A DNA stretch of 64,000 nt from Candidatus Micrarchaeota archaeon (GTDB lineage: Archaea > Micrarchaeota > Micrarchaeia > Norongarragalinales > SBBD01): contig JAHJQN010000008.1 in NCBI GenBank assembly GCA_018819225.1, positions 96,001 through 160,000 of the forward strand. The letters run 5' to 3'. A model generated the notes under the pieces. The model was not told the DNA's origin and ran no database searches. It worked only from the letters and a program-made list of their open reading frames with translations. The position numbers were made by a program, and so were the translations under genes. Positions 1 to 64,000 of this stretch are shown here, piece after piece (position 1 is the stretch's first letter; every line of letters starts with the position of its first letter).

Positions 1-627
1 TTTCTTCTCTTCCTCGAGCGCATCGGAAGGCAGCTCCCGAATTTCAGGCGTATCGAATACTTCCTTCAATTCCGTTTTCCGGATTTCCACGCGTTTCAAC
101 GGCGCAATCGTCCTCAACAAGCGATAGATTTCGGCCGACGTTTTACCGAATAACGTATCATAAATGAATTCGCCGAACGTTTTGCTTTCAGCAATGCGTT
201 TTAGTTCAGTCGTCAATCCGTTCCGCAACGCCCGCTTTTGCGTTCCACTGCACGAAACCCCCGTTAACACCACGGCCTTAATACGAAATTCAATCCCATC
301 CTTGGAGGTGACGCTAAACACCGCATTGAGCGCGTCCATACGTCTTCGAACCAATGCGTGAATGTATTCCCGAGACACTTCATGTCCAATGAATTTCGCG
401 TATGCAGACTTTCCCTTGATCTCGGAAACACGCAGTTTGACGTTCGTGTAAACGTGACTCAAATCCTTCGTGATGTCCTTTAACGGAATCTGGATAATGC
501 GGTTTAACATGTGCTCGTCATCCAACGCCGGAATTTGAGCCACTTCCACTTCGTTCAAAAACTTGGGAGCGTGCACGGAATACCAGGACTTGGATTTCCA
601 CGTGTCCACCACTTTCTTTGTTGCCAT
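1..627 (-). CDS. rps3ae: 30S ribosomal protein S3Ae (eS1), 3' end runs off the window
   Basis: Manual translation from ATG at 627 gives MATKKVVDTWKSKSWYSVHAPKF...LNRIIQIPLKDITKD; follows rps15. Confidence 0.93.
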   Translation of the reverse strand, partial: MATKKVVDTWKSKSWYSVHAPKFLNEVEVAQIPALDDEHMLNRIIQIPLKDITKDLSHVYTNVKLRVSEIKGKSAYAKFIGHEVSREYIHALVRRRMDALNAVFSVTSKDGIEFRIKAVVLTGVSCSGTQKRALRNGLTTELKRIAESKTFGEFIYDTLFGKTSAEIYRLLRTIAPLKRVEIRKTELKEVFDTPEIRELPSDALEEEKK

Positions 628-631
628 ACCA

Positions 632-1084
632 TCACTTAACTAATAGGATCGCTGCTTCCGGATCATACTTCCAATTCGCGGGAAGCCGCTTGCCGCGATA
701 AAAACGAACCAAACGCTTAATCTTACTTTCCACGTGCCCCAATTTCACTCGGTTGTGCACATCCTTCTTGTTCGAGGCCAAGTGTTTACGCATGCGCACC
801 GCCCGTTTGATGAGATCCAACAAATCCGAAGGATATTCCGACTGCAAATGATTATCTTTCAATATCGCGAGAATCGTTTTACCCGTAATCATTTTGACAC
901 TCGGAATTCCGTGGTTGTCCCGCAAGATCAAACCGATTTCCGCTTCGCGCTTGCCTTCCTTCGACATTTGGACGACCAGCTTTTCAAGATCTTCCTTTGA
1001 TGTCTCCACCCATATCGGGGTCTGGGTATGCCTCGGCTTGTGGGACTTCGACCGACCTCTCTTACGCGAATGCATACGTGCCAT
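632..1084 (-). CDS. rps15: 30S ribosomal protein S15 (uS15/S13e)
   Basis: MARMHSRKRGRSKS...IGLILRDNHGIP...ESKIKRLVRFY. Confidence 0.97.
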   Translation of the reverse strand: MARMHSRKRGRSKSHKPRHTQTPIWVETSKEDLEKLVVQMSKEGKREAEIGLILRDNHGIPSVKMITGKTILAILKDNHLQSEYPSDLLDLIKRAVRMRKHLASNKKDVHNRVKLGHVESKIKRLVRFYRGKRLPANWKYDPEAAILLVK

Positions 1085-1232
1085 ATAGTAACATCCCTTT
1101 AATGACTCAAGAAACGCCGTAGCGCTTCAGAAAACTAGGGACTTAAAGCGGTATGTAATAGTCCAATAAAGGTATTTAAACGTATTCCCGAGTGGTTCGT
1201 TTAAATAAAACGAGTTCCCGAAGGCTATCACG

Positions 1233-1772
1233 ATGCGGATATTAGCGATGGATGATTCCCCTGCCTCCAACGGACGCGTCACCTGCGTCGGCGTCCTATC
1301 CAACGGGAACAACATCGAAGGCGTACTGATATTTCACATTAAGAAAGATGGATCGAATGCCACCCGTCAATTAATTCGATCGGTAAAACAATCTCGATTT
1401 CGATCGGTCATAAAACTCATTCTCACGCACGGAACCACATTCGGCGGATTAAATATTCTCGATCCTCAAGCCATCGAAAAAGAATTGAACATTCCGTGGA
1501 TGGGAGTCGTTCGAAAAAAATCCAAAGGAACCATTCAAAAGGCGATTCACGCCGCCCATAAAAGCCAAAGATTAATAAGACGCAAGCGGTTATTTCTCGA
1601 GAATGCGGGCCCCATATTAGAGGAATGCGGCATGTTTTTCCATTTCCGGGGTTTGCGAGAACACGAAGCGAGAGCCGTTATGAAACAATTCCGCGGATTT
1701 CCCAATGAACTCCGCCTCGCGCACTTAATCGCTTCCGCATTGAGTCGAGGAGAATCCTATGGCCGGGCTTAA
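1233..1772 (+). CDS. DUF99/UPF0215 family protein (endonuclease V-like fold)
   Basis: RILAMDD, DGSNAT, GTTFGGLNILD, PNELRLAHLIAS motifs. Confidence 0.8.
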   Translation: MRILAMDDSPASNGRVTCVGVLSNGNNIEGVLIFHIKKDGSNATRQLIRSVKQSRFRSVIKLILTHGTTFGGLNILDPQAIEKELNIPWMGVVRKKSKGTIQKAIHAAHKSQRLIRRKRLFLENAGPILEECGMFFHFRGLREHEARAVMKQFRGFPNELRLAHLIASALSRGESYGRA

Positions 1773-2718
1773 ACTTGAATCAGCGGATTGGTTACTGGGA
1801 ATCACACTCATCGTCATCGTATGGTTATATGCGGCATATCAAACCCCGTTCTTGGGATTATTAGGATTATTAGCGTTGCTTGCTCTCTTAGCCAGAGATA
1901 TTTTTTCTACCAAAACAAAGAAAACAGAAGAAAGAGTTTCGATCGTTGGATTGCGGTTAAGCACTAAATCATTTCTCGGAATCTCTGCTTTACTTTCTGC
2001 CGTCGTGGCGGCTTTGACCTCGGATCTCATCCAACTCTTTGCCCTACTATTGTTGGTACTGAATGCGTTGGCGTTCCTCGACCAGTACGTGCACTTCATG
2101 AAACCCGCCAAAGCCGCCATCATCGAATTGGATTCCGCGTTCTTTGCGGCGCTATTCGTTTGGCTGTTCATCGGATTCATCTTGAACACGTCCACGCCAA
2201 TCGACGTGGTAACGAGTTGTTCCATGGTTCCCACCCTCGACCGCGGAGATCTGATCATCATTCAAGGCGCAGAAGTTTATGCACCCGACGTCACGCTATC
2301 TCGACCGATTTCATTAGGAGCGGATTTCATCAAAGACACGTGCATTATCCGAGACAAGTACTCCGAAGCGGAAGTGCAAACCCTGTGCAGCCAAGGCCTT
2401 CTAGTCGATGGAACCCTTCACCCGTTTACGAAAGAAGGGGATATTATCGTGTTCGAACCCCCGCAATACGCTCAACTCGGACTCATCGTGCATCGCGTGG
2501 CCCTCAAGCTAAACAGCGAAGGAAAAACGTACTACCTCACCAAGGGCGACAACAACCCATCAACGGATCTGGAAGCGCTTGCGCGCACGTTACCCGAAGA
2601 TCACCATGTGAACGGGAGGATGATTGCACGCATCCCGTACATCGGCTATTTAAAGTTGTTTCTCGCTTTTCAATTTGAAGAACCTGCGGGATGCCGACGC
2701 ATCTTACAAGGGAACTAA
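1759..2718 (+). CDS. Signal peptidase I (Sec11/S26) with extra N-terminal TM helices
   Basis: VVTSCSMVPTLDRGDL (Ser), IVHRV (His), TKGDNN, RIPYIG. Confidence 0.88.
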   Translation: MAGLKLESADWLLGITLIVIVWLYAAYQTPFLGLLGLLALLALLARDIFSTKTKKTEERVSIVGLRLSTKSFLGISALLSAVVAALTSDLIQLFALLLLVLNALAFLDQYVHFMKPAKAAIIELDSAFFAALFVWLFIGFILNTSTPIDVVTSCSMVPTLDRGDLIIIQGAEVYAPDVTLSRPISLGADFIKDTCIIRDKYSEAEVQTLCSQGLLVDGTLHPFTKEGDIIVFEPPQYAQLGLIVHRVALKLNSEGKTYYLTKGDNNPSTDLEALARTLPEDHHVNGRMIARIPYIGYLKLFLAFQFEEPAGCRRILQGN

Positions 2719-2719
2719 C

Positions 2720-3391
2720 ATGAACGTTCTCGTCTACCCGTCCATGCTTTCAGCGGACGTTACCAATTTTAAAAACGAACTCAAACGCGTCGAGGCCGCA
2801 GAAGCCGACGGCGTGCACTGGGACGTGATGGATCTGCATTTCGTTCCCAATTTGACCTTTGGATTCTCGCTCATACGTGACTTGCGAAAACACACCGCGC
2901 TCTACTTCGATGTCCACCTCATGATCGAACATCCGGGGAAATGGATCGATGCCTTTGCCGACGCCGGAGCAGACCACATCACGTTTCATATCGAAGCCTG
3001 CGAAACATTCGACGAGGCCATGCAAATCATTCAGAAAATTAAGAAGAAAAAGAAGCAAGTGGGAATCGCGCTTAAACCCGCGACGGACTGGCGAGCCATC
3101 CAATCCGCCCTCCCGTTATTGGATGCCGTACTCGTGATGACCGTCGAACCCGGATTCGGAGGCCAGGCGTTGATGCCGGACATGCTCGAAAAAATCAAAT
3201 CATTGCGACAACACGTCGACGAAAACCAATTGAAAACACGGATTCAAGTGGATGGAGGCATCACCATAAAGAATGTTCAAACCGTGAAAGCCGCCGGCGC
3301 CGATTGTCTGGTATCCGGCAGCGGAATCTTCCAATTCAAAACGCAGACGGAAATGGCGAACGTCATTCAGGAAATGAGGAGAGGCCCATGA
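2720..3391 (+). CDS. rpe: Ribulose-phosphate 3-epimerase
   Basis: PSMLSAD, HWDVMD, FVPNLTFG, MTVEPGFGGQ, VDGGI; start taken at ATG 2720. Confidence 0.96.
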   Translation: MNVLVYPSMLSADVTNFKNELKRVEAAEADGVHWDVMDLHFVPNLTFGFSLIRDLRKHTALYFDVHLMIEHPGKWIDAFADAGADHITFHIEACETFDEAMQIIQKIKKKKKQVGIALKPATDWRAIQSALPLLDAVLVMTVEPGFGGQALMPDMLEKIKSLRQHVDENQLKTRIQVDGGITIKNVQTVKAAGADCLVSGSGIFQFKTQTEMANVIQEMRRGP

Positions 3392-4197
3392 GCTTCCATG
3401 AAAAATACGCCAACGCACGGGAAAAAAAGAATAGCGTATTATGCGTCGGACTCGATCCCGTCAGCATCTTTTTCAAGGACACCGGGTCCATTCCCCGAAA
3501 GTACTTCGAAAAAAAGGATGAGGTGCAAGGCATGGCGGACTTTTGTCTTGACCTCGTCGATCAAACGAAATCGCACGCGTGCGCCTACAAAATCAATGCG
3601 CAATTCGCGCTCCCTTTTTCCATCAGACAATTGAACGAGATCACGGCACGCGTTTCGCAGACGGGAGCCATCAGCATCTTCGACCTTAAACTCTCCGATA
3701 TTGGGAGCAGCAACGAATCCGCCATTTACTGGATGAAAAAAGCGGGTTTCGATGCCTTCACGTATTCGCCATTTCCCGGCAATCTTTCGGAAGTCACGCA
3801 ACAAGCCCATGCCATGGATCTGGGCGTGATCGCTCTCGCCCTCATGAGTCATCCCGACGCCCGATACTTCATGACGGAAAGCCAAGTGGAGCGGCAAAAA
3901 GGATTCGAATGGATTGCAGAATCCAGTGCGCGAAACGGAATCGACGGATTAGTGGTCGGTGCCACGAATCCTCCGGAACTCATTGAAGCATGCAAAGCGA
4001 AAGCCGCTCCGCAAACCGTTTTCCTGGTGCCCGGTGTCGGAACACAAGAAGGAAACGCCCAAACCGTTCTGAAAATTCTGGGAGAAAACGTCCTCGTCAA
4101 CGTGGGCCGTAGTCTCATCTATTCCGAAGACCCTCAAGAAAAAGCCGAGGCCTACCAAAGGAAATTCAACGAATGGCGTCAGCAAGCTAAAGAGTAG
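3388..4197 (+). CDS. pyrF: Orotidine-5'-phosphate decarboxylase
   Basis: LCVGLDP, DLKLSDIG (DxKxxD), LVVGAT, LVPGVG; ATGA overlap with rpe. Confidence 0.93.
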   Translation: MSFHEKYANAREKKNSVLCVGLDPVSIFFKDTGSIPRKYFEKKDEVQGMADFCLDLVDQTKSHACAYKINAQFALPFSIRQLNEITARVSQTGAISIFDLKLSDIGSSNESAIYWMKKAGFDAFTYSPFPGNLSEVTQQAHAMDLGVIALALMSHPDARYFMTESQVERQKGFEWIAESSARNGIDGLVVGATNPPELIEACKAKAAPQTVFLVPGVGTQEGNAQTVLKILGENVLVNVGRSLIYSEDPQEKAEAYQRKFNEWRQQAKE

Positions 4198-4276
4198 TTT
4201 TAAATACGTTGACTTGCACACACTATTCCGCTGATTTTATCGTCTTTATTCAGCAAGTTAGTCTCAGGTGTACGAC

Positions 4277-4975
4277 ATGGGTCTTCGCCCCGCTAGAACC
4301 GTTCGCGAATATAAGGGCCAGCCGTGGGCACGCATTTCCGTTAAAAGACCTCGAAAAAGCTTCGTGAAAGGAGCTCCCAGACCCAAAGTCCGACAATACA
4401 ACATGGGCACGGACCAATTCTACGAAATTCAAGTGGACATGATCAGCGACGAAGACATTCAGCTGCGGGACAACGCCATCGAAAGTGCCCGCCAAGTCAC
4501 GGGAAAATACTTGGAAAAGAACTTGCCCAACAATTACTTCTTCGGCATCCTCAAGTACCCGCACATCGTCATCCGAGAGCATTCCGCCCTAGGAGTTGCG
4601 GGAGCCGACCGAATCTCCAAAGGAATGAAAATGGCGTTTGGACGCCCCAAAGGACGTCTTGCACGCATCGGAAAAGGCGAGCCGGTATTCCGCGTAAGAG
4701 TCGCTGCCAGCGCGCTACCCGTCGTAAAAGAAGCGATCAAGCGCGCAAAAATCAAGATGTCCGGCGCCTACCACGAAGAAGTCAAAGACATCCAGAACGA
4801 GGCATTTAACCGCGCAAAAATTGGAAAAGTCATTGTCATGAAGAAAGTGGAAGAAATCAAGCCCAAAGCGCCAGCAGTCGAAACCGCACCGGCCGAAGGC
4901 GAAGAAAAGAAGGACGAAAAAGCCGAGGGCAAAGAAGAGAAGAAAGCAGAAGTCAAAGAAGAAAAGAAGAAGTAG
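4277..4975 (+). CDS. rpl10e: 50S ribosomal protein L10e (uL16) with E/K-rich tail
   Basis: MGLRPAR, AIESARQ, GADRISKGMKMAFGRP; AGGTG RBS. Confidence 0.96.
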   Translation: MGLRPARTVREYKGQPWARISVKRPRKSFVKGAPRPKVRQYNMGTDQFYEIQVDMISDEDIQLRDNAIESARQVTGKYLEKNLPNNYFFGILKYPHIVIREHSALGVAGADRISKGMKMAFGRPKGRLARIGKGEPVFRVRVAASALPVVKEAIKRAKIKMSGAYHEEVKDIQNEAFNRAKIGKVIVMKKVEEIKPKAPAVETAPAEGEEKKDEKAEGKEEKKAEVKEEKKK

Positions 4976-4986
4976 GCGAACCCCCT

Positions 4987-5235
4987 ATGGGTAAAGTGCT
5001 CACCCGTCTTAAAATCTTCCCGAAAGAAGGCCAGGATGCGCAACAACTCGCGGACCGAATCAAACAAACGGAAGGCTGCAACACCTCAAAAGTCGAAGAC
5101 TTTGTTTTTGGAACCAAAATCGTTATCGCCTCGTTCATCTGCCAAGATGGCGAAAGCAAAGACTTCGAGGATATCGTTAAACTCGTGGAAGGCGTCAGCG
5201 AAGTCCAAGTCGAGGAAGTCGGGCTCATCTCCTAA
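4987..5235 (+). CDS. ef1b: Elongation factor 1-beta
   Basis: MGKVLTRLKIFP, FVFGTK, VEGVSEVQVEEV; 82 aa. Confidence 0.85.
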   Translation: MGKVLTRLKIFPKEGQDAQQLADRIKQTEGCNTSKVEDFVFGTKIVIASFICQDGESKDFEDIVKLVEGVSEVQVEEVGLIS

Positions 5236-5303
5236 TTCGTTCGGGCCGCCAACGAAACAAATCCTCTTTAATAGGAACCGATCGTGATAGCTGGGCAGGG
5301 AAT

Positions 5304-6119
5304 ATGACGTACGTCATCAAACTCAACGGAAAACGCGAGCCGTTCCAGGAACGAAAACTGGCGCAATCGCTTCGAAAAGCCGGGGCGGATCGCGAAACCA
5401 TCGACGGCATCCTCCAAAAAATCCGGCCCACGCTTTACGACGGCATATCCACAAAACAATTATTCCAATACGCCTTCCGAGAACTCGCTAAATACCGGCC
5501 GCACTCTGCCAGCCGATTCGACTTAAAGAATGCGTTGCTGCGACTAGGAAAAGAAGGAAGAGTCTTCGAAAAGTTTACGGCCAAACTCCTGCAACGAAAA
5601 GGATACGCCACGCAATTGAACCGAATCGTGCGCGGAAAATATGTTACGCATGAAATCGACGTGATCGCGGACCGAAAAGGGGAGCGGCTCATGGTCGAAT
5701 GCAAACACTCCGTATTACCGTGGAAAGGAACGAACATTCAGACCGCATTATACGTGTACGCCCGTTTCCTAGACGTAAAACCCCAGTTTACGGCGCCGTT
5801 ATTGGCAACGAATACCAAGTTTTCGGATCAGGTTATTGCCTATTCAAAAGGCGTGAATTTGCAGCTCCTGGGTTGGAAGTATCCAAAAGGCAACAGCCTG
5901 GAATCCAATATCGAGGAATTTAAACTGTATCCCATCACCGTGCTTCGAAGCATTCCCCGCAACCGTTTGCCCAGCCTATTTGAAAACGGCATGGTGTTAG
6001 TGGCTGAAATCGCAGAAAAAAATCCGAAGGAATTAGAGCGCTTGCTGCGAGTCCGACTTCGAAAAGCCGATGCGATCATCCAGGAAGCACAAGCGCTTTC
6101 CCAACCCTCCCCACAATAA
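5304..6119 (+). CDS. ATP-cone plus Mrr-like PD-(D/E)XK nuclease domain protein
   Basis: N-terminal VIKLNGKREPFQERKL (ATP-cone); FEKF, HEIDVIA, VECKH; C-terminal HhH-like region. Confidence 0.8.
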   Translation: MTYVIKLNGKREPFQERKLAQSLRKAGADRETIDGILQKIRPTLYDGISTKQLFQYAFRELAKYRPHSASRFDLKNALLRLGKEGRVFEKFTAKLLQRKGYATQLNRIVRGKYVTHEIDVIADRKGERLMVECKHSVLPWKGTNIQTALYVYARFLDVKPQFTAPLLATNTKFSDQVIAYSKGVNLQLLGWKYPKGNSLESNIEEFKLYPITVLRSIPRNRLPSLFENGMVLVAEIAEKNPKELERLLRVRLRKADAIIQEAQALSQPSPQ

Positions 6120-6128
6120 ATCAAGGAA

Positions 6129-6749
6129 CTATTCGAGCAATGCGCACACTTCTTCATCCATCGTTTGGGAAAACCGTTCATAAAACTGTCCGACGGATGC
6201 AAAATGAGAAGGCGTTTCCAGACAAATAAACTCATCGGCCATGGAACGAAATTCCTTCGCGGTATCTGGAGAACAAACGGGAACCGCTACAATGATCTTG
6301 CAAGGCCCTTGATGACGCCAACAATCAATGGCCGCTTTAAGCGTCGCTCCCGTTGCAATCCCGTCATCTACGGCGATAACGGTTTGGCCGGTCACCTCGG
6401 TCGAATCCGTGATCCCAAACGCTTTCATGCGCCGCCTCACTTCCTCAAATTCTTTTTTCAAAACCGTTATTTTGTAATCGGATGAAACGGATAGAAAACG
6501 AAGAACGTCTTCATTCCAATACGGTTTCCCGTCATGACTCACCGCTCCGATGGCCAGTTCAGGATTACCTGGCGCGCCCAGTTTTCGAACGACGAACCCC
6601 TTCAGGGGAAGATGCAACGAATCGGCGACGACTTTCGCGACCACGACGCCCCCACGAGGAATGCCGAATACGATCACGCCGGGTTTTCCCGAATAACGAA
6701 TGAGCTGGGCGGCCAGCATCGCACCCGCATTCCTCCGATCACGGAACAT
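6129..6749 (-). CDS. Phosphoribosyltransferase family protein
   Basis: MFRDRRNAG, GIPRGG, VDDGIATGAT PRPP loop, AVPV. Confidence 0.9.
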   Translation of the reverse strand: MFRDRRNAGAMLAAQLIRYSGKPGVIVFGIPRGGVVVAKVVADSLHLPLKGFVVRKLGAPGNPELAIGAVSHDGKPYWNEDVLRFLSVSSDYKITVLKKEFEEVRRRMKAFGITDSTEVTGQTVIAVDDGIATGATLKAAIDCWRHQGPCKIIVAVPVCSPDTAKEFRSMADEFICLETPSHFASVGQFYERFSQTMDEEVCALLE

Positions 6750-6781
6750 GAAGAATCTCCCTCCGATGGACGAAACCCCGT

Positions 6782-8026
6782 TTATTTTACTTGCGAGCCA
6801 TTCGGCACATTCTTGTAAACCGACACGCCCGGGAATATGCGGCAATCTTCCCCCACAAGGACTCCGCAATTAATGCTGGCATTCACGCCCGTTTTGGTTC
6901 CTTTCCCCACAACGGAACCCAGCTTATTCCGCTTGGAATCAATGGTCAATCCATGCAAGGTAATCATAATGCTTGACGAATCGAATTTCAGGTTGGCGAT
7001 CATGGTGCCGGCGCCCAAGTTCACGTTCTCGCAGACAATCGAATCACCGATATATGAAAGATGCGCGGCATTCGAGTTATGCATGACGACTGAGGCTTTC
7101 AATTCCGTGGAATGACCGACATGACAATTGCTTTCGATGACGACGCCTTTCCGCAAGTACGCATGCGGACCCACCACCGAATTCTCGCCGATGAACGCAT
7201 TCCCCTCAATATACGTTCCACTTTTAATCATGGCGCCTTTCGCAACGGACAGTTTTCCTTTCACCGTCACGTTCGGTTCCAACGAGCCTTCGCGCGCTTC
7301 GGTCATCAAATGCTCTAACGCGTACTGGTTCGCATGCAAGAAATTCCAGAAATAGCCTACATCCGTCCAGAACCCCGGAAACTCAACCACTTTGAGCGGT
7401 TTCCGTTTCGCATACGAAAGCAACGCGTCCGTTAATTCGAACTCCTTGCGTTTGGAAAGGGATACTTTGCGAAGTTCAGAAAAGAATTCTCGAGGCAAGA
7501 AAAGCGTTCCCGTATTGACGTCATTGGATTCCGATTTCAACGGTTTTTCCACGAGATCCTTAAGGCAATCGCTTTCATCCATAATCAACACGCCGTAAGA
7601 AGAGGCATCCTTTTCCTGCTTCGCGACCAAAAAAGGCCCTTCCAACGTCGATTTCAACAAGAACGAATACAACGAGGGATCAAAAAACGAGTCGCCGTTG
7701 AGCACGAAAAAAAAGGCCGTGGAAATCGCGTTTTCCGCCTTCTTCAACGCATCCGCGGTACCCAACTGCTCCTTCTGTTCCACGAATTTCAGTTTCTTGG
7801 CGTACGGCTTGTGACGGAAGTGATCCACGATCTTATTCTTCTCGAAACCCACGACCATCACAATGTGATTCGTTTGATCCCCAAACGTTTCCAAAATGCC
7901 TTCCACCATCCACTCCAACAACGGTTTCTGTAAAACCCGAATCATGGATTTGGGGTACGAATACGTCATGGGTTGAAGCCGCTTGCCTTGCCCCGCCGCC
8001 AACAACACGAAATCATACCGTTCCAT
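6782..8026 (-). CDS. glmU: Bifunctional sugar-1-phosphate nucleotidylyltransferase/acetyltransferase (archaeal GlmU-like)
   Basis: LAAGQGKRL, EQLGTADA, EKP, C-terminal hexapeptide repeats, HLSYIGDS; downstream of glmS. Confidence 0.88.
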   Translation of the reverse strand: MERYDFVLLAAGQGKRLQPMTYSYPKSMIRVLQKPLLEWMVEGILETFGDQTNHIVMVVGFEKNKIVDHFRHKPYAKKLKFVEQKEQLGTADALKKAENAISTAFFFVLNGDSFFDPSLYSFLLKSTLEGPFLVAKQEKDASSYGVLIMDESDCLKDLVEKPLKSESNDVNTGTLFLPREFFSELRKVSLSKRKEFELTDALLSYAKRKPLKVVEFPGFWTDVGYFWNFLHANQYALEHLMTEAREGSLEPNVTVKGKLSVAKGAMIKSGTYIEGNAFIGENSVVGPHAYLRKGVVIESNCHVGHSTELKASVVMHNSNAAHLSYIGDSIVCENVNLGAGTMIANLKFDSSSIMITLHGLTIDSKRNKLGSVVGKGTKTGVNASINCGVLVGEDCRIFPGVSVYKNVPNGSQVK

Positions 8027-8035
8027 ACAACGCCC

Positions 8036-9814
8036 TCATTTCACGGTAACACTTTTAGCTAAATTGCGCGGCCGATCCGGATTGATTCCTCGATAGACCG
8101 CACAATAATACGCCAATAACTGAAGCGGAATGACCGCCAACAACGGACTCACGCGATTGGAGGCTTTTGGAAGCTCGAGCCACTCGTCATAGGATTCATG
8201 ATGCTCCTCACTCACCCCAATCACCCACGCTCCCCGCGCTTTCGTCTCCATCGCATTTCCAATGGAGGCCTCCCGGCTTTCCTTGCCTGCATTCAATAAT
8301 AGGATAGGCGTACGCTTCTCCACCAACGCAAGCGTTCCATGCTTCAACTCTCCGGCGGGCATGCCCTCGGCATGAATATACGAAATTTCCTTCATTTTCA
8401 AAGCCCCTTCCAATGCCAACGGATAATTAATGGCTCGACCAATGAAATACACGTCCTGCCGTTCACTCAAGACCTTCGCAAGAACTTTCACACGCTCATG
8501 ATTCGTTTCAATCGTTTCCCGAATCCAATGCGACAACGTCCGCAAATCCTGAAGACCTTTCCGAACCTCCCCATTCAAGGTTTGGGCCAGTAAATACAAA
8601 ATAGCGAGTTGACCCATAAATGCCTTCGTAGACGCCACCGCGATCTCCGGTCCCACGCGAAGGTATAACACCCGCTCGCTCATACGCTCGATGCTGCTTC
8701 CCACGACATTTACAATCGAAAAAATGCGTGCGCCTTTGGCCCGCGCCAACTTCAACGCGTTTAACACGTCCGCGGTTTCCCCGCTCTGAGAAATCGCTAT
8801 CACCAACGATCCATCCGACAACGATGTCTGCAGATACGGAAATTCAGAGGCATTGACCACATTGACATGCTTGCGCGCTATGCGGTCAAATAAGTACTGC
8901 CCCGCCAAACCCGCGTGCAACGCCGTGCCATTGGCGACCAATATGACCCCCTTCGCGTTCTTGATTTCATTCGCAAACGCTACCACATCCTCTTCATCCT
9001 GCATCGACGCATGCTTAATCGCTTGAGGCTGCTCCTCGATTTCCTTTAACATGAAGTGTTCGTAATCTCCTTTCTCCGATGACTCGGCTTTCCAATCGAT
9101 TTGGGAAACCGTCTTTCCAATCCCTTGGCCGTCGAACGTGAAACACTCGAACCGCTTCGGAGAAAGGATCGCGAGTTCTCCGTCATTCAAGTACACGACC
9201 CGGCTCGTATATTTCAAAATGGGCACGGGATCACTGGCCGCAAACAATTTGTTTTGATCAATACCCAGAATCAACGGACTTTCATTCTTGACTGCGATCA
9301 ACGTATTCGTGCCGGCTTCCGTAATCAGCAATCCGTACGAGCCCCGCAACATGGAAATCGCGGAAAGCACCGCATCCTTCAATGTCGCCTTGCCCTTTAA
9401 TTCATCTTCAATGAGATGGACAATGACTTCACTGTCCGTTCCCGAAGAAAACAAGTGACCCTTCCGAGACAATGCGCTCCGAATGGACAAATAGTTTTCA
9501 ATGATTCCGTTATGTACGACGGCAATACGTCCGTCACAAGACAAATGCGGGTGGGCATTCTTTTCGGAGACGCCGCCATGCGTTGCCCAACGGGTATGCC
9601 CAATTCCCCGCGTTCCCTTCAGCTCCGACGGAACCGCGGATTTCTCGAAGTCGTTCAAGGTTCCCACTGCTTTTCTCATCGTCAACGTATCGCGTTCTGC
9701 CACGACCATGCCAGCCGAATCGTATCCCCGATACTCTAGACCCCGAAGGCCTTCCAGTAACAACGACCCTGCAGGTTCTTCACGATCAGATACAAATCCT
9801 AAGATGCCGCACAA
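8036..9814 (-). CDS. glmS: Glutamine--fructose-6-phosphate transaminase
   Basis: MCGI, LEYRGYDSAG, GHTRWATHG, SQSGETAD, PRNLAKSVTV; TTG start. Confidence 0.98.
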   Translation of the reverse strand: MCGILGFVSDREEPAGSLLLEGLRGLEYRGYDSAGMVVAERDTLTMRKAVGTLNDFEKSAVPSELKGTRGIGHTRWATHGGVSEKNAHPHLSCDGRIAVVHNGIIENYLSIRSALSRKGHLFSSGTDSEVIVHLIEDELKGKATLKDAVLSAISMLRGSYGLLITEAGTNTLIAVKNESPLILGIDQNKLFAASDPVPILKYTSRVVYLNDGELAILSPKRFECFTFDGQGIGKTVSQIDWKAESSEKGDYEHFMLKEIEEQPQAIKHASMQDEEDVVAFANEIKNAKGVILVANGTALHAGLAGQYLFDRIARKHVNVVNASEFPYLQTSLSDGSLVIAISQSGETADVLNALKLARAKGARIFSIVNVVGSSIERMSERVLYLRVGPEIAVASTKAFMGQLAILYLLAQTLNGEVRKGLQDLRTLSHWIRETIETNHERVKVLAKVLSERQDVYFIGRAINYPLALEGALKMKEISYIHAEGMPAGELKHGTLALVEKRTPILLLNAGKESREASIGNAMETKARGAWVIGVSEEHHESYDEWLELPKASNRVSPLLAVIPLQLLAYYCAVYRGINPDRPRNLAKSVTVK

Positions 9815-9971
9815 AAAAATCCCCCATAAAATGATAACAAAAGCACTGGCGCGGCCGACTATTTATATCCCGCTAATAGGACCGCCGCGATATATAAAAA
9901 ACATCCTATAATGCAATTAATATAATACCCATACCTTTATAAAATTCACCATAATAGTATTAATTGATTTA

Positions 9972-10877
9972 ATGTCCAGTTCTCTCCGACTCGTCGACGG
10001 ATCCAATGCCCTGGAAGTCAAACTCGTATCCGAAGACACCCTTTCCATCCTATCCAAGGAACGCATAGCCATCCTCAAGGCCTTAAGCCGAGAATCCCGG
10101 TACCCAGCAGAACTGGCCCGCGAACTCCACATGCAAGTTCAAACCGTGTACTATCACGTCCGTCTCCTCCACGAAGCCAAGCTCATTGAACTTGATCGCT
10201 ACGAGGAACAAGGCGGGGCACTGGCCAAGAAATTCCGTTGCACAACGGAAGCCCTTGCCGTCGTCCTCCACTCCCGCTGGAAACCCTTTTCGGCCATCAA
10301 ACACGCAAAACCGCCTGTTTTCCTCGAACGATTCATCGACCAACGCCTGTTTACCGGTAAAATCATCGTCGGAAGTCCGGACCCCCACGGCCGTTTCCGG
10401 TCCCGAGGAAGCGAATTTTGCGCTACGGAGTTCGCCATGTTTCTCGGACAGTATGCCTCGTTTGAATACCCATTGTACTACTTGGACACGGAGGTCAAAG
10501 AAACCACGAAACGCCAGCCGCTCGTCGTGATCGGCGGACCCAAAGTCAACATGCTCGCATCCGAGCTCAACCCCCACCTGCCCATCCGCTATGAGGAACG
10601 AAGCCTCGAACTCCATTCCACGCTGTCCGGCAAGAAATACTCGGATAACGTCGGGGTCATCGAACTCGTCAACAATCCGTGGAACAAACGAACCCCCATA
10701 CTCTTTCTGGCGGGTTCCGATCATACCAGCACGCGCGTCGCCGTACTCGCGCTACTCAAACACCGAACCGCTCTCGAAAAAGGCAACACGTTCGATTCCT
10801 CGGTCCACGCCAAAATCGTTCAAGGATTTGATGAAGATGGAGACGGAATCGTGGATGCCGTCGAAATTTTAGAATGA
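9972..10877 (+). CDS. ArsR-like wHTH regulator with C-terminal alpha/beta domain
   Basis: RIAILKAL...YPAELARELHMQVQTVYYH HTH; IIVGSPDPHG; VIGGPKVN. Confidence 0.75.
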   Translation: MSSSLRLVDGSNALEVKLVSEDTLSILSKERIAILKALSRESRYPAELARELHMQVQTVYYHVRLLHEAKLIELDRYEEQGGALAKKFRCTTEALAVVLHSRWKPFSAIKHAKPPVFLERFIDQRLFTGKIIVGSPDPHGRFRSRGSEFCATEFAMFLGQYASFEYPLYYLDTEVKETTKRQPLVVIGGPKVNMLASELNPHLPIRYEERSLELHSTLSGKKYSDNVGVIELVNNPWNKRTPILFLAGSDHTSTRVAVLALLKHRTALEKGNTFDSSVHAKIVQGFDEDGDGIVDAVEILE

Positions 10878-10889
10878 GGTGCGTTCATC

Positions 10890-11237
10890 ATGCTCGTCAA
10901 GCGTCCCCAAGATAAATGGCAAGAATGGGAAAAACAGGTTCTCCTCTTTTCCGCACTATTCTTTGCAGGATCATTCATCAAATACTTTTTTGGATACGAC
11001 GCACGCTGGCTCGATTCCATTCTCGCCGTCGCCTCTCCCTTCGGGATACTGGGACTCGGATTCGTGGCAACGGTACGGGGCTTGAAAGCCCTGGTTCACA
11101 AACGAATGATATGGCGCGGCGGCATGGAATTTACTGGAAAAAAAGCACAGTTCGCAGGCACCATGCTCCTTTTTGCGGGCGGTATATTCATGGCGTTAGG
11201 CATTCGCACGCTGATCTGGTTCGTCAATCACTTTTGA
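10890..11237 (+). CDS. Hypothetical membrane protein (3 TM)
   Basis: Hydrophobic segments; GAGGTG RBS. Confidence 0.6.
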   Translation: MLVKRPQDKWQEWEKQVLLFSALFFAGSFIKYFFGYDARWLDSILAVASPFGILGLGFVATVRGLKALVHKRMIWRGGMEFTGKKAQFAGTMLLFAGGIFMALGIRTLIWFVNHF

Positions 11238-11280
11238 AACGCCATCGCGCAACGAATAAAAGCGCATGCCAACATAGGCC

Positions 11281-12084
11281 TTGGGGAAAAACGAATTGAT
11301 ACTAAAATACGGGAGTATTCTGGAAGGCTCCACCGAATACTTTAATGGAAAGACGGCCGCCATCGTATTCTTGGGAGGCTGTCCATTCCGTTGCGGCTAC
11401 TGTTTCTCCGCGCCCCTCATTATCGCCAGCGAACATTCCCAACAAATGGACGTGAAACGTTTCGTCGAATACTTCGAAAGAAAAAAAGCGGAGTTTGATG
11501 CCGTGGTGTTCACTGGAGCCGAACCCCTCCACCAAGCCGAACCCCTCATCGAATTATGCCGTCAACTCAAGGAAAGGGAATTCCTCATCCGGTTGGAAAC
11601 CTCGGGATTCTACGCCGATCACCTGGAACGAATCCTGCCGTACGTCGACAACATCGCACTAGACATCAAGACCGAACTGGACGCCGATCAATACGCTCAA
11701 CTTGTCGGATTTCGCGGGGAACCCGCCACCCTCATGCAAGACACGTTCCGCAGCCTCATCATTCTTCGCGAAGCCAAAAAAGAACGCCCGGATTTATTCG
11801 TGGAAGTTCGCACGACCATCATCCCCGGAATCAACGACACGCCCGAAATAGTGAACGCCATCACGAAGGATTTAGTTTTCGCAGACCAATATGTCCTCCA
11901 GCAATTTACGGTGGAACAAACCCTTATCAACGGGGACTATGCACGAAAAGGAAATACCCCGAAACTCAAACTCATCGAACTGGCGGAAGTGGCCTGCCAA
12001 AACGTATCCCGAGTCGTCATACGCACGAAAGACGACGGAGAACAAGTGTTTCAACCCGGAGGCCCAGTCACCGAAGAATTCTAA
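11281..12084 (+). CDS. Radical SAM glycyl-radical activating enzyme (NrdG/PFL-activase-like)
   Basis: GCPFRCGYC (CxxxCxxC), FTGAEP, LETSG, ALDIK, EVRTTIIPGIND; start uncertain. Confidence 0.85.
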   Translation: MGKNELILKYGSILEGSTEYFNGKTAAIVFLGGCPFRCGYCFSAPLIIASEHSQQMDVKRFVEYFERKKAEFDAVVFTGAEPLHQAEPLIELCRQLKEREFLIRLETSGFYADHLERILPYVDNIALDIKTELDADQYAQLVGFRGEPATLMQDTFRSLIILREAKKERPDLFVEVRTTIIPGINDTPEIVNAITKDLVFADQYVLQQFTVEQTLINGDYARKGNTPKLKLIELAEVACQNVSRVVIRTKDDGEQVFQPGGPVTEEF

Positions 12085-12099
12085 TCAAGGGATTCAACC

Positions 12100-13296
12100 A
12101 TGAAAAAAGAGTTGACGAAAACAGAAGACATCATGCAAAAAGCGCTCGTATTTCACCGAAAATATAAGGGAAAGATCGGAATTCGCAGTAAAGTGCCACT
12201 GAAAACCCTAAAGGATTTGAGCATGGCCTATACGCCGGGCGTGGCCCAACCGTCCCTCGCCATTACCACGAATCCCTCCGATATTTACAAATACACGTCC
12301 AAAGGCCACTTGATCGCCATCGTCACCGACGGCTCGGCCGTACTCGGACTCGGCAACATCGGAGCCGCTGCGGCGCTCCCCGTCATGGAAGGAAAAGCCG
12401 TATTATTCAAACGATTCGCCAACATCGACGCGTTCCCCGTCTGCATTTCAACCCAAGACGTGGATCATTTCGTGGACATCGTCACCCATATTGCATCACC
12501 CTACGGTGGCATTAATCTCGAAGACATTTCGGCCCCCCGATGCTTCGAAATCGAAAAGAAATTGAAAGCCGCACTCAATATACCGGTATTTCATGATGAC
12601 CAACACGGCACCGCAATCGTCGTACTCGCGGCCCTCCAGAACGCGCTCACGCTCGCCGAAAAAAAACGGGAAGAGGTGAAAATCACCGTCGTGGGAGCCG
12701 GAGCTGCCGGAACCGCAGTGACCAACCTATTGCTGGACCAAGGCGTTCGGAATATCGTCGTGTGCGATCGCACCGGCATCCTCATCAATGAACGAGAATA
12801 CTCTAACCAATATTTGAAAGACCTCGCTCAAAAAACCAACCCCCATCACCTTTCAGGCCAACTCGAGGACGCCATGAAAAACTCGGACGTATTCATTGGC
12901 GTGTCATCCGGAAACATTGTCTCCAATGAAATGGTTCAATCCATGAATGAAAAACCCATCGTGTTCGCCATGGCGAACCCCATGCCAGAAATCATGCCTC
13001 ATAAAGCAAAAGAAGCCGGAGCGTTCATCATCGCCACCGGTCGCAGCGATTACCCGAACCAAGTCAACAATGCCCTGGCATTCCCAGGCGTATTCAAAGG
13101 AACGTTGCGCGCGCGCGCCAAAGACATCAATATGGAAATGAAACTCGCGGCCGCCGAAGCCCTCGCAGCCTGCATTCCCGAAAACGAGTTGAAACCCGAT
13201 TATATAATTCCGAGCCCGTTCAACCCACTCGTCGTAAAAAACGTATCCGAAGCCGTCCGCAAAGCCGCTGTAGCCAGCCACGTCGCCCGCATTTAA
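12100..13296 (+). CDS. NAD(P)-dependent malic enzyme
   Basis: AYTPGVA, VTDGSAVLGLGNIG, INLEDI, FHDDQHGTA, GAGAAG, NQVNN. Confidence 0.96.
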   Translation: MKKELTKTEDIMQKALVFHRKYKGKIGIRSKVPLKTLKDLSMAYTPGVAQPSLAITTNPSDIYKYTSKGHLIAIVTDGSAVLGLGNIGAAAALPVMEGKAVLFKRFANIDAFPVCISTQDVDHFVDIVTHIASPYGGINLEDISAPRCFEIEKKLKAALNIPVFHDDQHGTAIVVLAALQNALTLAEKKREEVKITVVGAGAAGTAVTNLLLDQGVRNIVVCDRTGILINEREYSNQYLKDLAQKTNPHHLSGQLEDAMKNSDVFIGVSSGNIVSNEMVQSMNEKPIVFAMANPMPEIMPHKAKEAGAFIIATGRSDYPNQVNNALAFPGVFKGTLRARAKDINMEMKLAAAEALAACIPENELKPDYIIPSPFNPLVVKNVSEAVRKAAVASHVARI

Positions 13297-14078
13297 TCGA
13301 TGGAAATAATGGTTGCGGGCACGCGCTTATGCTGATTTTGCCCCATGCGCGTCAACACGTTTTCCACAAGCTCATGTCCGTATTTTTCATCCAGGGCCGA
13401 CCGCGATTGTTTCATATCCAAATACGATACGAGAATGTGATCCAACGCGGAATACGAAACCCCCAACTCCGCCTCATCCGTCTGACCCTCCCATAAACCG
13501 GCTGAAGGCGCCTTCCGAATGATTTCTTTGGGTATGGCCAGCATCAACGCCAATTTCTTCACCTGAGTTTTGTACAGCGCTCCGACCGGTAACACATCGG
13601 CCGCACCATCCCCAAATTTAGTGAAATAACCCATCAACCGCTCGCTTTTATTGCTCGTCCCCACCACCAACGCGTCCGTTTCCCTTGCGAAATGGTATAA
13701 CAACGTCATACGCGACCGTGCCATGAAATTGCCTCGCGCAATGGGATCGCTCGATTGAACCGTCTGCGCATAGTGATCCGCTATCCCTTGAATGGAATGC
13801 GTTTCAAACGAGACACCGAATTGATTGGCGACATTCCGCGCATCCGATTCCTCTGACGCATACGCATCCGATGGAAGAAAATAGGCCAAGACGTTTTCTT
13901 TTCCGAGCGATTGCACCAACAAGGCGCATACGACGGCGGAATCCACGCCGCCACTCAACCCCAACACCGCTTTCGTTTTTCGCGCTTTTTTGAAATACGT
14001 CTGAATGCCTTGAACGAGTTTGAACTTCAACTCCAGATTGGCGTACAAGAATTCACCGAACCCGCTTTTTTCAACCAT
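13293..14078 (-). CDS. nadE: NH3-dependent NAD+ synthetase
   Basis: LGLSGGVDS, GTSNKSE, GYFTKFGDG, PSAGLWEGQTDE. Confidence 0.96.
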   Translation of the reverse strand: MVEKSGFGEFLYANLELKFKLVQGIQTYFKKARKTKAVLGLSGGVDSAVVCALLVQSLGKENVLAYFLPSDAYASEESDARNVANQFGVSFETHSIQGIADHYAQTVQSSDPIARGNFMARSRMTLLYHFARETDALVVGTSNKSERLMGYFTKFGDGAADVLPVGALYKTQVKKLALMLAIPKEIIRKAPSAGLWEGQTDEAELGVSYSALDHILVSYLDMKQSRSALDEKYGHELVENVLTRMGQNQHKRVPATIISID

Positions 14079-14164
14079 AGGAACACCACGAACCCCATAA
14101 ACGAAGAGATGAAAACATTAATATTAATCCATCTCCAGAATAAAAGAAGGAGGTTGAAGCCATT

Positions 14165-14572
14165 ATGCCCATCCCCGCCAGACGAATGCCCGAAATCAAC
14201 CGTGAACATCTTGAATCCAATCGAAAAAGCCTGACGGGCGCTTTAGGGGGAGTCAGCAACGCCCGCACCATTTTACGTCTCGCTGAACAACAGCCCGTAT
14301 TTCGAACACGCATGCTGAGTGGAGAACGCTTTGAAGGCATTCGACAGATGGTAGAAAAAGAACGAGCAGAAAGAATGGGGAGACGAGTGATGATCAATTC
14401 TGCGCAAGTGCTTAAACGACTGGCCGTAACCGGAAGCCGAAGTGCTTTAACCAACCGACCGCTACCCCGAACCTCGGAAGCCGCCCGATTGCTGCAAATG
14501 GCGCGTCGAAGACCCGAGGAAAGACGGCTCCTGGGATGGTTCGGGGAAGCGCGAAGAAACCGCCGCATTTAA
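14165..14572 (+). CDS. Hypothetical Arg-rich orphan protein
   Basis: AGGAGG RBS, AT-rich upstream region, fills the gap between nadE and thiL. Confidence 0.55.
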   Translation: MPIPARRMPEINREHLESNRKSLTGALGGVSNARTILRLAEQQPVFRTRMLSGERFEGIRQMVEKERAERMGRRVMINSAQVLKRLAVTGSRSALTNRPLPRTSEAARLLQMARRRPEERRLLGWFGEARRNRRI

Positions 14573-15510
14573 TTCGACTTGAAATGCTCGTATCCCTTGT
14601 TCTCCAGCGGTCGCACCTGATTATCGCACTTCAAGAACACCCCCGAACCATCCGTCACTTCACCGATCGGAATACCCGAAGCCCCTTTCTCTCCAGAAAA
14701 AACAATCTGATAGTCTTCCCCGTGATTCAAAGCCACGTCCTCCGCATTCAAATCGTGTTCCTTGCACAGACGTTCCAAATCGGGATTCAACGGAAGGCGA
14801 TCCCAGTCAATCACGATTCGTTTCTTGCTTAAACGAGCCAGCTCGTGAAGCTCGAACGCCAAACCATCCGACACGTCAATGCCCGCATGCATTTTTCCCT
14901 CTGAAAGAATGCGCTTGCAAAGCGCCCAATCCAGCTCAGGAGCATCTTGAGCGTCCAAGAATTTCTGCGGAACGACAAAATGTTTTTTTCGCGATAAATA
15001 CCCTAATGCCGCGTTCCCGATTTCACCCGTCAAATAGATCGCATCACCGGGTTGAGCCGCATTCCGCAATAAGGGCGGCCCATCCAAAAAGCCCAGGAGC
15101 GCTCCCGAATAAACGAATTCCGTTCCCTTGTTGGTATCGCCGCCCAAAAGAAACGCATCGTATTTCTTCAACTCACCATCCATTCCATCGTACAATTTTT
15201 CTAAAAAAGAAATATCGGTGTCCGGAGGAGCCGTAAAGCAATGGAAAAAATATTTGGGAAGCGCCCCCTTGCATATCACATCGGAAACGTGCGAGGCCAC
15301 GATCTTCCGCCCCATTTTCTCAGGATCTGGATTCGTAAAGTGCGTGGAAAGCACGCCCATGTCCGTGGAGAGCACGAGGCGTTTTCCCTGCGGATCAAAA
15401 ATCGCGGCATCATCATGCAAATCCGCAATAACGGAAGGATCACGACGCAAACGCTTCACTAACCGCTCGACAATGTTTCGTTCCCCAAGATCGGAAATCT
15501 TCACAAACAA
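14569..15510 (-). CDS. thiL: Thiamine-monophosphate kinase
   Basis: LGE, DDAA, STD, GGDT, IDVSDGL, GEDY, GYEHF. Confidence 0.93.
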   Translation of the reverse strand: MFVKISDLGERNIVERLVKRLRRDPSVIADLHDDAAIFDPQGKRLVLSTDMGVLSTHFTNPDPEKMGRKIVASHVSDVICKGALPKYFFHCFTAPPDTDISFLEKLYDGMDGELKKYDAFLLGGDTNKGTEFVYSGALLGFLDGPPLLRNAAQPGDAIYLTGEIGNAALGYLSRKKHFVVPQKFLDAQDAPELDWALCKRILSEGKMHAGIDVSDGLAFELHELARLSKKRIVIDWDRLPLNPDLERLCKEHDLNAEDVALNHGEDYQIVFSGEKGASGIPIGEVTDGSGVFLKCDNQVRPLENKGYEHFKSN

Positions 15511-15513
15511 CCC

Positions 15514-16128
15514 TCAATCAAAAAACGTCGTAAATTTTCTAGCGGCGATTTCCCAGTCCGGCGCATTTAAGATGCTGGAAATAACGGCAAGCGAATCCGC
15601 GCCGGCTTCCAAAACAGACGGCGCGTTTTCTAACGTAATGCCGCCGATGGCCACCAACGGCTTAGAGGTTAACACGCGAAGTTCACTTAAACCCGCTAAT
15701 CCCAACGGGGGAGCCGCATCGGGTTTGGTGGACGTGGAAAACACGGGACTCCAACTCAAATGATCCGCGAGCTCGCTTCCCGGTAAATGATCCAACGAAG
15801 AAATGGAGATTCCCAGTAATTTTTCGGTGCCCAAGGCCTCATGGGCTTTCGTTAGTGAAAGGTCGTGCTGGCCAACATGCAATCCATCCGCATTCACTTC
15901 CAAAGCCAGCTTCAAATAATCATTGACCAAGAAGGTCGCGTGGAACTCATTGCATAAATCTCGAATGGCCTGGGCCTCCTCCAGCATCCTCGAATACGGC
16001 AAATTCTTTTCCCGGTATTGAATCGTGACCGCACCCCCTTTCAACACCGATGAAACGGATTCGAGCACGCGGCCTTTGGAAAGCCCGCGATCCGTAACGA
16101 AATACAATCCATTCGAAAGCCTAGGCAT
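15514..16128 (-). CDS. thiE: Thiamine-phosphate synthase
   Basis: LYFVTD, QYREK, VND, GLHVGQHD, VAIGGI. Confidence 0.93.
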   Translation of the reverse strand: MPRLSNGLYFVTDRGLSKGRVLESVSSVLKGGAVTIQYREKNLPYSRMLEEAQAIRDLCNEFHATFLVNDYLKLALEVNADGLHVGQHDLSLTKAHEALGTEKLLGISISSLDHLPGSELADHLSWSPVFSTSTKPDAAPPLGLAGLSELRVLTSKPLVAIGGITLENAPSVLEAGADSLAVISSILNAPDWEIAARKFTTFFD

Positions 16129-16915
16129 ATTCCGAAACCTTCGCCAGCTGCTCCACCTGCGCCTCGCTTAAATGAAACAACGCGTCATAAAAGTGTTCCT
16201 TAAACGTGCCCGGTCCCCCGGCTTTCTCAGCCGCCAGTTCACCGGCAATCCCGAAACAGGCGAGTGCACATGAAGCCGCAACCAATAAGTCCTTCTCAAC
16301 CGCCGCAAAAGAAGCGATCACGGAAGTGACCATGCACCCCGTACCCACCACGTTGCCCATCATGCGATGACCGTTCTTAACCAGAATCGTCTGAAAACCG
16401 TTACTCACAATATCCGTTGCACCCGTAATAACGACCGTGCACTGTAACTGCTGAGCCAAGCGCATCGCAATATCTTCCGGTTTTCCCTCCACGCCAGCGG
16501 ATTCCACGCCACGCGTCACGGATTTGACGCCCAACAAACTCGCGATCTCCGACGCATTTCCTTTCACGATGTTGATTTTCACATTTTTGATGAGCTGAGC
16601 GGACTTCTCGTTGCGAAAAGAGGTCGCGCCCGCGCCAACGGCATCCAAAACCACCGGAATGCCTTTCGCGTTCGCTTTCTGACCCGCCATCACCATCGCG
16701 TCAATGAGGGATTGGGTCAACGTTCCGATGTTCAATACCAGAGCATTGGAAATGCCCGTCATGTCCTGCACTTCCTCCGGAGCATGCGCCATCACGGGAA
16801 GCGCACCCACCGCACGCGTCACGTTAGCGCAATCGTAAATCGTCACCCAATTCGTAATATGGTGCACGAGCGGTTTCTCCGATCGAACCGTATTCAGTAC
16901 GCGGTAAGGTTTCAC
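16121..16915 (-). CDS. thiM: Hydroxyethylthiazole kinase
   Basis: PLVHHITNWV, LNIGTL, KGNASEI, VVGTGC. Confidence 0.95.
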   Translation of the reverse strand: MKPYRVLNTVRSEKPLVHHITNWVTIYDCANVTRAVGALPVMAHAPEEVQDMTGISNALVLNIGTLTQSLIDAMVMAGQKANAKGIPVVLDAVGAGATSFRNEKSAQLIKNVKINIVKGNASEIASLLGVKSVTRGVESAGVEGKPEDIAMRLAQQLQCTVVITGATDIVSNGFQTILVKNGHRMMGNVVGTGCMVTSVIASFAAVEKDLLVAASCALACFGIAGELAAEKAGGPGTFKEHFYDALFHLSEAQVEQLAKVSEYA

Positions 16916-16942
16916 CTTGATCGACCTCCCTTGAATAAAACG

Positions 16943-17500
16943 CTATTTGAGCATCTCGCTGCGCGCGTGCTCCACTTGAGAACGCACCATGTCTTGTTTG
17001 TGCTTCAACGCTCCGACTAACGAAGCGGAATACTTGAGCACCATCAAATTGTCGTAAAGCTCGTTCATTTTCTCGAAATAGTATTCGGCATCCTCTTTCC
17101 GGTTCGCACGCAACGCCAATTGCAGCGCCCGACGCAATTCACCCACCACATCCGCCAATCCCGAGAGCCACGGCTTGAAATCGACGTTCAGATCCGTGTA
17201 ATCCGGAATCGGTTGCTTCTTGTAAATCGCATTCAACACCTTAATCTCCACGACCTCTTGATACGCCTGCTGTGAAATGTGCTCAAAATCACGATCGACG
17301 TTTTTCATGGCCGCCACCTTGACATCGATTTGAGGCAGAAGTTCCTCGCACGCCTTGAAGTCGCCTACGTGAAGATATTTGATGGCTTTCGCGCAATCCC
17401 GAATGATTTCACGATTCGCGCGAAGCACGTTCTCTTGCCGCGACTCCTTTTCAGACAGCTGCGCATCAATGACTTGCATCGCCCGATCCAATTTACTCAT
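16943..17500 (-). CDS. Translin/TRAX family protein
   Basis: REIIR, QQAYQEVVE, WLSGLADVVGELRR. Confidence 0.88.
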   Translation of the reverse strand: MSKLDRAMQVIDAQLSEKESRQENVLRANREIIRDCAKAIKYLHVGDFKACEELLPQIDVKVAAMKNVDRDFEHISQQAYQEVVEIKVLNAIYKKQPIPDYTDLNVDFKPWLSGLADVVGELRRALQLALRANRKEDAEYYFEKMNELYDNLMVLKYSASLVGALKHKQDMVRSQVEHARSEMLK

Positions 17501-17624
17501 CGTATACCCTCTCGAAATAAACAGCAGCATATAACTACAGAGGCTCGCGCTTTAATTCTTTTTGCTAAACGAATCCAGGAAAATGATAAGCCGTTTATAA
17601 ACGTTGACACGCAAAGAAAACCGT

Positions 17625-18266
17625 ATGAAGCGCCTCCTCCGCTTTTTTATTCCAAAAGAAGAAAAATTCTACGATATGCTCATCGGGCAGTCAAGAACCA
17701 GCCTGCAAGCCGTCCACGAACTCCATGCCCTCGTCAAGGAATACAACCGCCTGAACGCCAGCGAAAAGAAAGACCGCATCAAAAAAATCCACGCGTTGGA
17801 AAATCAATGCGACCACCAAACGCACGCGATCATTGACACGCTTCACACCTCGTTCATCACGCCCATCGACCGAGAGGACATCCACGAACTCGCCCAGTTG
17901 CTCGACGATCAAATCGATCATATGGATCGGCTGGCCAAAAAACTGGAACGATTCCACGTGAACAAAGTGCCGGAAACGTTTGTAGCCCTCGTGACGATTT
18001 CAGAACGGTGCGTAAGACAGTCTCACGAAGCCGTGACCCATCTGCGTAAACAAAACCACATCAAGCCCCACCTCATCAAAATTCACGACCTGGAAGAGGA
18101 AGCGGATACCCTATTCGGAGAAGCGATTCAAGACTTGTTTGAAAACGGTAATGATCCGCTGGAGGTCATTAAATTGAAAGACTTGTACGAGAATGCCGAA
18201 GCCATTGCCAACAACTGTCAAGCCGTCGGCATCCTCATCGAAGGCATTGTGGTCAAGCATGCTTGA
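17625..18266 (+). CDS. DUF47 / PhoU-like phosphate transport regulator
   Basis: IPKEEKFY, SFITPIDREDIHEL, LEEEAD; upstream of Pit. Confidence 0.9.
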   Translation: MKRLLRFFIPKEEKFYDMLIGQSRTSLQAVHELHALVKEYNRLNASEKKDRIKKIHALENQCDHQTHAIIDTLHTSFITPIDREDIHELAQLLDDQIDHMDRLAKKLERFHVNKVPETFVALVTISERCVRQSHEAVTHLRKQNHIKPHLIKIHDLEEEADTLFGEAIQDLFENGNDPLEVIKLKDLYENAEAIANNCQAVGILIEGIVVKHA

Positions 18267-19260
18267 TCCATTTACGTTAGTCATCATCGGCATCGTCATC
18301 GCTCTCGCCTTCGATTTTGGGAACGGATTTAACGATGCGGCGAACGCCATTTCCACCATCGTCGCCACCGGCGTACTGACGTTACCCCAAGCCGTCATGC
18401 TCTCCGCCTTCTTTAATTTCGTTGCCGCCTTCGTTTTTACGACGGCAGTTGCCACCACGATTGGAAGCGGCATGATTCAGCCCGAAGTAGTGACCCCCGC
18501 CATGATTATCGCCGGACTCATCGGCGCCATCATCTGGGTATACGGAGCATCCTTTCTCGGCATCCCCGTATCCGCCAGCCACGCCCTCATCGGAGGATAC
18601 ATTGGAGCCGCCATTTCCGGAGCGGGTTTTTCCAGCATCATCTCCGACGGCATTCTGCTCATCCTCGCCTTCATATTTATTGCCCCCGTATTAGGCATGA
18701 TCAGCGCCTTCCTATTCAGTGCACTGGTATACCGAATCGTACGACATTCATCGCCCCATAGCGTGAACGAACACTTCAAGAAACTGCAACTCGTGTCCGC
18801 CTCCATTTACAGTTTGGGGCATGGAACCAACGACGCACAAAAAACCATGGGCATCATCTCCATCCTGTTGTTTAGCGGAGGGTGGCTGGGAGAAACGTTT
18901 TACGTTCCGTTCTGGGTCATCATCCTGTCGCATACGACCATCGCCCTCGGAACCATAGCGGGCGGATGGAAAGTGATTCGAACGTTGGGCATGCGCATTA
19001 CGCGTCTGCGACCGTTTCATGGATTCTGTGCGGAAACCTCGGGAGCCGGAGTCATTATCGGGAGCACCCTCCTCGGCATCCCGGTCAGCACCACTCACGT
19101 CATATCCGGGGCCATAGCCGGCGTAGGGGTTACGAGACGCGTCTCAGCCGTCCGGTGGAAACTGGCGCTAAAAATCGTGATGGCATGGATCCTAACCCTA
19201 CCCGTAACCGCCATCGTCGGCGGCATCGCTTATTTTGGAGTCAAAGCGCTCGTAGGCTAG
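18259..19260 (+). CDS. pit: Inorganic phosphate transporter (PiT family)
   Basis: GFNDAANAIST, HGTNDAQK, GIPVSTTH. Confidence 0.95.
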   Translation: MLDPFTLVIIGIVIALAFDFGNGFNDAANAISTIVATGVLTLPQAVMLSAFFNFVAAFVFTTAVATTIGSGMIQPEVVTPAMIIAGLIGAIIWVYGASFLGIPVSASHALIGGYIGAAISGAGFSSIISDGILLILAFIFIAPVLGMISAFLFSALVYRIVRHSSPHSVNEHFKKLQLVSASIYSLGHGTNDAQKTMGIISILLFSGGWLGETFYVPFWVIILSHTTIALGTIAGGWKVIRTLGMRITRLRPFHGFCAETSGAGVIIGSTLLGIPVSTTHVISGAIAGVGVTRRVSAVRWKLALKIVMAWILTLPVTAIVGGIAYFGVKALVG

Positions 19261-19318
19261 TTCAGAGAAACGTTAAAAACCTCGCCGACCTAACGAAATG
19301 ACAAGAATGGGATGATTT

Positions 19319-20014
19319 ATGCGCACCGTCGTCATATCTTTGGGAGGCAGTACGCTGTTCGAAAGCGGATGCGTGGATACCGCGTTCGTGAAGGATATTT
19401 GCAGGCTACTCGTCACGCTGAAAGATAAAGCGCGAATCGCCGTCGTGGTAGGCGGAGGACGGTATGCGCGGGATTATGCCACCGCGATCCGGAACGCCAG
19501 CGGAAACGAGTTCTTAGCCGATCGAGCCGCCATTTTTGCAACCAAAGCCAACGCGACCGTCATTCAAGCCGGGTTAGGGGATGCCGCTTTCCCCCGCCTC
19601 ATCCAAGTGCTGGATGACGCGGCGATTGCCTTGAACGAGGGAAAAATTGCCGTGGGATGCGGGATACTAGAAGGCGTTTCAACCGATTTCGACAGTATGC
19701 TTCTCGCCGAACGCGTCCAGGCGGATGCCGTCATTAATGCAAGCAACACCGACGGCGTATACTCGGAAGATCCAAAAAAGAACGCGAAGGCCAGCAAGTT
19801 CAAAACGCTTACACACGAACAGCTCGAAACCATGGCGTCGGCGTCCGATACGCGGAAGGCCGGAACGCATTTTCCGTTCGATGTGATTGCCAGCAAGCTG
19901 GCAGCGAGAAGTAAAATGGAGATTCATTTCGTGAAAGGCCGAAACCTCAACGACTTGGAAAAAGCGATTCTCGGCAAGCCCCATTCCGGTACGCTGATCA
20001 AAGAATCAAGTTGA
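19319..20014 (+). CDS. pyrH: UMP kinase (archaeal)
   Basis: VISLGGS, VVGGG..AR, STD, DGVYSEDPK, PFD. Confidence 0.92.
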   Translation: MRTVVISLGGSTLFESGCVDTAFVKDICRLLVTLKDKARIAVVVGGGRYARDYATAIRNASGNEFLADRAAIFATKANATVIQAGLGDAAFPRLIQVLDDAAIALNEGKIAVGCGILEGVSTDFDSMLLAERVQADAVINASNTDGVYSEDPKKNAKASKFKTLTHEQLETMASASDTRKAGTHFPFDVIASKLAARSKMEIHFVKGRNLNDLEKAILGKPHSGTLIKESS

Positions 20015-20021
20015 ACGTCCC

Positions 20022-20894
20022 ATGCCTTGGCTGTTGCTAACCATAGCGTCCGCATTCCTCAAAACGATCACTGAAATCATGCGCAAGCGCTTGCTGTTAA
20101 AAAGAGTCAATGCGTTCAGCGTCGCCTTACTCACGGGAGGGATCGCATCCGTTTTACTCCCGCTAGTATTCTGGAGCCAAGCCGACTTCACCTTTTCCGA
20201 GAAGACCTTTCAACTCCTGATCGTACAAGCCATTCTGAATTGCATCACGTTCTACATCATCCTGGAAGGATTTCGTCGCTGGGATGCGTCACGTGCGTCC
20301 CCCATGGCCAACTTCAGTCCGTTATTCGCCGCGCTCCTGGGTTTCCTGGTTCTCGGAGAAATGCTGTCCATCACGCAATTCGCCGGTATCGGGCTCATCG
20401 TGATCGGTTCCCTCTTCCTTGAAGGACACGGGATCCACTGGCGCAAATGGCTCTCGAAAAGGGAAGATCGGCAAACGTTCCTAATGATTATCGGCGGAGC
20501 CGCGTTATGGTCGGTGCACATGCTCATCGCGAAAATCGTGTTGCAAGAAATCAACGTGTACACGAACGCTATCGTATTTACATGGCTGTATACCGGATTT
20601 TACATCGCGTGGTTGGCGGTCCGCAAACCCTTGCAAGGCAACGTGTTTCAAAGCCTGCGCAAGCACCACAAACAGTTCGTGATACTGGTGATATTCGATT
20701 ACGCGCATTATTTGTTACTATTGGCTGCCCTCGCGATTCCGGGCGCCATGCTGAGTCTCATCGCGCCGATCCACCGAATCAACAGCATTTTTACCGTGCT
20801 GATCGGCGGAAAACTCTTAAAAGAAAAATACGTGCTGAAACGCGCACTCGCAACCGTTATTATGATTGCCGGGGTGTGGTTCATCGCATCTTAA
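20022..20894 (+). CDS. EamA/DMT family transporter
   Basis: About 10 TM in two repeats; SPLFAALLGFLVLGE, LLKEK. Confidence 0.88.
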   Translation: MPWLLLTIASAFLKTITEIMRKRLLLKRVNAFSVALLTGGIASVLLPLVFWSQADFTFSEKTFQLLIVQAILNCITFYIILEGFRRWDASRASPMANFSPLFAALLGFLVLGEMLSITQFAGIGLIVIGSLFLEGHGIHWRKWLSKREDRQTFLMIIGGAALWSVHMLIAKIVLQEINVYTNAIVFTWLYTGFYIAWLAVRKPLQGNVFQSLRKHHKQFVILVIFDYAHYLLLLAALAIPGAMLSLIAPIHRINSIFTVLIGGKLLKEKYVLKRALATVIMIAGVWFIAS

Positions 20895-21346
20895 GAAACG
20901 CATACTTCAAGAACCACCCCGGTCCGATCGTCGTGCATGAACGCCAGACGCCGAACGCATGTCCGAGGAATCTCCGTTGTACCCGTTGCACCCCTTTCCG
21001 AGCCCGAAAGCGTTTCAACCACCACGCGCAACGATTGATTGGTTTGAACGGAATGCTGAAGAAACGAAATGGTTTCAGGAGAAAGCGACCCGACCGCCCG
21101 TACATCCAATGCATTGGAAGTCCGAAAACCGTTATCGCAATAAAGCAGCCCTCCTTGCTCGGAACACGTCGATAATAATAAAGAAGCGGATTGGATGGCG
21201 ACGCGTTCCGATTCGCTCAAACCGAGAGTAAAGAGAATATCCGAGACCTCGCGCTGATACGAAATAAATAACACGCTAATCGTTAACACGAGGAGAAGCA
21301 AAGCCACCAGAACATCCGCGGAGAAAAGTCCAGCCATCCAGATCAT
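20891..21346 (-). CDS. Pilin-like protein (possible class III signal peptide)
   Basis: G-LFSAD followed by a long hydrophobic helix. Confidence 0.55.
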   Translation of the reverse strand: MIWMAGLFSADVLVALLLLVLTISVLFISYQREVSDILFTLGLSESERVAIQSASLLLSTCSEQGGLLYCDNGFRTSNALDVRAVGSLSPETISFLQHSVQTNQSLRVVVETLSGSERGATGTTEIPRTCVRRLAFMHDDRTGVVLEVCVS

Positions 21347-21445
21347 CCAGAATCATTTCGGGTATTAAAAGGGGATACCTTTAAATACTTAAAATCGCAT
21401 ACCAGCATAAATAAAACGTTCGACCCACAAGCGGTGATTTATAAT

Positions 21446-22270
21446 ATGTACGGTGGCCCTGCAACTGCGGGAAAAACGCAGCATTTGGAATCTTCGATTC
21501 CGTTGATCCTAATCATAATTCTCGCTATTTTCATCGCCGGAAATTTCGGCTTCATTAACTTCTCCGACGTACCGTTATTAAACCAAGTCTTCGGAGGAAA
21601 AATCATCAAGGTAGGAGTCGTCGGACGCATTACGCCTGAAATGAAGACCATGCTCGTCAGCGAGGAAGCGCGCACCACCGGCATCTATTATGGAACCGGA
21701 GACGGATTGCGCCCCGACCAATTGTTTGGAGGCGTATTGAAACCCTTTGACATCATCATCATGCAAGGCCAGCAAGTCTGCGACCGTTCCGCCCGGAAAA
21801 CGGTTACGGACTGGGTCAAGAGTGGAGGAAAGCTGATCGTGGTTGGAGATGCGTGCACGCGTGTTACCGATGATCCTGCCGCTCTCGGATGGGACGTCGG
21901 AATCGGATTGCTGGGAGATGTCATGCCCGCTCAAATTGGCGGCGTGACTCCGGAACGTGAACCCATCACCACGGGATGCGCATCCGGACGATTCAAGTTC
22001 ATTAACCCCGATCACCCGATCGGTAGCGGAATCAAGAACTTCCAGTTCTCTGGAAGAACCATTAACGTGTTCCCGACCTCGAATTCGCAGCTCATTGCAA
22101 CAATCGATTGCTCGGATACGGGCCGCGTGAGCGCTCCGGCAACGTACGCCATTCTCGAGAGTTCCGGAATCTTGACCGGTAAAGTCGTCTACTTTGCGCA
22201 TGACCCGGGTACGACGTCCAGGAACATGTTCTTGAATACGCTCAAGTACTTGAAGAGCCAGCGCGGTTAG
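21446..22270 (+). CDS. Membrane-anchored protein with class I glutamine amidotransferase-like (ThuA-type) domain
   Basis: N-terminal TM; FDIIIMQG, DWVKSGGKLIVVG, HPI, GKVVYF; GGTGA RBS. Confidence 0.6.
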   Translation: MYGGPATAGKTQHLESSIPLILIIILAIFIAGNFGFINFSDVPLLNQVFGGKIIKVGVVGRITPEMKTMLVSEEARTTGIYYGTGDGLRPDQLFGGVLKPFDIIIMQGQQVCDRSARKTVTDWVKSGGKLIVVGDACTRVTDDPAALGWDVGIGLLGDVMPAQIGGVTPEREPITTGCASGRFKFINPDHPIGSGIKNFQFSGRTINVFPTSNSQLIATIDCSDTGRVSAPATYAILESSGILTGKVVYFAHDPGTTSRNMFLNTLKYLKSQRG

Positions 22271-22323
22271 AACGCCTGGTTCCCTCTTTATTTTTTATAA
22301 AGAATGAGCGGTCAGCACACCCC

Positions 22324-22860
22324 CTACTTCCGGTAGCCCTGGATGGACGCCTTCTTGCTATGCTTAAAGACTCGTCGCTCCAGAACAATGTTGAGGACGC
22401 GCTCTCCAAACGCCTCGGCACGCACCAAATCCGTGTCGTCAAGTTTCTGGCGAATCAAGCCGTGACGGCGCATACTCAGCGTGTTGACAATGCGCGCGCC
22501 TTTTTCCTCCAAGCGCTCGACCGCCTGCTCCATCCCTTTTTTCTTGGACTCAAACGAGCAATAGATCGCGATCGGAACCCCTTTCCATTCATTACTGGCA
22601 ATGAAATCGAATACGGTTCGACTCTGAGAAAACGATCCGAGCTCAAACCCCAAGAAAACGATGCCGAAACGCGTCAGATCCACGGATAACTTTTCCGGGT
22701 GATGCATACGCCCGAAAAAGGGGAAATTCTTAAGGCGCTTGCGCTCGCCAAGATCCAACAATGAATACTCCACGCCGACTTTCCGACAGCCTTCCTTCAC
22801 GGAAGCAGCCAGACGTCTCGAAAATCCTTCAGGAGAAGCGTACACAATAAGCGCCCGCAT
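22324..22860 (-). CDS. Flavodoxin-like protein
   Basis: ALIVYASPEG, WKGVPIAIYCS, RAEAFGER. Confidence 0.7.
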   Translation of the reverse strand: MRALIVYASPEGFSRRLAASVKEGCRKVGVEYSLLDLGERKRLKNFPFFGRMHHPEKLSVDLTRFGIVFLGFELGSFSQSRTVFDFIASNEWKGVPIAIYCSFESKKKGMEQAVERLEEKGARIVNTLSMRRHGLIRQKLDDTDLVRAEAFGERVLNIVLERRVFKHSKKASIQGYRK

Positions 22861-22943
22861 CCCGCGACCACCTTCCATGCTGCAGTACCATATGAACGTA
22901 TATAAACCTAGCGAGCGTATTTACACAAAAATGAGTGATTTTG

Positions 22944-23630
22944 ATGAAGCGGTTTGAAGCCAACGCATTAGGCATCTTGTTTCTCTTGGCAACCAAAGGA
23001 GCCGGCCAATGCGCCTTGAAAATGAGCACGGCTACCCTCGCAACGGAAATTGGGGTCTCCCAGCAAACCGTTTCAAGGTGGCTCATGGAGCTATCTGAAG
23101 AAGGATTCGTGGAAAGGGGATTTAACAACATTCGTCTAACGCCTCACGCAGTAGGGTTTCTGAATGAGAAGCAAGCGATGTTGAAAGAAGTGCTTCACGA
23201 ACAAACCCCATCGGAGTTTCGAGGAAATGTGGTGTCCGGAATGGAGGATGGAAAGTACTATTTATCGCTTCCGGAATACCGGCTACAACTGAAAGAACTG
23301 CTTGGCTACTCCGTGTTTCCAGGGACGTTAAACCTCCGACTCAGCGATTCGCGATCGCAATCTCTTAAACAACGACTCGTTACGCGCAAGGCATTAATCA
23401 TCCAAGATTTTCGTCGGGAAGACCGGTTATTTGGAGGGGCACTGCTATATCCAGCTGAGCTTCACGTACCTAAAAATGGAAGACAAACCGTTTGCGCGAT
23501 CATCGTACCCAAGAAATCACATTATGGACCGGAAGTGCTTGAAATCGTGGCTAAAGAGTACTTGAGAAAAAAACTCCATCTCGTTGAAGGCGATGCCATT
23601 CAAGTGCACACCCTGGAACGAAGCCCTTAA
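22944..23630 (+). CDS. ribK: HTH-fused CTP-dependent riboflavin kinase (RbkR-type)
   Basis: LATEIGVSQQTVSR HTH; GNVVSGMEDGKYY, FPGTLNL, LEIVA..YLR. Confidence 0.9.
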   Translation: MKRFEANALGILFLLATKGAGQCALKMSTATLATEIGVSQQTVSRWLMELSEEGFVERGFNNIRLTPHAVGFLNEKQAMLKEVLHEQTPSEFRGNVVSGMEDGKYYLSLPEYRLQLKELLGYSVFPGTLNLRLSDSRSQSLKQRLVTRKALIIQDFRREDRLFGGALLYPAELHVPKNGRQTVCAIIVPKKSHYGPEVLEIVAKEYLRKKLHLVEGDAIQVHTLERSP

Positions 23631-23654
23631 AAGCGTCCGGCCATATAGTTTATT

Positions 23655-23954
23655 GGCAGGTGGTGAGCGTACCGCTGTCCTTATCCCGTTCACGGGAAGA
23701 GGAGGAAGTTCTGTCCGCCCGAGACACGATGTCTTGCAACGTCTGCAATACGGCTTGCTTAAGGCAAACAGTGGGGAGCAGAAACGAGACTCGGCACGTT
23801 GAGCAATGATGCAAAAGAGCTTCGATGCGTGCAAGAGGTGAAACGGCCCCGCTGGCAACAGCGCTTTCAAGCGCTGTGGGCGCAAGAGTTTAAACCGGCT
23901 CGCTCAGATCCATGCGGTAGACAACAAAAGACAGGCTACCACTCGCCGCCTGCC
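23655..23954 (+). ncRNA. rnpB: RNase P RNA (archaeal, type M-like)
   Basis: P1 GGCAGGTGGTGAG/CTCGCCGCCTGCC; GAGGAAGTTCTGTC pairs with AACAAAAGACAGGCT (P4); GCAGAAACG and GGTGAAACGG conserved regions. Confidence 0.92.
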
Positions 23955-23981
23955 CCATTCTTTTTCGCGTGAAAACTCCCC

Positions 23982-25178
23982 ATGAACCTCGCACGCTTAA
24001 TCGCCTTGGTAGTCAAACACTCCAAGTTAACCGATGAAGAAGTGCTGCACAATATTCAAACCAAGCAAAAAGAGTATCAGAACCTCATCAGCGAAGAATC
24101 CGCAGCCGAGCTCCTACTTCAAGATCTCGGCGTATCCGTAAAAGAAGAGGATGCGCCCGTTGAATGGAACACGCTTGAGCAAGTCGCGAAAAGCCAACCG
24201 TCTGAAGCCCATGTGGTGGCGAGGTTGCTGCAAATCTATTCCCCCAAACGCTTTGAAACCAGCTCCCGAAAAGGAATCGTCTGCAACATCGAGATAGCGG
24301 ACGAAAGCGGGAAAGGCACGCTCGTGCTATGGAACGAAGACGTGCGCGTCATGGAAAGACAAAAATGGAAACGAAACGATGTCTGGGAAATGAAGAGATT
24401 GCAACCCCGTAACTTTAATCCATTGGAAGTGCACGCGTCCATGCTCACGGAATTCTCGCGCGTCGGCGAGCGACAACACATTGAAAAAAAAGAAGCCCGC
24501 ACCACCCCCTTTGAATTCCTGCGGGAAGGAACCGAGGTCGATGTGCTGGCACGCGTCGTGGAAATCGGGGCCTTAAAAGAATTTGATAAATCTGGCCGCA
24601 CCGGAAAAGTCGTCAACATAACGCTCTTGGACGATAAAGGAAAAACCGTTCCGGCCGTGCTATGGGACTATTATGCGGAGTACGCGAGTCAATTCCTGAA
24701 CATCGGGGACGCGATTCTCCTGGAAGGATTTCCAGTAAAAAACGGAAGAAACGGCTTGGAGCTGAACGCATCCTGGAAATCGCATTTGGTGCGGGAACCC
24801 TTCGGACATAAACTGAAGGCACGCGAAGCCGTTCTGTCACAACAAGCGCCGAGCGTCACCCTAACGGAACTCGCCCGCGTCCCGCGCGGGGTCATCACCG
24901 CCGAACTGGAACGCATTATTTCGTTCCGAGAAAAAGGGGATTCCATCGAATTGGAAGCGGAATTCAAACAAGACGAGCAAAAAGTGGCGATCGTGTTCCG
25001 GGGAAACGAGGCGTTACAACTGCTGGGTCTTCGCCACGTGCCCACCATTCCTTTGGAAACCATCTTGAAGCTCAAGGAAGCCTATTTAAAAGGAAAAACG
25101 CGTACCGTGGTCATACAAAAAGAAATGATGGCGGATCGCGTGAAACTATTGGCGGAACACGTGATGCGCGCCAACTGA
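23982..25178 (+). CDS. rpa: Replication protein A (multi OB-fold ssDNA-binding protein)
   Basis: LISEESAAELL; IADESG..TLVLW; LLDDKG..AVLWD OB folds. Confidence 0.85.
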   Translation: MNLARLIALVVKHSKLTDEEVLHNIQTKQKEYQNLISEESAAELLLQDLGVSVKEEDAPVEWNTLEQVAKSQPSEAHVVARLLQIYSPKRFETSSRKGIVCNIEIADESGKGTLVLWNEDVRVMERQKWKRNDVWEMKRLQPRNFNPLEVHASMLTEFSRVGERQHIEKKEARTTPFEFLREGTEVDVLARVVEIGALKEFDKSGRTGKVVNITLLDDKGKTVPAVLWDYYAEYASQFLNIGDAILLEGFPVKNGRNGLELNASWKSHLVREPFGHKLKAREAVLSQQAPSVTLTELARVPRGVITAELERIISFREKGDSIELEAEFKQDEQKVAIVFRGNEALQLLGLRHVPTIPLETILKLKEAYLKGKTRTVVIQKEMMADRVKLLAEHVMRAN

Positions 25179-25188
25179 AGGAATCACC

Positions 25189-26007
25189 ATGAACCGAAAC
25201 GAGATGCTGCAAAAAGCCAAGAAAAAAGTGCAAGCGGATTTATCGCGAAAAGATTTACCCGTTATTCAAGCCGTACGCACGCTCGACGATATCGACTCCG
25301 CTAAAAGCCTGTTGTTTGAACGCCTCAACGAATGGTTCAAACTCAATTTTCCGGATCTCGAAATCCAAAACGAGGAAACGTATTGTAAAGTGGTGGCGGA
25401 GTTCGGCGCCCGAGAAGAATTTGATCTCCTCAAACTGCAGGAAATGGTGGGCGTTAAACGGGCCATCCATTTAATGGAAAAAGCGGAGGCGAGTTACGGG
25501 GCCTCGTTTGATTTACAGGATCGAAAGGCCGTAAAAGCCCTTGCGAGGCGCGTGCTCGGATTATATGAAACGCGAACCGAACTGGAAACGTACATTTCTT
25601 TTGAAGCCGAACGCCTCATGAAAAACATTGCCTACCTCACCGATCCGTTGTTTTCAGCGCGTTTGCTGGCCACCGCTGGAAGCCTGCAGCGCCTTGCGAA
25701 AATGCCGGGAAGCACGATTCAAGTCATCGGAGCCGAGAAAGCCTTGTTCAGGCACTTGCGGAAAGGCAGCCGGCCGCCCAAGCACGGCGTGTTGTTTCAA
25801 ACCGCGTTAATCAGTACGGCACCCCCTGATAAACGAGGCACGTTTGCACGCATTCTCGCATCCAAAATCGCGATCGCAGCCAAAGCGGACTATTATTCCA
25901 AAAACTTTATTGCTCCGCAACTGAAAGAAAAAATGGATGAACGCATCAAAGAAGCGCGTTCCCATCGAAGCAAACCCAAGCCAACGTATCGATCGCAACG
26001 ATTCTAG
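25189..26007 (+). CDS. nop5: Nop5/Nop56 box C/D sRNP protein (short form)
   Basis: VIQAVRTLDDID, ERLNEW..FP, MPGSTIQVIGAEKALF, PPKHG. Confidence 0.9.
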   Translation: MNRNEMLQKAKKKVQADLSRKDLPVIQAVRTLDDIDSAKSLLFERLNEWFKLNFPDLEIQNEETYCKVVAEFGAREEFDLLKLQEMVGVKRAIHLMEKAEASYGASFDLQDRKAVKALARRVLGLYETRTELETYISFEAERLMKNIAYLTDPLFSARLLATAGSLQRLAKMPGSTIQVIGAEKALFRHLRKGSRPPKHGVLFQTALISTAPPDKRGTFARILASKIAIAAKADYYSKNFIAPQLKEKMDERIKEARSHRSKPKPTYRSQRF

Positions 26008-26438
26008 ACATCGCTCATGCGCTGGCCTTTCAGGACGGAGGCTTGCGCAGCCGCCTCCAAACGACCCGCATTTCGTGCGTGCCGGCGCGCCTGGCGCATC
26101 TTATTCTCCACGTGATGATACGCTTTCAGCGCAGCCGCCAATGCATCGCGTTCATGCGAATTCTTTGGCCGAAATCGCGAGGTCATCTTGTATTTTTCCC
26201 GCAGAGTCAACGATCTTGGAGGGAAAAAAAGGCGGCAGCCGAATGATGCACTCAAACGCTTGGCCAACTTGGAAGGCGGATGCGTATCGCTCGCAATCAG
26301 GATCGGATCAAAATCCGCCATCCACTTCATGAATGATTCGCGGCGCACGTTTCGTTTGCTCCGAAGCGCCTGCAACCGGCCGTCAAAATCGAGTACGGCG
26401 AACGCGACCGTTGCGCCAGCATCCACTCCAACAATAAT
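26004..26438 (-). CDS. DUF460 domain protein (start codon problematic)
   Basis: IIVGVDAGAT, PILIASD, SLTLREK, NSHERDALAAALKAY. Confidence 0.75.
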   Translation of the reverse strand: MIVGVDAGATVAFAVLDFDGRLQALRSKRNVRRESFMKWMADFDPILIASDTHPPSKLAKRLSASFGCRLFFPPRSLTLREKYKMTSRFRPKNSHERDALAAALKAYHHVENKMRQARRHARNAGRLEAAAQASVLKGQRMSDV

Positions 26439-26492
26439 GAGGCATCCCCCTCTTACTCAACAGATTGAACGCCCATAGAAAAAGGTATGCTT

Positions 26493-27062
26493 TTACGCAA
26501 AAACCGCGTAAATGGATATGAAATTGAACAGGGCATGCGACAGGATGCAAGGATACAAATTCCGCTCGTTCAAAACGTATGTCCCCAATAAAAGAGCGAT
26601 CCCGAACGCTCCGAACACTTCCACGACCGAACCATAAACCGCGTGAAGCATTCCAAACACCGCCGCAGAAAATAGAACGCCCACTTTTCCCTGCAAATAA
26701 CCTCGAAAAAATACTTCTTCTGCCACCGGAGAGAGCGTAACCGCAATCAAAAGCACGAAGAAAGGTTGAGTTTTAAGCAACGATTCAATGCGATGCAAGT
26801 CTCCGTATCCCACCAAATAAAACAGGAAGGATAAAACGAACGAGATCACCAATAGCGCCAACAGCAAAATGAAGGCGTGGACGAGCATCCGACGCATCAT
26901 GAGAGGGTTCTTCCAATACGAAGGATCCAAATGAATGGCGCGCAACGACGCGTTAATTCGCCGACCCTCCAAAGAGAGCGCCCCGAACGTCGCTAAAAGG
27001 AAAAAAAGGGCCGGGCCAGCGGCCTCCAGAAAACGCGGGAAAGAAAAGAAAAAAAAGTCCAT
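26493..27062 (-). CDS. CPBP/Abi (CAAX) intramembrane metalloprotease
   Basis: AEEVFFRG, FGMLH, HALFN. Confidence 0.9.
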   Translation of the reverse strand: MDFFFFSFPRFLEAAGPALFFLLATFGALSLEGRRINASLRAIHLDPSYWKNPLMMRRMLVHAFILLLALLVISFVLSFLFYLVGYGDLHRIESLLKTQPFFVLLIAVTLSPVAEEVFFRGYLQGKVGVLFSAAVFGMLHAVYGSVVEVFGAFGIALLLGTYVLNERNLYPCILSHALFNFISIYAVFA

Positions 27063-27065
27063 AGG

Positions 27066-28385
27066 TTACTCGGCCAGCAAGACGCGGACTCCAGCCGGCG
27101 TACGCGACAAGTTGCCCGCGCGAATTCCGACGGCATAACCCACTTTCTTCTGCTCAGCCAAATCCACGAGGCGTTGAGTCACGATGCCATCCAGAATCAC
27201 CGCCGAGATGTCCGTCGCGCCCGTTAAAGCGGTCATGATTTCTCGGATCGGCACTTCCTGCATGATCGTCTGGTTTTTGTCCAGAAAACGCGCTTTCAGC
27301 GTGCCCTCCAATTCCTTCAACTGGCCCCGAAGGGCTTGTTCCTTGGCCGCATCTTCAGGAGACACGACTGGCGCCACCGCACGTGCAGGTGCCGGTTCCG
27401 AAGTAGGCTCGTGCGGCTCGGGAGTTGCGCTTCGCTCGGATACATCCCGAGGAGTATACTCGCCTCTTCGTTGGCTGCGGTCTCCACGATCCCTGCGGTA
27501 TCCGCCGCGGTCACGCTCAAAACGACCGCGGGAACGCGGATCGCGATCCATGCCCTGGAATAAGGTGTCTGCCTGATCCGCTGGAACCTTGCGACGCAAA
27601 GCCATAATCATTTCCTTTCGCGTCAGCTCCTCCACTTCCTTTCCAGTAGGAGCCCGCGAAACAAAATCGATATCCGTGGCATGCTGGAGTTCGCGGAGAA
27701 TGATTTCTCCACCGCGGTCCCCATCCAAGAACACCGTTGATTCCTTCGAGCGCGCGAGATCCGCGATCGTTTGTCCCACGTTCGCTCCACCAATACCGAC
27801 GACATTCTTAATGCCGTTCTTGAGGAGATTGATGACGTCGGCGCGTCCTTCGACGATAATGATACTGTCGCTGCGCTCCAAGTCCGGACCGCACGGCAGC
27901 TTATCCGCTCCAAACGACTGCACTTCAGCGATTTTCACTTCCGAACGCACGAGGTCGGCCAATTCCTTACTCTCAGGAATTTCATCCACCACGATGTTGC
28001 GCAACAGGTTCTTCGCCCGATCCAACAAGATCTTGCGCTTCAAATTCCTCGTGTCCTCCACGCGTTCCACGTTAATCCGAGCCTCACACGGACCCACGCG
28101 GTCCACGATCTCCAAACTCGCGGCTAAAATCGCGGTTTCCACCATGTCCAGACTCGACGGAATCAAGATGTTACCGAAACTTCGACCGTTTCGTACATTG
28201 AGATTTACTTCAATGCGCCCAATGCGGCCGTTCTTCTGAAGCTCGCGGAGGTCCAACTCGTCTCCCAAAAGTCCTTCGGTCTGGCCAAAAACGGCTCCCA
28301 CGATGTCGGGCTTGTCGATGATACCATCAATCTCGAAATTGGCTTTCACTAAGTATTTTACCGTATCAATGTACGTCTTTCCCAT
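27066..28385 (-). CDS. dnaG: Archaeal DnaG-type protein
   Basis: KPDIVGAVFGQTEGLLG, IIVEGRADV, DGDRGG (TOPRIM), DGIVTQRL. Confidence 0.96.
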   Translation of the reverse strand: MGKTYIDTVKYLVKANFEIDGIIDKPDIVGAVFGQTEGLLGDELDLRELQKNGRIGRIEVNLNVRNGRSFGNILIPSSLDMVETAILAASLEIVDRVGPCEARINVERVEDTRNLKRKILLDRAKNLLRNIVVDEIPESKELADLVRSEVKIAEVQSFGADKLPCGPDLERSDSIIIVEGRADVINLLKNGIKNVVGIGGANVGQTIADLARSKESTVFLDGDRGGEIILRELQHATDIDFVSRAPTGKEVEELTRKEMIMALRRKVPADQADTLFQGMDRDPRSRGRFERDRGGYRRDRGDRSQRRGEYTPRDVSERSATPEPHEPTSEPAPARAVAPVVSPEDAAKEQALRGQLKELEGTLKARFLDKNQTIMQEVPIREIMTALTGATDISAVILDGIVTQRLVDLAEQKKVGYAVGIRAGNLSRTPAGVRVLLAE

Positions 28386-28426
28386 TTGATTCACCTTGCG
28401 ATGGAAGACGCACCTGCCGATTGACT

Positions 28427-28562
28427 AAAGAATTCGATCCGAATTTTGGGCCCCGTGCACTGTTGACTATGCAGTCATTTCTCTGCTAAGCAGAGATGGG
28501 CAAGCCATCCGTGCACAAAGGCATTCCGATATCACACCCAAATGAACATGAACGAATTCTTT
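28427..28562. other. Structured intergenic element (nested inverted repeats, four-way junction)
   Basis: AAAGAATTCG/CGAATTCTTT, TTTGGG/CCCAAA and GTGCAC/GTGCAC enclose three hairpins. Confidence 0.6.
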
Positions 28563-28567
28563 TACGT

Positions 28568-28993
28568 TTAACGCAGGTGTCCTTCCACTTTTTCTGCGAT
28601 CAGGTCATACAACGAAGGAGAAATTTTGACGATGTCCTTGTCGGATAAGATGCCTACGATCTTCCCTTTCCGGAAGACGACCAGGCGCCTTAAATCCTCG
28701 TTTCCCATGAGCTTTGCCGCGTCACTGATATCGGAATCGGGTTCGACCCCGACCAGCGGCTTGCTCATGACTTCCCGAATAAGGCAATCCGTTCCCTTGC
28801 CAATGGCAAGACAGCGTTCAACCAAATCCGTGTGAGTCACGATGCCCGAAATGCTTCCGTGGCCGGATGCCACGAGCACGCTGCCCACGTGATGTTTTTT
28901 CATCAACTTGGCGGCTTCCAACACGTTTTGTTGCTCGCCAATGGTGATTAGACTCGTCTTCATGACGTCTCCAACTTTAATGCCTGTATCCAT
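28568..28993 (-). CDS. CBS-domain pair protein
   Basis: KVGDVM, GIVTHTDL, IREVMSKP, GILSDKDI. Confidence 0.9.
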   Translation of the reverse strand: MDTGIKVGDVMKTSLITIGEQQNVLEAAKLMKKHHVGSVLVASGHGSISGIVTHTDLVERCLAIGKGTDCLIREVMSKPLVGVEPDSDISDAAKLMGNEDLRRLVVFRKGKIVGILSDKDIVKISPSLYDLIAEKVEGHLR

Positions 28994-29072
28994 GACAAAA
29001 GAGTTGTGCGCGCTCGATTTTATTAAGCTTTCGCGGTTCTTCAAGCCGTAGTACGACAAAACGCGAATAGGC

Positions 29073-29729
29073 TTAGGGCTGGGATGAATGCCTCTTGGGA
29101 TTCCGCTTCCCCCACATCACGATCAAAGCATGAAATTCATTGAATAGTTTTTCATCGCGAGGCAAACGGCATTCGAAACAGTGCTTCAGCTCCACATACT
29201 GTTTTCGTCCAGGAGGTTCCCGTAAAACAAATAGTTGGAACGCTTCGTTGAAGCGAAAGGTATATGCGTCGATCACAAATGAAGGCTTGTTTCCAGCGTA
29301 CAAGAGCATGGAATCCGCGGTTTCCGGGCCAATGCCGTGCAATGAGAGCAATTCGTCTCGGCAGGAATCCAGAGACTGATCCATCAACTTCCCAACGTCT
29401 CCATGGTAACGCGTTTCAACGTATTGGCAGAATTTCTTCAAGCGAATCGCTTTCTGCCTGTAATAACCGGATGCGCGAATCAACGGTTCCAACTCGCTCA
29501 GCGGAATGGACGCTAATGAGCGGCACGATAATTTTCCGTGTTTTTTTAATTGGGCGATCGCGTTTTCCACATTTTTCCAAGACGTATTTTGCGTCAGAAT
29601 CGCGCCCACGCACACCTCGAAAGAAGATTCAGCAGGCCACCAATGTTGCGGTCCGTACTCGCTCAGCAGCATGCGATAGACCGAAAAAAGACGGCGGGAA
29701 GCATTCGAAACGTTTTTTCGTTGAGGCAT
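29073..29729 (-). CDS. Endonuclease III-related HhH-GPD glycosylase
   Basis: GPQHWWP, GAILTQNTSW, LHGIGPETADS, VIDAY, EFHALIV. Confidence 0.9.
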   Translation of the reverse strand: MPQRKNVSNASRRLFSVYRMLLSEYGPQHWWPAESSFEVCVGAILTQNTSWKNVENAIAQLKKHGKLSCRSLASIPLSELEPLIRASGYYRQKAIRLKKFCQYVETRYHGDVGKLMDQSLDSCRDELLSLHGIGPETADSMLLYAGNKPSFVIDAYTFRFNEAFQLFVLREPPGRKQYVELKHCFECRLPRDEKLFNEFHALIVMWGKRNPKRHSSQP

Positions 29730-29796
29730 ACCCTTAATAATCACTTATTCCTTTAAACATTGCTAATTCTTTACGTTTTCAGGAGAGTGGAAACCT

Positions 29797-31332
29797 ATGA
29801 TCATCGTACTCGACTTCGGTGGACAATACGCGCACCTCATCGCCCGCAGAATCAAAGACCTGGGAACCCAAGCCGCGATTCTACCCTATCATGCATCCGT
29901 CGATGAAATTCGAAAGCACGAACCCCTGGGCATCGTCTTGTCAGGCGCTCCCGCAGCCATCACCGAAAAAGATGCGATTCGACCCGACATGAAGATCATG
30001 GATTTCGATATGCCCATCCTCGGCATCTGCTACGGAGAACAACTGATGGCCCAGCACTACGGAGGATCCCTCGCGACGCGAGGAGCCCAACGGGAGTACG
30101 GGAAAGAAGAAATGCAGGTCAAAGGAAAAAACGGGATTTTCAAAGGCTTGAAAGACCAGGAAACGGTTTGGATGTCGCACGGAGATGCCGTTGAAAAACT
30201 CCCCAAAGGATTCACCGTAACGGGCAGCACGCGGAAATGTGCTGTGGCTGCATTTGAAAATTCCGAAAAAAAGAGGTATGGTCTTCAATTCCATCCGGAA
30301 GTCGTGCACACGAAAAACGGTTCCAAAATCCTTGAAAATTTTGTGTTCAGGATCTGCGGAGCCGCCAAAGACTATTCCCTGAAGGGTTTGGACGAGCAAC
30401 TCTCGATCCCCATTCAAAAAGAAGTCGGGAAAGAAGGCGTGCTCATCGCGGTTTCCGGAGGCGTGGATTCGCTGGTGACCGCGGCGCTCCTGCACCGAGC
30501 GGTTCCCGAAAACCTGTACTGCGTTTTGATTGACACGGGCCTCATGCGTAAAGGAGAAATCGAGGAGACGAGTCGCTACTTCCAGAAACAAGGATTTCAG
30601 CATTTCGAGGTCGTCAACGCTGAAAAACGTTTTCTTGAAAGACTCCAAGGCATTCTGGACCCCGAGAAAAAACGCGAGGCCATCGGCCACACCTTCATCG
30701 AAGTTTTCGAGGAAAAAGCGCGGGAACTCGGAAAAAAAGCCAACATCCGTTTTCTCGCGCAAGGCACCATCTACCCCGACCGCATTGAAAGCGCGCAGGC
30801 ATCAGGAGCCGCGGAAAAAATCAAGAGTCACCATAATCTCACCCTCCCCGAAAAAATGCATTTGAAAGTCATCGAACCCTTGAAAGACTTGTATAAAGAC
30901 GAGGTTCGTCATTTGGGCGAAATACTGGGACTGCCGAAGGAACGCGTATGGCGGCAGCCGTTCCCCGGACCCGGACTCGCCATCCGGATACTCGGAGAGG
31001 TTACGCCCGACCGTTTGAGCATCGTACGGGAGACGGACTACGTTTACCGGGAAGAAATCCGAAAAGCAGGACTCGATAAGGGTGTATGGCAGTACTTCAC
31101 CGCACTGATTCCCGTCAAAGTCGTTGGCGTCATGGCGGACAAACGCACCTACGAATACATGATCGCCTTGCGTGCAGTCACCAGCAAGGACGGCATGACC
31201 GCCGACTTCGCCCGCATTCCCATGGACGTGCTCGAACGCATTTCCAGCCGCATCGTGAACGACGTGAAAGGCGTCAACCGCGTTCTCTACGACGTGAGCC
31301 AGAAGCCCCCTAGCACGATTGAGTACGAGTAA
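29797..31332 (+). CDS. guaA: GMP synthase (fused glutaminase + ATPPase), copy 1
   Basis: DFGGQY, GICYG, QFHPEV, SGGVDS, QGTIYPD, IKSHHN, PFPGPGL, KPPSTIEYE. Confidence 0.97.
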   Translation: MIIVLDFGGQYAHLIARRIKDLGTQAAILPYHASVDEIRKHEPLGIVLSGAPAAITEKDAIRPDMKIMDFDMPILGICYGEQLMAQHYGGSLATRGAQREYGKEEMQVKGKNGIFKGLKDQETVWMSHGDAVEKLPKGFTVTGSTRKCAVAAFENSEKKRYGLQFHPEVVHTKNGSKILENFVFRICGAAKDYSLKGLDEQLSIPIQKEVGKEGVLIAVSGGVDSLVTAALLHRAVPENLYCVLIDTGLMRKGEIEETSRYFQKQGFQHFEVVNAEKRFLERLQGILDPEKKREAIGHTFIEVFEEKARELGKKANIRFLAQGTIYPDRIESAQASGAAEKIKSHHNLTLPEKMHLKVIEPLKDLYKDEVRHLGEILGLPKERVWRQPFPGPGLAIRILGEVTPDRLSIVRETDYVYREEIRKAGLDKGVWQYFTALIPVKVVGVMADKRTYEYMIALRAVTSKDGMTADFARIPMDVLERISSRIVNDVKGVNRVLYDVSQKPPSTIEYE

Positions 31333-31401
31333 AAAGAAAATGTTAAATAGGAAGGCGCCTTAATTCAAATCCCTTCAATACTCTCTCGAAAGGAATACAG
31401 A

Positions 31402-32928
31402 ATGATTATTGTCTACAATTTTGGAAGCCAGTACGCCCACCTCATCGCCCGACGCATCCGGGAAATGGGCGTTCACGCCATCATTGTTCCGCACCACACG
31501 CGTGCCAGGACCATTAAGAAATTGAAGCCGGACGCCCTCATTTTTTCCGGAGGTCCGGCTTCCACGTGGAGTACGAGCGCGTTGTTGCCGGATCCCGATC
31601 TCTTTAAACTCAATATTCCGATGCTCGGCATCTGTTATGGACAACAGGTTCTTGCTGAAATGCTTGGCGGCGAAGTCGTTCCCGGACGCGCCGCAGAATA
31701 CGGGAAAGAAACCGTTTTCATCGATGACTTCTCCGGATTATTTAAGGGATTAAAAGGCAAGGAACACGTCTGGTTCTCCCACGGCGACGCCGTCGAAGTA
31801 GTCCCCAAGGGCTTCAAGGTGACGGCCCGCACGCGCATCTGTCCAGTGGCCGCCATTGAAAACCATGAAAAAAAGAGGTTCGGCGTCCAGTTCCACCCCG
31901 AAGTCGAACACACCGAACAAGGCATGACGATTATCCGAAATTTTCTTCGAATGACCCGTCCTAAAAAAGACTGGAAGATGAATGACGTCTCCAGGCAATT
32001 AATCAAGCGCGTGCGAAAACAGGTGAAGAAACAAGGGGTAATCATGGCCATTTCAGGCGGGGTGGACTCCCTCGTGACCGCCGCCATCATGAAACAAGCG
32101 GTTCCGAAACATCTCTACCTCATCCTCATTGATAACGGATTAATGCGGTCCGGAGAAGTCGAGCTGATCAAGGAATACTACCAAAACGCAGGATTTCCGC
32201 ACTTCGAGGTCGTGGACGCAAGCCCGTTATTTTTGCGAGCCCTCCGGGACGTCACCGACCCGGAACAAAAACGGAGGAAGATCGGACACACGTTCATGCA
32301 CGTCTTTGATACGAAAGCAAAGGAATTGAAGAAGTACAAACGAATCCGTTTTCTCGCGCAAGGCACCATCTACCCCGACCGCATTGCAGGCACGCACACG
32401 CCGCTGGCAGCCATCAAACACAACCGCCACCACATCATCCGCTCCGAGAAAATGAAGCTTAAAATCATCGAGCCCCTAGCTGAATTCTATAAAGACGAGG
32501 TCCGCGTGCTCGGAAGACAACTCAAGCTCCCGAAAGAAAAAATTGAGCGCCATCCGTTCCCAGGACCCGGACTCGCGATTCGCATCGTCGGAGAAGTAAC
32601 GAAAGATCGCTTGGAAATGCTTCGAAGCGCAGACGACATCTTCGTCCACGAACTCAAAAAGGCTAAAAGATATCAAAAGATTTGGCAGGCGTTTGCCGTA
32701 CTGATTCCCGTACGAACCGTTGGCGTGATGGACGACTACCGCACATTGGACTTCATCATTTCATTGCGAGCAGTAAACAGCAAGGACGGAATCACCGCGG
32801 ACTGGGTGCGATTGCCGCCGGGTTTAATGGAAACGGTTTCGAACCGCATCATCAACGAAGTGAAGGGCGTGAACCGCGTGGTGTACGACGTGAGCCAGAA
32901 GCCGCCGAGCACCATCGAATACGAGTGA
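31402..32928 (+). CDS. guaA: GMP synthase paralog, copy 2 (IKSHHN loop altered)
   Basis: Same architecture and motifs; IKSHHN replaced by IKHNRHH. Confidence 0.88.
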   Translation: MIIVYNFGSQYAHLIARRIREMGVHAIIVPHHTRARTIKKLKPDALIFSGGPASTWSTSALLPDPDLFKLNIPMLGICYGQQVLAEMLGGEVVPGRAAEYGKETVFIDDFSGLFKGLKGKEHVWFSHGDAVEVVPKGFKVTARTRICPVAAIENHEKKRFGVQFHPEVEHTEQGMTIIRNFLRMTRPKKDWKMNDVSRQLIKRVRKQVKKQGVIMAISGGVDSLVTAAIMKQAVPKHLYLILIDNGLMRSGEVELIKEYYQNAGFPHFEVVDASPLFLRALRDVTDPEQKRRKIGHTFMHVFDTKAKELKKYKRIRFLAQGTIYPDRIAGTHTPLAAIKHNRHHIIRSEKMKLKIIEPLAEFYKDEVRVLGRQLKLPKEKIERHPFPGPGLAIRIVGEVTKDRLEMLRSADDIFVHELKKAKRYQKIWQAFAVLIPVRTVGVMDDYRTLDFIISLRAVNSKDGITADWVRLPPGLMETVSNRIINEVKGVNRVVYDVSQKPPSTIEYE

Positions 32929-32976
32929 ATTAGCCTTTTTTATACGGAATCCGGATGGCTTCAGAAACCTTCTTTT

Positions 32977-35900
32977 TCACATCCGAAAAATGGGTCCTTC
33001 GACAGGCCCTTGAGGCGGGTGTTTCCGGGAAGCAAAGTAAAGCGCACCGGCAACCAACAACAGTAAACCAATACTTGCAATAATCCAGTTCCACGAAGCC
33101 TTACCGGAACGCACCTTAAACAATAACTCGCGGGCGTTGTCCTTCGCGCGTTTCCACAAGCTCTGCGCTTCCTCATCTTGTCCCCGATTCTCCAACCGGA
33201 TGGCTTGATCCACCAGCGAGCGAATTTCTTGCGTGTCCTTCCCATTTTGCTCGAGTTCCTTTAGCGCGTCATTCAGCTCGGCGTCCTCCAACACGAGAAA
33301 CGGAGTCAATTGCTCGAAGGGGGTAGGCGTCACGTCATCCGGTCGAGTCCCTTGCTCCGTTGGAGTCGGTCCAAACGGATAATCATCGTCTCCGCCGGCC
33401 GGATAATTACTATAAGGCTTAGGACATAACCCGCAATCCGGTTTGCACGTTGAACAGGATTCGCTGTTCTGACAAATGCCGTCCCCGCAGTACGGTTCAG
33501 GCGTTATGGTAGGCGTCGGAGTCGGTTGCTCCGGCAACGCCGAAGAAACCATTGCAATATAAGAAGCATCGTCCGCATCGCGCGGGAAAGCACCCGCTTC
33601 ATTCACAATGGCCCACGCGGCTTCCAGCGGAGTCATCTCCGTAACAGGGGGAGCAGGAAGCGGATCGTTCGTCGTTCCTTCAATTGAACAACCTTTCGGA
33701 ATCACGTTTCCCTCCAGGTAAACCGGGCCCGGAGAATCGGTCAGAACGATGGCGTCGCACGCATCACTACCGGCATCCGCCAAGTAATAATTTTTAACTA
33801 GATTAGCGGTCGAACCCAAACGAATTCGCGTTCCGTAATTGTTCCAGGCGTATACCAAGTTGTTTACGATGTCGAGGTTGAACACGTTCGTGTGGGCCTG
33901 TGGATTGCGCTCGTGACCATCGAAATACAAATTGTGATGCAAGGAAATATCACCGGTTCCATCGTAAGCGATCAACTGGTTCTTGACCGTATCAGCCAGA
34001 ATGGACCATTGCACGGTAATGTCATGCGAACCCGAGATATCCAACGCCCCGTCCCCTCCCCGCCGGAACGAACAGTGATCGATAACGATATTGTACGCGC
34101 CCTGTTCAATGCGAAGATTGTCTCCTTGATTCTGATCCGGATTGTCGCGGAAACGCAAGTGCTGGAGAATGATATCATGAACGTCATCCGGATCACTGTC
34201 AATTTCCATCAACGGGCCTCCCGCAAATGAAGGGGAAGGAGCGATCGTAATTCCAGGAGAAGGAGCAGTGGAACCATCCACCGTAATGTGATGGCCCTTG
34301 AAAGAAAGCATGCTGTCAATCAGAATGGTTCCTCCAACGGAAAACGTGATCATGCGGTTCGACTGCGAAATCGCGTCACGAAGGGATCCGGTACCCGAAT
34401 TCGCTAATGATGTCACGACGTAAGGCGTTCCCCCCGAGCCGCCCGGAGTTTGCGAACCATATCCTTCAAACGGGCGGTCCTCACCGGGTTCCGGTGTCGG
34501 TTGAATGCATGCACCCACGCAACACACTCCGGAATTGCAGAATCCTTCGGGTTCAGGGGAACAATCTTCGAGCCCGCCGCAATCACTCAAACATTGACCT
34601 CCAAAGTCGAGCACGCAATCCAACTCGGAACCCTGACCTTCGCACTCCACGGCGCAACAGCGGTCCGAGTCCTCCGCAGGAAGCCACTGGTCCCCGGGAC
34701 ACGATTCATCCTCCGTGCAAATATGACCGCCTTGCTCGTCACACGTTGGAAACGGAGTCGGCGAAAGGCATTGCCCCGTTCCGTCATCACAGTTCAAACC
34801 TTGCGGGCAACCACATGCACCGCAGTCTTCAATGAGCGTACCGTCCTGACAGAACCACGGCCGATCCTGCGAGCATTCTCCGTAAGGCGTCCCATCATTG
34901 CAAGTAAGAGGGGGTTGTTCTCCGTCGAATTCAAAGGCACCAATATCAATGCGCCCCCCGGGATAATTGGATCCATACGCGGGATCGCCTCGATTGATGA
35001 GCGGCGAGCCTTCACGCAAATGCAAATCATCCAGGATGCGCATTCGATACGGCGGTTCGCAATTCGAAATAGCCGTTTCAAACCCCGCGCCGAACGTCAA
35101 CACGCAGGGGTAATCATCATTTTCGAGTTGACCGAGTTCCGTGTACGGAGTAACCAGCATCGGATCCCCGAAATTAAATAACGAATTCGGATCTTGAACC
35201 GGTTGGGGTACATCATTCTGCACTTGCCAAGAGGATAGCGAGTACGGTGCGTCCGTATTCTGTTCAATCCAGTCCTCGATGCCGGGCCACCAGCCATCCA
35301 CCCCGTACCAATCCCAAAAATTTCCATCCGGCTGGGTGGGGCTATCCTTATTCCATGAAGAACATGCGTTGAAATCGGAATCGAACACGTTTTGATACTC
35401 GGGGCCAACTAAGAAGCACGTTCCCCATTGATCCGTCCGCGAGAAAAGGAAATTGTTCCGGAATTTGATATCGGTCGCTCCCTGATACCACGGAATCGAG
35501 GGACAATAGGTCTGCGCGTGCGGGCGAATTCCCATAAAGTGATTATTTTCAATAACGCCTGAGACCTCATCGTAATCGCATTCCACATTGATGAACGGAG
35601 CCTGTTGGCCCACCGGATACCAGACGTTTCGCGTATACCGGAAGTTGTATGGACATAATTGACCTAAGTGCTCTTGTCCCCAAAAGATCTGGCTGTCCTC
35701 AACCACGCAATCCCGTTCTTTGCTTGAGTGGCTCAACACATTTCGTCCACCATAAAACAGGCTATTTGTAACGAAAATTCGATCCGATAACTGGATATTC
35801 AAAATACTTGAACGGGTCTCCAAATCATCGTTTCCCAACAAGCGGCGGGCATCGAAGTTGATACTCCATCCCTCGACGTGGTCGACGAAAGCGTCATCGC

Positions 35901-36492
35901 TGTCGTAAAGCCAAAGCGACCGACCGCCCCCTCGGTGAACGCCGTCCCGAGAAGAGGGGTCCACGAAAATCAAGGAGTCCTTAATGGAGAAACCCGTGTT
36001 CTCCTTCGAAACAATACCGCCCTTGTTCCGAACATAAAAACCTTCCAAATACCAGTAATCAAAACCGTCATGAATGTAAATAATACCGTTTTCAATGAAC
36101 GCTTGATTCGCGTCATCCTGAGCCGAAGGCGCATTCCCTTTTCCGATGATTTGAGAAGCCGTGGAAAGCGCGATCAACCGAATCGGATTTGCTTGGGTTC
36201 CCGCATTCGAGGGTCGAATAATCGCGGGATACGGCGGATCATCGTACGGCCAGATGTTCGTTTCTGTAAATGGGCCTTCATCAATATTATAGGTACCCGG
36301 ATGCACGTACGCGGTATCCCCCGCCTGCATCAACTCAACCGCTACATTCAGATGACACCAAGGCGTTCCCTGGGAACCGGGACCATTATTGTTACAAGCA
36401 GGATTCTGGATATCAACGAAATAGGTAGATGCAGAAACGAGAGAAATGAAGCTAGCAAAAACAAGGACGGTAAAGAAGTGCGGGAACCGCAT
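32977..36492 (-). CDS. Surface protein: beta-helix, Cys-rich modules, PL1 pectate lyase-like domain, helical stalk and TM anchor
   Basis: Signal peptide; YFVD..N.GPGS..PW/AGDT; DIGAFE; FEGYG..GG.GG..Y.VTSL, VIDHCS, HHNL, RNP; C-terminal TM. Confidence 0.8.
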   Translation of the reverse strand: MRFPHFFTVLVFASFISLVSASTYFVDIQNPACNNNGPGSQGTPWCHLNVAVELMQAGDTAYVHPGTYNIDEGPFTETNIWPYDDPPYPAIIRPSNAGTQANPIRLIALSTASQIIGKGNAPSAQDDANQAFIENGIIYIHDGFDYWYLEGFYVRNKGGIVSKENTGFSIKDSLIFVDPSSRDGVHRGGGRSLWLYDSDDAFVDHVEGWSINFDARRLLGNDDLETRSSILNIQLSDRIFVTNSLFYGGRNVLSHSSKERDCVVEDSQIFWGQEHLGQLCPYNFRYTRNVWYPVGQQAPFINVECDYDEVSGVIENNHFMGIRPHAQTYCPSIPWYQGATDIKFRNNFLFSRTDQWGTCFLVGPEYQNVFDSDFNACSSWNKDSPTQPDGNFWDWYGVDGWWPGIEDWIEQNTDAPYSLSSWQVQNDVPQPVQDPNSLFNFGDPMLVTPYTELGQLENDDYPCVLTFGAGFETAISNCEPPYRMRILDDLHLREGSPLINRGDPAYGSNYPGGRIDIGAFEFDGEQPPLTCNDGTPYGECSQDRPWFCQDGTLIEDCGACGCPQGLNCDDGTGQCLSPTPFPTCDEQGGHICTEDESCPGDQWLPAEDSDRCCAVECEGQGSELDCVLDFGGQCLSDCGGLEDCSPEPEGFCNSGVCCVGACIQPTPEPGEDRPFEGYGSQTPGGSGGTPYVVTSLANSGTGSLRDAISQSNRMITFSVGGTILIDSMLSFKGHHITVDGSTAPSPGITIAPSPSFAGGPLMEIDSDPDDVHDIILQHLRFRDNPDQNQGDNLRIEQGAYNIVIDHCSFRRGGDGALDISGSHDITVQWSILADTVKNQLIAYDGTGDISLHHNLYFDGHERNPQAHTNVFNLDIVNNLVYAWNNYGTRIRLGSTANLVKNYYLADAGSDACDAIVLTDSPGPVYLEGNVIPKGCSIEGTTNDPLPAPPVTEMTPLEAAWAIVNEAGAFPRDADDASYIAMVSSALPEQPTPTPTITPEPYCGDGICQNSESCSTCKPDCGLCPKPYSNYPAGGDDDYPFGPTPTEQGTRPDDVTPTPFEQLTPFLVLEDAELNDALKELEQNGKDTQEIRSLVDQAIRLENRGQDEEAQSLWKRAKDNARELLFKVRSGKASWNWIIASIGLLLLVAGALYFASRKHPPQGPVEGPIFRM

Positions 36493-36561
36493 GAAATAAT
36501 GAATAAACGCGAGGTGATTAAAAAGTTATGCTATCCAGGAAAAGAGGAACGAGAAACAGGA

Positions 36562-38589
36562 TTACGAGCGAACGGATCGCTTCAGCACCTTTTTTCGCTT
36601 ATCGAAAAAGAACCAAGCCGTAGCAACAGCCACCGCGCCCGCAATGAACACCCACGTCATGAAATTGAATTCCGCCTTCGCTTTTTCTTGATTATACACC
36701 CCCCGCACTTGTTCAGCCACCAAGTATCCGGCTGCACCTTCTCTGATTGCTTTGGATTTCAGCACGGGCGCCATTAATGGGCTACCACCTGGGCGAGGAG
36801 TAGGCAAACAGCTTCCCATGCAGCAGACACCTGTTTCACAAAAACCTTCCACGTCTTCCCAACACGTTCGGTAGTAATCGCAGTTGTCGAGGCAACGGCC
36901 GCCCAAATCGAGTATGCAGTCCAATTGCGCACCGCCACCCTCACACTCGACCGCACAGCAGAATTCGGAATCGCTGGCCTCAATCCATTGGTCTTCCGGG
37001 CATTCTTCGTCCTCCTCGCAAATGTCCCCTCCTTGATCTGCGCACGTGAGTAATCCGTCCGAGAATTCAAACGCACCGATGTCAATGCGCCCGCCTGGGA
37101 AATCCGATCCATACGCGGGATCGCCGGCATCCCGCAACGGGGAATCGGACTGGAGACGCAAGTCATCGAGCACGCGCATCCGAAACGGGGGCTCGCAATT
37201 CGATTTCGCGTTCTCGTATCCGGCACCGAACGTTAGATAGCATGAGTAGTCGTCATTTTCCAATTGCCCTAGTTCTTCGTACGGAGTTATCAACTTGGGA
37301 TCGAATAGAAACATTGAGTTTGGATCCTGAAGCGGTTGCGGAACGTCTTCCTGCACTTGCCACTCCGCTAATGAATACGGTGCATTCGTGTTTTCTTCAA
37401 TCCAGTCCTCGATACCCGGCCACCAGCTGTCCGTTCCCCACCAGTTCCAAAAATTCCCCCCATATTGCGTCATATCGTTTTCGTCCCAGCTTGAGCAACC
37501 ATTGTAATCACTATTGAACACCATTTCGTATTCCGGACCCGAAACCATGCATGCTCCGCCATCATCCGTTACTCGAAAAATGAAGTTGTTGCGGTAGACA
37601 ATGTCTGTGGCGCCTTGGTACCACGGCGTATCAGGACAATAGGTCTGAGCCCACATGTGGATTCCGATGTTGTGATTGTTTTCGAACACACCGGATACAT
37701 TGTCCTGCTCGCATTCCACGTTGATGTACGGAGCCTGTTGACCCGTTGGGTACCACACGTTCCGGGAGTATCGAAAGTTGTAGGGGCACAACATACCGAT
37801 ATGTTCCTGTCCCCACATGAACGTGCTATCTTCGATGACGCAGTTCTCCTCGTTTTTCTGGTGATCGATTACGTTCCGGCCGCCGTATAGAATGCTGTTG
37901 GTAAGCTTCAATTCGTTGGACTGTAGAGACGTGAGCGTACTCGAACGCGTCTCGAGTTCCTCGTTTCCCAAAAGACGGTGGGCATCGAAGTTGATACTCC
38001 AAACCTCGACGTGGTCGATCCATGCGTTATGCGACCGGTATAAGCGAAGGCCCCGCCCCCCGCCCTTATGCACGCCATCATTTGTAGATGGATCCACGAA
38101 AATAAGGGAGTCCTTCAACTCAAAAAAATCCGCGTAGTTCGTGCGAATGCCGCCGCGGTTTTTCACGTAGAAACCCTGCAGCGTCCAGTAATCGTTTTCA
38201 ACGAAGACAATTCCGCCCTCGATGAACACCTGGTTCTCATCATCCTGGGCTTCCGGGGAATTGCCCAATCCGATGATGTCCGCAGCGGTCGAAAGCCCAA
38301 TGAGCTGGATCCGCTCGTTCTCCGTTCCGTCATTCACCGATGTGATATCCCCTTCCTCGTCCGCATACGGACCCGAGGCAATATCGTATGTTCCGGGTAG
38401 AACGTATGCGGTATCCCCGGCTTGCATGGAATGCACCGCTTCGTTAATCGTACACCAGGGTAGCACTTCGGAACCCGGTCCGTTATCATCACAAGAAAGA
38501 TCTTGAATGTTTACGTAAAACATCGCACCGGAAACCGTAGAAAATAAAAGATAGAGAACCAACGCCGATAAACTGATAGGAAAACGCAT
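36562..38589 (-). CDS. Surface beta-helix (pectin lyase-fold) protein, paralog 2
   Basis: Signal peptide; alignable with 32977 ORF; DIGAFE; two Cys modules; TM plus basic tail. Confidence 0.8.
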   Translation of the reverse strand: MRFPISLSALVLYLLFSTVSGAMFYVNIQDLSCDDNGPGSEVLPWCTINEAVHSMQAGDTAYVLPGTYDIASGPYADEEGDITSVNDGTENERIQLIGLSTAADIIGLGNSPEAQDDENQVFIEGGIVFVENDYWTLQGFYVKNRGGIRTNYADFFELKDSLIFVDPSTNDGVHKGGGRGLRLYRSHNAWIDHVEVWSINFDAHRLLGNEELETRSSTLTSLQSNELKLTNSILYGGRNVIDHQKNEENCVIEDSTFMWGQEHIGMLCPYNFRYSRNVWYPTGQQAPYINVECEQDNVSGVFENNHNIGIHMWAQTYCPDTPWYQGATDIVYRNNFIFRVTDDGGACMVSGPEYEMVFNSDYNGCSSWDENDMTQYGGNFWNWWGTDSWWPGIEDWIEENTNAPYSLAEWQVQEDVPQPLQDPNSMFLFDPKLITPYEELGQLENDDYSCYLTFGAGYENAKSNCEPPFRMRVLDDLRLQSDSPLRDAGDPAYGSDFPGGRIDIGAFEFSDGLLTCADQGGDICEEDEECPEDQWIEASDSEFCCAVECEGGGAQLDCILDLGGRCLDNCDYYRTCWEDVEGFCETGVCCMGSCLPTPRPGGSPLMAPVLKSKAIREGAAGYLVAEQVRGVYNQEKAKAEFNFMTWVFIAGAVAVATAWFFFDKRKKVLKRSVRS

Positions 38590-38642
38590 AACTGGATACT
38601 ATGCAGAAAGGGTAAATAAACGTTTAGGTCCACAGAAAAAAA

Positions 38643-40640
38643 TTAATAAAACGAGCGACGAATTCGTTTTCTCTTTTCGAAGAAAAACCAAACCGAAGCC
38701 ACGGCAAGCGCCCCCGCAATCAACACCCACGTCAAGAAATTAAATTCCGCTTTCACCCGAGCACGATCCCGATGAACCTGTTCCGCCAACACATACCCCA
38801 AACTCCCATGTCGATCCGCTTCCGATTTTAACAACGGCGCTAATAACGGGCTTCCTCCAGGAGGACGCGGCGTCGGATTGCAGCTCCCAATGCAACAGAC
38901 CCCCGATTCACAGAAACCATCCGGCTCATCCCAACAAACGCGGTACTGACCGCAATCCGCAAGGCATTGACCCCCCAGATCGGTGCAGGGAATATCCGCT
39001 CCCCCACCCTCTTCAAACTCAAACGGGCCAATATCTATCTGCTCGCCCGGAAAATCGGTTCCAAAATCCGGATCCCCGCGATCGATTAACAAGGAATCGG
39101 GATGCAACGTGAGGTCCGCAAAATGGCTCATCCGAAACGGGTATTCACAATTCGAGTAAACAACGTCATACGCCCCGTTCGTTCCATAGTCGTCATCGAT
39201 CCACCCGCAGTGCGACTCAAAATTGGTCAAGGCCGTATAGATAGGCGGAAAATCGTTATCATCAGAACCCAAATTCCGGTATAAATCATCGGGAGCCGTC
39301 ATAAAGTTCGGATCCGCATACAAGGAATGAGGATCCTGCAGCAGCTGCGGATAATCGGACTGCGTTTGCCATGCGGCTAAGGAATAGAAAATATTGGGTC
39401 CGGGATCCGGATACACTTTCACCCTCCAGAAATAGGTGTCGCTTTCGACCTGCGGATACCCAAATACGGCGTTATAGTCCGAATTTACGGTTTCCATGAC
39501 GATTTTTCCAATTTCGTACCCCGTCGTAGAAGCTTTTCCTGAAATCCGGAGATTGTTACGGAGGAAAATAGTTTCAGCAGCTTCGTTGCAATCCGGTAAA
39601 ACATCCACACCTAACAGGTCGATCATTAAATTGTTATAGATATAGATGTCCCTGGCAACGTCCCGCGGACTTCCATCCACACAGTCCGGAACAACGTAGG
39701 TTGCTTGTTGGCGCATAGGACCAATGACATTGCGATTAATCGTGATGCCCTGAGCATTCGCCAGCGCACCAATATGTTCTTGACCAAAGAAATAGTAATT
39801 TTTTTCAATCAAGCCATCATGACCCGATGAAACCATGCGCACGTTCCTTCCCCCATAGAAAAAGCTATTTTTTATCTCGAAATCATGCGAATTACCACTC
39901 AGATAGAGGACCGCATTCGATAACGTGTCATGGAGATCGCAGTTTCCCCAACCCGGATAATCCGAATTGCTTATTCGGTTTCCAATCATATTGCGATCAA
40001 ACATCATTGTCCAAAACTCGACGTGATCTACGATAAAATTCGAGCTGCTTTGAAACATGGATTCGGAAACCGTATCGCCTCCCGTATTGCAATCTCCGTT
40101 GTGGTCGAAGCCCATTGTTTTTCGGGGCGAAACGTAGGAAAGAACGTGACGGAGTTCGACGCCCTCCGTGTCTATAAACTGTAAAGCAATTTTGCTGAAC
40201 CAAAATCCTTCCAAATGCCAATAATTTGCGCCATCGAATGTAATGTGTTTACTTTCTCCGTCGATACGTCCTCCCAACAATGGATCTTCAGGAGTAATCA
40301 CGAATACTTGGTAATCCCGGTAGCTATCAAAATCCCCATTCCCTTTTCCAATAATATCTTGGGCGTTTGAACGAGCGATCATTCGAATGGATTCCGAGCT
40401 GGTTCCCGATTGCGTCACCACCAAGTCCGTATCAAGACGATAGATACCGGGTTCAACGAAAACCGTATCGCCCGCCTGCGCGCGAGCAAACCCTTCTTGA
40501 ATAAGACACCAGGGAATCGTAGGACTTCCTGGCCCCCCATCAACACAATTCGGATTCTTAATATCAATGTAATATTGAGCGCCCGACACCCATGGAAAAA
40601 CCGATGAAAAAAGGATCGCAATCATTAGAAGAGATCGCAT
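38643..40640 (-). CDS. Surface beta-helix protein, paralog 3
   Basis: YYID..C.DGGPGS..PW, AGDTV, GQEHIG, DIGPFE; one Cys module; TM plus basic tail. Confidence 0.78.
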   Translation of the reverse strand: MRSLLMIAILFSSVFPWVSGAQYYIDIKNPNCVDGGPGSPTIPWCLIQEGFARAQAGDTVFVEPGIYRLDTDLVVTQSGTSSESIRMIARSNAQDIIGKGNGDFDSYRDYQVFVITPEDPLLGGRIDGESKHITFDGANYWHLEGFWFSKIALQFIDTEGVELRHVLSYVSPRKTMGFDHNGDCNTGGDTVSESMFQSSSNFIVDHVEFWTMMFDRNMIGNRISNSDYPGWGNCDLHDTLSNAVLYLSGNSHDFEIKNSFFYGGRNVRMVSSGHDGLIEKNYYFFGQEHIGALANAQGITINRNVIGPMRQQATYVVPDCVDGSPRDVARDIYIYNNLMIDLLGVDVLPDCNEAAETIFLRNNLRISGKASTTGYEIGKIVMETVNSDYNAVFGYPQVESDTYFWRVKVYPDPGPNIFYSLAAWQTQSDYPQLLQDPHSLYADPNFMTAPDDLYRNLGSDDNDFPPIYTALTNFESHCGWIDDDYGTNGAYDVVYSNCEYPFRMSHFADLTLHPDSLLIDRGDPDFGTDFPGEQIDIGPFEFEEGGGADIPCTDLGGQCLADCGQYRVCWDEPDGFCESGVCCIGSCNPTPRPPGGSPLLAPLLKSEADRHGSLGYVLAEQVHRDRARVKAEFNFLTWVLIAGALAVASVWFFFEKRKRIRRSFY

Positions 40641-40647
40641 TTTTCAA

Positions 40648-41124
40648 TCACTCGTTTACTTTCACATCAATGATGTCCGCAAGCGTCAAATCCGCCTTGC
40701 TCCGTTTGCGGGGTTTGAGCGTTGCGGATTGCTCCTCGGACTCATCCGATTTTGCTTTACGCGACACGTCTTCGATCAATTGAATTTGTAAAGCCTTCTC
40801 GAGTTTTTGCGCCAGTTTCACGTCCGGACGCATCCACTCGTGCTCCAAACGCTCCAACTCGTTTTCGCGGATAAACAGCTCGCGAGCCAGTTGCTGCCGC
40901 GTCTGACCGCGTTTATCTCGCGCGGCCTGAATTTTTTTCCCGTATCCATCCACCACATTCAACTCGCGCGCCGGGCGTTCCGGGCGATGCCGAGAAGTGA
41001 CCACGGGCTTCCGCTCGCGTTCAATAGGCTTCCCGTAATGCAGGCACCGCGGACAAAGAAATACGCGGGCGCCCTCCACCAAGGCTTCCCGTGACGCATC
41101 CGAACCGCAAACGTGGCACTCCAT
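40648..41124 (-). CDS. Archaeal multiprotein bridging factor aMBF1 (Zn ribbon + HTH)
   Basis: CHVCG..VEGA...CPRC; YGKKIQAARD HTH; LTLADI. Confidence 0.9.
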   Translation of the reverse strand: MECHVCGSDASREALVEGARVFLCPRCLHYGKPIERERKPVVTSRHRPERPARELNVVDGYGKKIQAARDKRGQTRQQLARELFIRENELERLEHEWMRPDVKLAQKLEKALQIQLIEDVSRKAKSDESEEQSATLKPRKRSKADLTLADIIDVKVNE

Positions 41125-41211
41125 CCGACATCCCCCCATGCCTCCAGTAGAAAACGTTTAAAGAATGCATTGCGCCCAAACTATTTAAATGGGATTCCAC
41201 GGGCGTAGATC

Positions 41212-42228
41212 ATGGGCGTACACATCGCAGACATACTGATAAAACACGAGCTCACTTTATCGGAAATTCAGGGAAAAGTAGCCGTCGACGCGTACAATAC
41301 GCTGTATCAATTTCTAAGCATTATCCGGCAAAAGGATGGCACGCCCCTCATGGACTCTCACGGACGCGTCACCTCCCACCTCTCCGGGCTATTTTATCGC
41401 ACGTGCAACCTGTTAGAAAAAGGCATTCGGCCCGTATTCGTATTCGATGGAAAGCCCTCCGACCTCAAGCGACACACCCTCGAATCCCGTGAAGAACGCA
41501 AGCAAACCGCGGAAAAAAAATTCGAGGAGGCGAAAAAAGCAGGACGAGAAGACGAGATGCGGTTGTACGCCCAACAAACCGTTCGCCTGCGAAAACACAT
41601 GGTCGAAGAAAGCAAACAATTATGCCGGTTAATGGGCATCCCCGTCGTTCAAGCGAAAAGCGAAGGCGAAGCTCAATGCGCGATCATGTGCCGAGAAGGC
41701 CTCGTGGACGCCACGGCATCCCAAGACTACGATTCGCTGCTGTTCGGATCCCCCGTCCTAATCAAAAACATCACTATCGCTGGAAGGCGAAAGCTTCCTC
41801 GAAGAAATAGGTATACCGAAATCGTGCCCGAACGCTTGGATCTCCAAGAAAACTTGAACGCGCTCGGAATTACGTACGAGAAATTGGTGTGGTTGGGCCT
41901 ATTGGCCGGAACGGATTTTGACCAGGGGATTAAAGGAATTGGAGCTAAAAAAGCGTTGAAGCTCGTCCGCGAACACGATTCGATGGACGCGATTCTCAAC
42001 AAACTAGGTGTGGAAATGGATTGGATGCCCGTTGAAGCGCTATTCAGAAATCCGCCCGCCACCCCCGTAACCAAAGACGAACTCAAACTGCTCGAACCCC
42101 ATCGAGAGAATATCATTTCCTTTATGATGGAACGCGATTTCTCGAAAGAACGCGTGCAATCCGCTCTCGCCAGGGCATTCAAAGAACCCACGGACACCAC
42201 GCAAAACAAGTTGTCGAAATGGCTCTAG
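41212..42228 (+). CDS. fen: Flap endonuclease-1
   Basis: MGV, AVDAYNTLYQFL, FVFDG, SEGEAQ, SQDYDSLLFG, C-terminal PIP box QNKLSKW. Confidence 0.97.
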   Translation: MGVHIADILIKHELTLSEIQGKVAVDAYNTLYQFLSIIRQKDGTPLMDSHGRVTSHLSGLFYRTCNLLEKGIRPVFVFDGKPSDLKRHTLESREERKQTAEKKFEEAKKAGREDEMRLYAQQTVRLRKHMVEESKQLCRLMGIPVVQAKSEGEAQCAIMCREGLVDATASQDYDSLLFGSPVLIKNITIAGRRKLPRRNRYTEIVPERLDLQENLNALGITYEKLVWLGLLAGTDFDQGIKGIGAKKALKLVREHDSMDAILNKLGVEMDWMPVEALFRNPPATPVTKDELKLLEPHRENIISFMMERDFSKERVQSALARAFKEPTDTTQNKLSKWL

Positions 42229-42365
42229 GCGACGAAACCGTTTTAAAGTGGTACGGGTATGTAAAGACTCGGGTTTATTGCTTTCGAGTGAAACGTCGGA
42301 GACGCTCAACGTATTTCCGATAAAAAAAAGGAATTAAACGAATCCAACATTCCAAGGTGGTTCGA

Positions 42366-42464
42366 GTGCAAAAAATGGCCTTGGTCATGAAAAGAAAGGA
42401 GGCCGCCGTCGTAGACGACGACGAAAATTGGGAAGAAGAATCCGCGGAACGCGAAGATGAATAA
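42366..42464 (+). CDS. Putative small acidic peptide (32 aa)
   Basis: AGGTGG RBS, GTG start, MQKMALVMKRKEAAVVDDDENWEEESAEREDE; sits in an otherwise empty intergenic gap. Confidence 0.45.
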   Translation: MQKMALVMKRKEAAVVDDDENWEEESAEREDE

Positions 42465-42513
42465 ACTCGTCTATTCCACGAGAATTCGCTTTATTTGCTC
42501 TTTTCGCTAGCGG

Positions 42514-43785
42514 TTAGTATATCACAAAATCCTGGCAAAACGCTTTCACTTCCTTGCGAACCCGTTCTCTCACCGATGCATCCGCAGGATGAGCCAGCGT
42601 ATCCGCCATCCACATGCCCACTTTTTCCATATCCGATTCCTTCATTCCCCGACTCGTCAGCGCCGGCGTTCCGATACGAATACCGGAAGGATCAAACGGC
42701 TTGCGGGGATCGAACGGAATCGTATTCTTATTGCAATACATGCCGACGTGCTCGAGAGCGCGTTCGGCTTCTCCGCCCGACAGATTCTTATTATTTAAAT
42801 CCACGAGCAACAAATGATTATCCGTTCCTCCCGTGACCAACGTAAAATCGTGATCCAATAGCGTGTGAGCCAGTGCCTTAGCGTTCTTCACGATTTGAGC
42901 CCCGTAGACTTTAAACTCAGGCTGCATCGCCTCCTTCAACGCCACCGCAATCGCGGCGGTTTGGTGATCATGCGGACCTCCCTGCAAACCCGGAAACACC
43001 GCGCGGTCAATGAGCGTCGGCAAATACTTCTTAGATTTTTCCGGAGGCTTTTTCAACGGTTCGGACGGTTCCCCGTTGCATAATATCATGGCTCCACGAG
43101 GACCGCGCAGCGTCTTATGCGTCGTGGTCATGACCACGTCCGCCACCCCGAAAGGAGAAGCGTGCACGCCCGCGACAATTAAACCCGTCACGTGCGAGAT
43201 ATCCGCCGCAAAATAAGCGCCGACGCTTTCCGCGATTTTCGCGAAACGCTTGAAATCAAACTCTCGCGGATACGCAGTAGCCCCACAATAAATGAGCCGG
43301 GGTTTCTCCTGATCCGCCAGCTCCGCAATCGCGTCATAATTCAAATACCCATCTTGACCCGTTGGATACTGTACGGCTCGGTAATACCGCGCGGAAAAAT
43401 TGACCTTCCAACCATGCGTCAGATGCCCCCCGTATAACAGGTGCATGCCCATCACGGTGTCACCGGGTTCCACGAGCGCAAAATAAATGGCTTGATTGGC
43501 CGGGCTGCCGGAATACGGTTGCACGTTGGCATGCGAGACCCCGAACAATTTTTTTGCGCGGTCGCGAGCCAAGTCCTCGACCCCGTCAACGAATTCGTTC
43601 CCCCCATAATATCGCTTGTGCGGATATCCTTCGGAATACTTGTTGGTCAAAATGGAGCCCATCGCCTCCATGACCGCCGGACTCGCGTAATTCTCGGAAG
43701 GAATGAGTTCTAACCCCTCCATTTGCCGTTGTTTCTCCCGTTTTATCAGTTCAGCAATCTGCGCATCGGCCTTTTCAATAAACAT
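42514..43785 (-). CDS. glyA: Serine hydroxymethyltransferase (bacterial-type)
   Basis: LELIPSEN, NKYSEGYP..RYYGG, GGHLTHG, TTTHKTLRGPRG, SGIRIGT. Confidence 0.97.
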   Translation of the reverse strand: MFIEKADAQIAELIKREKQRQMEGLELIPSENYASPAVMEAMGSILTNKYSEGYPHKRYYGGNEFVDGVEDLARDRAKKLFGVSHANVQPYSGSPANQAIYFALVEPGDTVMGMHLLYGGHLTHGWKVNFSARYYRAVQYPTGQDGYLNYDAIAELADQEKPRLIYCGATAYPREFDFKRFAKIAESVGAYFAADISHVTGLIVAGVHASPFGVADVVMTTTHKTLRGPRGAMILCNGEPSEPLKKPPEKSKKYLPTLIDRAVFPGLQGGPHDHQTAAIAVALKEAMQPEFKVYGAQIVKNAKALAHTLLDHDFTLVTGGTDNHLLLVDLNNKNLSGGEAERALEHVGMYCNKNTIPFDPRKPFDPSGIRIGTPALTSRGMKESDMEKVGMWMADTLAHPADASVRERVRKEVKAFCQDFVIY

Positions 43786-43841
43786 ACGCGATCCCCTCAA
43801 AATGACTTTAATGATATTAGTTGACTCAAACCATAAAATGA

Positions 43842-44849
43842 TTACGGAACCAGCCACATAATGCTTTGGATCGGGGACTGCACATGAATCAAGTCAAATT
43901 GGACGCTCAGGAAAATGATATAGAGTAACAATAACATGACTCCCTCGGTGCGCGTAATCACTTTCTTTCGAAACGCGAAGAAGAAAACGAGCAAGAATGC
44001 AAGCACCATGAACCCGTACCCTACAATGAAATGATCAAAAGTAAAGCTCAACGAACCGCCGATCACCGCCGCTAAACCCAGTACGAGCGTCAGTTCCGTG
44101 ATAAAACTGCCGATCAAATCCCCCCAAATCACTTCCTCCTCCCGAGCACTCAACGCACTCAAATCCAATACCAGTTCCGGAATCGCGATACCCAGTGAAA
44201 TGATCGTGAAACCCAACAGAATGGGATGAATGTTAAATGAGGCGGATATTTCCACGGCCGTATTGACAATGACATTGCTGGCTACCAGCGCAATGCCCAG
44301 AAATACCAACATTTCGAGAAGGAGCATCGTCTTGTTATGCTGTTTCGGCACCGACGGAAACATTTGATGCGTATGCTCCTCCTCCTTCGCCGCCACCGGG
44401 GCTTGCTCGCGCACGTGGAACAAATACATCAAGTACACGACCACGAGGATCAGGCCCTCCAACACGGTCAAACGATTATCCATCAACAAAAAGAAGGGGA
44501 TCGCGATCACGAAAAAGATCCAGCCAAAGTTTTCCAGAATGGATTGTTCCCGCACTTGAAACGCGCCCTTTCGAATCGTCACCACCGCCAATACCACACA
44601 CAACACGATAAGGTTCGCGCCGATTATGCTGGCGAGCAGTAAATCCACTTCCCCCGCTGAAGCCGCAATGCCGGAAACCATGAGATCCGGTAACGAAGTC
44701 CCTAAGCCTAACACCACGAAACTGAGAAGAAATTTAGGGACGCGCAACAACGAAGAAATCCCGGTAAGCAGTTTCACGATTCGGCTGCTGGAAAAACCGA
44801 GAACGACAAGCGTAATAACGAGTACGGTAAAACTGAACGCAATTCCCAT
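43842..44849 (-). CDS. Na+/Ca2+ antiporter (CaCA/YrbG family)
   Basis: Alpha repeats GTSLPD and GIAIPE; about 10 TM. Confidence 0.85.
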   Translation of the reverse strand: MGIAFSFTVLVITLVVLGFSSSRIVKLLTGISSLLRVPKFLLSFVVLGLGTSLPDLMVSGIAASAGEVDLLLASIIGANLIVLCVVLAVVTIRKGAFQVREQSILENFGWIFFVIAIPFFLLMDNRLTVLEGLILVVVYLMYLFHVREQAPVAAKEEEHTHQMFPSVPKQHNKTMLLLEMLVFLGIALVASNVIVNTAVEISASFNIHPILLGFTIISLGIAIPELVLDLSALSAREEEVIWGDLIGSFITELTLVLGLAAVIGGSLSFTFDHFIVGYGFMVLAFLLVFFFAFRKKVITRTEGVMLLLLYIIFLSVQFDLIHVQSPIQSIMWLVP

Positions 44850-44917
44850 GGACGTACGAACCCGTATACGTTTATATAACTTCGCGCGATTAACGCTAAA
44901 CAGACCGGGGGAAAACT

Positions 44918-45322
44918 ATGGCGGCGTTCAGCCTATTCGGAAAAAAAGCGATTTCCATGACCGGTGCCATGTACCGACTGGACTACGAAGTCCACCCCAT
45001 GAAGCTGCGCCCCCATCATGCCGATTACCTCAACTTGGAGATTGAAATTCAAAACGTGCTCGACAAGGAATTGCTAACCTCCATCGTCATCGTCATCCCC
45101 AAACAACTGGGGTTGGATCCCAGCGCATTATCCCACGAAAAAGAAATTCGGTTGGGGCTCGTGGCATCCCAAGAAACCAAGTTCCTGAAAATCCCGATTT
45201 ACACGACGCAACGCACGAAAAGCGGACGATATCCCGTGCACTTGTACGCGATCTCCCATTACCGGGATTACGGGTACGTGCTCAACGAGATGAAGCGGCA
45301 AATCGACATTCGGGTCGAATAA
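44918..45322 (+). CDS. Hypothetical protein (Ig-like beta sandwich)
   Basis: Alternating beta-strand pattern; GGGGA RBS. Confidence 0.55.
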   Translation: MAAFSLFGKKAISMTGAMYRLDYEVHPMKLRPHHADYLNLEIEIQNVLDKELLTSIVIVIPKQLGLDPSALSHEKEIRLGLVASQETKFLKIPIYTTQRTKSGRYPVHLYAISHYRDYGYVLNEMKRQIDIRVE

Positions 45323-45362
45323 CGCTCACGCTCACCCTATAAAAAAAAAGAGATGTACCGTA

Positions 45363-45686
45363 TTACTTCTTGTAGCGGTACGAGTACGGCATCGGCTTGT
45401 GGGGCGCTTTTTCAATGGATTCTTCTTCCTCCAACGGCTGCGCCGAACTCCCATCGGAAGAAACAATCACGATTTTATCCACGGCTTTAACACTCTTGAA
45501 GAGAATGGTTTTCTCTCGGAAAACGCGTTTCGCTTCCTCCTTGCTGCTCACGCGAATGGGTTCGAGCGTCAAACGCACGACTTCGCCTTTCTGCAAGTCC
45601 AGAATCACGTCAAAGACCTTGCCGACGAATTGCGCGTTATCCGTGTAAACATCCATGCCCATGATATTCGAGAGTTTTACTGCCAT
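45363..45686 (-). CDS. PRC-barrel domain protein
   Basis: LSNIMGMDVYTD..FVGKVFDVILD...VKAVDKIVIV. Confidence 0.88.
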   Translation of the reverse strand: MAVKLSNIMGMDVYTDNAQFVGKVFDVILDLQKGEVVRLTLEPIRVSSKEEAKRVFREKTILFKSVKAVDKIVIVSSDGSSAQPLEEEESIEKAPHKPMPYSYRYKK

Positions 45687-45768
45687 ACCGCATCACCCAA
45701 ATAAGTATTCCTGCATACCTTTTCCATCAAACGTTTTTAATTCTTTCCCCCTCTTGTTTTCCCGTCAA

Positions 45769-45866
45769 GCGGCTGTGGTCCAGTGGTAGGATCGGGGCTT
45801 CCCAAGCCTCGGGCCCGGGTTCGATACGCTTCAAACGAAAAAAGCGCGAAATTCCCGGCAGCCGCA
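45769..45866 (+). tRNA. tRNA-Gly(CCC) with a 27-nt intron (45826-45852) in the T-loop, position 59/60
   Basis: Acceptor GCGGCTG/CAGCCGC, anticodon arm GGGGC-TTCCCAA-GCCTC, bulge-helix-bulge in the T arm. Confidence 0.93.
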
Positions 45867-46013
45867 CGTCCTCCCTAATAAAGAGCGTATTGGACCATTC
45901 TCCAAATGTTTAATAACCACCCAATTCTAAACCATTCAGTCAGACACATGCCGAACGGGACGACACCCGAACGGTGACTTCCGTTCCACTATTAACAGGT
46001 TATTTTTTCTAAG

Positions 46014-47303
46014 ATGAAACTTGCAGAACTGCCCTTGAAGCCCCCGCTTCTCCGGGCGATAAACGAACTCGGCCTCGTGGACGCCACGGACATTCAAACC
46101 CAGTGCATTCCGGAAATCATGACCGGAAACGATTTGGTGGGCCACTCGCGCACGGGATCCGGTAAAACCGCTGCCTTCGGACTACCCATCCTCGATAAAA
46201 TTGAACCCGGAAAAGGCGTTCAAGCGCTCATTCTCACGCCCACCCGCGAGCTATGCGTCCAAGTCGCCGAATCCTTGAGCGATTACTCGAAGTTCATGCG
46301 AATCCGCATTGCCAGCGTGTACGGAGGCGTCAGCATCAACCCGCAAATCGATGCCGTCAAGCACGCCGACATCATCGTAGGAACCACGGGAAGAATCCTC
46401 GATCACATCGACCGACGAACCATTGATTTTCGAAATACTCGGTTCCTGGTTCTCGATGAAGCCGATCGCATGCTCGACATGGGATTCATTGAAGATGTTG
46501 AGGCGATCATGGGCGTGATTCCGAGCAAACGACAAACCCTACTCTTTAGCGCGACCATGCCAGGCAGCATCTACCACTTGATCAAAGAACATCTCCGATA
46601 TCCGGTCACGATCACGGGAGAAGTATACGTCGACAAACGCTTGTTGCGCCAAGTCTACTACGACGTCGAACCAGAAGAAAAGTTTTCACTCCTCGTCCAC
46701 TTACTCAAAAAACACTTGAAAGGATTGTCCCTCATTTTTTGTGCGACCCGACGCGAAGTCGATACGGTCACGCGAAACCTGAAAGAAAACGGTTTGAACA
46801 CGCTCGCCATTCACGGAGGACTCACGCAATCCAGACGCACGAATGCATTGAACGCGCTAAAAAAAGAACGTATAAGCATTCTCGTGGCAACTGACGTGGC
46901 CGCCAGAGGACTCGACATTCGATCCGTCTCCCACGTATACAATTACGATGTACCGGGTTCTCCGGAAGAATACTTGCATCGCGTGGGCCGAACCGCACGC
47001 GCCGGAGACGAAGGCGATGCAGTAACCCTCGTAACCTACCGCGACTTTCAGAATTTCAGGGCCGTCACAAGCGATCGCACCCTGGAAATCATCAAACTCG
47101 AAAAACCGCTTTTCGAACGCGTGCGCTTTCAACGACACTCCGGACAACGCGGAGGCGGACGACGACCCTTTTCAGGCAGGCCGCGACCGCATCACCGAGA
47201 CGGCGGATCCAACCACCGACCCGAACGCTGGGGAGGAGGCGGAAGACGATTCCACCCCCGTCAACAACAACCAAGCTACCGCGGACACGGAAGACGACGC
47301 TAA
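46014..47303 (+). CDS. DEAD-box RNA helicase with G/R-rich tail
   Basis: TGSGKT, PTREL, DEAD, SAT, ARGLD, HRVGRTAR. Confidence 0.97.
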   Translation: MKLAELPLKPPLLRAINELGLVDATDIQTQCIPEIMTGNDLVGHSRTGSGKTAAFGLPILDKIEPGKGVQALILTPTRELCVQVAESLSDYSKFMRIRIASVYGGVSINPQIDAVKHADIIVGTTGRILDHIDRRTIDFRNTRFLVLDEADRMLDMGFIEDVEAIMGVIPSKRQTLLFSATMPGSIYHLIKEHLRYPVTITGEVYVDKRLLRQVYYDVEPEEKFSLLVHLLKKHLKGLSLIFCATRREVDTVTRNLKENGLNTLAIHGGLTQSRRTNALNALKKERISILVATDVAARGLDIRSVSHVYNYDVPGSPEEYLHRVGRTARAGDEGDAVTLVTYRDFQNFRAVTSDRTLEIIKLEKPLFERVRFQRHSGQRGGGRRPFSGRPRPHHRDGGSNHRPERWGGGGRRFHPRQQQPSYRGHGRRR

Positions 47304-47363
47304 ACCACGCGGGTCTTGACAAAACCCTTATTAATCCAGAAAGCACTTAGGGAAGTGATTCGC

Positions 47364-48449
47364 ATGCCGAGAAAAAGCGCTAGAGGAAGTCCGCGAAACC
47401 AACGCGTACAGGTTCAAACCGCGGAAGCGTCCGACAGCCACCAAGCGAAGACCTCCGCTAAACCCAAAGGCTTCAAACCCATCAAACAAATCAAGAGCAC
47501 GGAAGAAATAGCCATATCCGATAAACTCATCGACCAAGTCGTGGGACAAGAGCGCGGCATCGAAATCATCCGAAAAGCCTCGAAACAGAAACGAAACGTG
47601 CTTCTCGTTGGAACACCCGGCACCGGCAAAAGCATGCTCGCCCAAGCCATGGCCGAACTCATGCCCATCGAGGATCTGCAGGACATCATGATTATAGCCA
47701 ACCGCGACAACGAAAACCAGCCGAAAGTCCGAATCGTGAAAGCCGGAGAAGGAAAGAAAATCATCGCCAAAGAAAAAATCAGCGGACGGCTCGCCGGCTC
47801 TCACACCAACCTCTTTCTCATCGCGTTCATGATCTTCTCCGTGTTCATTGCCCTGTATTTCCTGCCCAACTACTTCGATACCGTCATCGTAGCGGCCATG
47901 CTCATCGGACTCTTCCTCATGGGAGCCGCCATGATGTTCGCCATGCAATTGTCGCGAGGGCGCCTCGTGGAAGCCGATACCGCTAAACTGGCTGTGGATA
48001 ACGGCAAAATGAAGAAAGCCCCGTTTGTCGATGCGACGGGATCACGGGCGGGCGCATTGCTAGGAGACGTGAAACACGATCCGTTCCAAAGCCTGCCCCC
48101 TGAGCAAACATTGACGGGCACATCACAGCGCATCAACATGGAAAGCGCATGGTTTGAAATGGCTGCCAAATACCCCAATCGAATCGAAAAACGATCCAAC
48201 GGATATGAAGCCATTCGCCTACCCCGAAAAGAAAAAGTGTACGTGCTCGGAATGAAGAACGGGCGAACGGTTAAAAGCCGAGTCTGGTCCTTGAACCGTC
48301 GGCGCTATAAAGGAAAAATCAGCGAAATCAAAACCAGGGGACGACGCGTACGGACCACACCCGAACACGCCTTCCTCCTTGCAGGAAAAGACGCACCCGC
48401 ACGAACGCTCAAGAAAGGGGAGTGGCTGCAATCACTTAACGAGAGCTAA
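47364..48449 (+). CDS. lonB: LonB protease N-terminal fragment fused to an N-terminal half-intein
   Basis: LIDQVVGQE, Walker A GTPGTGKS, two TM helices, APFVDATG, GALLGDVKHDPFQ; no Walker B or protease domain. Confidence 0.93.
   Translation: MPRKSARGSPRNQRVQVQTAEASDSHQAKTSAKPKGFKPIKQIKSTEEIAISDKLIDQVVGQERGIEIIRKASKQKRNVLLVGTPGTGKSMLAQAMAELMPIEDLQDIMIIANRDNENQPKVRIVKAGEGKKIIAKEKISGRLAGSHTNLFLIAFMIFSVFIALYFLPNYFDTVIVAAMLIGLFLMGAAMMFAMQLSRGRLVEADTAKLAVDNGKMKKAPFVDATGSRAGALLGDVKHDPFQSLPPEQTLTGTSQRINMESAWFEMAAKYPNRIEKRSNGYEAIRLPRKEKVYVLGMKNGRTVKSRVWSLNRRRYKGKISEIKTRGRRVRTTPEHAFLLAGKDAPARTLKKGEWLQSLNES
48090..48446 (+). mobile_element. N-terminal split-intein fragment (IntN, 119 aa)
   Basis: Block A SLPPE directly after HDPFQ; RRRYKGKI.EI; block B TTPEHAF (TxxH); LKKGEWL then stop; no block F/G His-Asn. 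Confidence 0.85.
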
Positions 48450-48838
48450 TTGATTTTCGTCAACAGTTTGCGGCCCATAGCCACCATATACTGGATCTCC
48501 TTGCCCACTTCCACTTCAGACCTCATTTCCTCGGGAATCTCCACTTCGAACGTCTCGTAATCCTGCATGTCCATGAGCTGAGCCGACGTACCCGACAAGC
48601 TCACGACTTGCGCCCGCTTTCTCGCAATCATCGGTATCTCGATATCCCCATCCGAAGGCTTCGCCAACGAACGCTTGACTCCATCAAATATCCCAATGGC
48701 CACGACATTCATCTTCGCGGCCCCGTGTTTTCCGGGCTTGCTCTTGTCAATACTGACGACCCGACACGGAAAATCTTCAATTAAAACATACTTGCCAATC
48801 TTCAAGTCGCCCATGGTTGCGTAAATGCGATCCACCAT
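48446..48838 (-). CDS. eif5a: Translation factor aIF5A
   Basis: SKPGKHGAAK hypusine motif, QLMD..YETFE. Confidence 0.96.
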   Translation of the reverse strand: MVDRIYATMGDLKIGKYVLIEDFPCRVVSIDKSKPGKHGAAKMNVVAIGIFDGVKRSLAKPSDGDIEIPMIARKRAQVVSLSGTSAQLMDMQDYETFEVEIPEEMRSEVEVGKEIQYMVAMGRKLLTKIN

Positions 48839-48898
48839 ACGATAAACACCCCTGAAATAAACCGTTCAAATAGAACGAAAAGGTTAGCAAGAGAAAAT

Positions 48899-50602
48899 TT
48901 ATAAACGCGAAACCGGTGGCCGAGAAGACCAATACAGGGCTCCGCCCACCATCAACAAAACCGAGACAAAGGCCATTACAGAAAAATTCCCTGAACGGGA
49001 ACCTGCCACCTTCACGCTGATTTCATTAATGGATTGTTTCACTTTTCCAAGTAAAGACGAAGCGTCTTCATCCCGTTTCCGAGCCAGCAATAATCGAACG
49101 CGCGCGAGCTCCGCTTCCTCTTCCGTCGTGTCTTCACCGGCTTCCTCCAGACGCCGCAATTTTTCCTCCAAATCCTCGAGTTCATCGGAACCGCTCACGG
49201 GAGTAAAAGAAGGCGTCGGCGTCAACGAAATCGAAGGCTCCACCGTAATGGACGGCATACTCGACGGAACATCCGTGGGCGACGGAGAAATCGCTGGAGA
49301 GGGGGTCGCATTTGAACCGGGATACGGATCCGGCGAGGGAGTGGGAGTGGCACTCACGGAAGGCGTAGGAGAAATCGAAGGAGTGGGAGAAATGCTGGGG
49401 GTCGGTGAAGGCGTCGGAGTGGGAGACGGAGTCGGCGTGGGTTGAGCCACATCATTAAACGCGTATACGTAGCCGTCAGTCGCCGCAACGAAAAGCGTGC
49501 CATCGGCCACCACCATCCCGCTCATATGACACGGCAAATTGTAATGCCAAAAAAACGCGCCCGTGTCGGGATTCATCGCGTACACGGCGTCGTATGCACA
49601 CGCATACAAGACATCATTGCCCGATAATACCAGGCGTCCCCGATAACCCCCTCCACCGGTTTGCCACCATTTTTGTCCTGAGCCCGCATCAAACGACCAA
49701 ACCAGGCTCTGCTGCGCCTGCGTGGGAATGAAGACACGGTCATTCGCGTTATCAACGGTTACTGGACCCGGCGCATTCGATGACATCGAGAGCAAGTACG
49801 TCCAAGCCCTCGAACCGTTTTGCGGAAAAAACGCGTTCATTCGCCGACCCGCGTAACCGGATGCATCCGGAACAAAAAACATATTGTAGGATGAGCCAAA
49901 CGAAGCGGGTTTGATGGGGTAAATCGTAATCGAACTCCACAACGGGTTCCCGGTTTCCGCATCGAACCCGTGCAAACGATACTGCGGAGAGGAAATAAGC
50001 GTGGTCACCACTCCGCCCCCCACCGCGGGAGGATAGTCTTTAGTATAGCGGTTAACCGGCGTCTCCCATTCCACCACGCCATTTTCAGCATTGACACGAA
50101 CCAACGCCGCCGTATCCTCCCCCGTACGTCGCACTAAAAACAGTTTCGGAGACGAAAAAGCCGTCGAGTACGTCAGACCAAACGATTCCCCCACATCCGG
50201 AATGCGCCACAATTCATCCCGAGACGGAATATGATACGCGAATAAATCCCCGTTATTGACGTACAACGTGTCTCCAACGAGCACGGGATACTGCCAGCCC
50301 GACATTTCAGCCAGCTCCGTCACATTGTCCAACCATTCGCCCGTCTCGGCATCCAACAATGTGTAATTCGAATCCGCCACGTTTTCGTAACTCGGAACCA
50401 ACAAGCGACCATTCGAATACAGCAGTTGAACGTGCTCCGGCAAACCTTCCGCCACCTTCGTTCTCCACAACAATGAGTCCGTCAATGGCCCGTCATCCGG
50501 CGTAAACCCCGAATGATGTTCATCAAAGCCGTACTGAATCCAATCCGTCGATTGGGACAAGGAAAAGAAACAGACGAACGCGACGAGCCAAAAGAACGTC
50601 AT
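48899..50602 (-). CDS. Secreted PQQ-repeat beta-propeller protein with S/P/T linker, helical stalk and TM anchor
   Basis: Signal peptide, DWIQYGFDEHHSG, repeated DAETG..W, SPTP repeats, C-terminal TM. Confidence 0.85.
   Translation of the reverse strand: MTFFWLVAFVCFFSLSQSTDWIQYGFDEHHSGFTPDDGPLTDSLLWRTKVAEGLPEHVQLLYSNGRLLVPSYENVADSNYTLLDAETGEWLDNVTELAEMSGWQYPVLVGDTLYVNNGDLFAYHIPSRDELWRIPDVGESFGLTYSTAFSSPKLFLVRRTGEDTAALVRVNAENGVVEWETPVNRYTKDYPPAVGGGVVTTLISSPQYRLHGFDAETGNPLWSSITIYPIKPASFGSSYNMFFVPDASGYAGRRMNAFFPQNGSRAWTYLLSMSSNAPGPVTVDNANDRVFIPTQAQQSLVWSFDAGSGQKWWQTGGGGYRGRLVLSGNDVLYACAYDAVYAMNPDTGAFFWHYNLPCHMSGMVVADGTLFVAATDGYVYAFNDVAQPTPTPSPTPTPSPTPSISPTPSISPTPSVSATPTPSPDPYPGSNATPSPAISPSPTDVPSSMPSITVEPSISLTPTPSFTPVSGSDELEDLEEKLRRLEEAGEDTTEEEAELARVRLLLARKRDEDASSLLGKVKQSINEISVKVAGSRSGNFSVMAFVSVLLMVGGALYWSSRPPVSRL
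49200..49445 (-). repeat. Ser/Pro/Thr (SPTP, SISPTP) linker repeats within the CDS
   Basis: PTPTPSPTPTPSPTPSISPTPSISPTP in the translation. Confidence 0.8.
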
Positions 50603-50668
50603 GCTCCCATTAGAGAAACGCGCTATAAAAACGTATGGAAATAAAAAGACGCAGAACAAAAAAAAATC

Positions 50669-51475
50669 ATGGAACTCTTCTTTTTGGGAAGTGGCGGAGG
50701 CCGCGTGGTCGTCGATAGGCAAGTACTCGCCACCGGCGGTTTTCGAATACACGGAAAAGAAATCGCGCTCCACGTGGACCCGGGCCCGGGCGCCCTCGTA
50801 AAAACCTATCAACATCACTTGGACCCCGCCAAGCTGAATGGAATATTTGTCAGCCACGCCCATATCGATCACTGCAACGATGCCTCCATACTCGTAGAGG
50901 CCATGGCATTCGGATCCTTCAAGAAAAAAAAAGGAATGCTGCTCGCCAGCCAAAGCGTGCTGAAAGGAATCAACGGATTCGAAAAACAAATCGACGATTA
51001 CTTCCAAAACATGTGCGAAGGCGTTCACGTCCTTCAACCCGGAGTGCCCGTCGCGTATTCGCCGCGCATCCGCATCCGAGCGCTTCGAACCCAACACGAA
51101 GATCCGAGTGCCGTTGGTTTGGAAGTGGAAGCCGAAGGAATGCGAATCGCCTACACGGGAGACACCGAGATTTTCGACGGATTGAGCCAGCAATTGAATG
51201 GCGCTGATTTTCTGGTGATCAACTGCCTCCGGCCCGGAAACGATCGGTTCCCCTATCATTTAAGCATTCAAGAAGTCGCCGACATATTGAAATCCCTTAC
51301 GAAAAAACCGAAAGCCGTCTTCCTCACCCACGCCGGCATGAAACTCGTTCAAGCCGGCCGCGAAGAGCAACGCCAATGGCTGGAAAAGGAAACGAACGTT
51401 CGAATCATTAACGCCGTGGAAGGCTTGAACGTCTCGTTAAACGAATTGGCGTCCCGACAACAAAAACTCGTTTAA
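50669..51475 (+). CDS. MBL-fold metallo-hydrolase
   Basis: FLGSGGGR, VDPGPG, SHAHIDH, YTGDT, LTHAG. Confidence 0.92.
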   Translation: MELFFLGSGGGRVVVDRQVLATGGFRIHGKEIALHVDPGPGALVKTYQHHLDPAKLNGIFVSHAHIDHCNDASILVEAMAFGSFKKKKGMLLASQSVLKGINGFEKQIDDYFQNMCEGVHVLQPGVPVAYSPRIRIRALRTQHEDPSAVGLEVEAEGMRIAYTGDTEIFDGLSQQLNGADFLVINCLRPGNDRFPYHLSIQEVADILKSLTKKPKAVFLTHAGMKLVQAGREEQRQWLEKETNVRIINAVEGLNVSLNELASRQQKLV

Positions 51476-52335
51476 AGCGCAAGCGACGCGAACCCCAGCA
51501 AACCCGCGCCTAAAGCAAGCAAGGTCAGATTACGCGCTTTCTTCAAATGAGCCAAAGACGGCGATCGCACCACCAAGAATAAGGCGTATAGAACCAGCGC
51601 ATGGTTCATTGCAATCAAAAGAAAATAGGCGTGGTGAAACGACTGAAAAAGCGGAATCCAAGTCAACAGAAGCGCGATGAGAAATAAAGCCCCCGATACC
51701 CGCACCGTACGAACCGAACCGAGAAGCATCGGCAACGTTCGCATGCCCTCCTTCGCATCCCCTTTCACGTCCCTCAACGTAATCAACAACTCTCTCCCGA
51801 TACCAGCAAAAAACGAGACCGCCACAAAAAGAAACACGTACTCCTGCAGGACCGGGGAGAAAACGAAATTACCATAAACAAACGATATTCCCATGCTACT
51901 TGCAATAAACACGTTACCCAGCAACGGACGCTTCTTCAAAACCGAATCGTACACCAGAGAAAACGCCGCAAAAACGAACGCCACACCAAACGCCCACGCA
52001 TTCACGAAAAGCGCCAAAAGCATCCCCAACGCATACAAAAACATCGAGGCCTTCAACGCATCCGATACCCGAATTCGCCTAGAAACCAACGGGCGTTCGA
52101 TTCGATGGTTAGCGCGATCGCTTCCCAAACCCTGAACATCATTAAAAATGAACGAGGCCGCCGTAATACAAAACGGGCCGAACACCGGAAACCACACCGC
52201 AAAAGAAAACAATGAAAACGAGACGGCTAACGACTTCGCCGTCAACGCCTCCGCAGCCACGATAGCGGCCGCTACCAAAAACGCGTGCTCCAGCCTCGCC
52301 AGCTTCCACCAATCCCCAAACGAATTCATAGGCAT
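51472..52335 (-). CDS. UbiA prenyltransferase, likely DGGGP synthase
   Basis: KLARLEH, FNDV...DRANHR.RPL, RELLITLRDVKGD...TLP; TAATG coupling to the upstream gene. Confidence 0.85.
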   Translation of the reverse strand: MPMNSFGDWWKLARLEHAFLVAAAIVAAEALTAKSLAVSFSLFSFAVWFPVFGPFCITAASFIFNDVQGLGSDRANHRIERPLVSRRIRVSDALKASMFLYALGMLLALFVNAWAFGVAFVFAAFSLVYDSVLKKRPLLGNVFIASSMGISFVYGNFVFSPVLQEYVFLFVAVSFFAGIGRELLITLRDVKGDAKEGMRTLPMLLGSVRTVRVSGALFLIALLLTWIPLFQSFHHAYFLLIAMNHALVLYALFLVVRSPSLAHLKKARNLTLLALGAGLLGFASLAL

Positions 52336-53189
52336 TACAACGAGAACAACTTCGGCGTCTTTTCGTACACGTACAACAACAACATCAAGTCCACCAACGG
52401 AAATACGAGGAGGTAGGCTATTAAAATATCGCTCTCGGAAACCGTCCACTCCAAGAACGAGGCGCCCAGCATCACCCAAGACGAATAGAACGCGGGCACC
52501 ACACCCGAAAACACGATAAACAACACGCCGATTAACGACAACTTCGAATGAAATTCCCGCAACTTCGTCCGCTGAAGCACGATCAACGAGTCCCCAAACC
52601 GCTGCAACTCATCCGTCCCCGACCCATTCACGTACATCCACGCCAACTGGGAACAGACGCGCTTCAACATCAAGGAATCCGTACGCCGCGACAAGGCCTT
52701 AAGCGCATCCGGAACCGAAATCCCGTGCAAATGAACGGAGTCATGAACTCTATGGAATTCCTGACTCAAAACACCGAACCCGCCTTCCCCTCCTTCCTTC
52801 AACACGCGCTCGAACGATATCCCTAGCGCCAGCTGAACCGCCAAAGAGGGAAGCGCAACCGAAAGCTCGCGTTCCAATTCCTCCGCCCGCTTTTTCGCGC
52901 GATAATACGGGTACGCATAACCAACGGAAAAACTCAACCCAAACACTAGAAGAAGAACCGCTACAGAAACCCAAAGCGACCACCACAAAGAATAGGAGAT
53001 GATGAAAAGAAAGAGCGAAAGAAAACAGGAAACCACGAGCGTCGAAGACCAATAAACCGAGCCGGAAACATCCAGGCCCGCGCACTCAAGCGCCCCATCC
53101 ATCCGACGACGAGCCCGCCCCGAGAACACGAACGAAGCATCCACCAACAAAAACAAGGATCGAAACAGTTTAATCAGGATGGAAGGCAA
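52335..53189 (-). CDS. Type II secretion/type IV pilus membrane platform protein (TadC/GspF)
   Basis: YP...AKKRAEELEREL, GVLSQEF, ALKALSRRTDS; TM segments. Confidence 0.8.
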   Translation of the reverse strand: MPSILIKLFRSLFLLVDASFVFSGRARRRMDGALECAGLDVSGSVYWSSTLVVSCFLSLFLFIISYSLWWSLWVSVAVLLLVFGLSFSVGYAYPYYRAKKRAEELERELSVALPSLAVQLALGISFERVLKEGGEGGFGVLSQEFHRVHDSVHLHGISVPDALKALSRRTDSLMLKRVCSQLAWMYVNGSGTDELQRFGDSLIVLQRTKLREFHSKLSLIGVLFIVFSGVVPAFYSSWVMLGASFLEWTVSESDILIAYLLVFPLVDLMLLLYVYEKTPKLFSL

Positions 53190-53252
53190 TGAAGTTCAGC
53201 TACAACGCCTCCCGGCCACGGATTCTCACTAAAGATACGAATATCCGCGTAT

Positions 53253-53654
53253 TTATTTCTTTTCCTCCTTCTTCTTACCCGGAGCCGAAAGCCCGAGCTC
53301 CTCCAACGTTTTCGGACCCGGCGTCACCACTTTCGCATTCAGTTGAGCCGTTTCCTTGGACACTTGGTTACCGATAATGGTTTTCATGCGTCGCTCGCCC
53401 TTCTTCAAACCCCGAATACCCGGCGGGCCGGAAAGCCACAACTGCGTCTTACGCGTTCCCATTACATCCGGACGCATCGGAAACCCGTCCCGATTGCTGC
53501 CCCCCGTAATCTTCAACGAATAACCCGGGAGCTCAATCAAGTCCCCGTTAATCGAATCACCAATCTTCTTTCCATGCAATGAAGACGATTTTTCGTCCGC
53601 CAATTCCTTTTGGTAACTCTTCGCGTTCTTTCCGTCATTAACAACAAGTTTCAT
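53253..53654 (-). CDS. rps6e: 30S ribosomal protein S6e
   Basis: GKKIGD, LKITGGS..DGFPMR, GERR.K. Confidence 0.96.
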   Translation of the reverse strand: MKLVVNDGKNAKSYQKELADEKSSSLHGKKIGDSINGDLIELPGYSLKITGGSNRDGFPMRPDVMGTRKTQLWLSGPPGIRGLKKGERRMKTIIGNQVSKETAQLNAKVVTPGPKTLEELGLSAPGKKKEEKK

Positions 53655-53774
53655 GTCCTTTCACCGGTCGCGGAAGCACCGAAAGCGAGCTATAAGGCTT
53701 TAATAGACCCCCGCATTAGTTAGTAGTTGTTGCCAATACCGATTTTTAAAGCTTTCTTACCCCTCCGGGATCGC

Positions 53775-54371
53775 ATGACGCCGCACGAAGAGACGTTGTA
53801 TATTGCCGTGTTCTTTCTCGCGCTAACCCTGTTTACGCTGGTGAGTTCCCTCCTCGTATTCAACGACTTTGAAAACGGCGTCAAACTCGCCTTCCTCATC
53901 CTCCTCGTATTCATCGGCGTGCTTTCATTTCGCAACCGCATCCAATACCAAACCAAGGTCGCCAACTGGAAAGAAGGATTGACCGAACACATCCTCATCC
54001 AATCCCAAGCCACGTACTACGAACATACGCGTTCCTCTGAAACCATCGATACCGAAAATCCGGATGACCAAAACCGCGCTCAAGAAGGCAGCCTACTCGC
54101 CAGCAAAACCTACGTCATCTTCCAATCCGAACAAAAGAATTTCCAGCTCACCATCAATCGCTCCGACATCTTCACGGTTTTCAAAGGACGCCTGCAAAAA
54201 TCCGGCAAACCCATTCCGAAAGCCTTTCGCGGCGTACTCGCCATCCGCCTCCCCCACGCATTACATAAATTTATCGTACCCGACGTGGACCGTTGGCTCC
54301 GATTGTTCGATGAAGAACGCTTCGGCGCCCAACAATACCAAGACCTCAAGCGCAAGAGTGGAAGGGAATAA
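53775..54371 (+). CDS. Hypothetical membrane protein
   Basis: Two N-terminal TM helices then a soluble domain. Confidence 0.55.
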   Translation: MTPHEETLYIAVFFLALTLFTLVSSLLVFNDFENGVKLAFLILLVFIGVLSFRNRIQYQTKVANWKEGLTEHILIQSQATYYEHTRSSETIDTENPDDQNRAQEGSLLASKTYVIFQSEQKNFQLTINRSDIFTVFKGRLQKSGKPIPKAFRGVLAIRLPHALHKFIVPDVDRWLRLFDEERFGAQQYQDLKRKSGRE

Positions 54372-54398
54372 AAGCGTTCGCCTCCCCCACAACTCCCA

Positions 54399-55517
54399 GT
54401 GAATAAAAAAATGAAAGAAATCGATCCGTGGGGAAACGCACTCGTCGACTACCAGAAACTCTTCACCCAATTCGGCCTCCAAACGCTTTCCCCCGCCATG
54501 AAAAAACGCTTTTCATCGCACCGCGGTTTCCGAAGAGATATCGTTTTCGCGCACCGCGGACTCGAATCATTCATTAAGACCGCTGACGACGGAAAACCAG
54601 TCGCCGTCATGACCGGCATCAAGCCCTCCAATTCATTTCACTTGGGCAGCAAGCTCACCGCCGAAGAACTCATCCTACTCCAAAAAGAATTCAACGCCAA
54701 AGCATTCTATGGAATAGCAGACCTCGAAGCCTATGCCGACAACGGATTGCCGCTGGAACAAAGCCACGAAATCGCTATAGACAACGTGGCGGATCTGCTG
54801 GCGCTCGGACTCCACGAAAAAAACGCGTTCATTTACAAGCAATCCCGGAACGCGGAAGTCATGCGCCTCGCGCAACTCTTCGCCAAGCGAACCACCACCG
54901 CTACCCTGGAAGCCCTCTACGGCAAACAAAACCTCGGACTATACTTTTCCGTGCTCACGCAAGCCGGAGACATCCTATTCCCCATGCTCGAAGAAAACGG
55001 GGGCGCCCGCGCCGTCGTCGTGCCCGTCGGAGCCGACCAAGACCCGCACATACGCTTAACGAGAGACCTCGCAGCCAAATTCGCTGCGGAAAAAGGCTTC
55101 GAACCTCCTTCCGCAACCTACCACAAGTTCTTCCGCGCCCTCGACGGCACCACGAAAATGAGCAAGCGCGACCCCCAAAACATCCTTTCCCTCAACGACT
55201 CCGAGAAAGAAGTGAAGAAAAAGGTCTCGAACGCGCTCACGGGCGGAAGGGACACCACGGAAGAACAGCGAAAAAAGGGAGGCCAACCCGAGAAATGCGT
55301 GGTTTACGAGCTCATGCAATTCCATTTCTATGATGACGACAAGGACTTGAAGGACATGAAGGAAGACTGCACGAGCGGCCGCTTGTTATGCGGGGAATGC
55401 AAGCTCCAGCGCATCGCGCACATCAACGAATACCTCAAGAAACACCAGGAGAAGAAGAAGGCAAAGCTCGCGAAAGCCGAGAAAATAATTGAAACGGTTT
55501 CCAACCCCCGCAGCTAG
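54399..55517 (+). CDS. trpS: Tryptophan--tRNA ligase
   Basis: IDPWG, HLGS (HIGH), GADQDPH, KMSKR, ALTGGR, CGECK. Confidence 0.96.
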   Translation: MNKKMKEIDPWGNALVDYQKLFTQFGLQTLSPAMKKRFSSHRGFRRDIVFAHRGLESFIKTADDGKPVAVMTGIKPSNSFHLGSKLTAEELILLQKEFNAKAFYGIADLEAYADNGLPLEQSHEIAIDNVADLLALGLHEKNAFIYKQSRNAEVMRLAQLFAKRTTTATLEALYGKQNLGLYFSVLTQAGDILFPMLEENGGARAVVVPVGADQDPHIRLTRDLAAKFAAEKGFEPPSATYHKFFRALDGTTKMSKRDPQNILSLNDSEKEVKKKVSNALTGGRDTTEEQRKKGGQPEKCVVYELMQFHFYDDDKDLKDMKEDCTSGRLLCGECKLQRIAHINEYLKKHQEKKKAKLAKAEKIIETVSNPRS

Positions 55518-56266
55518 TTCTCCACTGGCTGCGCGCACACGGCAATCGCTCCGGCTTCACCACCCAATCCATGATACGTCCGCTTCTGCAACGTAATCTT
55601 GAATATTCGCGTGCGCTTGATCGTAGCACCCGAAGCGTACCATCTCCCGAGCGTCGAGAAACTGGCTTTCGAATCCGATCCAGTGTAAAGATTCGTAGGC
55701 ACGCCTGAAGTCGATGCCGTGCAGGAAAATGGATTCGTGGAATCAAACTCATTGACCGGGCACGGGTTAACTCCCAACGGCAGGCACCCCAGGCCCGTCG
55801 CGGGATCCCACGCTTGTCCGCCAATCGACGTATCTGATCCATCCAAGACCGTGAACTCTCCGGCAATATCTATGCACACCGAGTTCTGCATCAGGCTCGT
55901 TCCTTGCGTCAATTTCTGCCCATCCGGATCGTATGAAGCCATCTCCATTTTCCAGCATCCGGCGTAATGCCCGGGACAAGCCCGGCAATACTGTTCGCTG
56001 TTATAGTAAACGAACCGCAGCACGTCCACGGATGTTTCCCCGCACTTGGGCATGTGGAAATAGAATGTGCGCTTGCTGGGAGGCGACTGCAACGCCAAGT
56101 CCTGCATTGCTAATTTCAATTTATCCACTTCCGCTTTGACTTCGGAAATGCATTGCGCTTCCCCGGAATCCGAGATGAGTTTCAACGCGATCGTCATGCT
56201 CGCGATCAGGATAATGACGGCTATTACCAGCTCCATGGGCGCGCCGGACTGGGATCTAAAGCGCAT
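55514..56266 (-). CDS. Pilin-like Cys-rich secreted protein
   Basis: MRFRSQSGAPMELVIAVII, class III-like signal. Confidence 0.6.
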   Translation of the reverse strand: MRFRSQSGAPMELVIAVIILIASMTIALKLISDSGEAQCISEVKAEVDKLKLAMQDLALQSPPSKRTFYFHMPKCGETSVDVLRFVYYNSEQYCRACPGHYAGCWKMEMASYDPDGQKLTQGTSLMQNSVCIDIAGEFTVLDGSDTSIGGQAWDPATGLGCLPLGVNPCPVNEFDSTNPFSCTASTSGVPTNLYTGSDSKASFSTLGRWYASGATIKRTRIFKITLQKRTYHGLGGEAGAIAVCAQPVEN

Positions 56267-56335
56267 GCTCAACAGTAAACGTGCTGGCTATAAAAGTGTA
56301 AGGGATTCCCCTCCATTTTATGGTTATCAAACTCG

Positions 56336-56521
56336 TTACTTGAATACGAGCCACATGGCGCTGGACGCGAACTGCCGTGCTTCCTGCAGGTTGCCTCCGG
56401 CCACGTTGGATGCGTTCCTCAACAAGGGCTTGACGAGCGTGAAAATCAGTATGGCTGCGATCACGAAAACAATCAGCATGTAGATCGGCGTCCACTCCGT
56501 CGAGCCCTTGAAACGGGTCAT
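56336..56521 (-). CDS. Small pilin-like protein
   Basis: RFKG/STEWTPIYMLIVFVIAA. Confidence 0.6.
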   Translation of the reverse strand: MTRFKGSTEWTPIYMLIVFVIAAILIFTLVKPLLRNASNVAGGNLQEARQFASSAMWLVFK

Positions 56522-56548
56522 AATGCTAACCTTTCGAAGATTCGAAAT

Positions 56549-57043
56549 TTACGGTGTTGATGTTGAGAGTCCGCATGCATCTTCGCAGGTTGCTGTAGAA
56601 TCCGCGGCTGTTCTTCCAAGAGAAATGCAATAAAAGGGTGGGGATTGACGCGATTCATCTCCGCAAACCACGACATAGATGTCTAATGTTTGTTCCACGA
56701 CAATTTTGTTTGCAGTAACTGCAAGAGCGGTTGTGGGAACGCTTGTATGAGCAGAGAATTGGACATCAGATTCTGTTACCGGAATTTCTTGAATGACTTC
56801 CTTCATGTAGATGGTATTGCCTTCAGAAAACGTTACTTTTTGGGGTGAGGAAATTCCGAATCCTTTTGCTTGAACATTCTTTAAGCCGGATGACATCGAG
56901 TCCTTGGGATCCGAGGGGTTGAAGATCTTAACAATGTTCAAGATGTTCAACAGCACGGCGAGAATGGCGAGTGCGACGATGACGCTGATGACGAGCATCA
57001 TGGTTTCGAACGCTTGTCCTCTTCGGGCTTTCAGGTACTTCAT
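56549..57043 (-). CDS. Type IV pilin-like protein
   Basis: KARRG/QAFETMMLVISVIVALAIL class III signal; GGAGGTG RBS. Confidence 0.8.
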   Translation of the reverse strand: MKYLKARRGQAFETMMLVISVIVALAILAVLLNILNIVKIFNPSDPKDSMSSGLKNVQAKGFGISSPQKVTFSEGNTIYMKEVIQEIPVTESDVQFSAHTSVPTTALAVTANKIVVEQTLDIYVVVCGDESRQSPPFYCISLGRTAADSTATCEDACGLSTSTP

Positions 57044-57237
57044 ACGGATACGCACCTCCTGTGAAATGCAACGAATGCTTGAAGTTAAAGACCTTATAAA
57101 ACTTATCGTTCCCGCTATTATGCCGCAGCAACTCAGGGGCGCCTTCAAGGGGGAGAACCCCCGTATGCGAGCCGCCTTAACCCCCCGAATAAGGCGGTTT
57201 AAAAAACAATATCGCCAAAATCATTCCGCTTGCTTAT

Positions 57238-57311
57238 GCCGCAGTAGCTCAGCCTGGGAGAGCGTTCGGCTGAAGACCGATGTGTCGCCGGTTCAAATCC
57301 GGCCTGCGGCA
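57238..57311 (+). tRNA. tRNA-Phe(GAA)
   Basis: Acceptor GCCGCAG/CTGCGGC, anticodon loop CTGAAGA, GGTTCAAATCC. Confidence 0.95.
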
Positions 57312-57340
57312 CTCCCCATAACATCTCAATGCCGCGATTC

Positions 57341-57658
57341 TTACTTGGAGATTGATTTATCCAAAGGTTTTTCTCTACGAAGGAATTCGGCCACTTCTCT
57401 TGCCCATCCTCCAGGAATAACCATCTGGGTGTGTGGTTGAGTTATTCCACCCCGACTTCCATGGGCAACAACAATTCCTTTACCCATAAGTTCCGAAAGG
57501 GCATCCCGATTCGCTATTGGTTTTTGCCCATGCCCGCCCACTAAGTTACTATAGACTACGATTCCTGGGCGTGCAAAAAGTTCATGCAGTATGGCTAAAT
57601 GGTCCGCTCGCAATTTGGGATTCAATCCTCCACGTTTATACATTTCTTCAATAGGCAT
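57341..57658 (-). CDS. Hypothetical orphan protein (AT-richer region)
   Basis: AAGGAG RBS; different codon usage; adjacent to tRNA-Phe. Confidence 0.55.
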   Translation of the reverse strand: MPIEEMYKRGGLNPKLRADHLAILHELFARPGIVVYSNLVGGHGQKPIANRDALSELMGKGIVVAHGSRGGITQPHTQMVIPGGWAREVAEFLRREKPLDKSISK

Positions 57659-57829
57659 GTAAATCTCCTTTCAACAATTGAAAATCTATAAAGATAGAAA
57701 TAATAAACTAGAATATTTAAGGTGTGGCTTTCAGTGGTTTCTTTCGGTTCGGACCGGCTGAGAAAAAACATTGAAAAGAATAATTTAATATAGTCAATTC
57801 AACCTGAAGCCCTTGAAAGGTGATCTGAA

Positions 57830-58051
57830 ATGAAAAAGAAAAAGAACATGTTTAATGAAGAGTGGACGGGTTGCGGGTCATGGAAGCACGGCGGGAGCGG
57901 AAATGCGGTATACGGGCTCGGTTTCCTGGGAGCTGCGTTTTATTACTTGACGACGGCAACCGATTTTTGGATGGGAGTCATTGGTTTACTGAAAGCCATT
58001 TTGTGGCCTGCGGTCCTCGTATTTGAAGTGTTACGATTTCTAGGCGTGTAA
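57830..58051 (+). CDS. Small membrane protein
   Basis: AGGTGA RBS; VYGLGFLGAAFYY...GLLKAILWPA. Confidence 0.7.
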   Translation: MKKKKNMFNEEWTGCGSWKHGGSGNAVYGLGFLGAAFYYLTTATDFWMGVIGLLKAILWPAVLVFEVLRFLGV

Positions 58052-58070
58052 ACCCCATCCCCAAACGAGC

Positions 58071-58415
58071 TTACGGGCGGGCATTGGAAGACTCGGTCAA
58101 CTCCATTAAAACGCCCGGAATGTCAATGCCAAAAAGCTTCAAGAACTCGTACACGAATTGCTTGAAAATAAGGTAAAATAGAAGAAATACCAGGATGACG
58201 AGAATGCGGCGGCTCCAAGGTGACATACGGCGAACGAAAGCAAACCGCTGCACTAGAAAACCGTCTACTTTTCTATAAAAGGGACCGCGTAACACGAGCA
58301 GAACGAGAAACATGAAGCCAATGATTACAACGTATTGCAGTGGAAGCCCCAAGGAATAGAAAACAAGAAGTAATACTGATGCAAGAAGTAAGCGAACCCC
58401 ATCCATTCGATCCAT
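58071..58415 (-). CDS. Hypothetical membrane protein
   Basis: Three hydrophobic segments. Confidence 0.55.
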   Translation of the reverse strand: MDRMDGVRLLLASVLLLVFYSLGLPLQYVVIIGFMFLVLLVLRGPFYRKVDGFLVQRFAFVRRMSPWSRRILVILVFLLFYLIFKQFVYEFLKLFGIDIPGVLMELTESSNARP

Positions 58416-58485
58416 GGAAAAAAGCCTCATTCCAAGAAGGAGTAAAGCGTTTACATTAATAAATCCGAATTGCATTAGAAAAGTA

Positions 58486-59325
58486 ATGAACAAAAAAAAG
58501 GGCCTCTGGGGGGTGGGAATCCTCCTATTCTTTGTTATTATGCCCATACTTTTTGGTTTCCGTATCTCAAAAGGCTTGATTCTATCTGGGGCGGTCATCG
58601 TTTCCGGTCTTGCGTTGTTTTACCATGGATTCCAAACGTATCGACGCGTGCGGCTCATCGAAAACATTCCGACCTCCGATATTCGTTCGTTGGCCATGGG
58701 ATTGGTGGAAATCACGGGAAAAGCAGTACAAAAAGTCGATCTTAAAAGTCCGTTAATCGGTAAACCGTGCGTTTATTCACGCATTGAAATCCAAGAATTA
58801 AGACAACAAGGCAAGCACAGTAGTTGGGTCACGATTCATGAAAAAGAGCAGCGAGAAAACTTCTATGTAAGAGACGCAACGGGACAAGTCGAAATCGATC
58901 CGCGGGAAGCGCAGATAGAGATTCCGCCAGACCGTACCTGTTCGTTACCTGGAAAACAGTACCCTAAAGAAATCGAACAGTATTGCGAAAAAGAAAAAAT
59001 TCCCCTTCACAAACCGTTTTTCACCGTCGGACCGCTCCAACTCGGGGGAAACCCGTCTCGAAAATTGAACGAGTGGTTTATTGAAGCCGGTGATGCGGTT
59101 TACGTCATGGGAACCGCGGCTCAAAAGAATGGAGCGGAATCCGCCAAACAGGAGGATAGGATTATCATAACGAAGGGCATGCACCACCCGTTCTTCTACA
59201 TATCGGATAAAACGGAAAAGGAAACCATTAAAGGGCTGAAACGAAATTCATATTGGTTTATTGGGGGAGGCGCCGCGCTAGCAATAGTCGGTTTGGCCTT
59301 ATTACTCACTTTTGGAAGCGTATAG
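58486..59325 (+). CDS. GIDE-domain membrane protein
   Basis: LIENIPTS.IRSLAMGLVEITG, SPLIGKPCVY, FYVRDATG, GDAVYVMG, FFYISD. Confidence 0.8.
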   Translation: MNKKKGLWGVGILLFFVIMPILFGFRISKGLILSGAVIVSGLALFYHGFQTYRRVRLIENIPTSDIRSLAMGLVEITGKAVQKVDLKSPLIGKPCVYSRIEIQELRQQGKHSSWVTIHEKEQRENFYVRDATGQVEIDPREAQIEIPPDRTCSLPGKQYPKEIEQYCEKEKIPLHKPFFTVGPLQLGGNPSRKLNEWFIEAGDAVYVMGTAAQKNGAESAKQEDRIIITKGMHHPFFYISDKTEKETIKGLKRNSYWFIGGGAALAIVGLALLLTFGSV

Positions 59326-59339
59326 TCAGGTGAAAAGAA

Positions 59340-59909
59340 ATGGCCACAGGACTCGAAACCATTCTCGGTGCGGTCACGGCATTGATCGTCGTCTCCATCG
59401 TGCTGTGGATCATCATTATTTACAATGGACTCGTGATGCTCAAAAACAATATCCAGAAAGCGTGGGCGAATATTGACGTGTTGCTGAAACAACGCAGTTC
59501 GGAAGTGCCCAACCTGGTCAGCATCGTCAAGGGATACATGAAATACGAGAAAGAGGTTTTCACACGAATTACGGAAGCGCGAGCAGCAACCACTCAAGCA
59601 ACATCCATTCAAGAAAAGGCGCGAGCCAATGGAATGATGACGCAAGCATTGAAATCGTTATTTGCGGTAGCGGAAAATTATCCTAAATTAAAAGCCGGTG
59701 AAAACTTTCTCAAGCTTCAAAAACGCATTACGGAATTAGAGAACATGATAGCGGATCGACGAGAATTCTTCAATGACTCCGTGACGGCGTATAACATTCG
59801 AATACAGCAGATTCCGGATACGTTTATTGCGCGATTCCTGAAATATGAAAAAGAGACGCTCTTCGAAGCCATGGAAGAGGAAAAAAAGGTCGTTAAAACG
59901 GTTTTCTAA
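59340..59909 (+). CDS. lemA: LemA family protein
   Basis: YNGLV, AWANIDVLLKQR..VPNLV, AVAENYPKLKA, RREFFND. Confidence 0.95.
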   Translation: MATGLETILGAVTALIVVSIVLWIIIIYNGLVMLKNNIQKAWANIDVLLKQRSSEVPNLVSIVKGYMKYEKEVFTRITEARAATTQATSIQEKARANGMMTQALKSLFAVAENYPKLKAGENFLKLQKRITELENMIADRREFFNDSVTAYNIRIQQIPDTFIARFLKYEKETLFEAMEEEKKVVKTVF

Positions 59910-59971
59910 AGATGGTCTGCGTGAAAACAAAGCCATTCCATACGTTAATAACCCGGGTGCGCGTAGCCCCA

Positions 59972-60538
59972 ATGGTGTTCACTCAAACCAAAAGCATTCT
60001 TATAGTGCTTTTCGCATTGATGATCGCGGGCTGTACGCAACCCGTTCCCGACGAACCAGGAATACCGATTCCCACATTCCCTCCGGCAACGGAAATTCCG
60101 ACGTATATAGCGAGCGTGCTGCCTTCGTTTCAAGAAACGCCGACCCCCACGCCCGCCGTGCCAACTGATATTGCATTAACCAGCGTAACGGCATGCGAAC
60201 TGAAAACGAATCCGAACGATTATTTACGGAAAGCAGTTAAGGTGGACGGATTCCTCCTATTCATTGGAGAAAGCATTCGAAGCGGTATTGGCAACTTTTA
60301 TATCGAAAAGGACGGATGTCGTGCGGTCATCGTGAGCTGGGAATCCGTCATCGTCCAACAATGCGCGTCATTTGATGAAGCGTGCGATCCCCTGGAAACC
60401 ATGCAGGACTATCTGTACAATCGAGTGCAATTAACGGGTACATTTACGGTGTTCAACAAAGAGGAACAAAAAGCGTATGGAGAACCCTATGGAATCAGTG
60501 AAATAATGGAAGTGGAAGTCATCGGGGAAGGCTCGTAA
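59972..60538 (+). CDS. Putative lipoprotein with OB-fold-like domain
   Basis: LMIAGC lipobox, P/T linker, NPNDY..KAVKVDG. Confidence 0.6.
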   Translation: MVFTQTKSILIVLFALMIAGCTQPVPDEPGIPIPTFPPATEIPTYIASVLPSFQETPTPTPAVPTDIALTSVTACELKTNPNDYLRKAVKVDGFLLFIGESIRSGIGNFYIEKDGCRAVIVSWESVIVQQCASFDEACDPLETMQDYLYNRVQLTGTFTVFNKEEQKAYGEPYGISEIMEVEVIGEGS

Positions 60539-60545
60539 ATACCCA

Positions 60546-61349
60546 TCAAGAACGATGAAACACGAGCAAATCCTTCTGCTTCAAATCGAATTTTTCCGAG
60601 AAACTCGCCTGATTAATGGCGAGTTCCACGCGGCCGTAATCATCCTTCAACAGAACCGGCGATCCAACGAAAACGTCTCCAAACGTCTTACGGAACGGAA
60701 TCTTGATGGGAAGCTGGCCGGGTTGCTCCATCAATAGGTAATCGCCTTCCTTCACACCCCACTCATCCAAAACGGATGCAAGGAGGTTTAAGTGAATGGA
60801 ACCGAATTGGTTGACGTGGAGAATCCGGCAAGAAAGGGTATTTCCCTCCGGTTTCGCTTCCGGAAACGGGCAAGGAACCAGTTGATCAAGAGAAACAGGA
60901 GCTCCGAGCTCGGAAATGGAAACGCCTTTCACAAGATGAGCGGCTGCCGGAGAAAAAACGTCGCGACCGTGAAAAATCGGGGAAACGGGCTGGCGCGCGT
61001 ATTGGAGATTATCAATAGAGACCGCGCGTTCGAATCCTTGGAAAAAACGTATGGCGCTCATGAGAACCCCGTTATCGGGGCCAACAAGAAAATCGCCGCG
61101 CTTCGTTTCAATCGCTATTCCTTTGCGCTTCGTACCGACCCCTGGATCCACCACGCAAACGTGCGCGCCCTTTGGAAGAAAACAAGCGGTTTCCATGGTG
61201 CGAGCTGCACTCCATAAATTATAGGAAGGCAATCCGTGCATCAAATCAATGATGCGCGCGTCAGGACAGATCTCGAGAATCGAGCCCTTCATGGCGGCAA
61301 TGCCTTGCGTCTGAACACCGAAATCGGAGGCGAGACTGACGAGTTTCAT
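60546..61349 (-). CDS. SAM hydrolase / chlorinase-fluorinase family (DUF62)
   Basis: SDFG, IDLMH, VVDPGVGT, GPDNG, FHGRDVF, ELAINQ. Confidence 0.92.
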   Translation of the reverse strand: MKLVSLASDFGVQTQGIAAMKGSILEICPDARIIDLMHGLPSYNLWSAARTMETACFLPKGAHVCVVDPGVGTKRKGIAIETKRGDFLVGPDNGVLMSAIRFFQGFERAVSIDNLQYARQPVSPIFHGRDVFSPAAAHLVKGVSISELGAPVSLDQLVPCPFPEAKPEGNTLSCRILHVNQFGSIHLNLLASVLDEWGVKEGDYLLMEQPGQLPIKIPFRKTFGDVFVGSPVLLKDDYGRVELAINQASFSEKFDLKQKDLLVFHRS

Positions 61350-61408
61350 GATCAAGTTGATAGAGGAGAATCATTAAAAGTGTATCTCGCGTTAGCCCAT
61401 CGGGATAT

Positions 61409-62611
61409 ATGAAGCATTGGGAAGTTTTCAAGTACTCGATAAAGAATTTGCGGCACCGCAATTTGAGGAGTTGGCTCACGATACTGGGAATCATTATCGG
61501 AATCGGAGCCATTGTCATTCTTATCTCGCTGGCGCAAGGCATTGACAAGGAAATCCGGTCTCAACTGGATCTCTTTGGATCGAATTACATTCAAGTGATT
61601 CCCGGCAGCATGGAAGGCATGACCAGCGGATCCTTCTCATTCAAGGGAGCGCTGTATGCCCGGGATGTCGATTCATTGAAAAGCGTGGCCGGAGTCAAAG
61701 GAGTATCCCCCATTCTGTTGCTCATGCTCGCGAATGTGCGGCATAAGGAGGGTACCGTCAAAATGACGGTCAGCGGAGTGGACCCGACGGTGATGAACGA
61801 TTTTCTGTACATGGGATTGGAAGACGGGCGGTACATGAAAGAAGGGGATGTGGAAGGCATTTTTATCGGGCACAAAATAGCACACGATATGTTTAAGGAT
61901 GACGTGAGAGTCGGCGACGTGCTCATGGTCAATGAAGAAAGCTTTCGCGTGCGCGGCATCATGAATGAAGCCGGTGATTTTACAGGGGATTTCGATAACG
62001 GAATCTACATTGATTCGCGGGCGGCACGCAACTTGTTAGGGGACGGATACGACCCGACACGCGTGTTCGCCATCATGATCGTAACCGAAGAAGGCAAGGA
62101 GGTGAGTGCCATCGCAAAAGAAGTCGACCGCGTGCTCATGAAATCGCATAAAGTCGGTGAAGACGAAAAAGATTATTCGGTCATTACGCCGGAAGCCACG
62201 GCGGAGCAAGTGGGAATGGTCACCGGACTGCTTTCATTATTTCTGGGAGGGATTGCCGCGATTTCGCTCATCGTCGGCGGGGTAGGAGTCGCGAACTCGA
62301 TGATTACGTCCGTGCTGGAACGAACGCGCGAAATCGGTACCTTGAAGGCGTTAGGGGCATCCAACCAGGCCATCCTGGAAGTGTTCATGATCGAAGCCGC
62401 GGTACTTGGATTCATTGGAGGCATCATGGGAATAGGATTCGCATTAACGGTTTCTTGGATTCTAGGCAATTTCGGGGTTCCGAGCGTGGTGACTCCGGAA
62501 CTGCTGGGATTCGCGCTGTTGTTCTCCATGGTTGTAGGCGTGATATCCGGATTCTTTCCCGCAAAAAATGCGAGCCGAATGGAAGCCGTGGACGCGCTGC
62601 GTTACGAATAG
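61409..62611 (+). CDS. ABC transporter permease (MacB/FtsX family)
   Basis: RSWLTILGIIIG, IAAISLIVGGVG, SVLERTREIGTLKALGA, PA..A. Confidence 0.93.
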   Translation: MKHWEVFKYSIKNLRHRNLRSWLTILGIIIGIGAIVILISLAQGIDKEIRSQLDLFGSNYIQVIPGSMEGMTSGSFSFKGALYARDVDSLKSVAGVKGVSPILLLMLANVRHKEGTVKMTVSGVDPTVMNDFLYMGLEDGRYMKEGDVEGIFIGHKIAHDMFKDDVRVGDVLMVNEESFRVRGIMNEAGDFTGDFDNGIYIDSRAARNLLGDGYDPTRVFAIMIVTEEGKEVSAIAKEVDRVLMKSHKVGEDEKDYSVITPEATAEQVGMVTGLLSLFLGGIAAISLIVGGVGVANSMITSVLERTREIGTLKALGASNQAILEVFMIEAAVLGFIGGIMGIGFALTVSWILGNFGVPSVVTPELLGFALLFSMVVGVISGFFPAKNASRMEAVDALRYE

Positions 62612-62820
62612 TTTCAACGCGATTTGCAGGGAACGTAAACGCACAAGCTTTTCGAGTTACCGCATTGACGACACATTTTATCCATGGTGACGCCGCACGT
62701 GTGACACGCCCCGGAATGGCTGGCCCTTCGCCCGCACCGAGAACACGCATAAACCGATTCCTTCAATGTTAACACCGTAAACTTCCATCCCTATCCGATA
62801 ATAATAACGTTTGGTACAAG

Positions 62821-63663
62821 CTACGTTCCGTGCAACGACAAGGCATGACGAACAATCGCGTCCGCGGGATTGATGCCCGTCGCGGAATACAATCCACGGA
62901 AATCCGGCATGGTGTTGACTTCAATCACGTTGAACCCTTCCTTTTTCGTTAACGCTATGTCGACTCCTGCAATTTCAAGCCCCAACACTTCAGCGGCTTT
63001 CACCGCCATTTTCTTGACGTCAGGAGGCAAATCGACTTTCTTGACCAAACCCCCCGTCGATACGTTGGTACGCCATTCTCCTAAAGGGGCTTGACGTAAC
63101 ACCGTGGCAAGAACTTTTCCGTCGAGAACGAATATTCGATAATCCTTACCGCCCGTATTCAAATATTCTTGCACGACAAACGGCTTGGGAACCGCATCTA
63201 AATAGGCCAGCTCCATCTCGAGATTCTTCATGAGATGAACGTCTTGACCATACGAACCGATCACTGGCTTCAACACGACCGGCGTCCCGATTTGGGCCAC
63301 GGCCTTCGAAGCCGATTCAAAGGAGTACACTAAAGAGGTCCGCGGAACCGGAATGCCTGCTTCCTTCAAACGAATCAATGATTCAAACTTGTTCCCCCCT
63401 AACTCGACACTCTTCGAGTTGTTGATCATGCGGATGCCCAAGTGCTCGAAATAGCGGCTGGAATAGATTTCGAAAGAGGAGGCGCGGGCCATGCGAAACA
63501 ATCCCACGGAAAACGAGAACGGCTTTTTCTCGATGTCCAACGAATGCTTTCGAATGTCCACGATTTCTGTGGAAACTCCGCTGTGCTCCGCTGCCTGTTG
63601 CAACGCACTCGTCTCCCACTTGTTGATGGTGATGCTGTCTACTACGATACCCAATTGCGCCAT
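62821..63663 (-). CDS. RimK/LysX family ATP-grasp ligase
   Basis: GIPVPRT, VLKPVIGSYG, VQEY, DYRIFV, WRTNV, IEVN. Confidence 0.9.
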   Translation of the reverse strand: MAQLGIVVDSITINKWETSALQQAAEHSGVSTEIVDIRKHSLDIEKKPFSFSVGLFRMARASSFEIYSSRYFEHLGIRMINNSKSVELGGNKFESLIRLKEAGIPVPRTSLVYSFESASKAVAQIGTPVVLKPVIGSYGQDVHLMKNLEMELAYLDAVPKPFVVQEYLNTGGKDYRIFVLDGKVLATVLRQAPLGEWRTNVSTGGLVKKVDLPPDVKKMAVKAAEVLGLEIAGVDIALTKKEGFNVIEVNTMPDFRGLYSATGINPADAIVRHALSLHGT

Positions 63664-63731
63664 GCTTGCCCCCTCTATTCTACAGGATAACCCCAAAATC
63701 TTTAATAAGCCAATTGGTCCGGAGCCGAAAG

Positions 63732-63804
63732 TGCGGCTGCCGGGATTTGAACCCGGGCCCTGAGATTGGCAACCTCATGTCCTACCAGGCTAGACTACAG
63801 CCGC
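63732..63804 (-). tRNA. tRNA-Gly(GCC)
   Basis: Acceptor GCGGCTG/CAGCCGC, anticodon arm TGAGG-TTGCCAA-TCTCA, GGTTCAAATCC. Confidence 0.95.
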
Positions 63805-64000
63805 TTAATACCGGAAGGTACGTTGAACATCAAAGAATAAAACCGTTTCTTTTGAAGGAGCTATTCTTCGCAAAGAAAAGGTCCCTGAGCCCACAGCCGC
63901 TTGAAAGAGTCAGTAAAAGGACGGAAAACGAATAGGGCGAAGAAGGATTATAAATCATTTCCTTCAAGCAGAGCGAGAAAGGGACGCCAGGCGATGAATT

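Follow-up and report, generated by a model that had tools for sequence, protein, structure and literature searches.

A candidate natural split intein at the Lon site divides the archaeal membrane protease LonB between two separate genes

The lonB N-half gene and its surroundings

The window is the whole 64,000-nt stretch analyzed, corresponding to positions 96001-160000 of contig 7 (C7) of G000, a MAG-like assembly of 1.37 Mb in 8 contigs, about 90% complete. It contains a gene encoding the first part of LonB fused to the N-terminal fragment of an intein (IntN), convergent with the aIF5A gene. Archaeal LonB is made up of an AAA+ module, a transmembrane (TM) hairpin lying between Walker A and Walker B, and an S16 Ser-Lys protease domain. 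The features of the locus, in window coordinates, are the following.

47364-48449, plus strand: lonB N-half gene (P0001), 361 aa; N-extein, IntN and stop
47364-48089, plus: N-extein (LonB residues 1-242), with the beginning of the AAA+ module and the membrane hairpin, ending in GDVKHDPFQ
47610-47633, plus: Walker A, GTPGTGKS (from the sequence)
47808-47963, plus: LonB transmembrane hairpin, two hydrophobic helices, aa ~149-200 (Kyte-Doolittle scan)
48090-48446, plus: IntN, 119 aa (TIGR01445, Pfam Intein_splicing)
48357-48368, plus: IntN block B, T90-P-E-H93 (from the sequence and alignment A1)
48447-48449, plus: N-half stop TAA, overlapping the aIF5A TAG stop (48446-48448, minus)
48446-48838, minus: aIF5A gene, convergent neighbour (Pfam IF5A-like_N, E 3e-17)

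Residues 43-249 of the N-half protein match positions 4-202 of the LonB model TIGR00764 (E 2e-57). The extein/intein junction is at 48089/48090, where GDVKHDPFQ is followed by SLPPEQ, the Ser1 codon occupying 48090-48092. IntN scores 31.6 bits against the NCBIfam model intein_Nterm (TIGR01445; cut-off 24.5), and the last 119 residues of the protein match Pfam Intein_splicing (E 2e-6). An earlier, sequence-only reading of this DNA had described the ORF as a LonB N-part with Walker A and two TM helices, switching at 48090 to a Ser1 intein of 119 residues provided with block B; all these assignments are borne out. The ATG at 47364 is preceded by a Shine-Dalgarno-like motif (GGGAAGTGAT) and, about 30 nt upstream, by a TTATTAAT box; a TTG at 47316 is an alternative in-frame start. 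Walker B, Lon_C, and intein blocks F and G are all absent 3' of the N-half within the 64-kb window, the same result as in that reading.

The 4-nt overlap with the aIF5A stop, also pointed out from the sequence, was found again; the number of other convergent pairs of this type, given as six, was corrected to seven. The resulting eight pairs of convergent ORFs (at least 100 aa), found in the 12100-56272 interval of the window, share exactly 4 nt at the stop codons (TTAA, CTAG or CTAA), apparently the usual arrangement in this compact genome. A 786-aa ORF at 48899-51259 (minus strand) contains a long repeat rich in Pro, Thr and Ser (PTPTPSPTPTPS), has a hydrophobic segment at the C-terminus, and is probably a surface protein.

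The C-half gene and the rest of the genome

A search of the genome with the LonB model located the complementary gene on the same contig.

G000 C7 52695-54074 (L001:1474-2853), minus strand: lonB C-half gene (P0002), 459 aa

The two genes reside on opposite strands of one 709-kb contig, 89 kb apart. The C-half covers positions 194-607 of TIGR00764 (E 2e-199/2e-200), and by itself scores 664 bits vs. a cut-off of 516.6. Its N-terminus (MPRKVQSVRVESKQSRRFDGFVYNATTSTGNYFANGILMHN, then SGGLGTPAH) is the C-terminal fragment of an intein (IntC), 41 aa long, ending in VYNATTSTGNYFANGILMHN, with ILMHN directly followed by Ser+1-Gly-Gly; IntC scores 18.3 bits against intein_Cterm (TIGR01443; cut-off 15.6). 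Walker B (LFIDE), RSRI, a LonB_AAA-LID domain, Lon_C, GDSAS and the catalytic Lys follow Ser+1. An unlinked ORF of this make-up, with a short IntC ending in HN, then SGG...FIDE and Lon_C, had been anticipated from the N-half alone. A TATA-like box (TTTATAAA), in-frame TAG-TAA stops and a Shine-Dalgarno-like AAGGTG motif are found 5' of the C-half ATG. Taken singly, IntN and IntC each score under the cut-off of Pfam PF14890, as expected for fragments corresponding each to half a domain.

An intact lonB was not found by the LonB model search in the ~90% complete G000 genome, the missing part of which might conceal a second copy. Contig 5 (L002:841-2280, plus strand) encodes a 479-aa Lon-like AAA+ ATPase lacking both TM hairpin and protease domain, with a CxxC...CxxC insert (weak DUF7130 match) between Walker A and Walker B. 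Homologues of this ATPase are found in 40 of the 41 genomes analyzed (the exception is G031), in which LonB may be either split or intact. Its role as a LonB replacement was ruled out, because it lacks TM and protease parts and co-occurs with intact LonB; its presence in relatives with intact LonB marks it as a separate paralogue.

Contig 5 also carries two contiguous inteins with LAGLIDADG domains (L145:4-4065, plus strand; L146:1-3267, minus strand), hosted by a ribonucleotide reductase and a double-AAA (Cdc48-like) ATPase. Since these are contiguous, the Lon intein is the only split one in G000.

The two fragments match one mini-intein and one LonB

A contiguous Ser1 mini-intein of 161 aa resides at the Lon site in the relative G034 (L028:2107-2589). 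In alignments with this mini-intein, IntN (residues 9-118) covers positions 13-122 (41% identity, E 3e-31) and IntC (residues 3-41) covers positions 123-161 (49% identity, E 7e-15). The two alignments meet at 122/123, and the 119 and 41 residues thus correspond to one mini-intein cut once, between blocks B and F. In larger inteins found at the Lon site the endonuclease sits between the same two blocks.

The exteins are equally complementary. Walker A and the two TM segments are in the N-half, Walker B and the S16 Ser-Lys protease domain in the C-half, and the two jointly cover positions 4-202 and 194-607 of the 608 of TIGR00764. In intact LonBs of the relatives the sequence GDV[KR]HDPFQ/SGGLGTP is uninterrupted, and no residue is therefore lost or duplicated at the junction. 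The predicted junction peptide of the ligated protein is HDPFQSGGLGTPAHLR.

The complex of IntN and IntC, each modelled with 20 extein residues, reached an ipSAE of 0.82, vs. 0.00 for the best of three controls; at least 87% of the contacts were in common among runs, and partner pLDDT was at least 68. In a benchmark, 58 of the 80 solved complexes attained this ipSAE mark, as did 2 of the 110 mismatched pairs; these counts apply here only roughly, as our own alignments were supplied to the model. Split-intein complexes having already been solved, the high score may partly reflect resemblance to those structures, and denotes likeness rather than binding.

Conservation among relatives

The LonB search took in 41 genomes of the same order, G000 included. 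Pieces of split LonB, and no intact LonB, were found in all the 10 other genomes of the G000 family (N piece only in G003 and G007), and LonB is split in six further genomes from two other families. The remaining genomes encode either intact LonBs (630-720 aa) or contiguous inteins at the Lon site. The split surmised from a single genome is shared by relatives, and the scenario of a decayed pseudogene accompanied by an intact lonB does not match the data, an intact lonB being found neither in G000 nor in the 10 family genomes.

Sixteen IntN and 16 IntC sequences were extracted from the split genomes and aligned (A1 and A2, respectively). The identity of IntN to the window copy ranges from 41 to 58%. 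Residue 1 is Ser in 15 genomes and Thr in one, and T and H of block B are invariant in A1, as are the terminal Asn and Ser+1 in A2. IntN is 111-138 aa long in 15 of the 16 genomes, and 163 aa in G002; IntC varies from 30 to 50 aa. Fifteen other assemblies, all independent, have the IntN stop in the same column of the alignment. Every pair shows saturation of synonymous sites (dS > 1), and omega values (0.16-0.84, about 0.16 in the closest pairs) give an indication only and were not used as main evidence.

The gene neighbours of the halves were compared as well. Intact lonB adjoins RNase Z in most relatives; in the G000 family RNase Z is beside the C-half, in the two other split families the same locus is kept by the N-half. 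The N-half is convergent with aIF5A in nine other genomes of the G000 family; in the tenth, G004, the contig breaks off at this gene. The conserved arrangement marks the gene end at 48449 as old and inherited.

An exhaustive profile search of 1.84 billion cluster representatives (50% identity) yielded 122 matches, about 25 of which stop within 25 aa of the IntN end. A word-indexed homologue search with IntN alone returned the query only, such a search being blind to IntN relatives, too divergent to share 5-mers. Public records of the relatives are MAGs of Candidatus Micrarchaeota or Candidatus Iainarchaeum (DPANN archaea), and the halves are annotated as 'ATP-binding protein' or 'ATP-dependent Lon protease'; under such names LonB may pass for truncated or missing in surveys of genome completeness and metabolism.

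Two C-half genes are found in G010 (contigs C49 and C54). In the second, the IntC-junction stretch, inclusive of about 30 residues preceding the start, is the same residue for residue as that of G009, which suggests a strain mixture or contamination of the bin. Two N-half proteins ending in IntN, P0003 (745 aa) and P0005 (802 aa), are about 400 aa longer and feature two intein-like stretches; judging from these, they may hold a further intein upstream.

Putative stages in the origin of the split

Lon-site inteins of the relatives can be arranged in five stages. Contiguous inteins with a LAGLIDADG-type middle domain at HDPFQ/SGG (stage 1) are found in G030 (428 aa), in P0017 (a 1159-aa LonB) and in Thermococcales. 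The presence of contiguous Lon inteins at this site in Thermococcales, mentioned in the sequence-only reading, was verified in Pyrococcus abyssi, P. kukulkanii, Thermococcus nautili and others, where inteins of 333-476 aa are inserted as HDPFQ/C...N/SGG; the site was read directly from the retrieved proteins, PMC3906313 giving no insertion-site data. At stage 2 (P0030; L144:3501-6984), a 683-aa gene made up by LonB-N, IntN and a LAGLIDADG-like domain is separated by 10 nt from a 473-aa IntC-LonC gene, the IntC being 37 aa long and ending in Lys-Asn. P0022, P0025 and P0032 look like P0030, with the endonuclease kept on the N fragment.

At stage 3 (G020, L046) the IntN gene, a free-standing gene for a 347-aa endonuclease-like protein (L046:2213-3244) and the IntC gene follow each other on one strand. 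The free-standing ORF has no Pfam match of its own, is similar to the middle domains of stage-1 contiguous Lon inteins (E 1e-48), and four of eight of its homologues among the relatives match LAGLIDADG_3; its identity as an endonuclease is based on homology to these relatives. The endonuclease-domain profile (A3) found no PDB match by sequence. In G039 (L037; stage 4) the halves adjoin, with an unrelated small ORF in between; at stage 5 the halves are dispersed, as in G000.

In a tree of IntN domains the split forms and the G034 mini-intein form one clade (99/95 support), apart from contiguous Cys1 inteins; the placement of G034 inside the split clade is weakly supported. From its position in the tree, the contiguous G034 mini-intein may stem from a split gene that fused again; alternatively, it may indicate that splits occurred several times independently. 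The split would have arisen from the known Lon intein site, by a break where the endonuclease was inserted; the endonuclease would then have been lost, and the halves would have moved apart. The series agrees with the gene-breaking model, which Dassa et al. 2009 (PMC2677866) put forward for DNA-metabolism genes of phages.

Probable trans-splicing and alternative explanations

We consider it probable (roughly 0.85) that LonB is encoded in G000 as two separately expressed genes, the halves being joined by split-intein trans-splicing. The data show both genes with their motifs, an exact fit of the halves to one mini-intein and to intact LonB, and conservation among relatives; from these we infer expression of both genes, association of the products in the cell, and splicing chemistry. 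The N-half would insert into the membrane, leaving IntN on the cytoplasmic side, and the soluble C-half would dock via IntC, IntN and IntC folding into one HINT domain. As the TM hairpin is carried by the N-half, splicing would occur at the cytoplasmic face of the membrane. Class-1 splicing would begin with the N-O acyl shift at Ser1; the acyl group would then be passed to Ser+1, the terminal Asn41 would cyclise, and an O-N shift would make the peptide bond. The predicted outcome is an uninterrupted LonB (~660 aa) joined as HDPFQ-SGG and able to form a hexamer, with release of the intein pair.

Three features were counted against trans-splicing. In most inteins block F has an Asp, and block G usually ends in His-Asn. 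The conserved block F motif of IntC, VYNxTTxTGN, features Asn in the usual place of Asp, and the penultimate residue of IntC is H, S, R or K, His not being kept in G001, G008, G032 and G036. Both the block F Asn and the variable penultimate residue are shared by contiguous inteins of the Lon site, the block F Asn occurring in those of DPANN archaea and Lys-Asn in Pyrococcus and Thermococcus. Finally, both fragments are net basic (IntN +16, IntC +4); the split inteins described so far have opposite local charges on the interacting strands (PMC2677866).

The changes in blocks F and G would suit a HINT domain working as a non-covalent clamp, which holds together a two-chain LonB without splicing; the complex model, too, speaks for binding only. 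Such an assembly appears unlikely. Ser/Thr1, T..H, terminal Asn and Ser+1 are useless for mere binding, yet are invariant, or nearly so, in 16 genomes, catalytic residues having been kept despite saturated synonymous divergence. The same block F and G variants occur in contiguous Lon-site inteins, which must splice to give a working LonB, and a domain of 160 aa left unexcised between Walker A and Walker B would lie at a loop invariant in all LonBs. We regard as very improbable that the halves are relics of a LonB being lost from a reduced genome, either pseudogenes or pieces with separate new functions. DPANN genomes do lose many genes, and a Lon-like ATPase paralogue is encoded by contig 5; but the latter, devoid of TM and protease parts and found also beside intact LonB, is not a replacement, neither ORF is truncated, Walker A and B, GDSAS and Lys being intact, and halves and intein catalytic residues are conserved across three families. 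The chance that a contiguous, intein-containing lonB was broken at 48449 by an assembly or binning error is practically negligible. G000 is a MAG-like assembly in several contigs; yet both genes lie inside one contig, each with proper start and stop signals, the IntN stop recurs at the same alignment position in the other assemblies, and synteny with the flanking aIF5A is conserved. The same architecture in 16 independent assemblies excludes misassembly, and the view of the stop as an evolved end, already advanced from the 4-nt overlaps, holds.

Trans-splicing being the preferred reading, a broader one may be contemplated, according to which the split is used by the cell and is not a mere scar, the fragments associate in a novel mode, and split genes can re-fuse. 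Taken jointly, these claims are doubtful. If they were true, anchor and protease half would be separately regulated, active LonB being formed only at the membrane and only when both genes are expressed, and trans-splicing would be a post-translational step of assembly or control of an AAA+ protease. The basic fragments would associate unlike the charge-steered DnaE and gp41-1, and the G034 mini-intein, nested among split forms, would imply that split genes are able to fuse again.

Comparison with known systems

Natural split inteins are few, and are workhorses of protein ligation technology; known ones come mostly from cyanobacteria and phages, where polymerases, helicases and ribonucleotide reductases are the hosts. 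LonB is a central, membrane-bound quality-control protease. Judged from its sequence, the intein in G000 LonB is a natural split intein at a known Lon site, with a new class of host protein and a membrane-anchored partner, and an entire clade of cellular archaea seems to rely on trans-splicing to obtain its only LonB. No description of a split Lon intein was found in the literature searched, in which coverage of subscription journals is thin, in line with the earlier statement that none was known. These LonBs would provide a natural, diverse collection of Ser1/Ser+1 split inteins whose charge pattern is atypical, an instance of one partner being anchored to the membrane, and a near-complete series of stages (contiguous, IntN-endonuclease fusion, fractured, adjacent, dispersed) in cellular genomes, on which the gene-breaking model of Dassa et al. 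can be tested by comparing genomes.

Contiguous Lon inteins of Thermococcales share with the G000 intein the host protein, the HDPFQ/...N/SGG site and a similar block G (GNL[LF]ANG..V.N). They are, in contrast, single chains starting with Cys1 and including an internal LAGLIDADG domain (333 aa in P. abyssi; 474 aa in T. nautili WP_042693108.1), whereas the G000 intein is encoded by two genes, starts with Ser1, lacks the endonuclease, and the split forms make up a separate clade (99/95). Ten LonB inteins were catalogued by Novikova et al., all from Euryarchaeota, none described as split (PMC4760082). The Mja KlbA intein (PDB 2jmz) is the closest solved structure by sequence (profile A1, E 1e-8, positions 32-134); it is likewise a mini-intein without endonuclease, but is contiguous, resides in another host protein, and the similarity is low.

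As in the dispersed DnaE of cyanobacteria and PolB of Nanoarchaeum equitans (PMC2677866; PMC4760082), the halves of the host gene are unlinked, IntN measures about 100-120 aa and IntC about 35-45 aa, and the break, located where the endonuclease inserts, parts block B from block F; this corresponds to step IV of the gene-breaking model. Unlike DnaE and PolB, LonB is a membrane-anchored AAA+ protease and not a DNA polymerase, the nucleophiles are Ser1 and Ser+1, IntN and IntC are both net basic instead of carrying opposite charges, and the split is spread over several DPANN families.

The stages proposed for the fractured genes gp41-1, NrdJ-1, IMPDH-1 and others (Dassa et al. 2009, NAR 37:2560, PMC2677866) match G020, G039 and G000. 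A free-standing endonuclease between the halves, the hallmark of fractured genes in that work, is present in G020 and missing in G000. Those fractured loci are DNA synthesis or repair genes, for the most part ascribed to phages; Vsr-like endonucleases occur in half of the loci (PMC2677866). The host is here a protease of cellular archaea, the endonuclease is of the LAGLIDADG type, and the series includes an extra stage, in which the endonuclease is still fused to IntN (P0030, L144).
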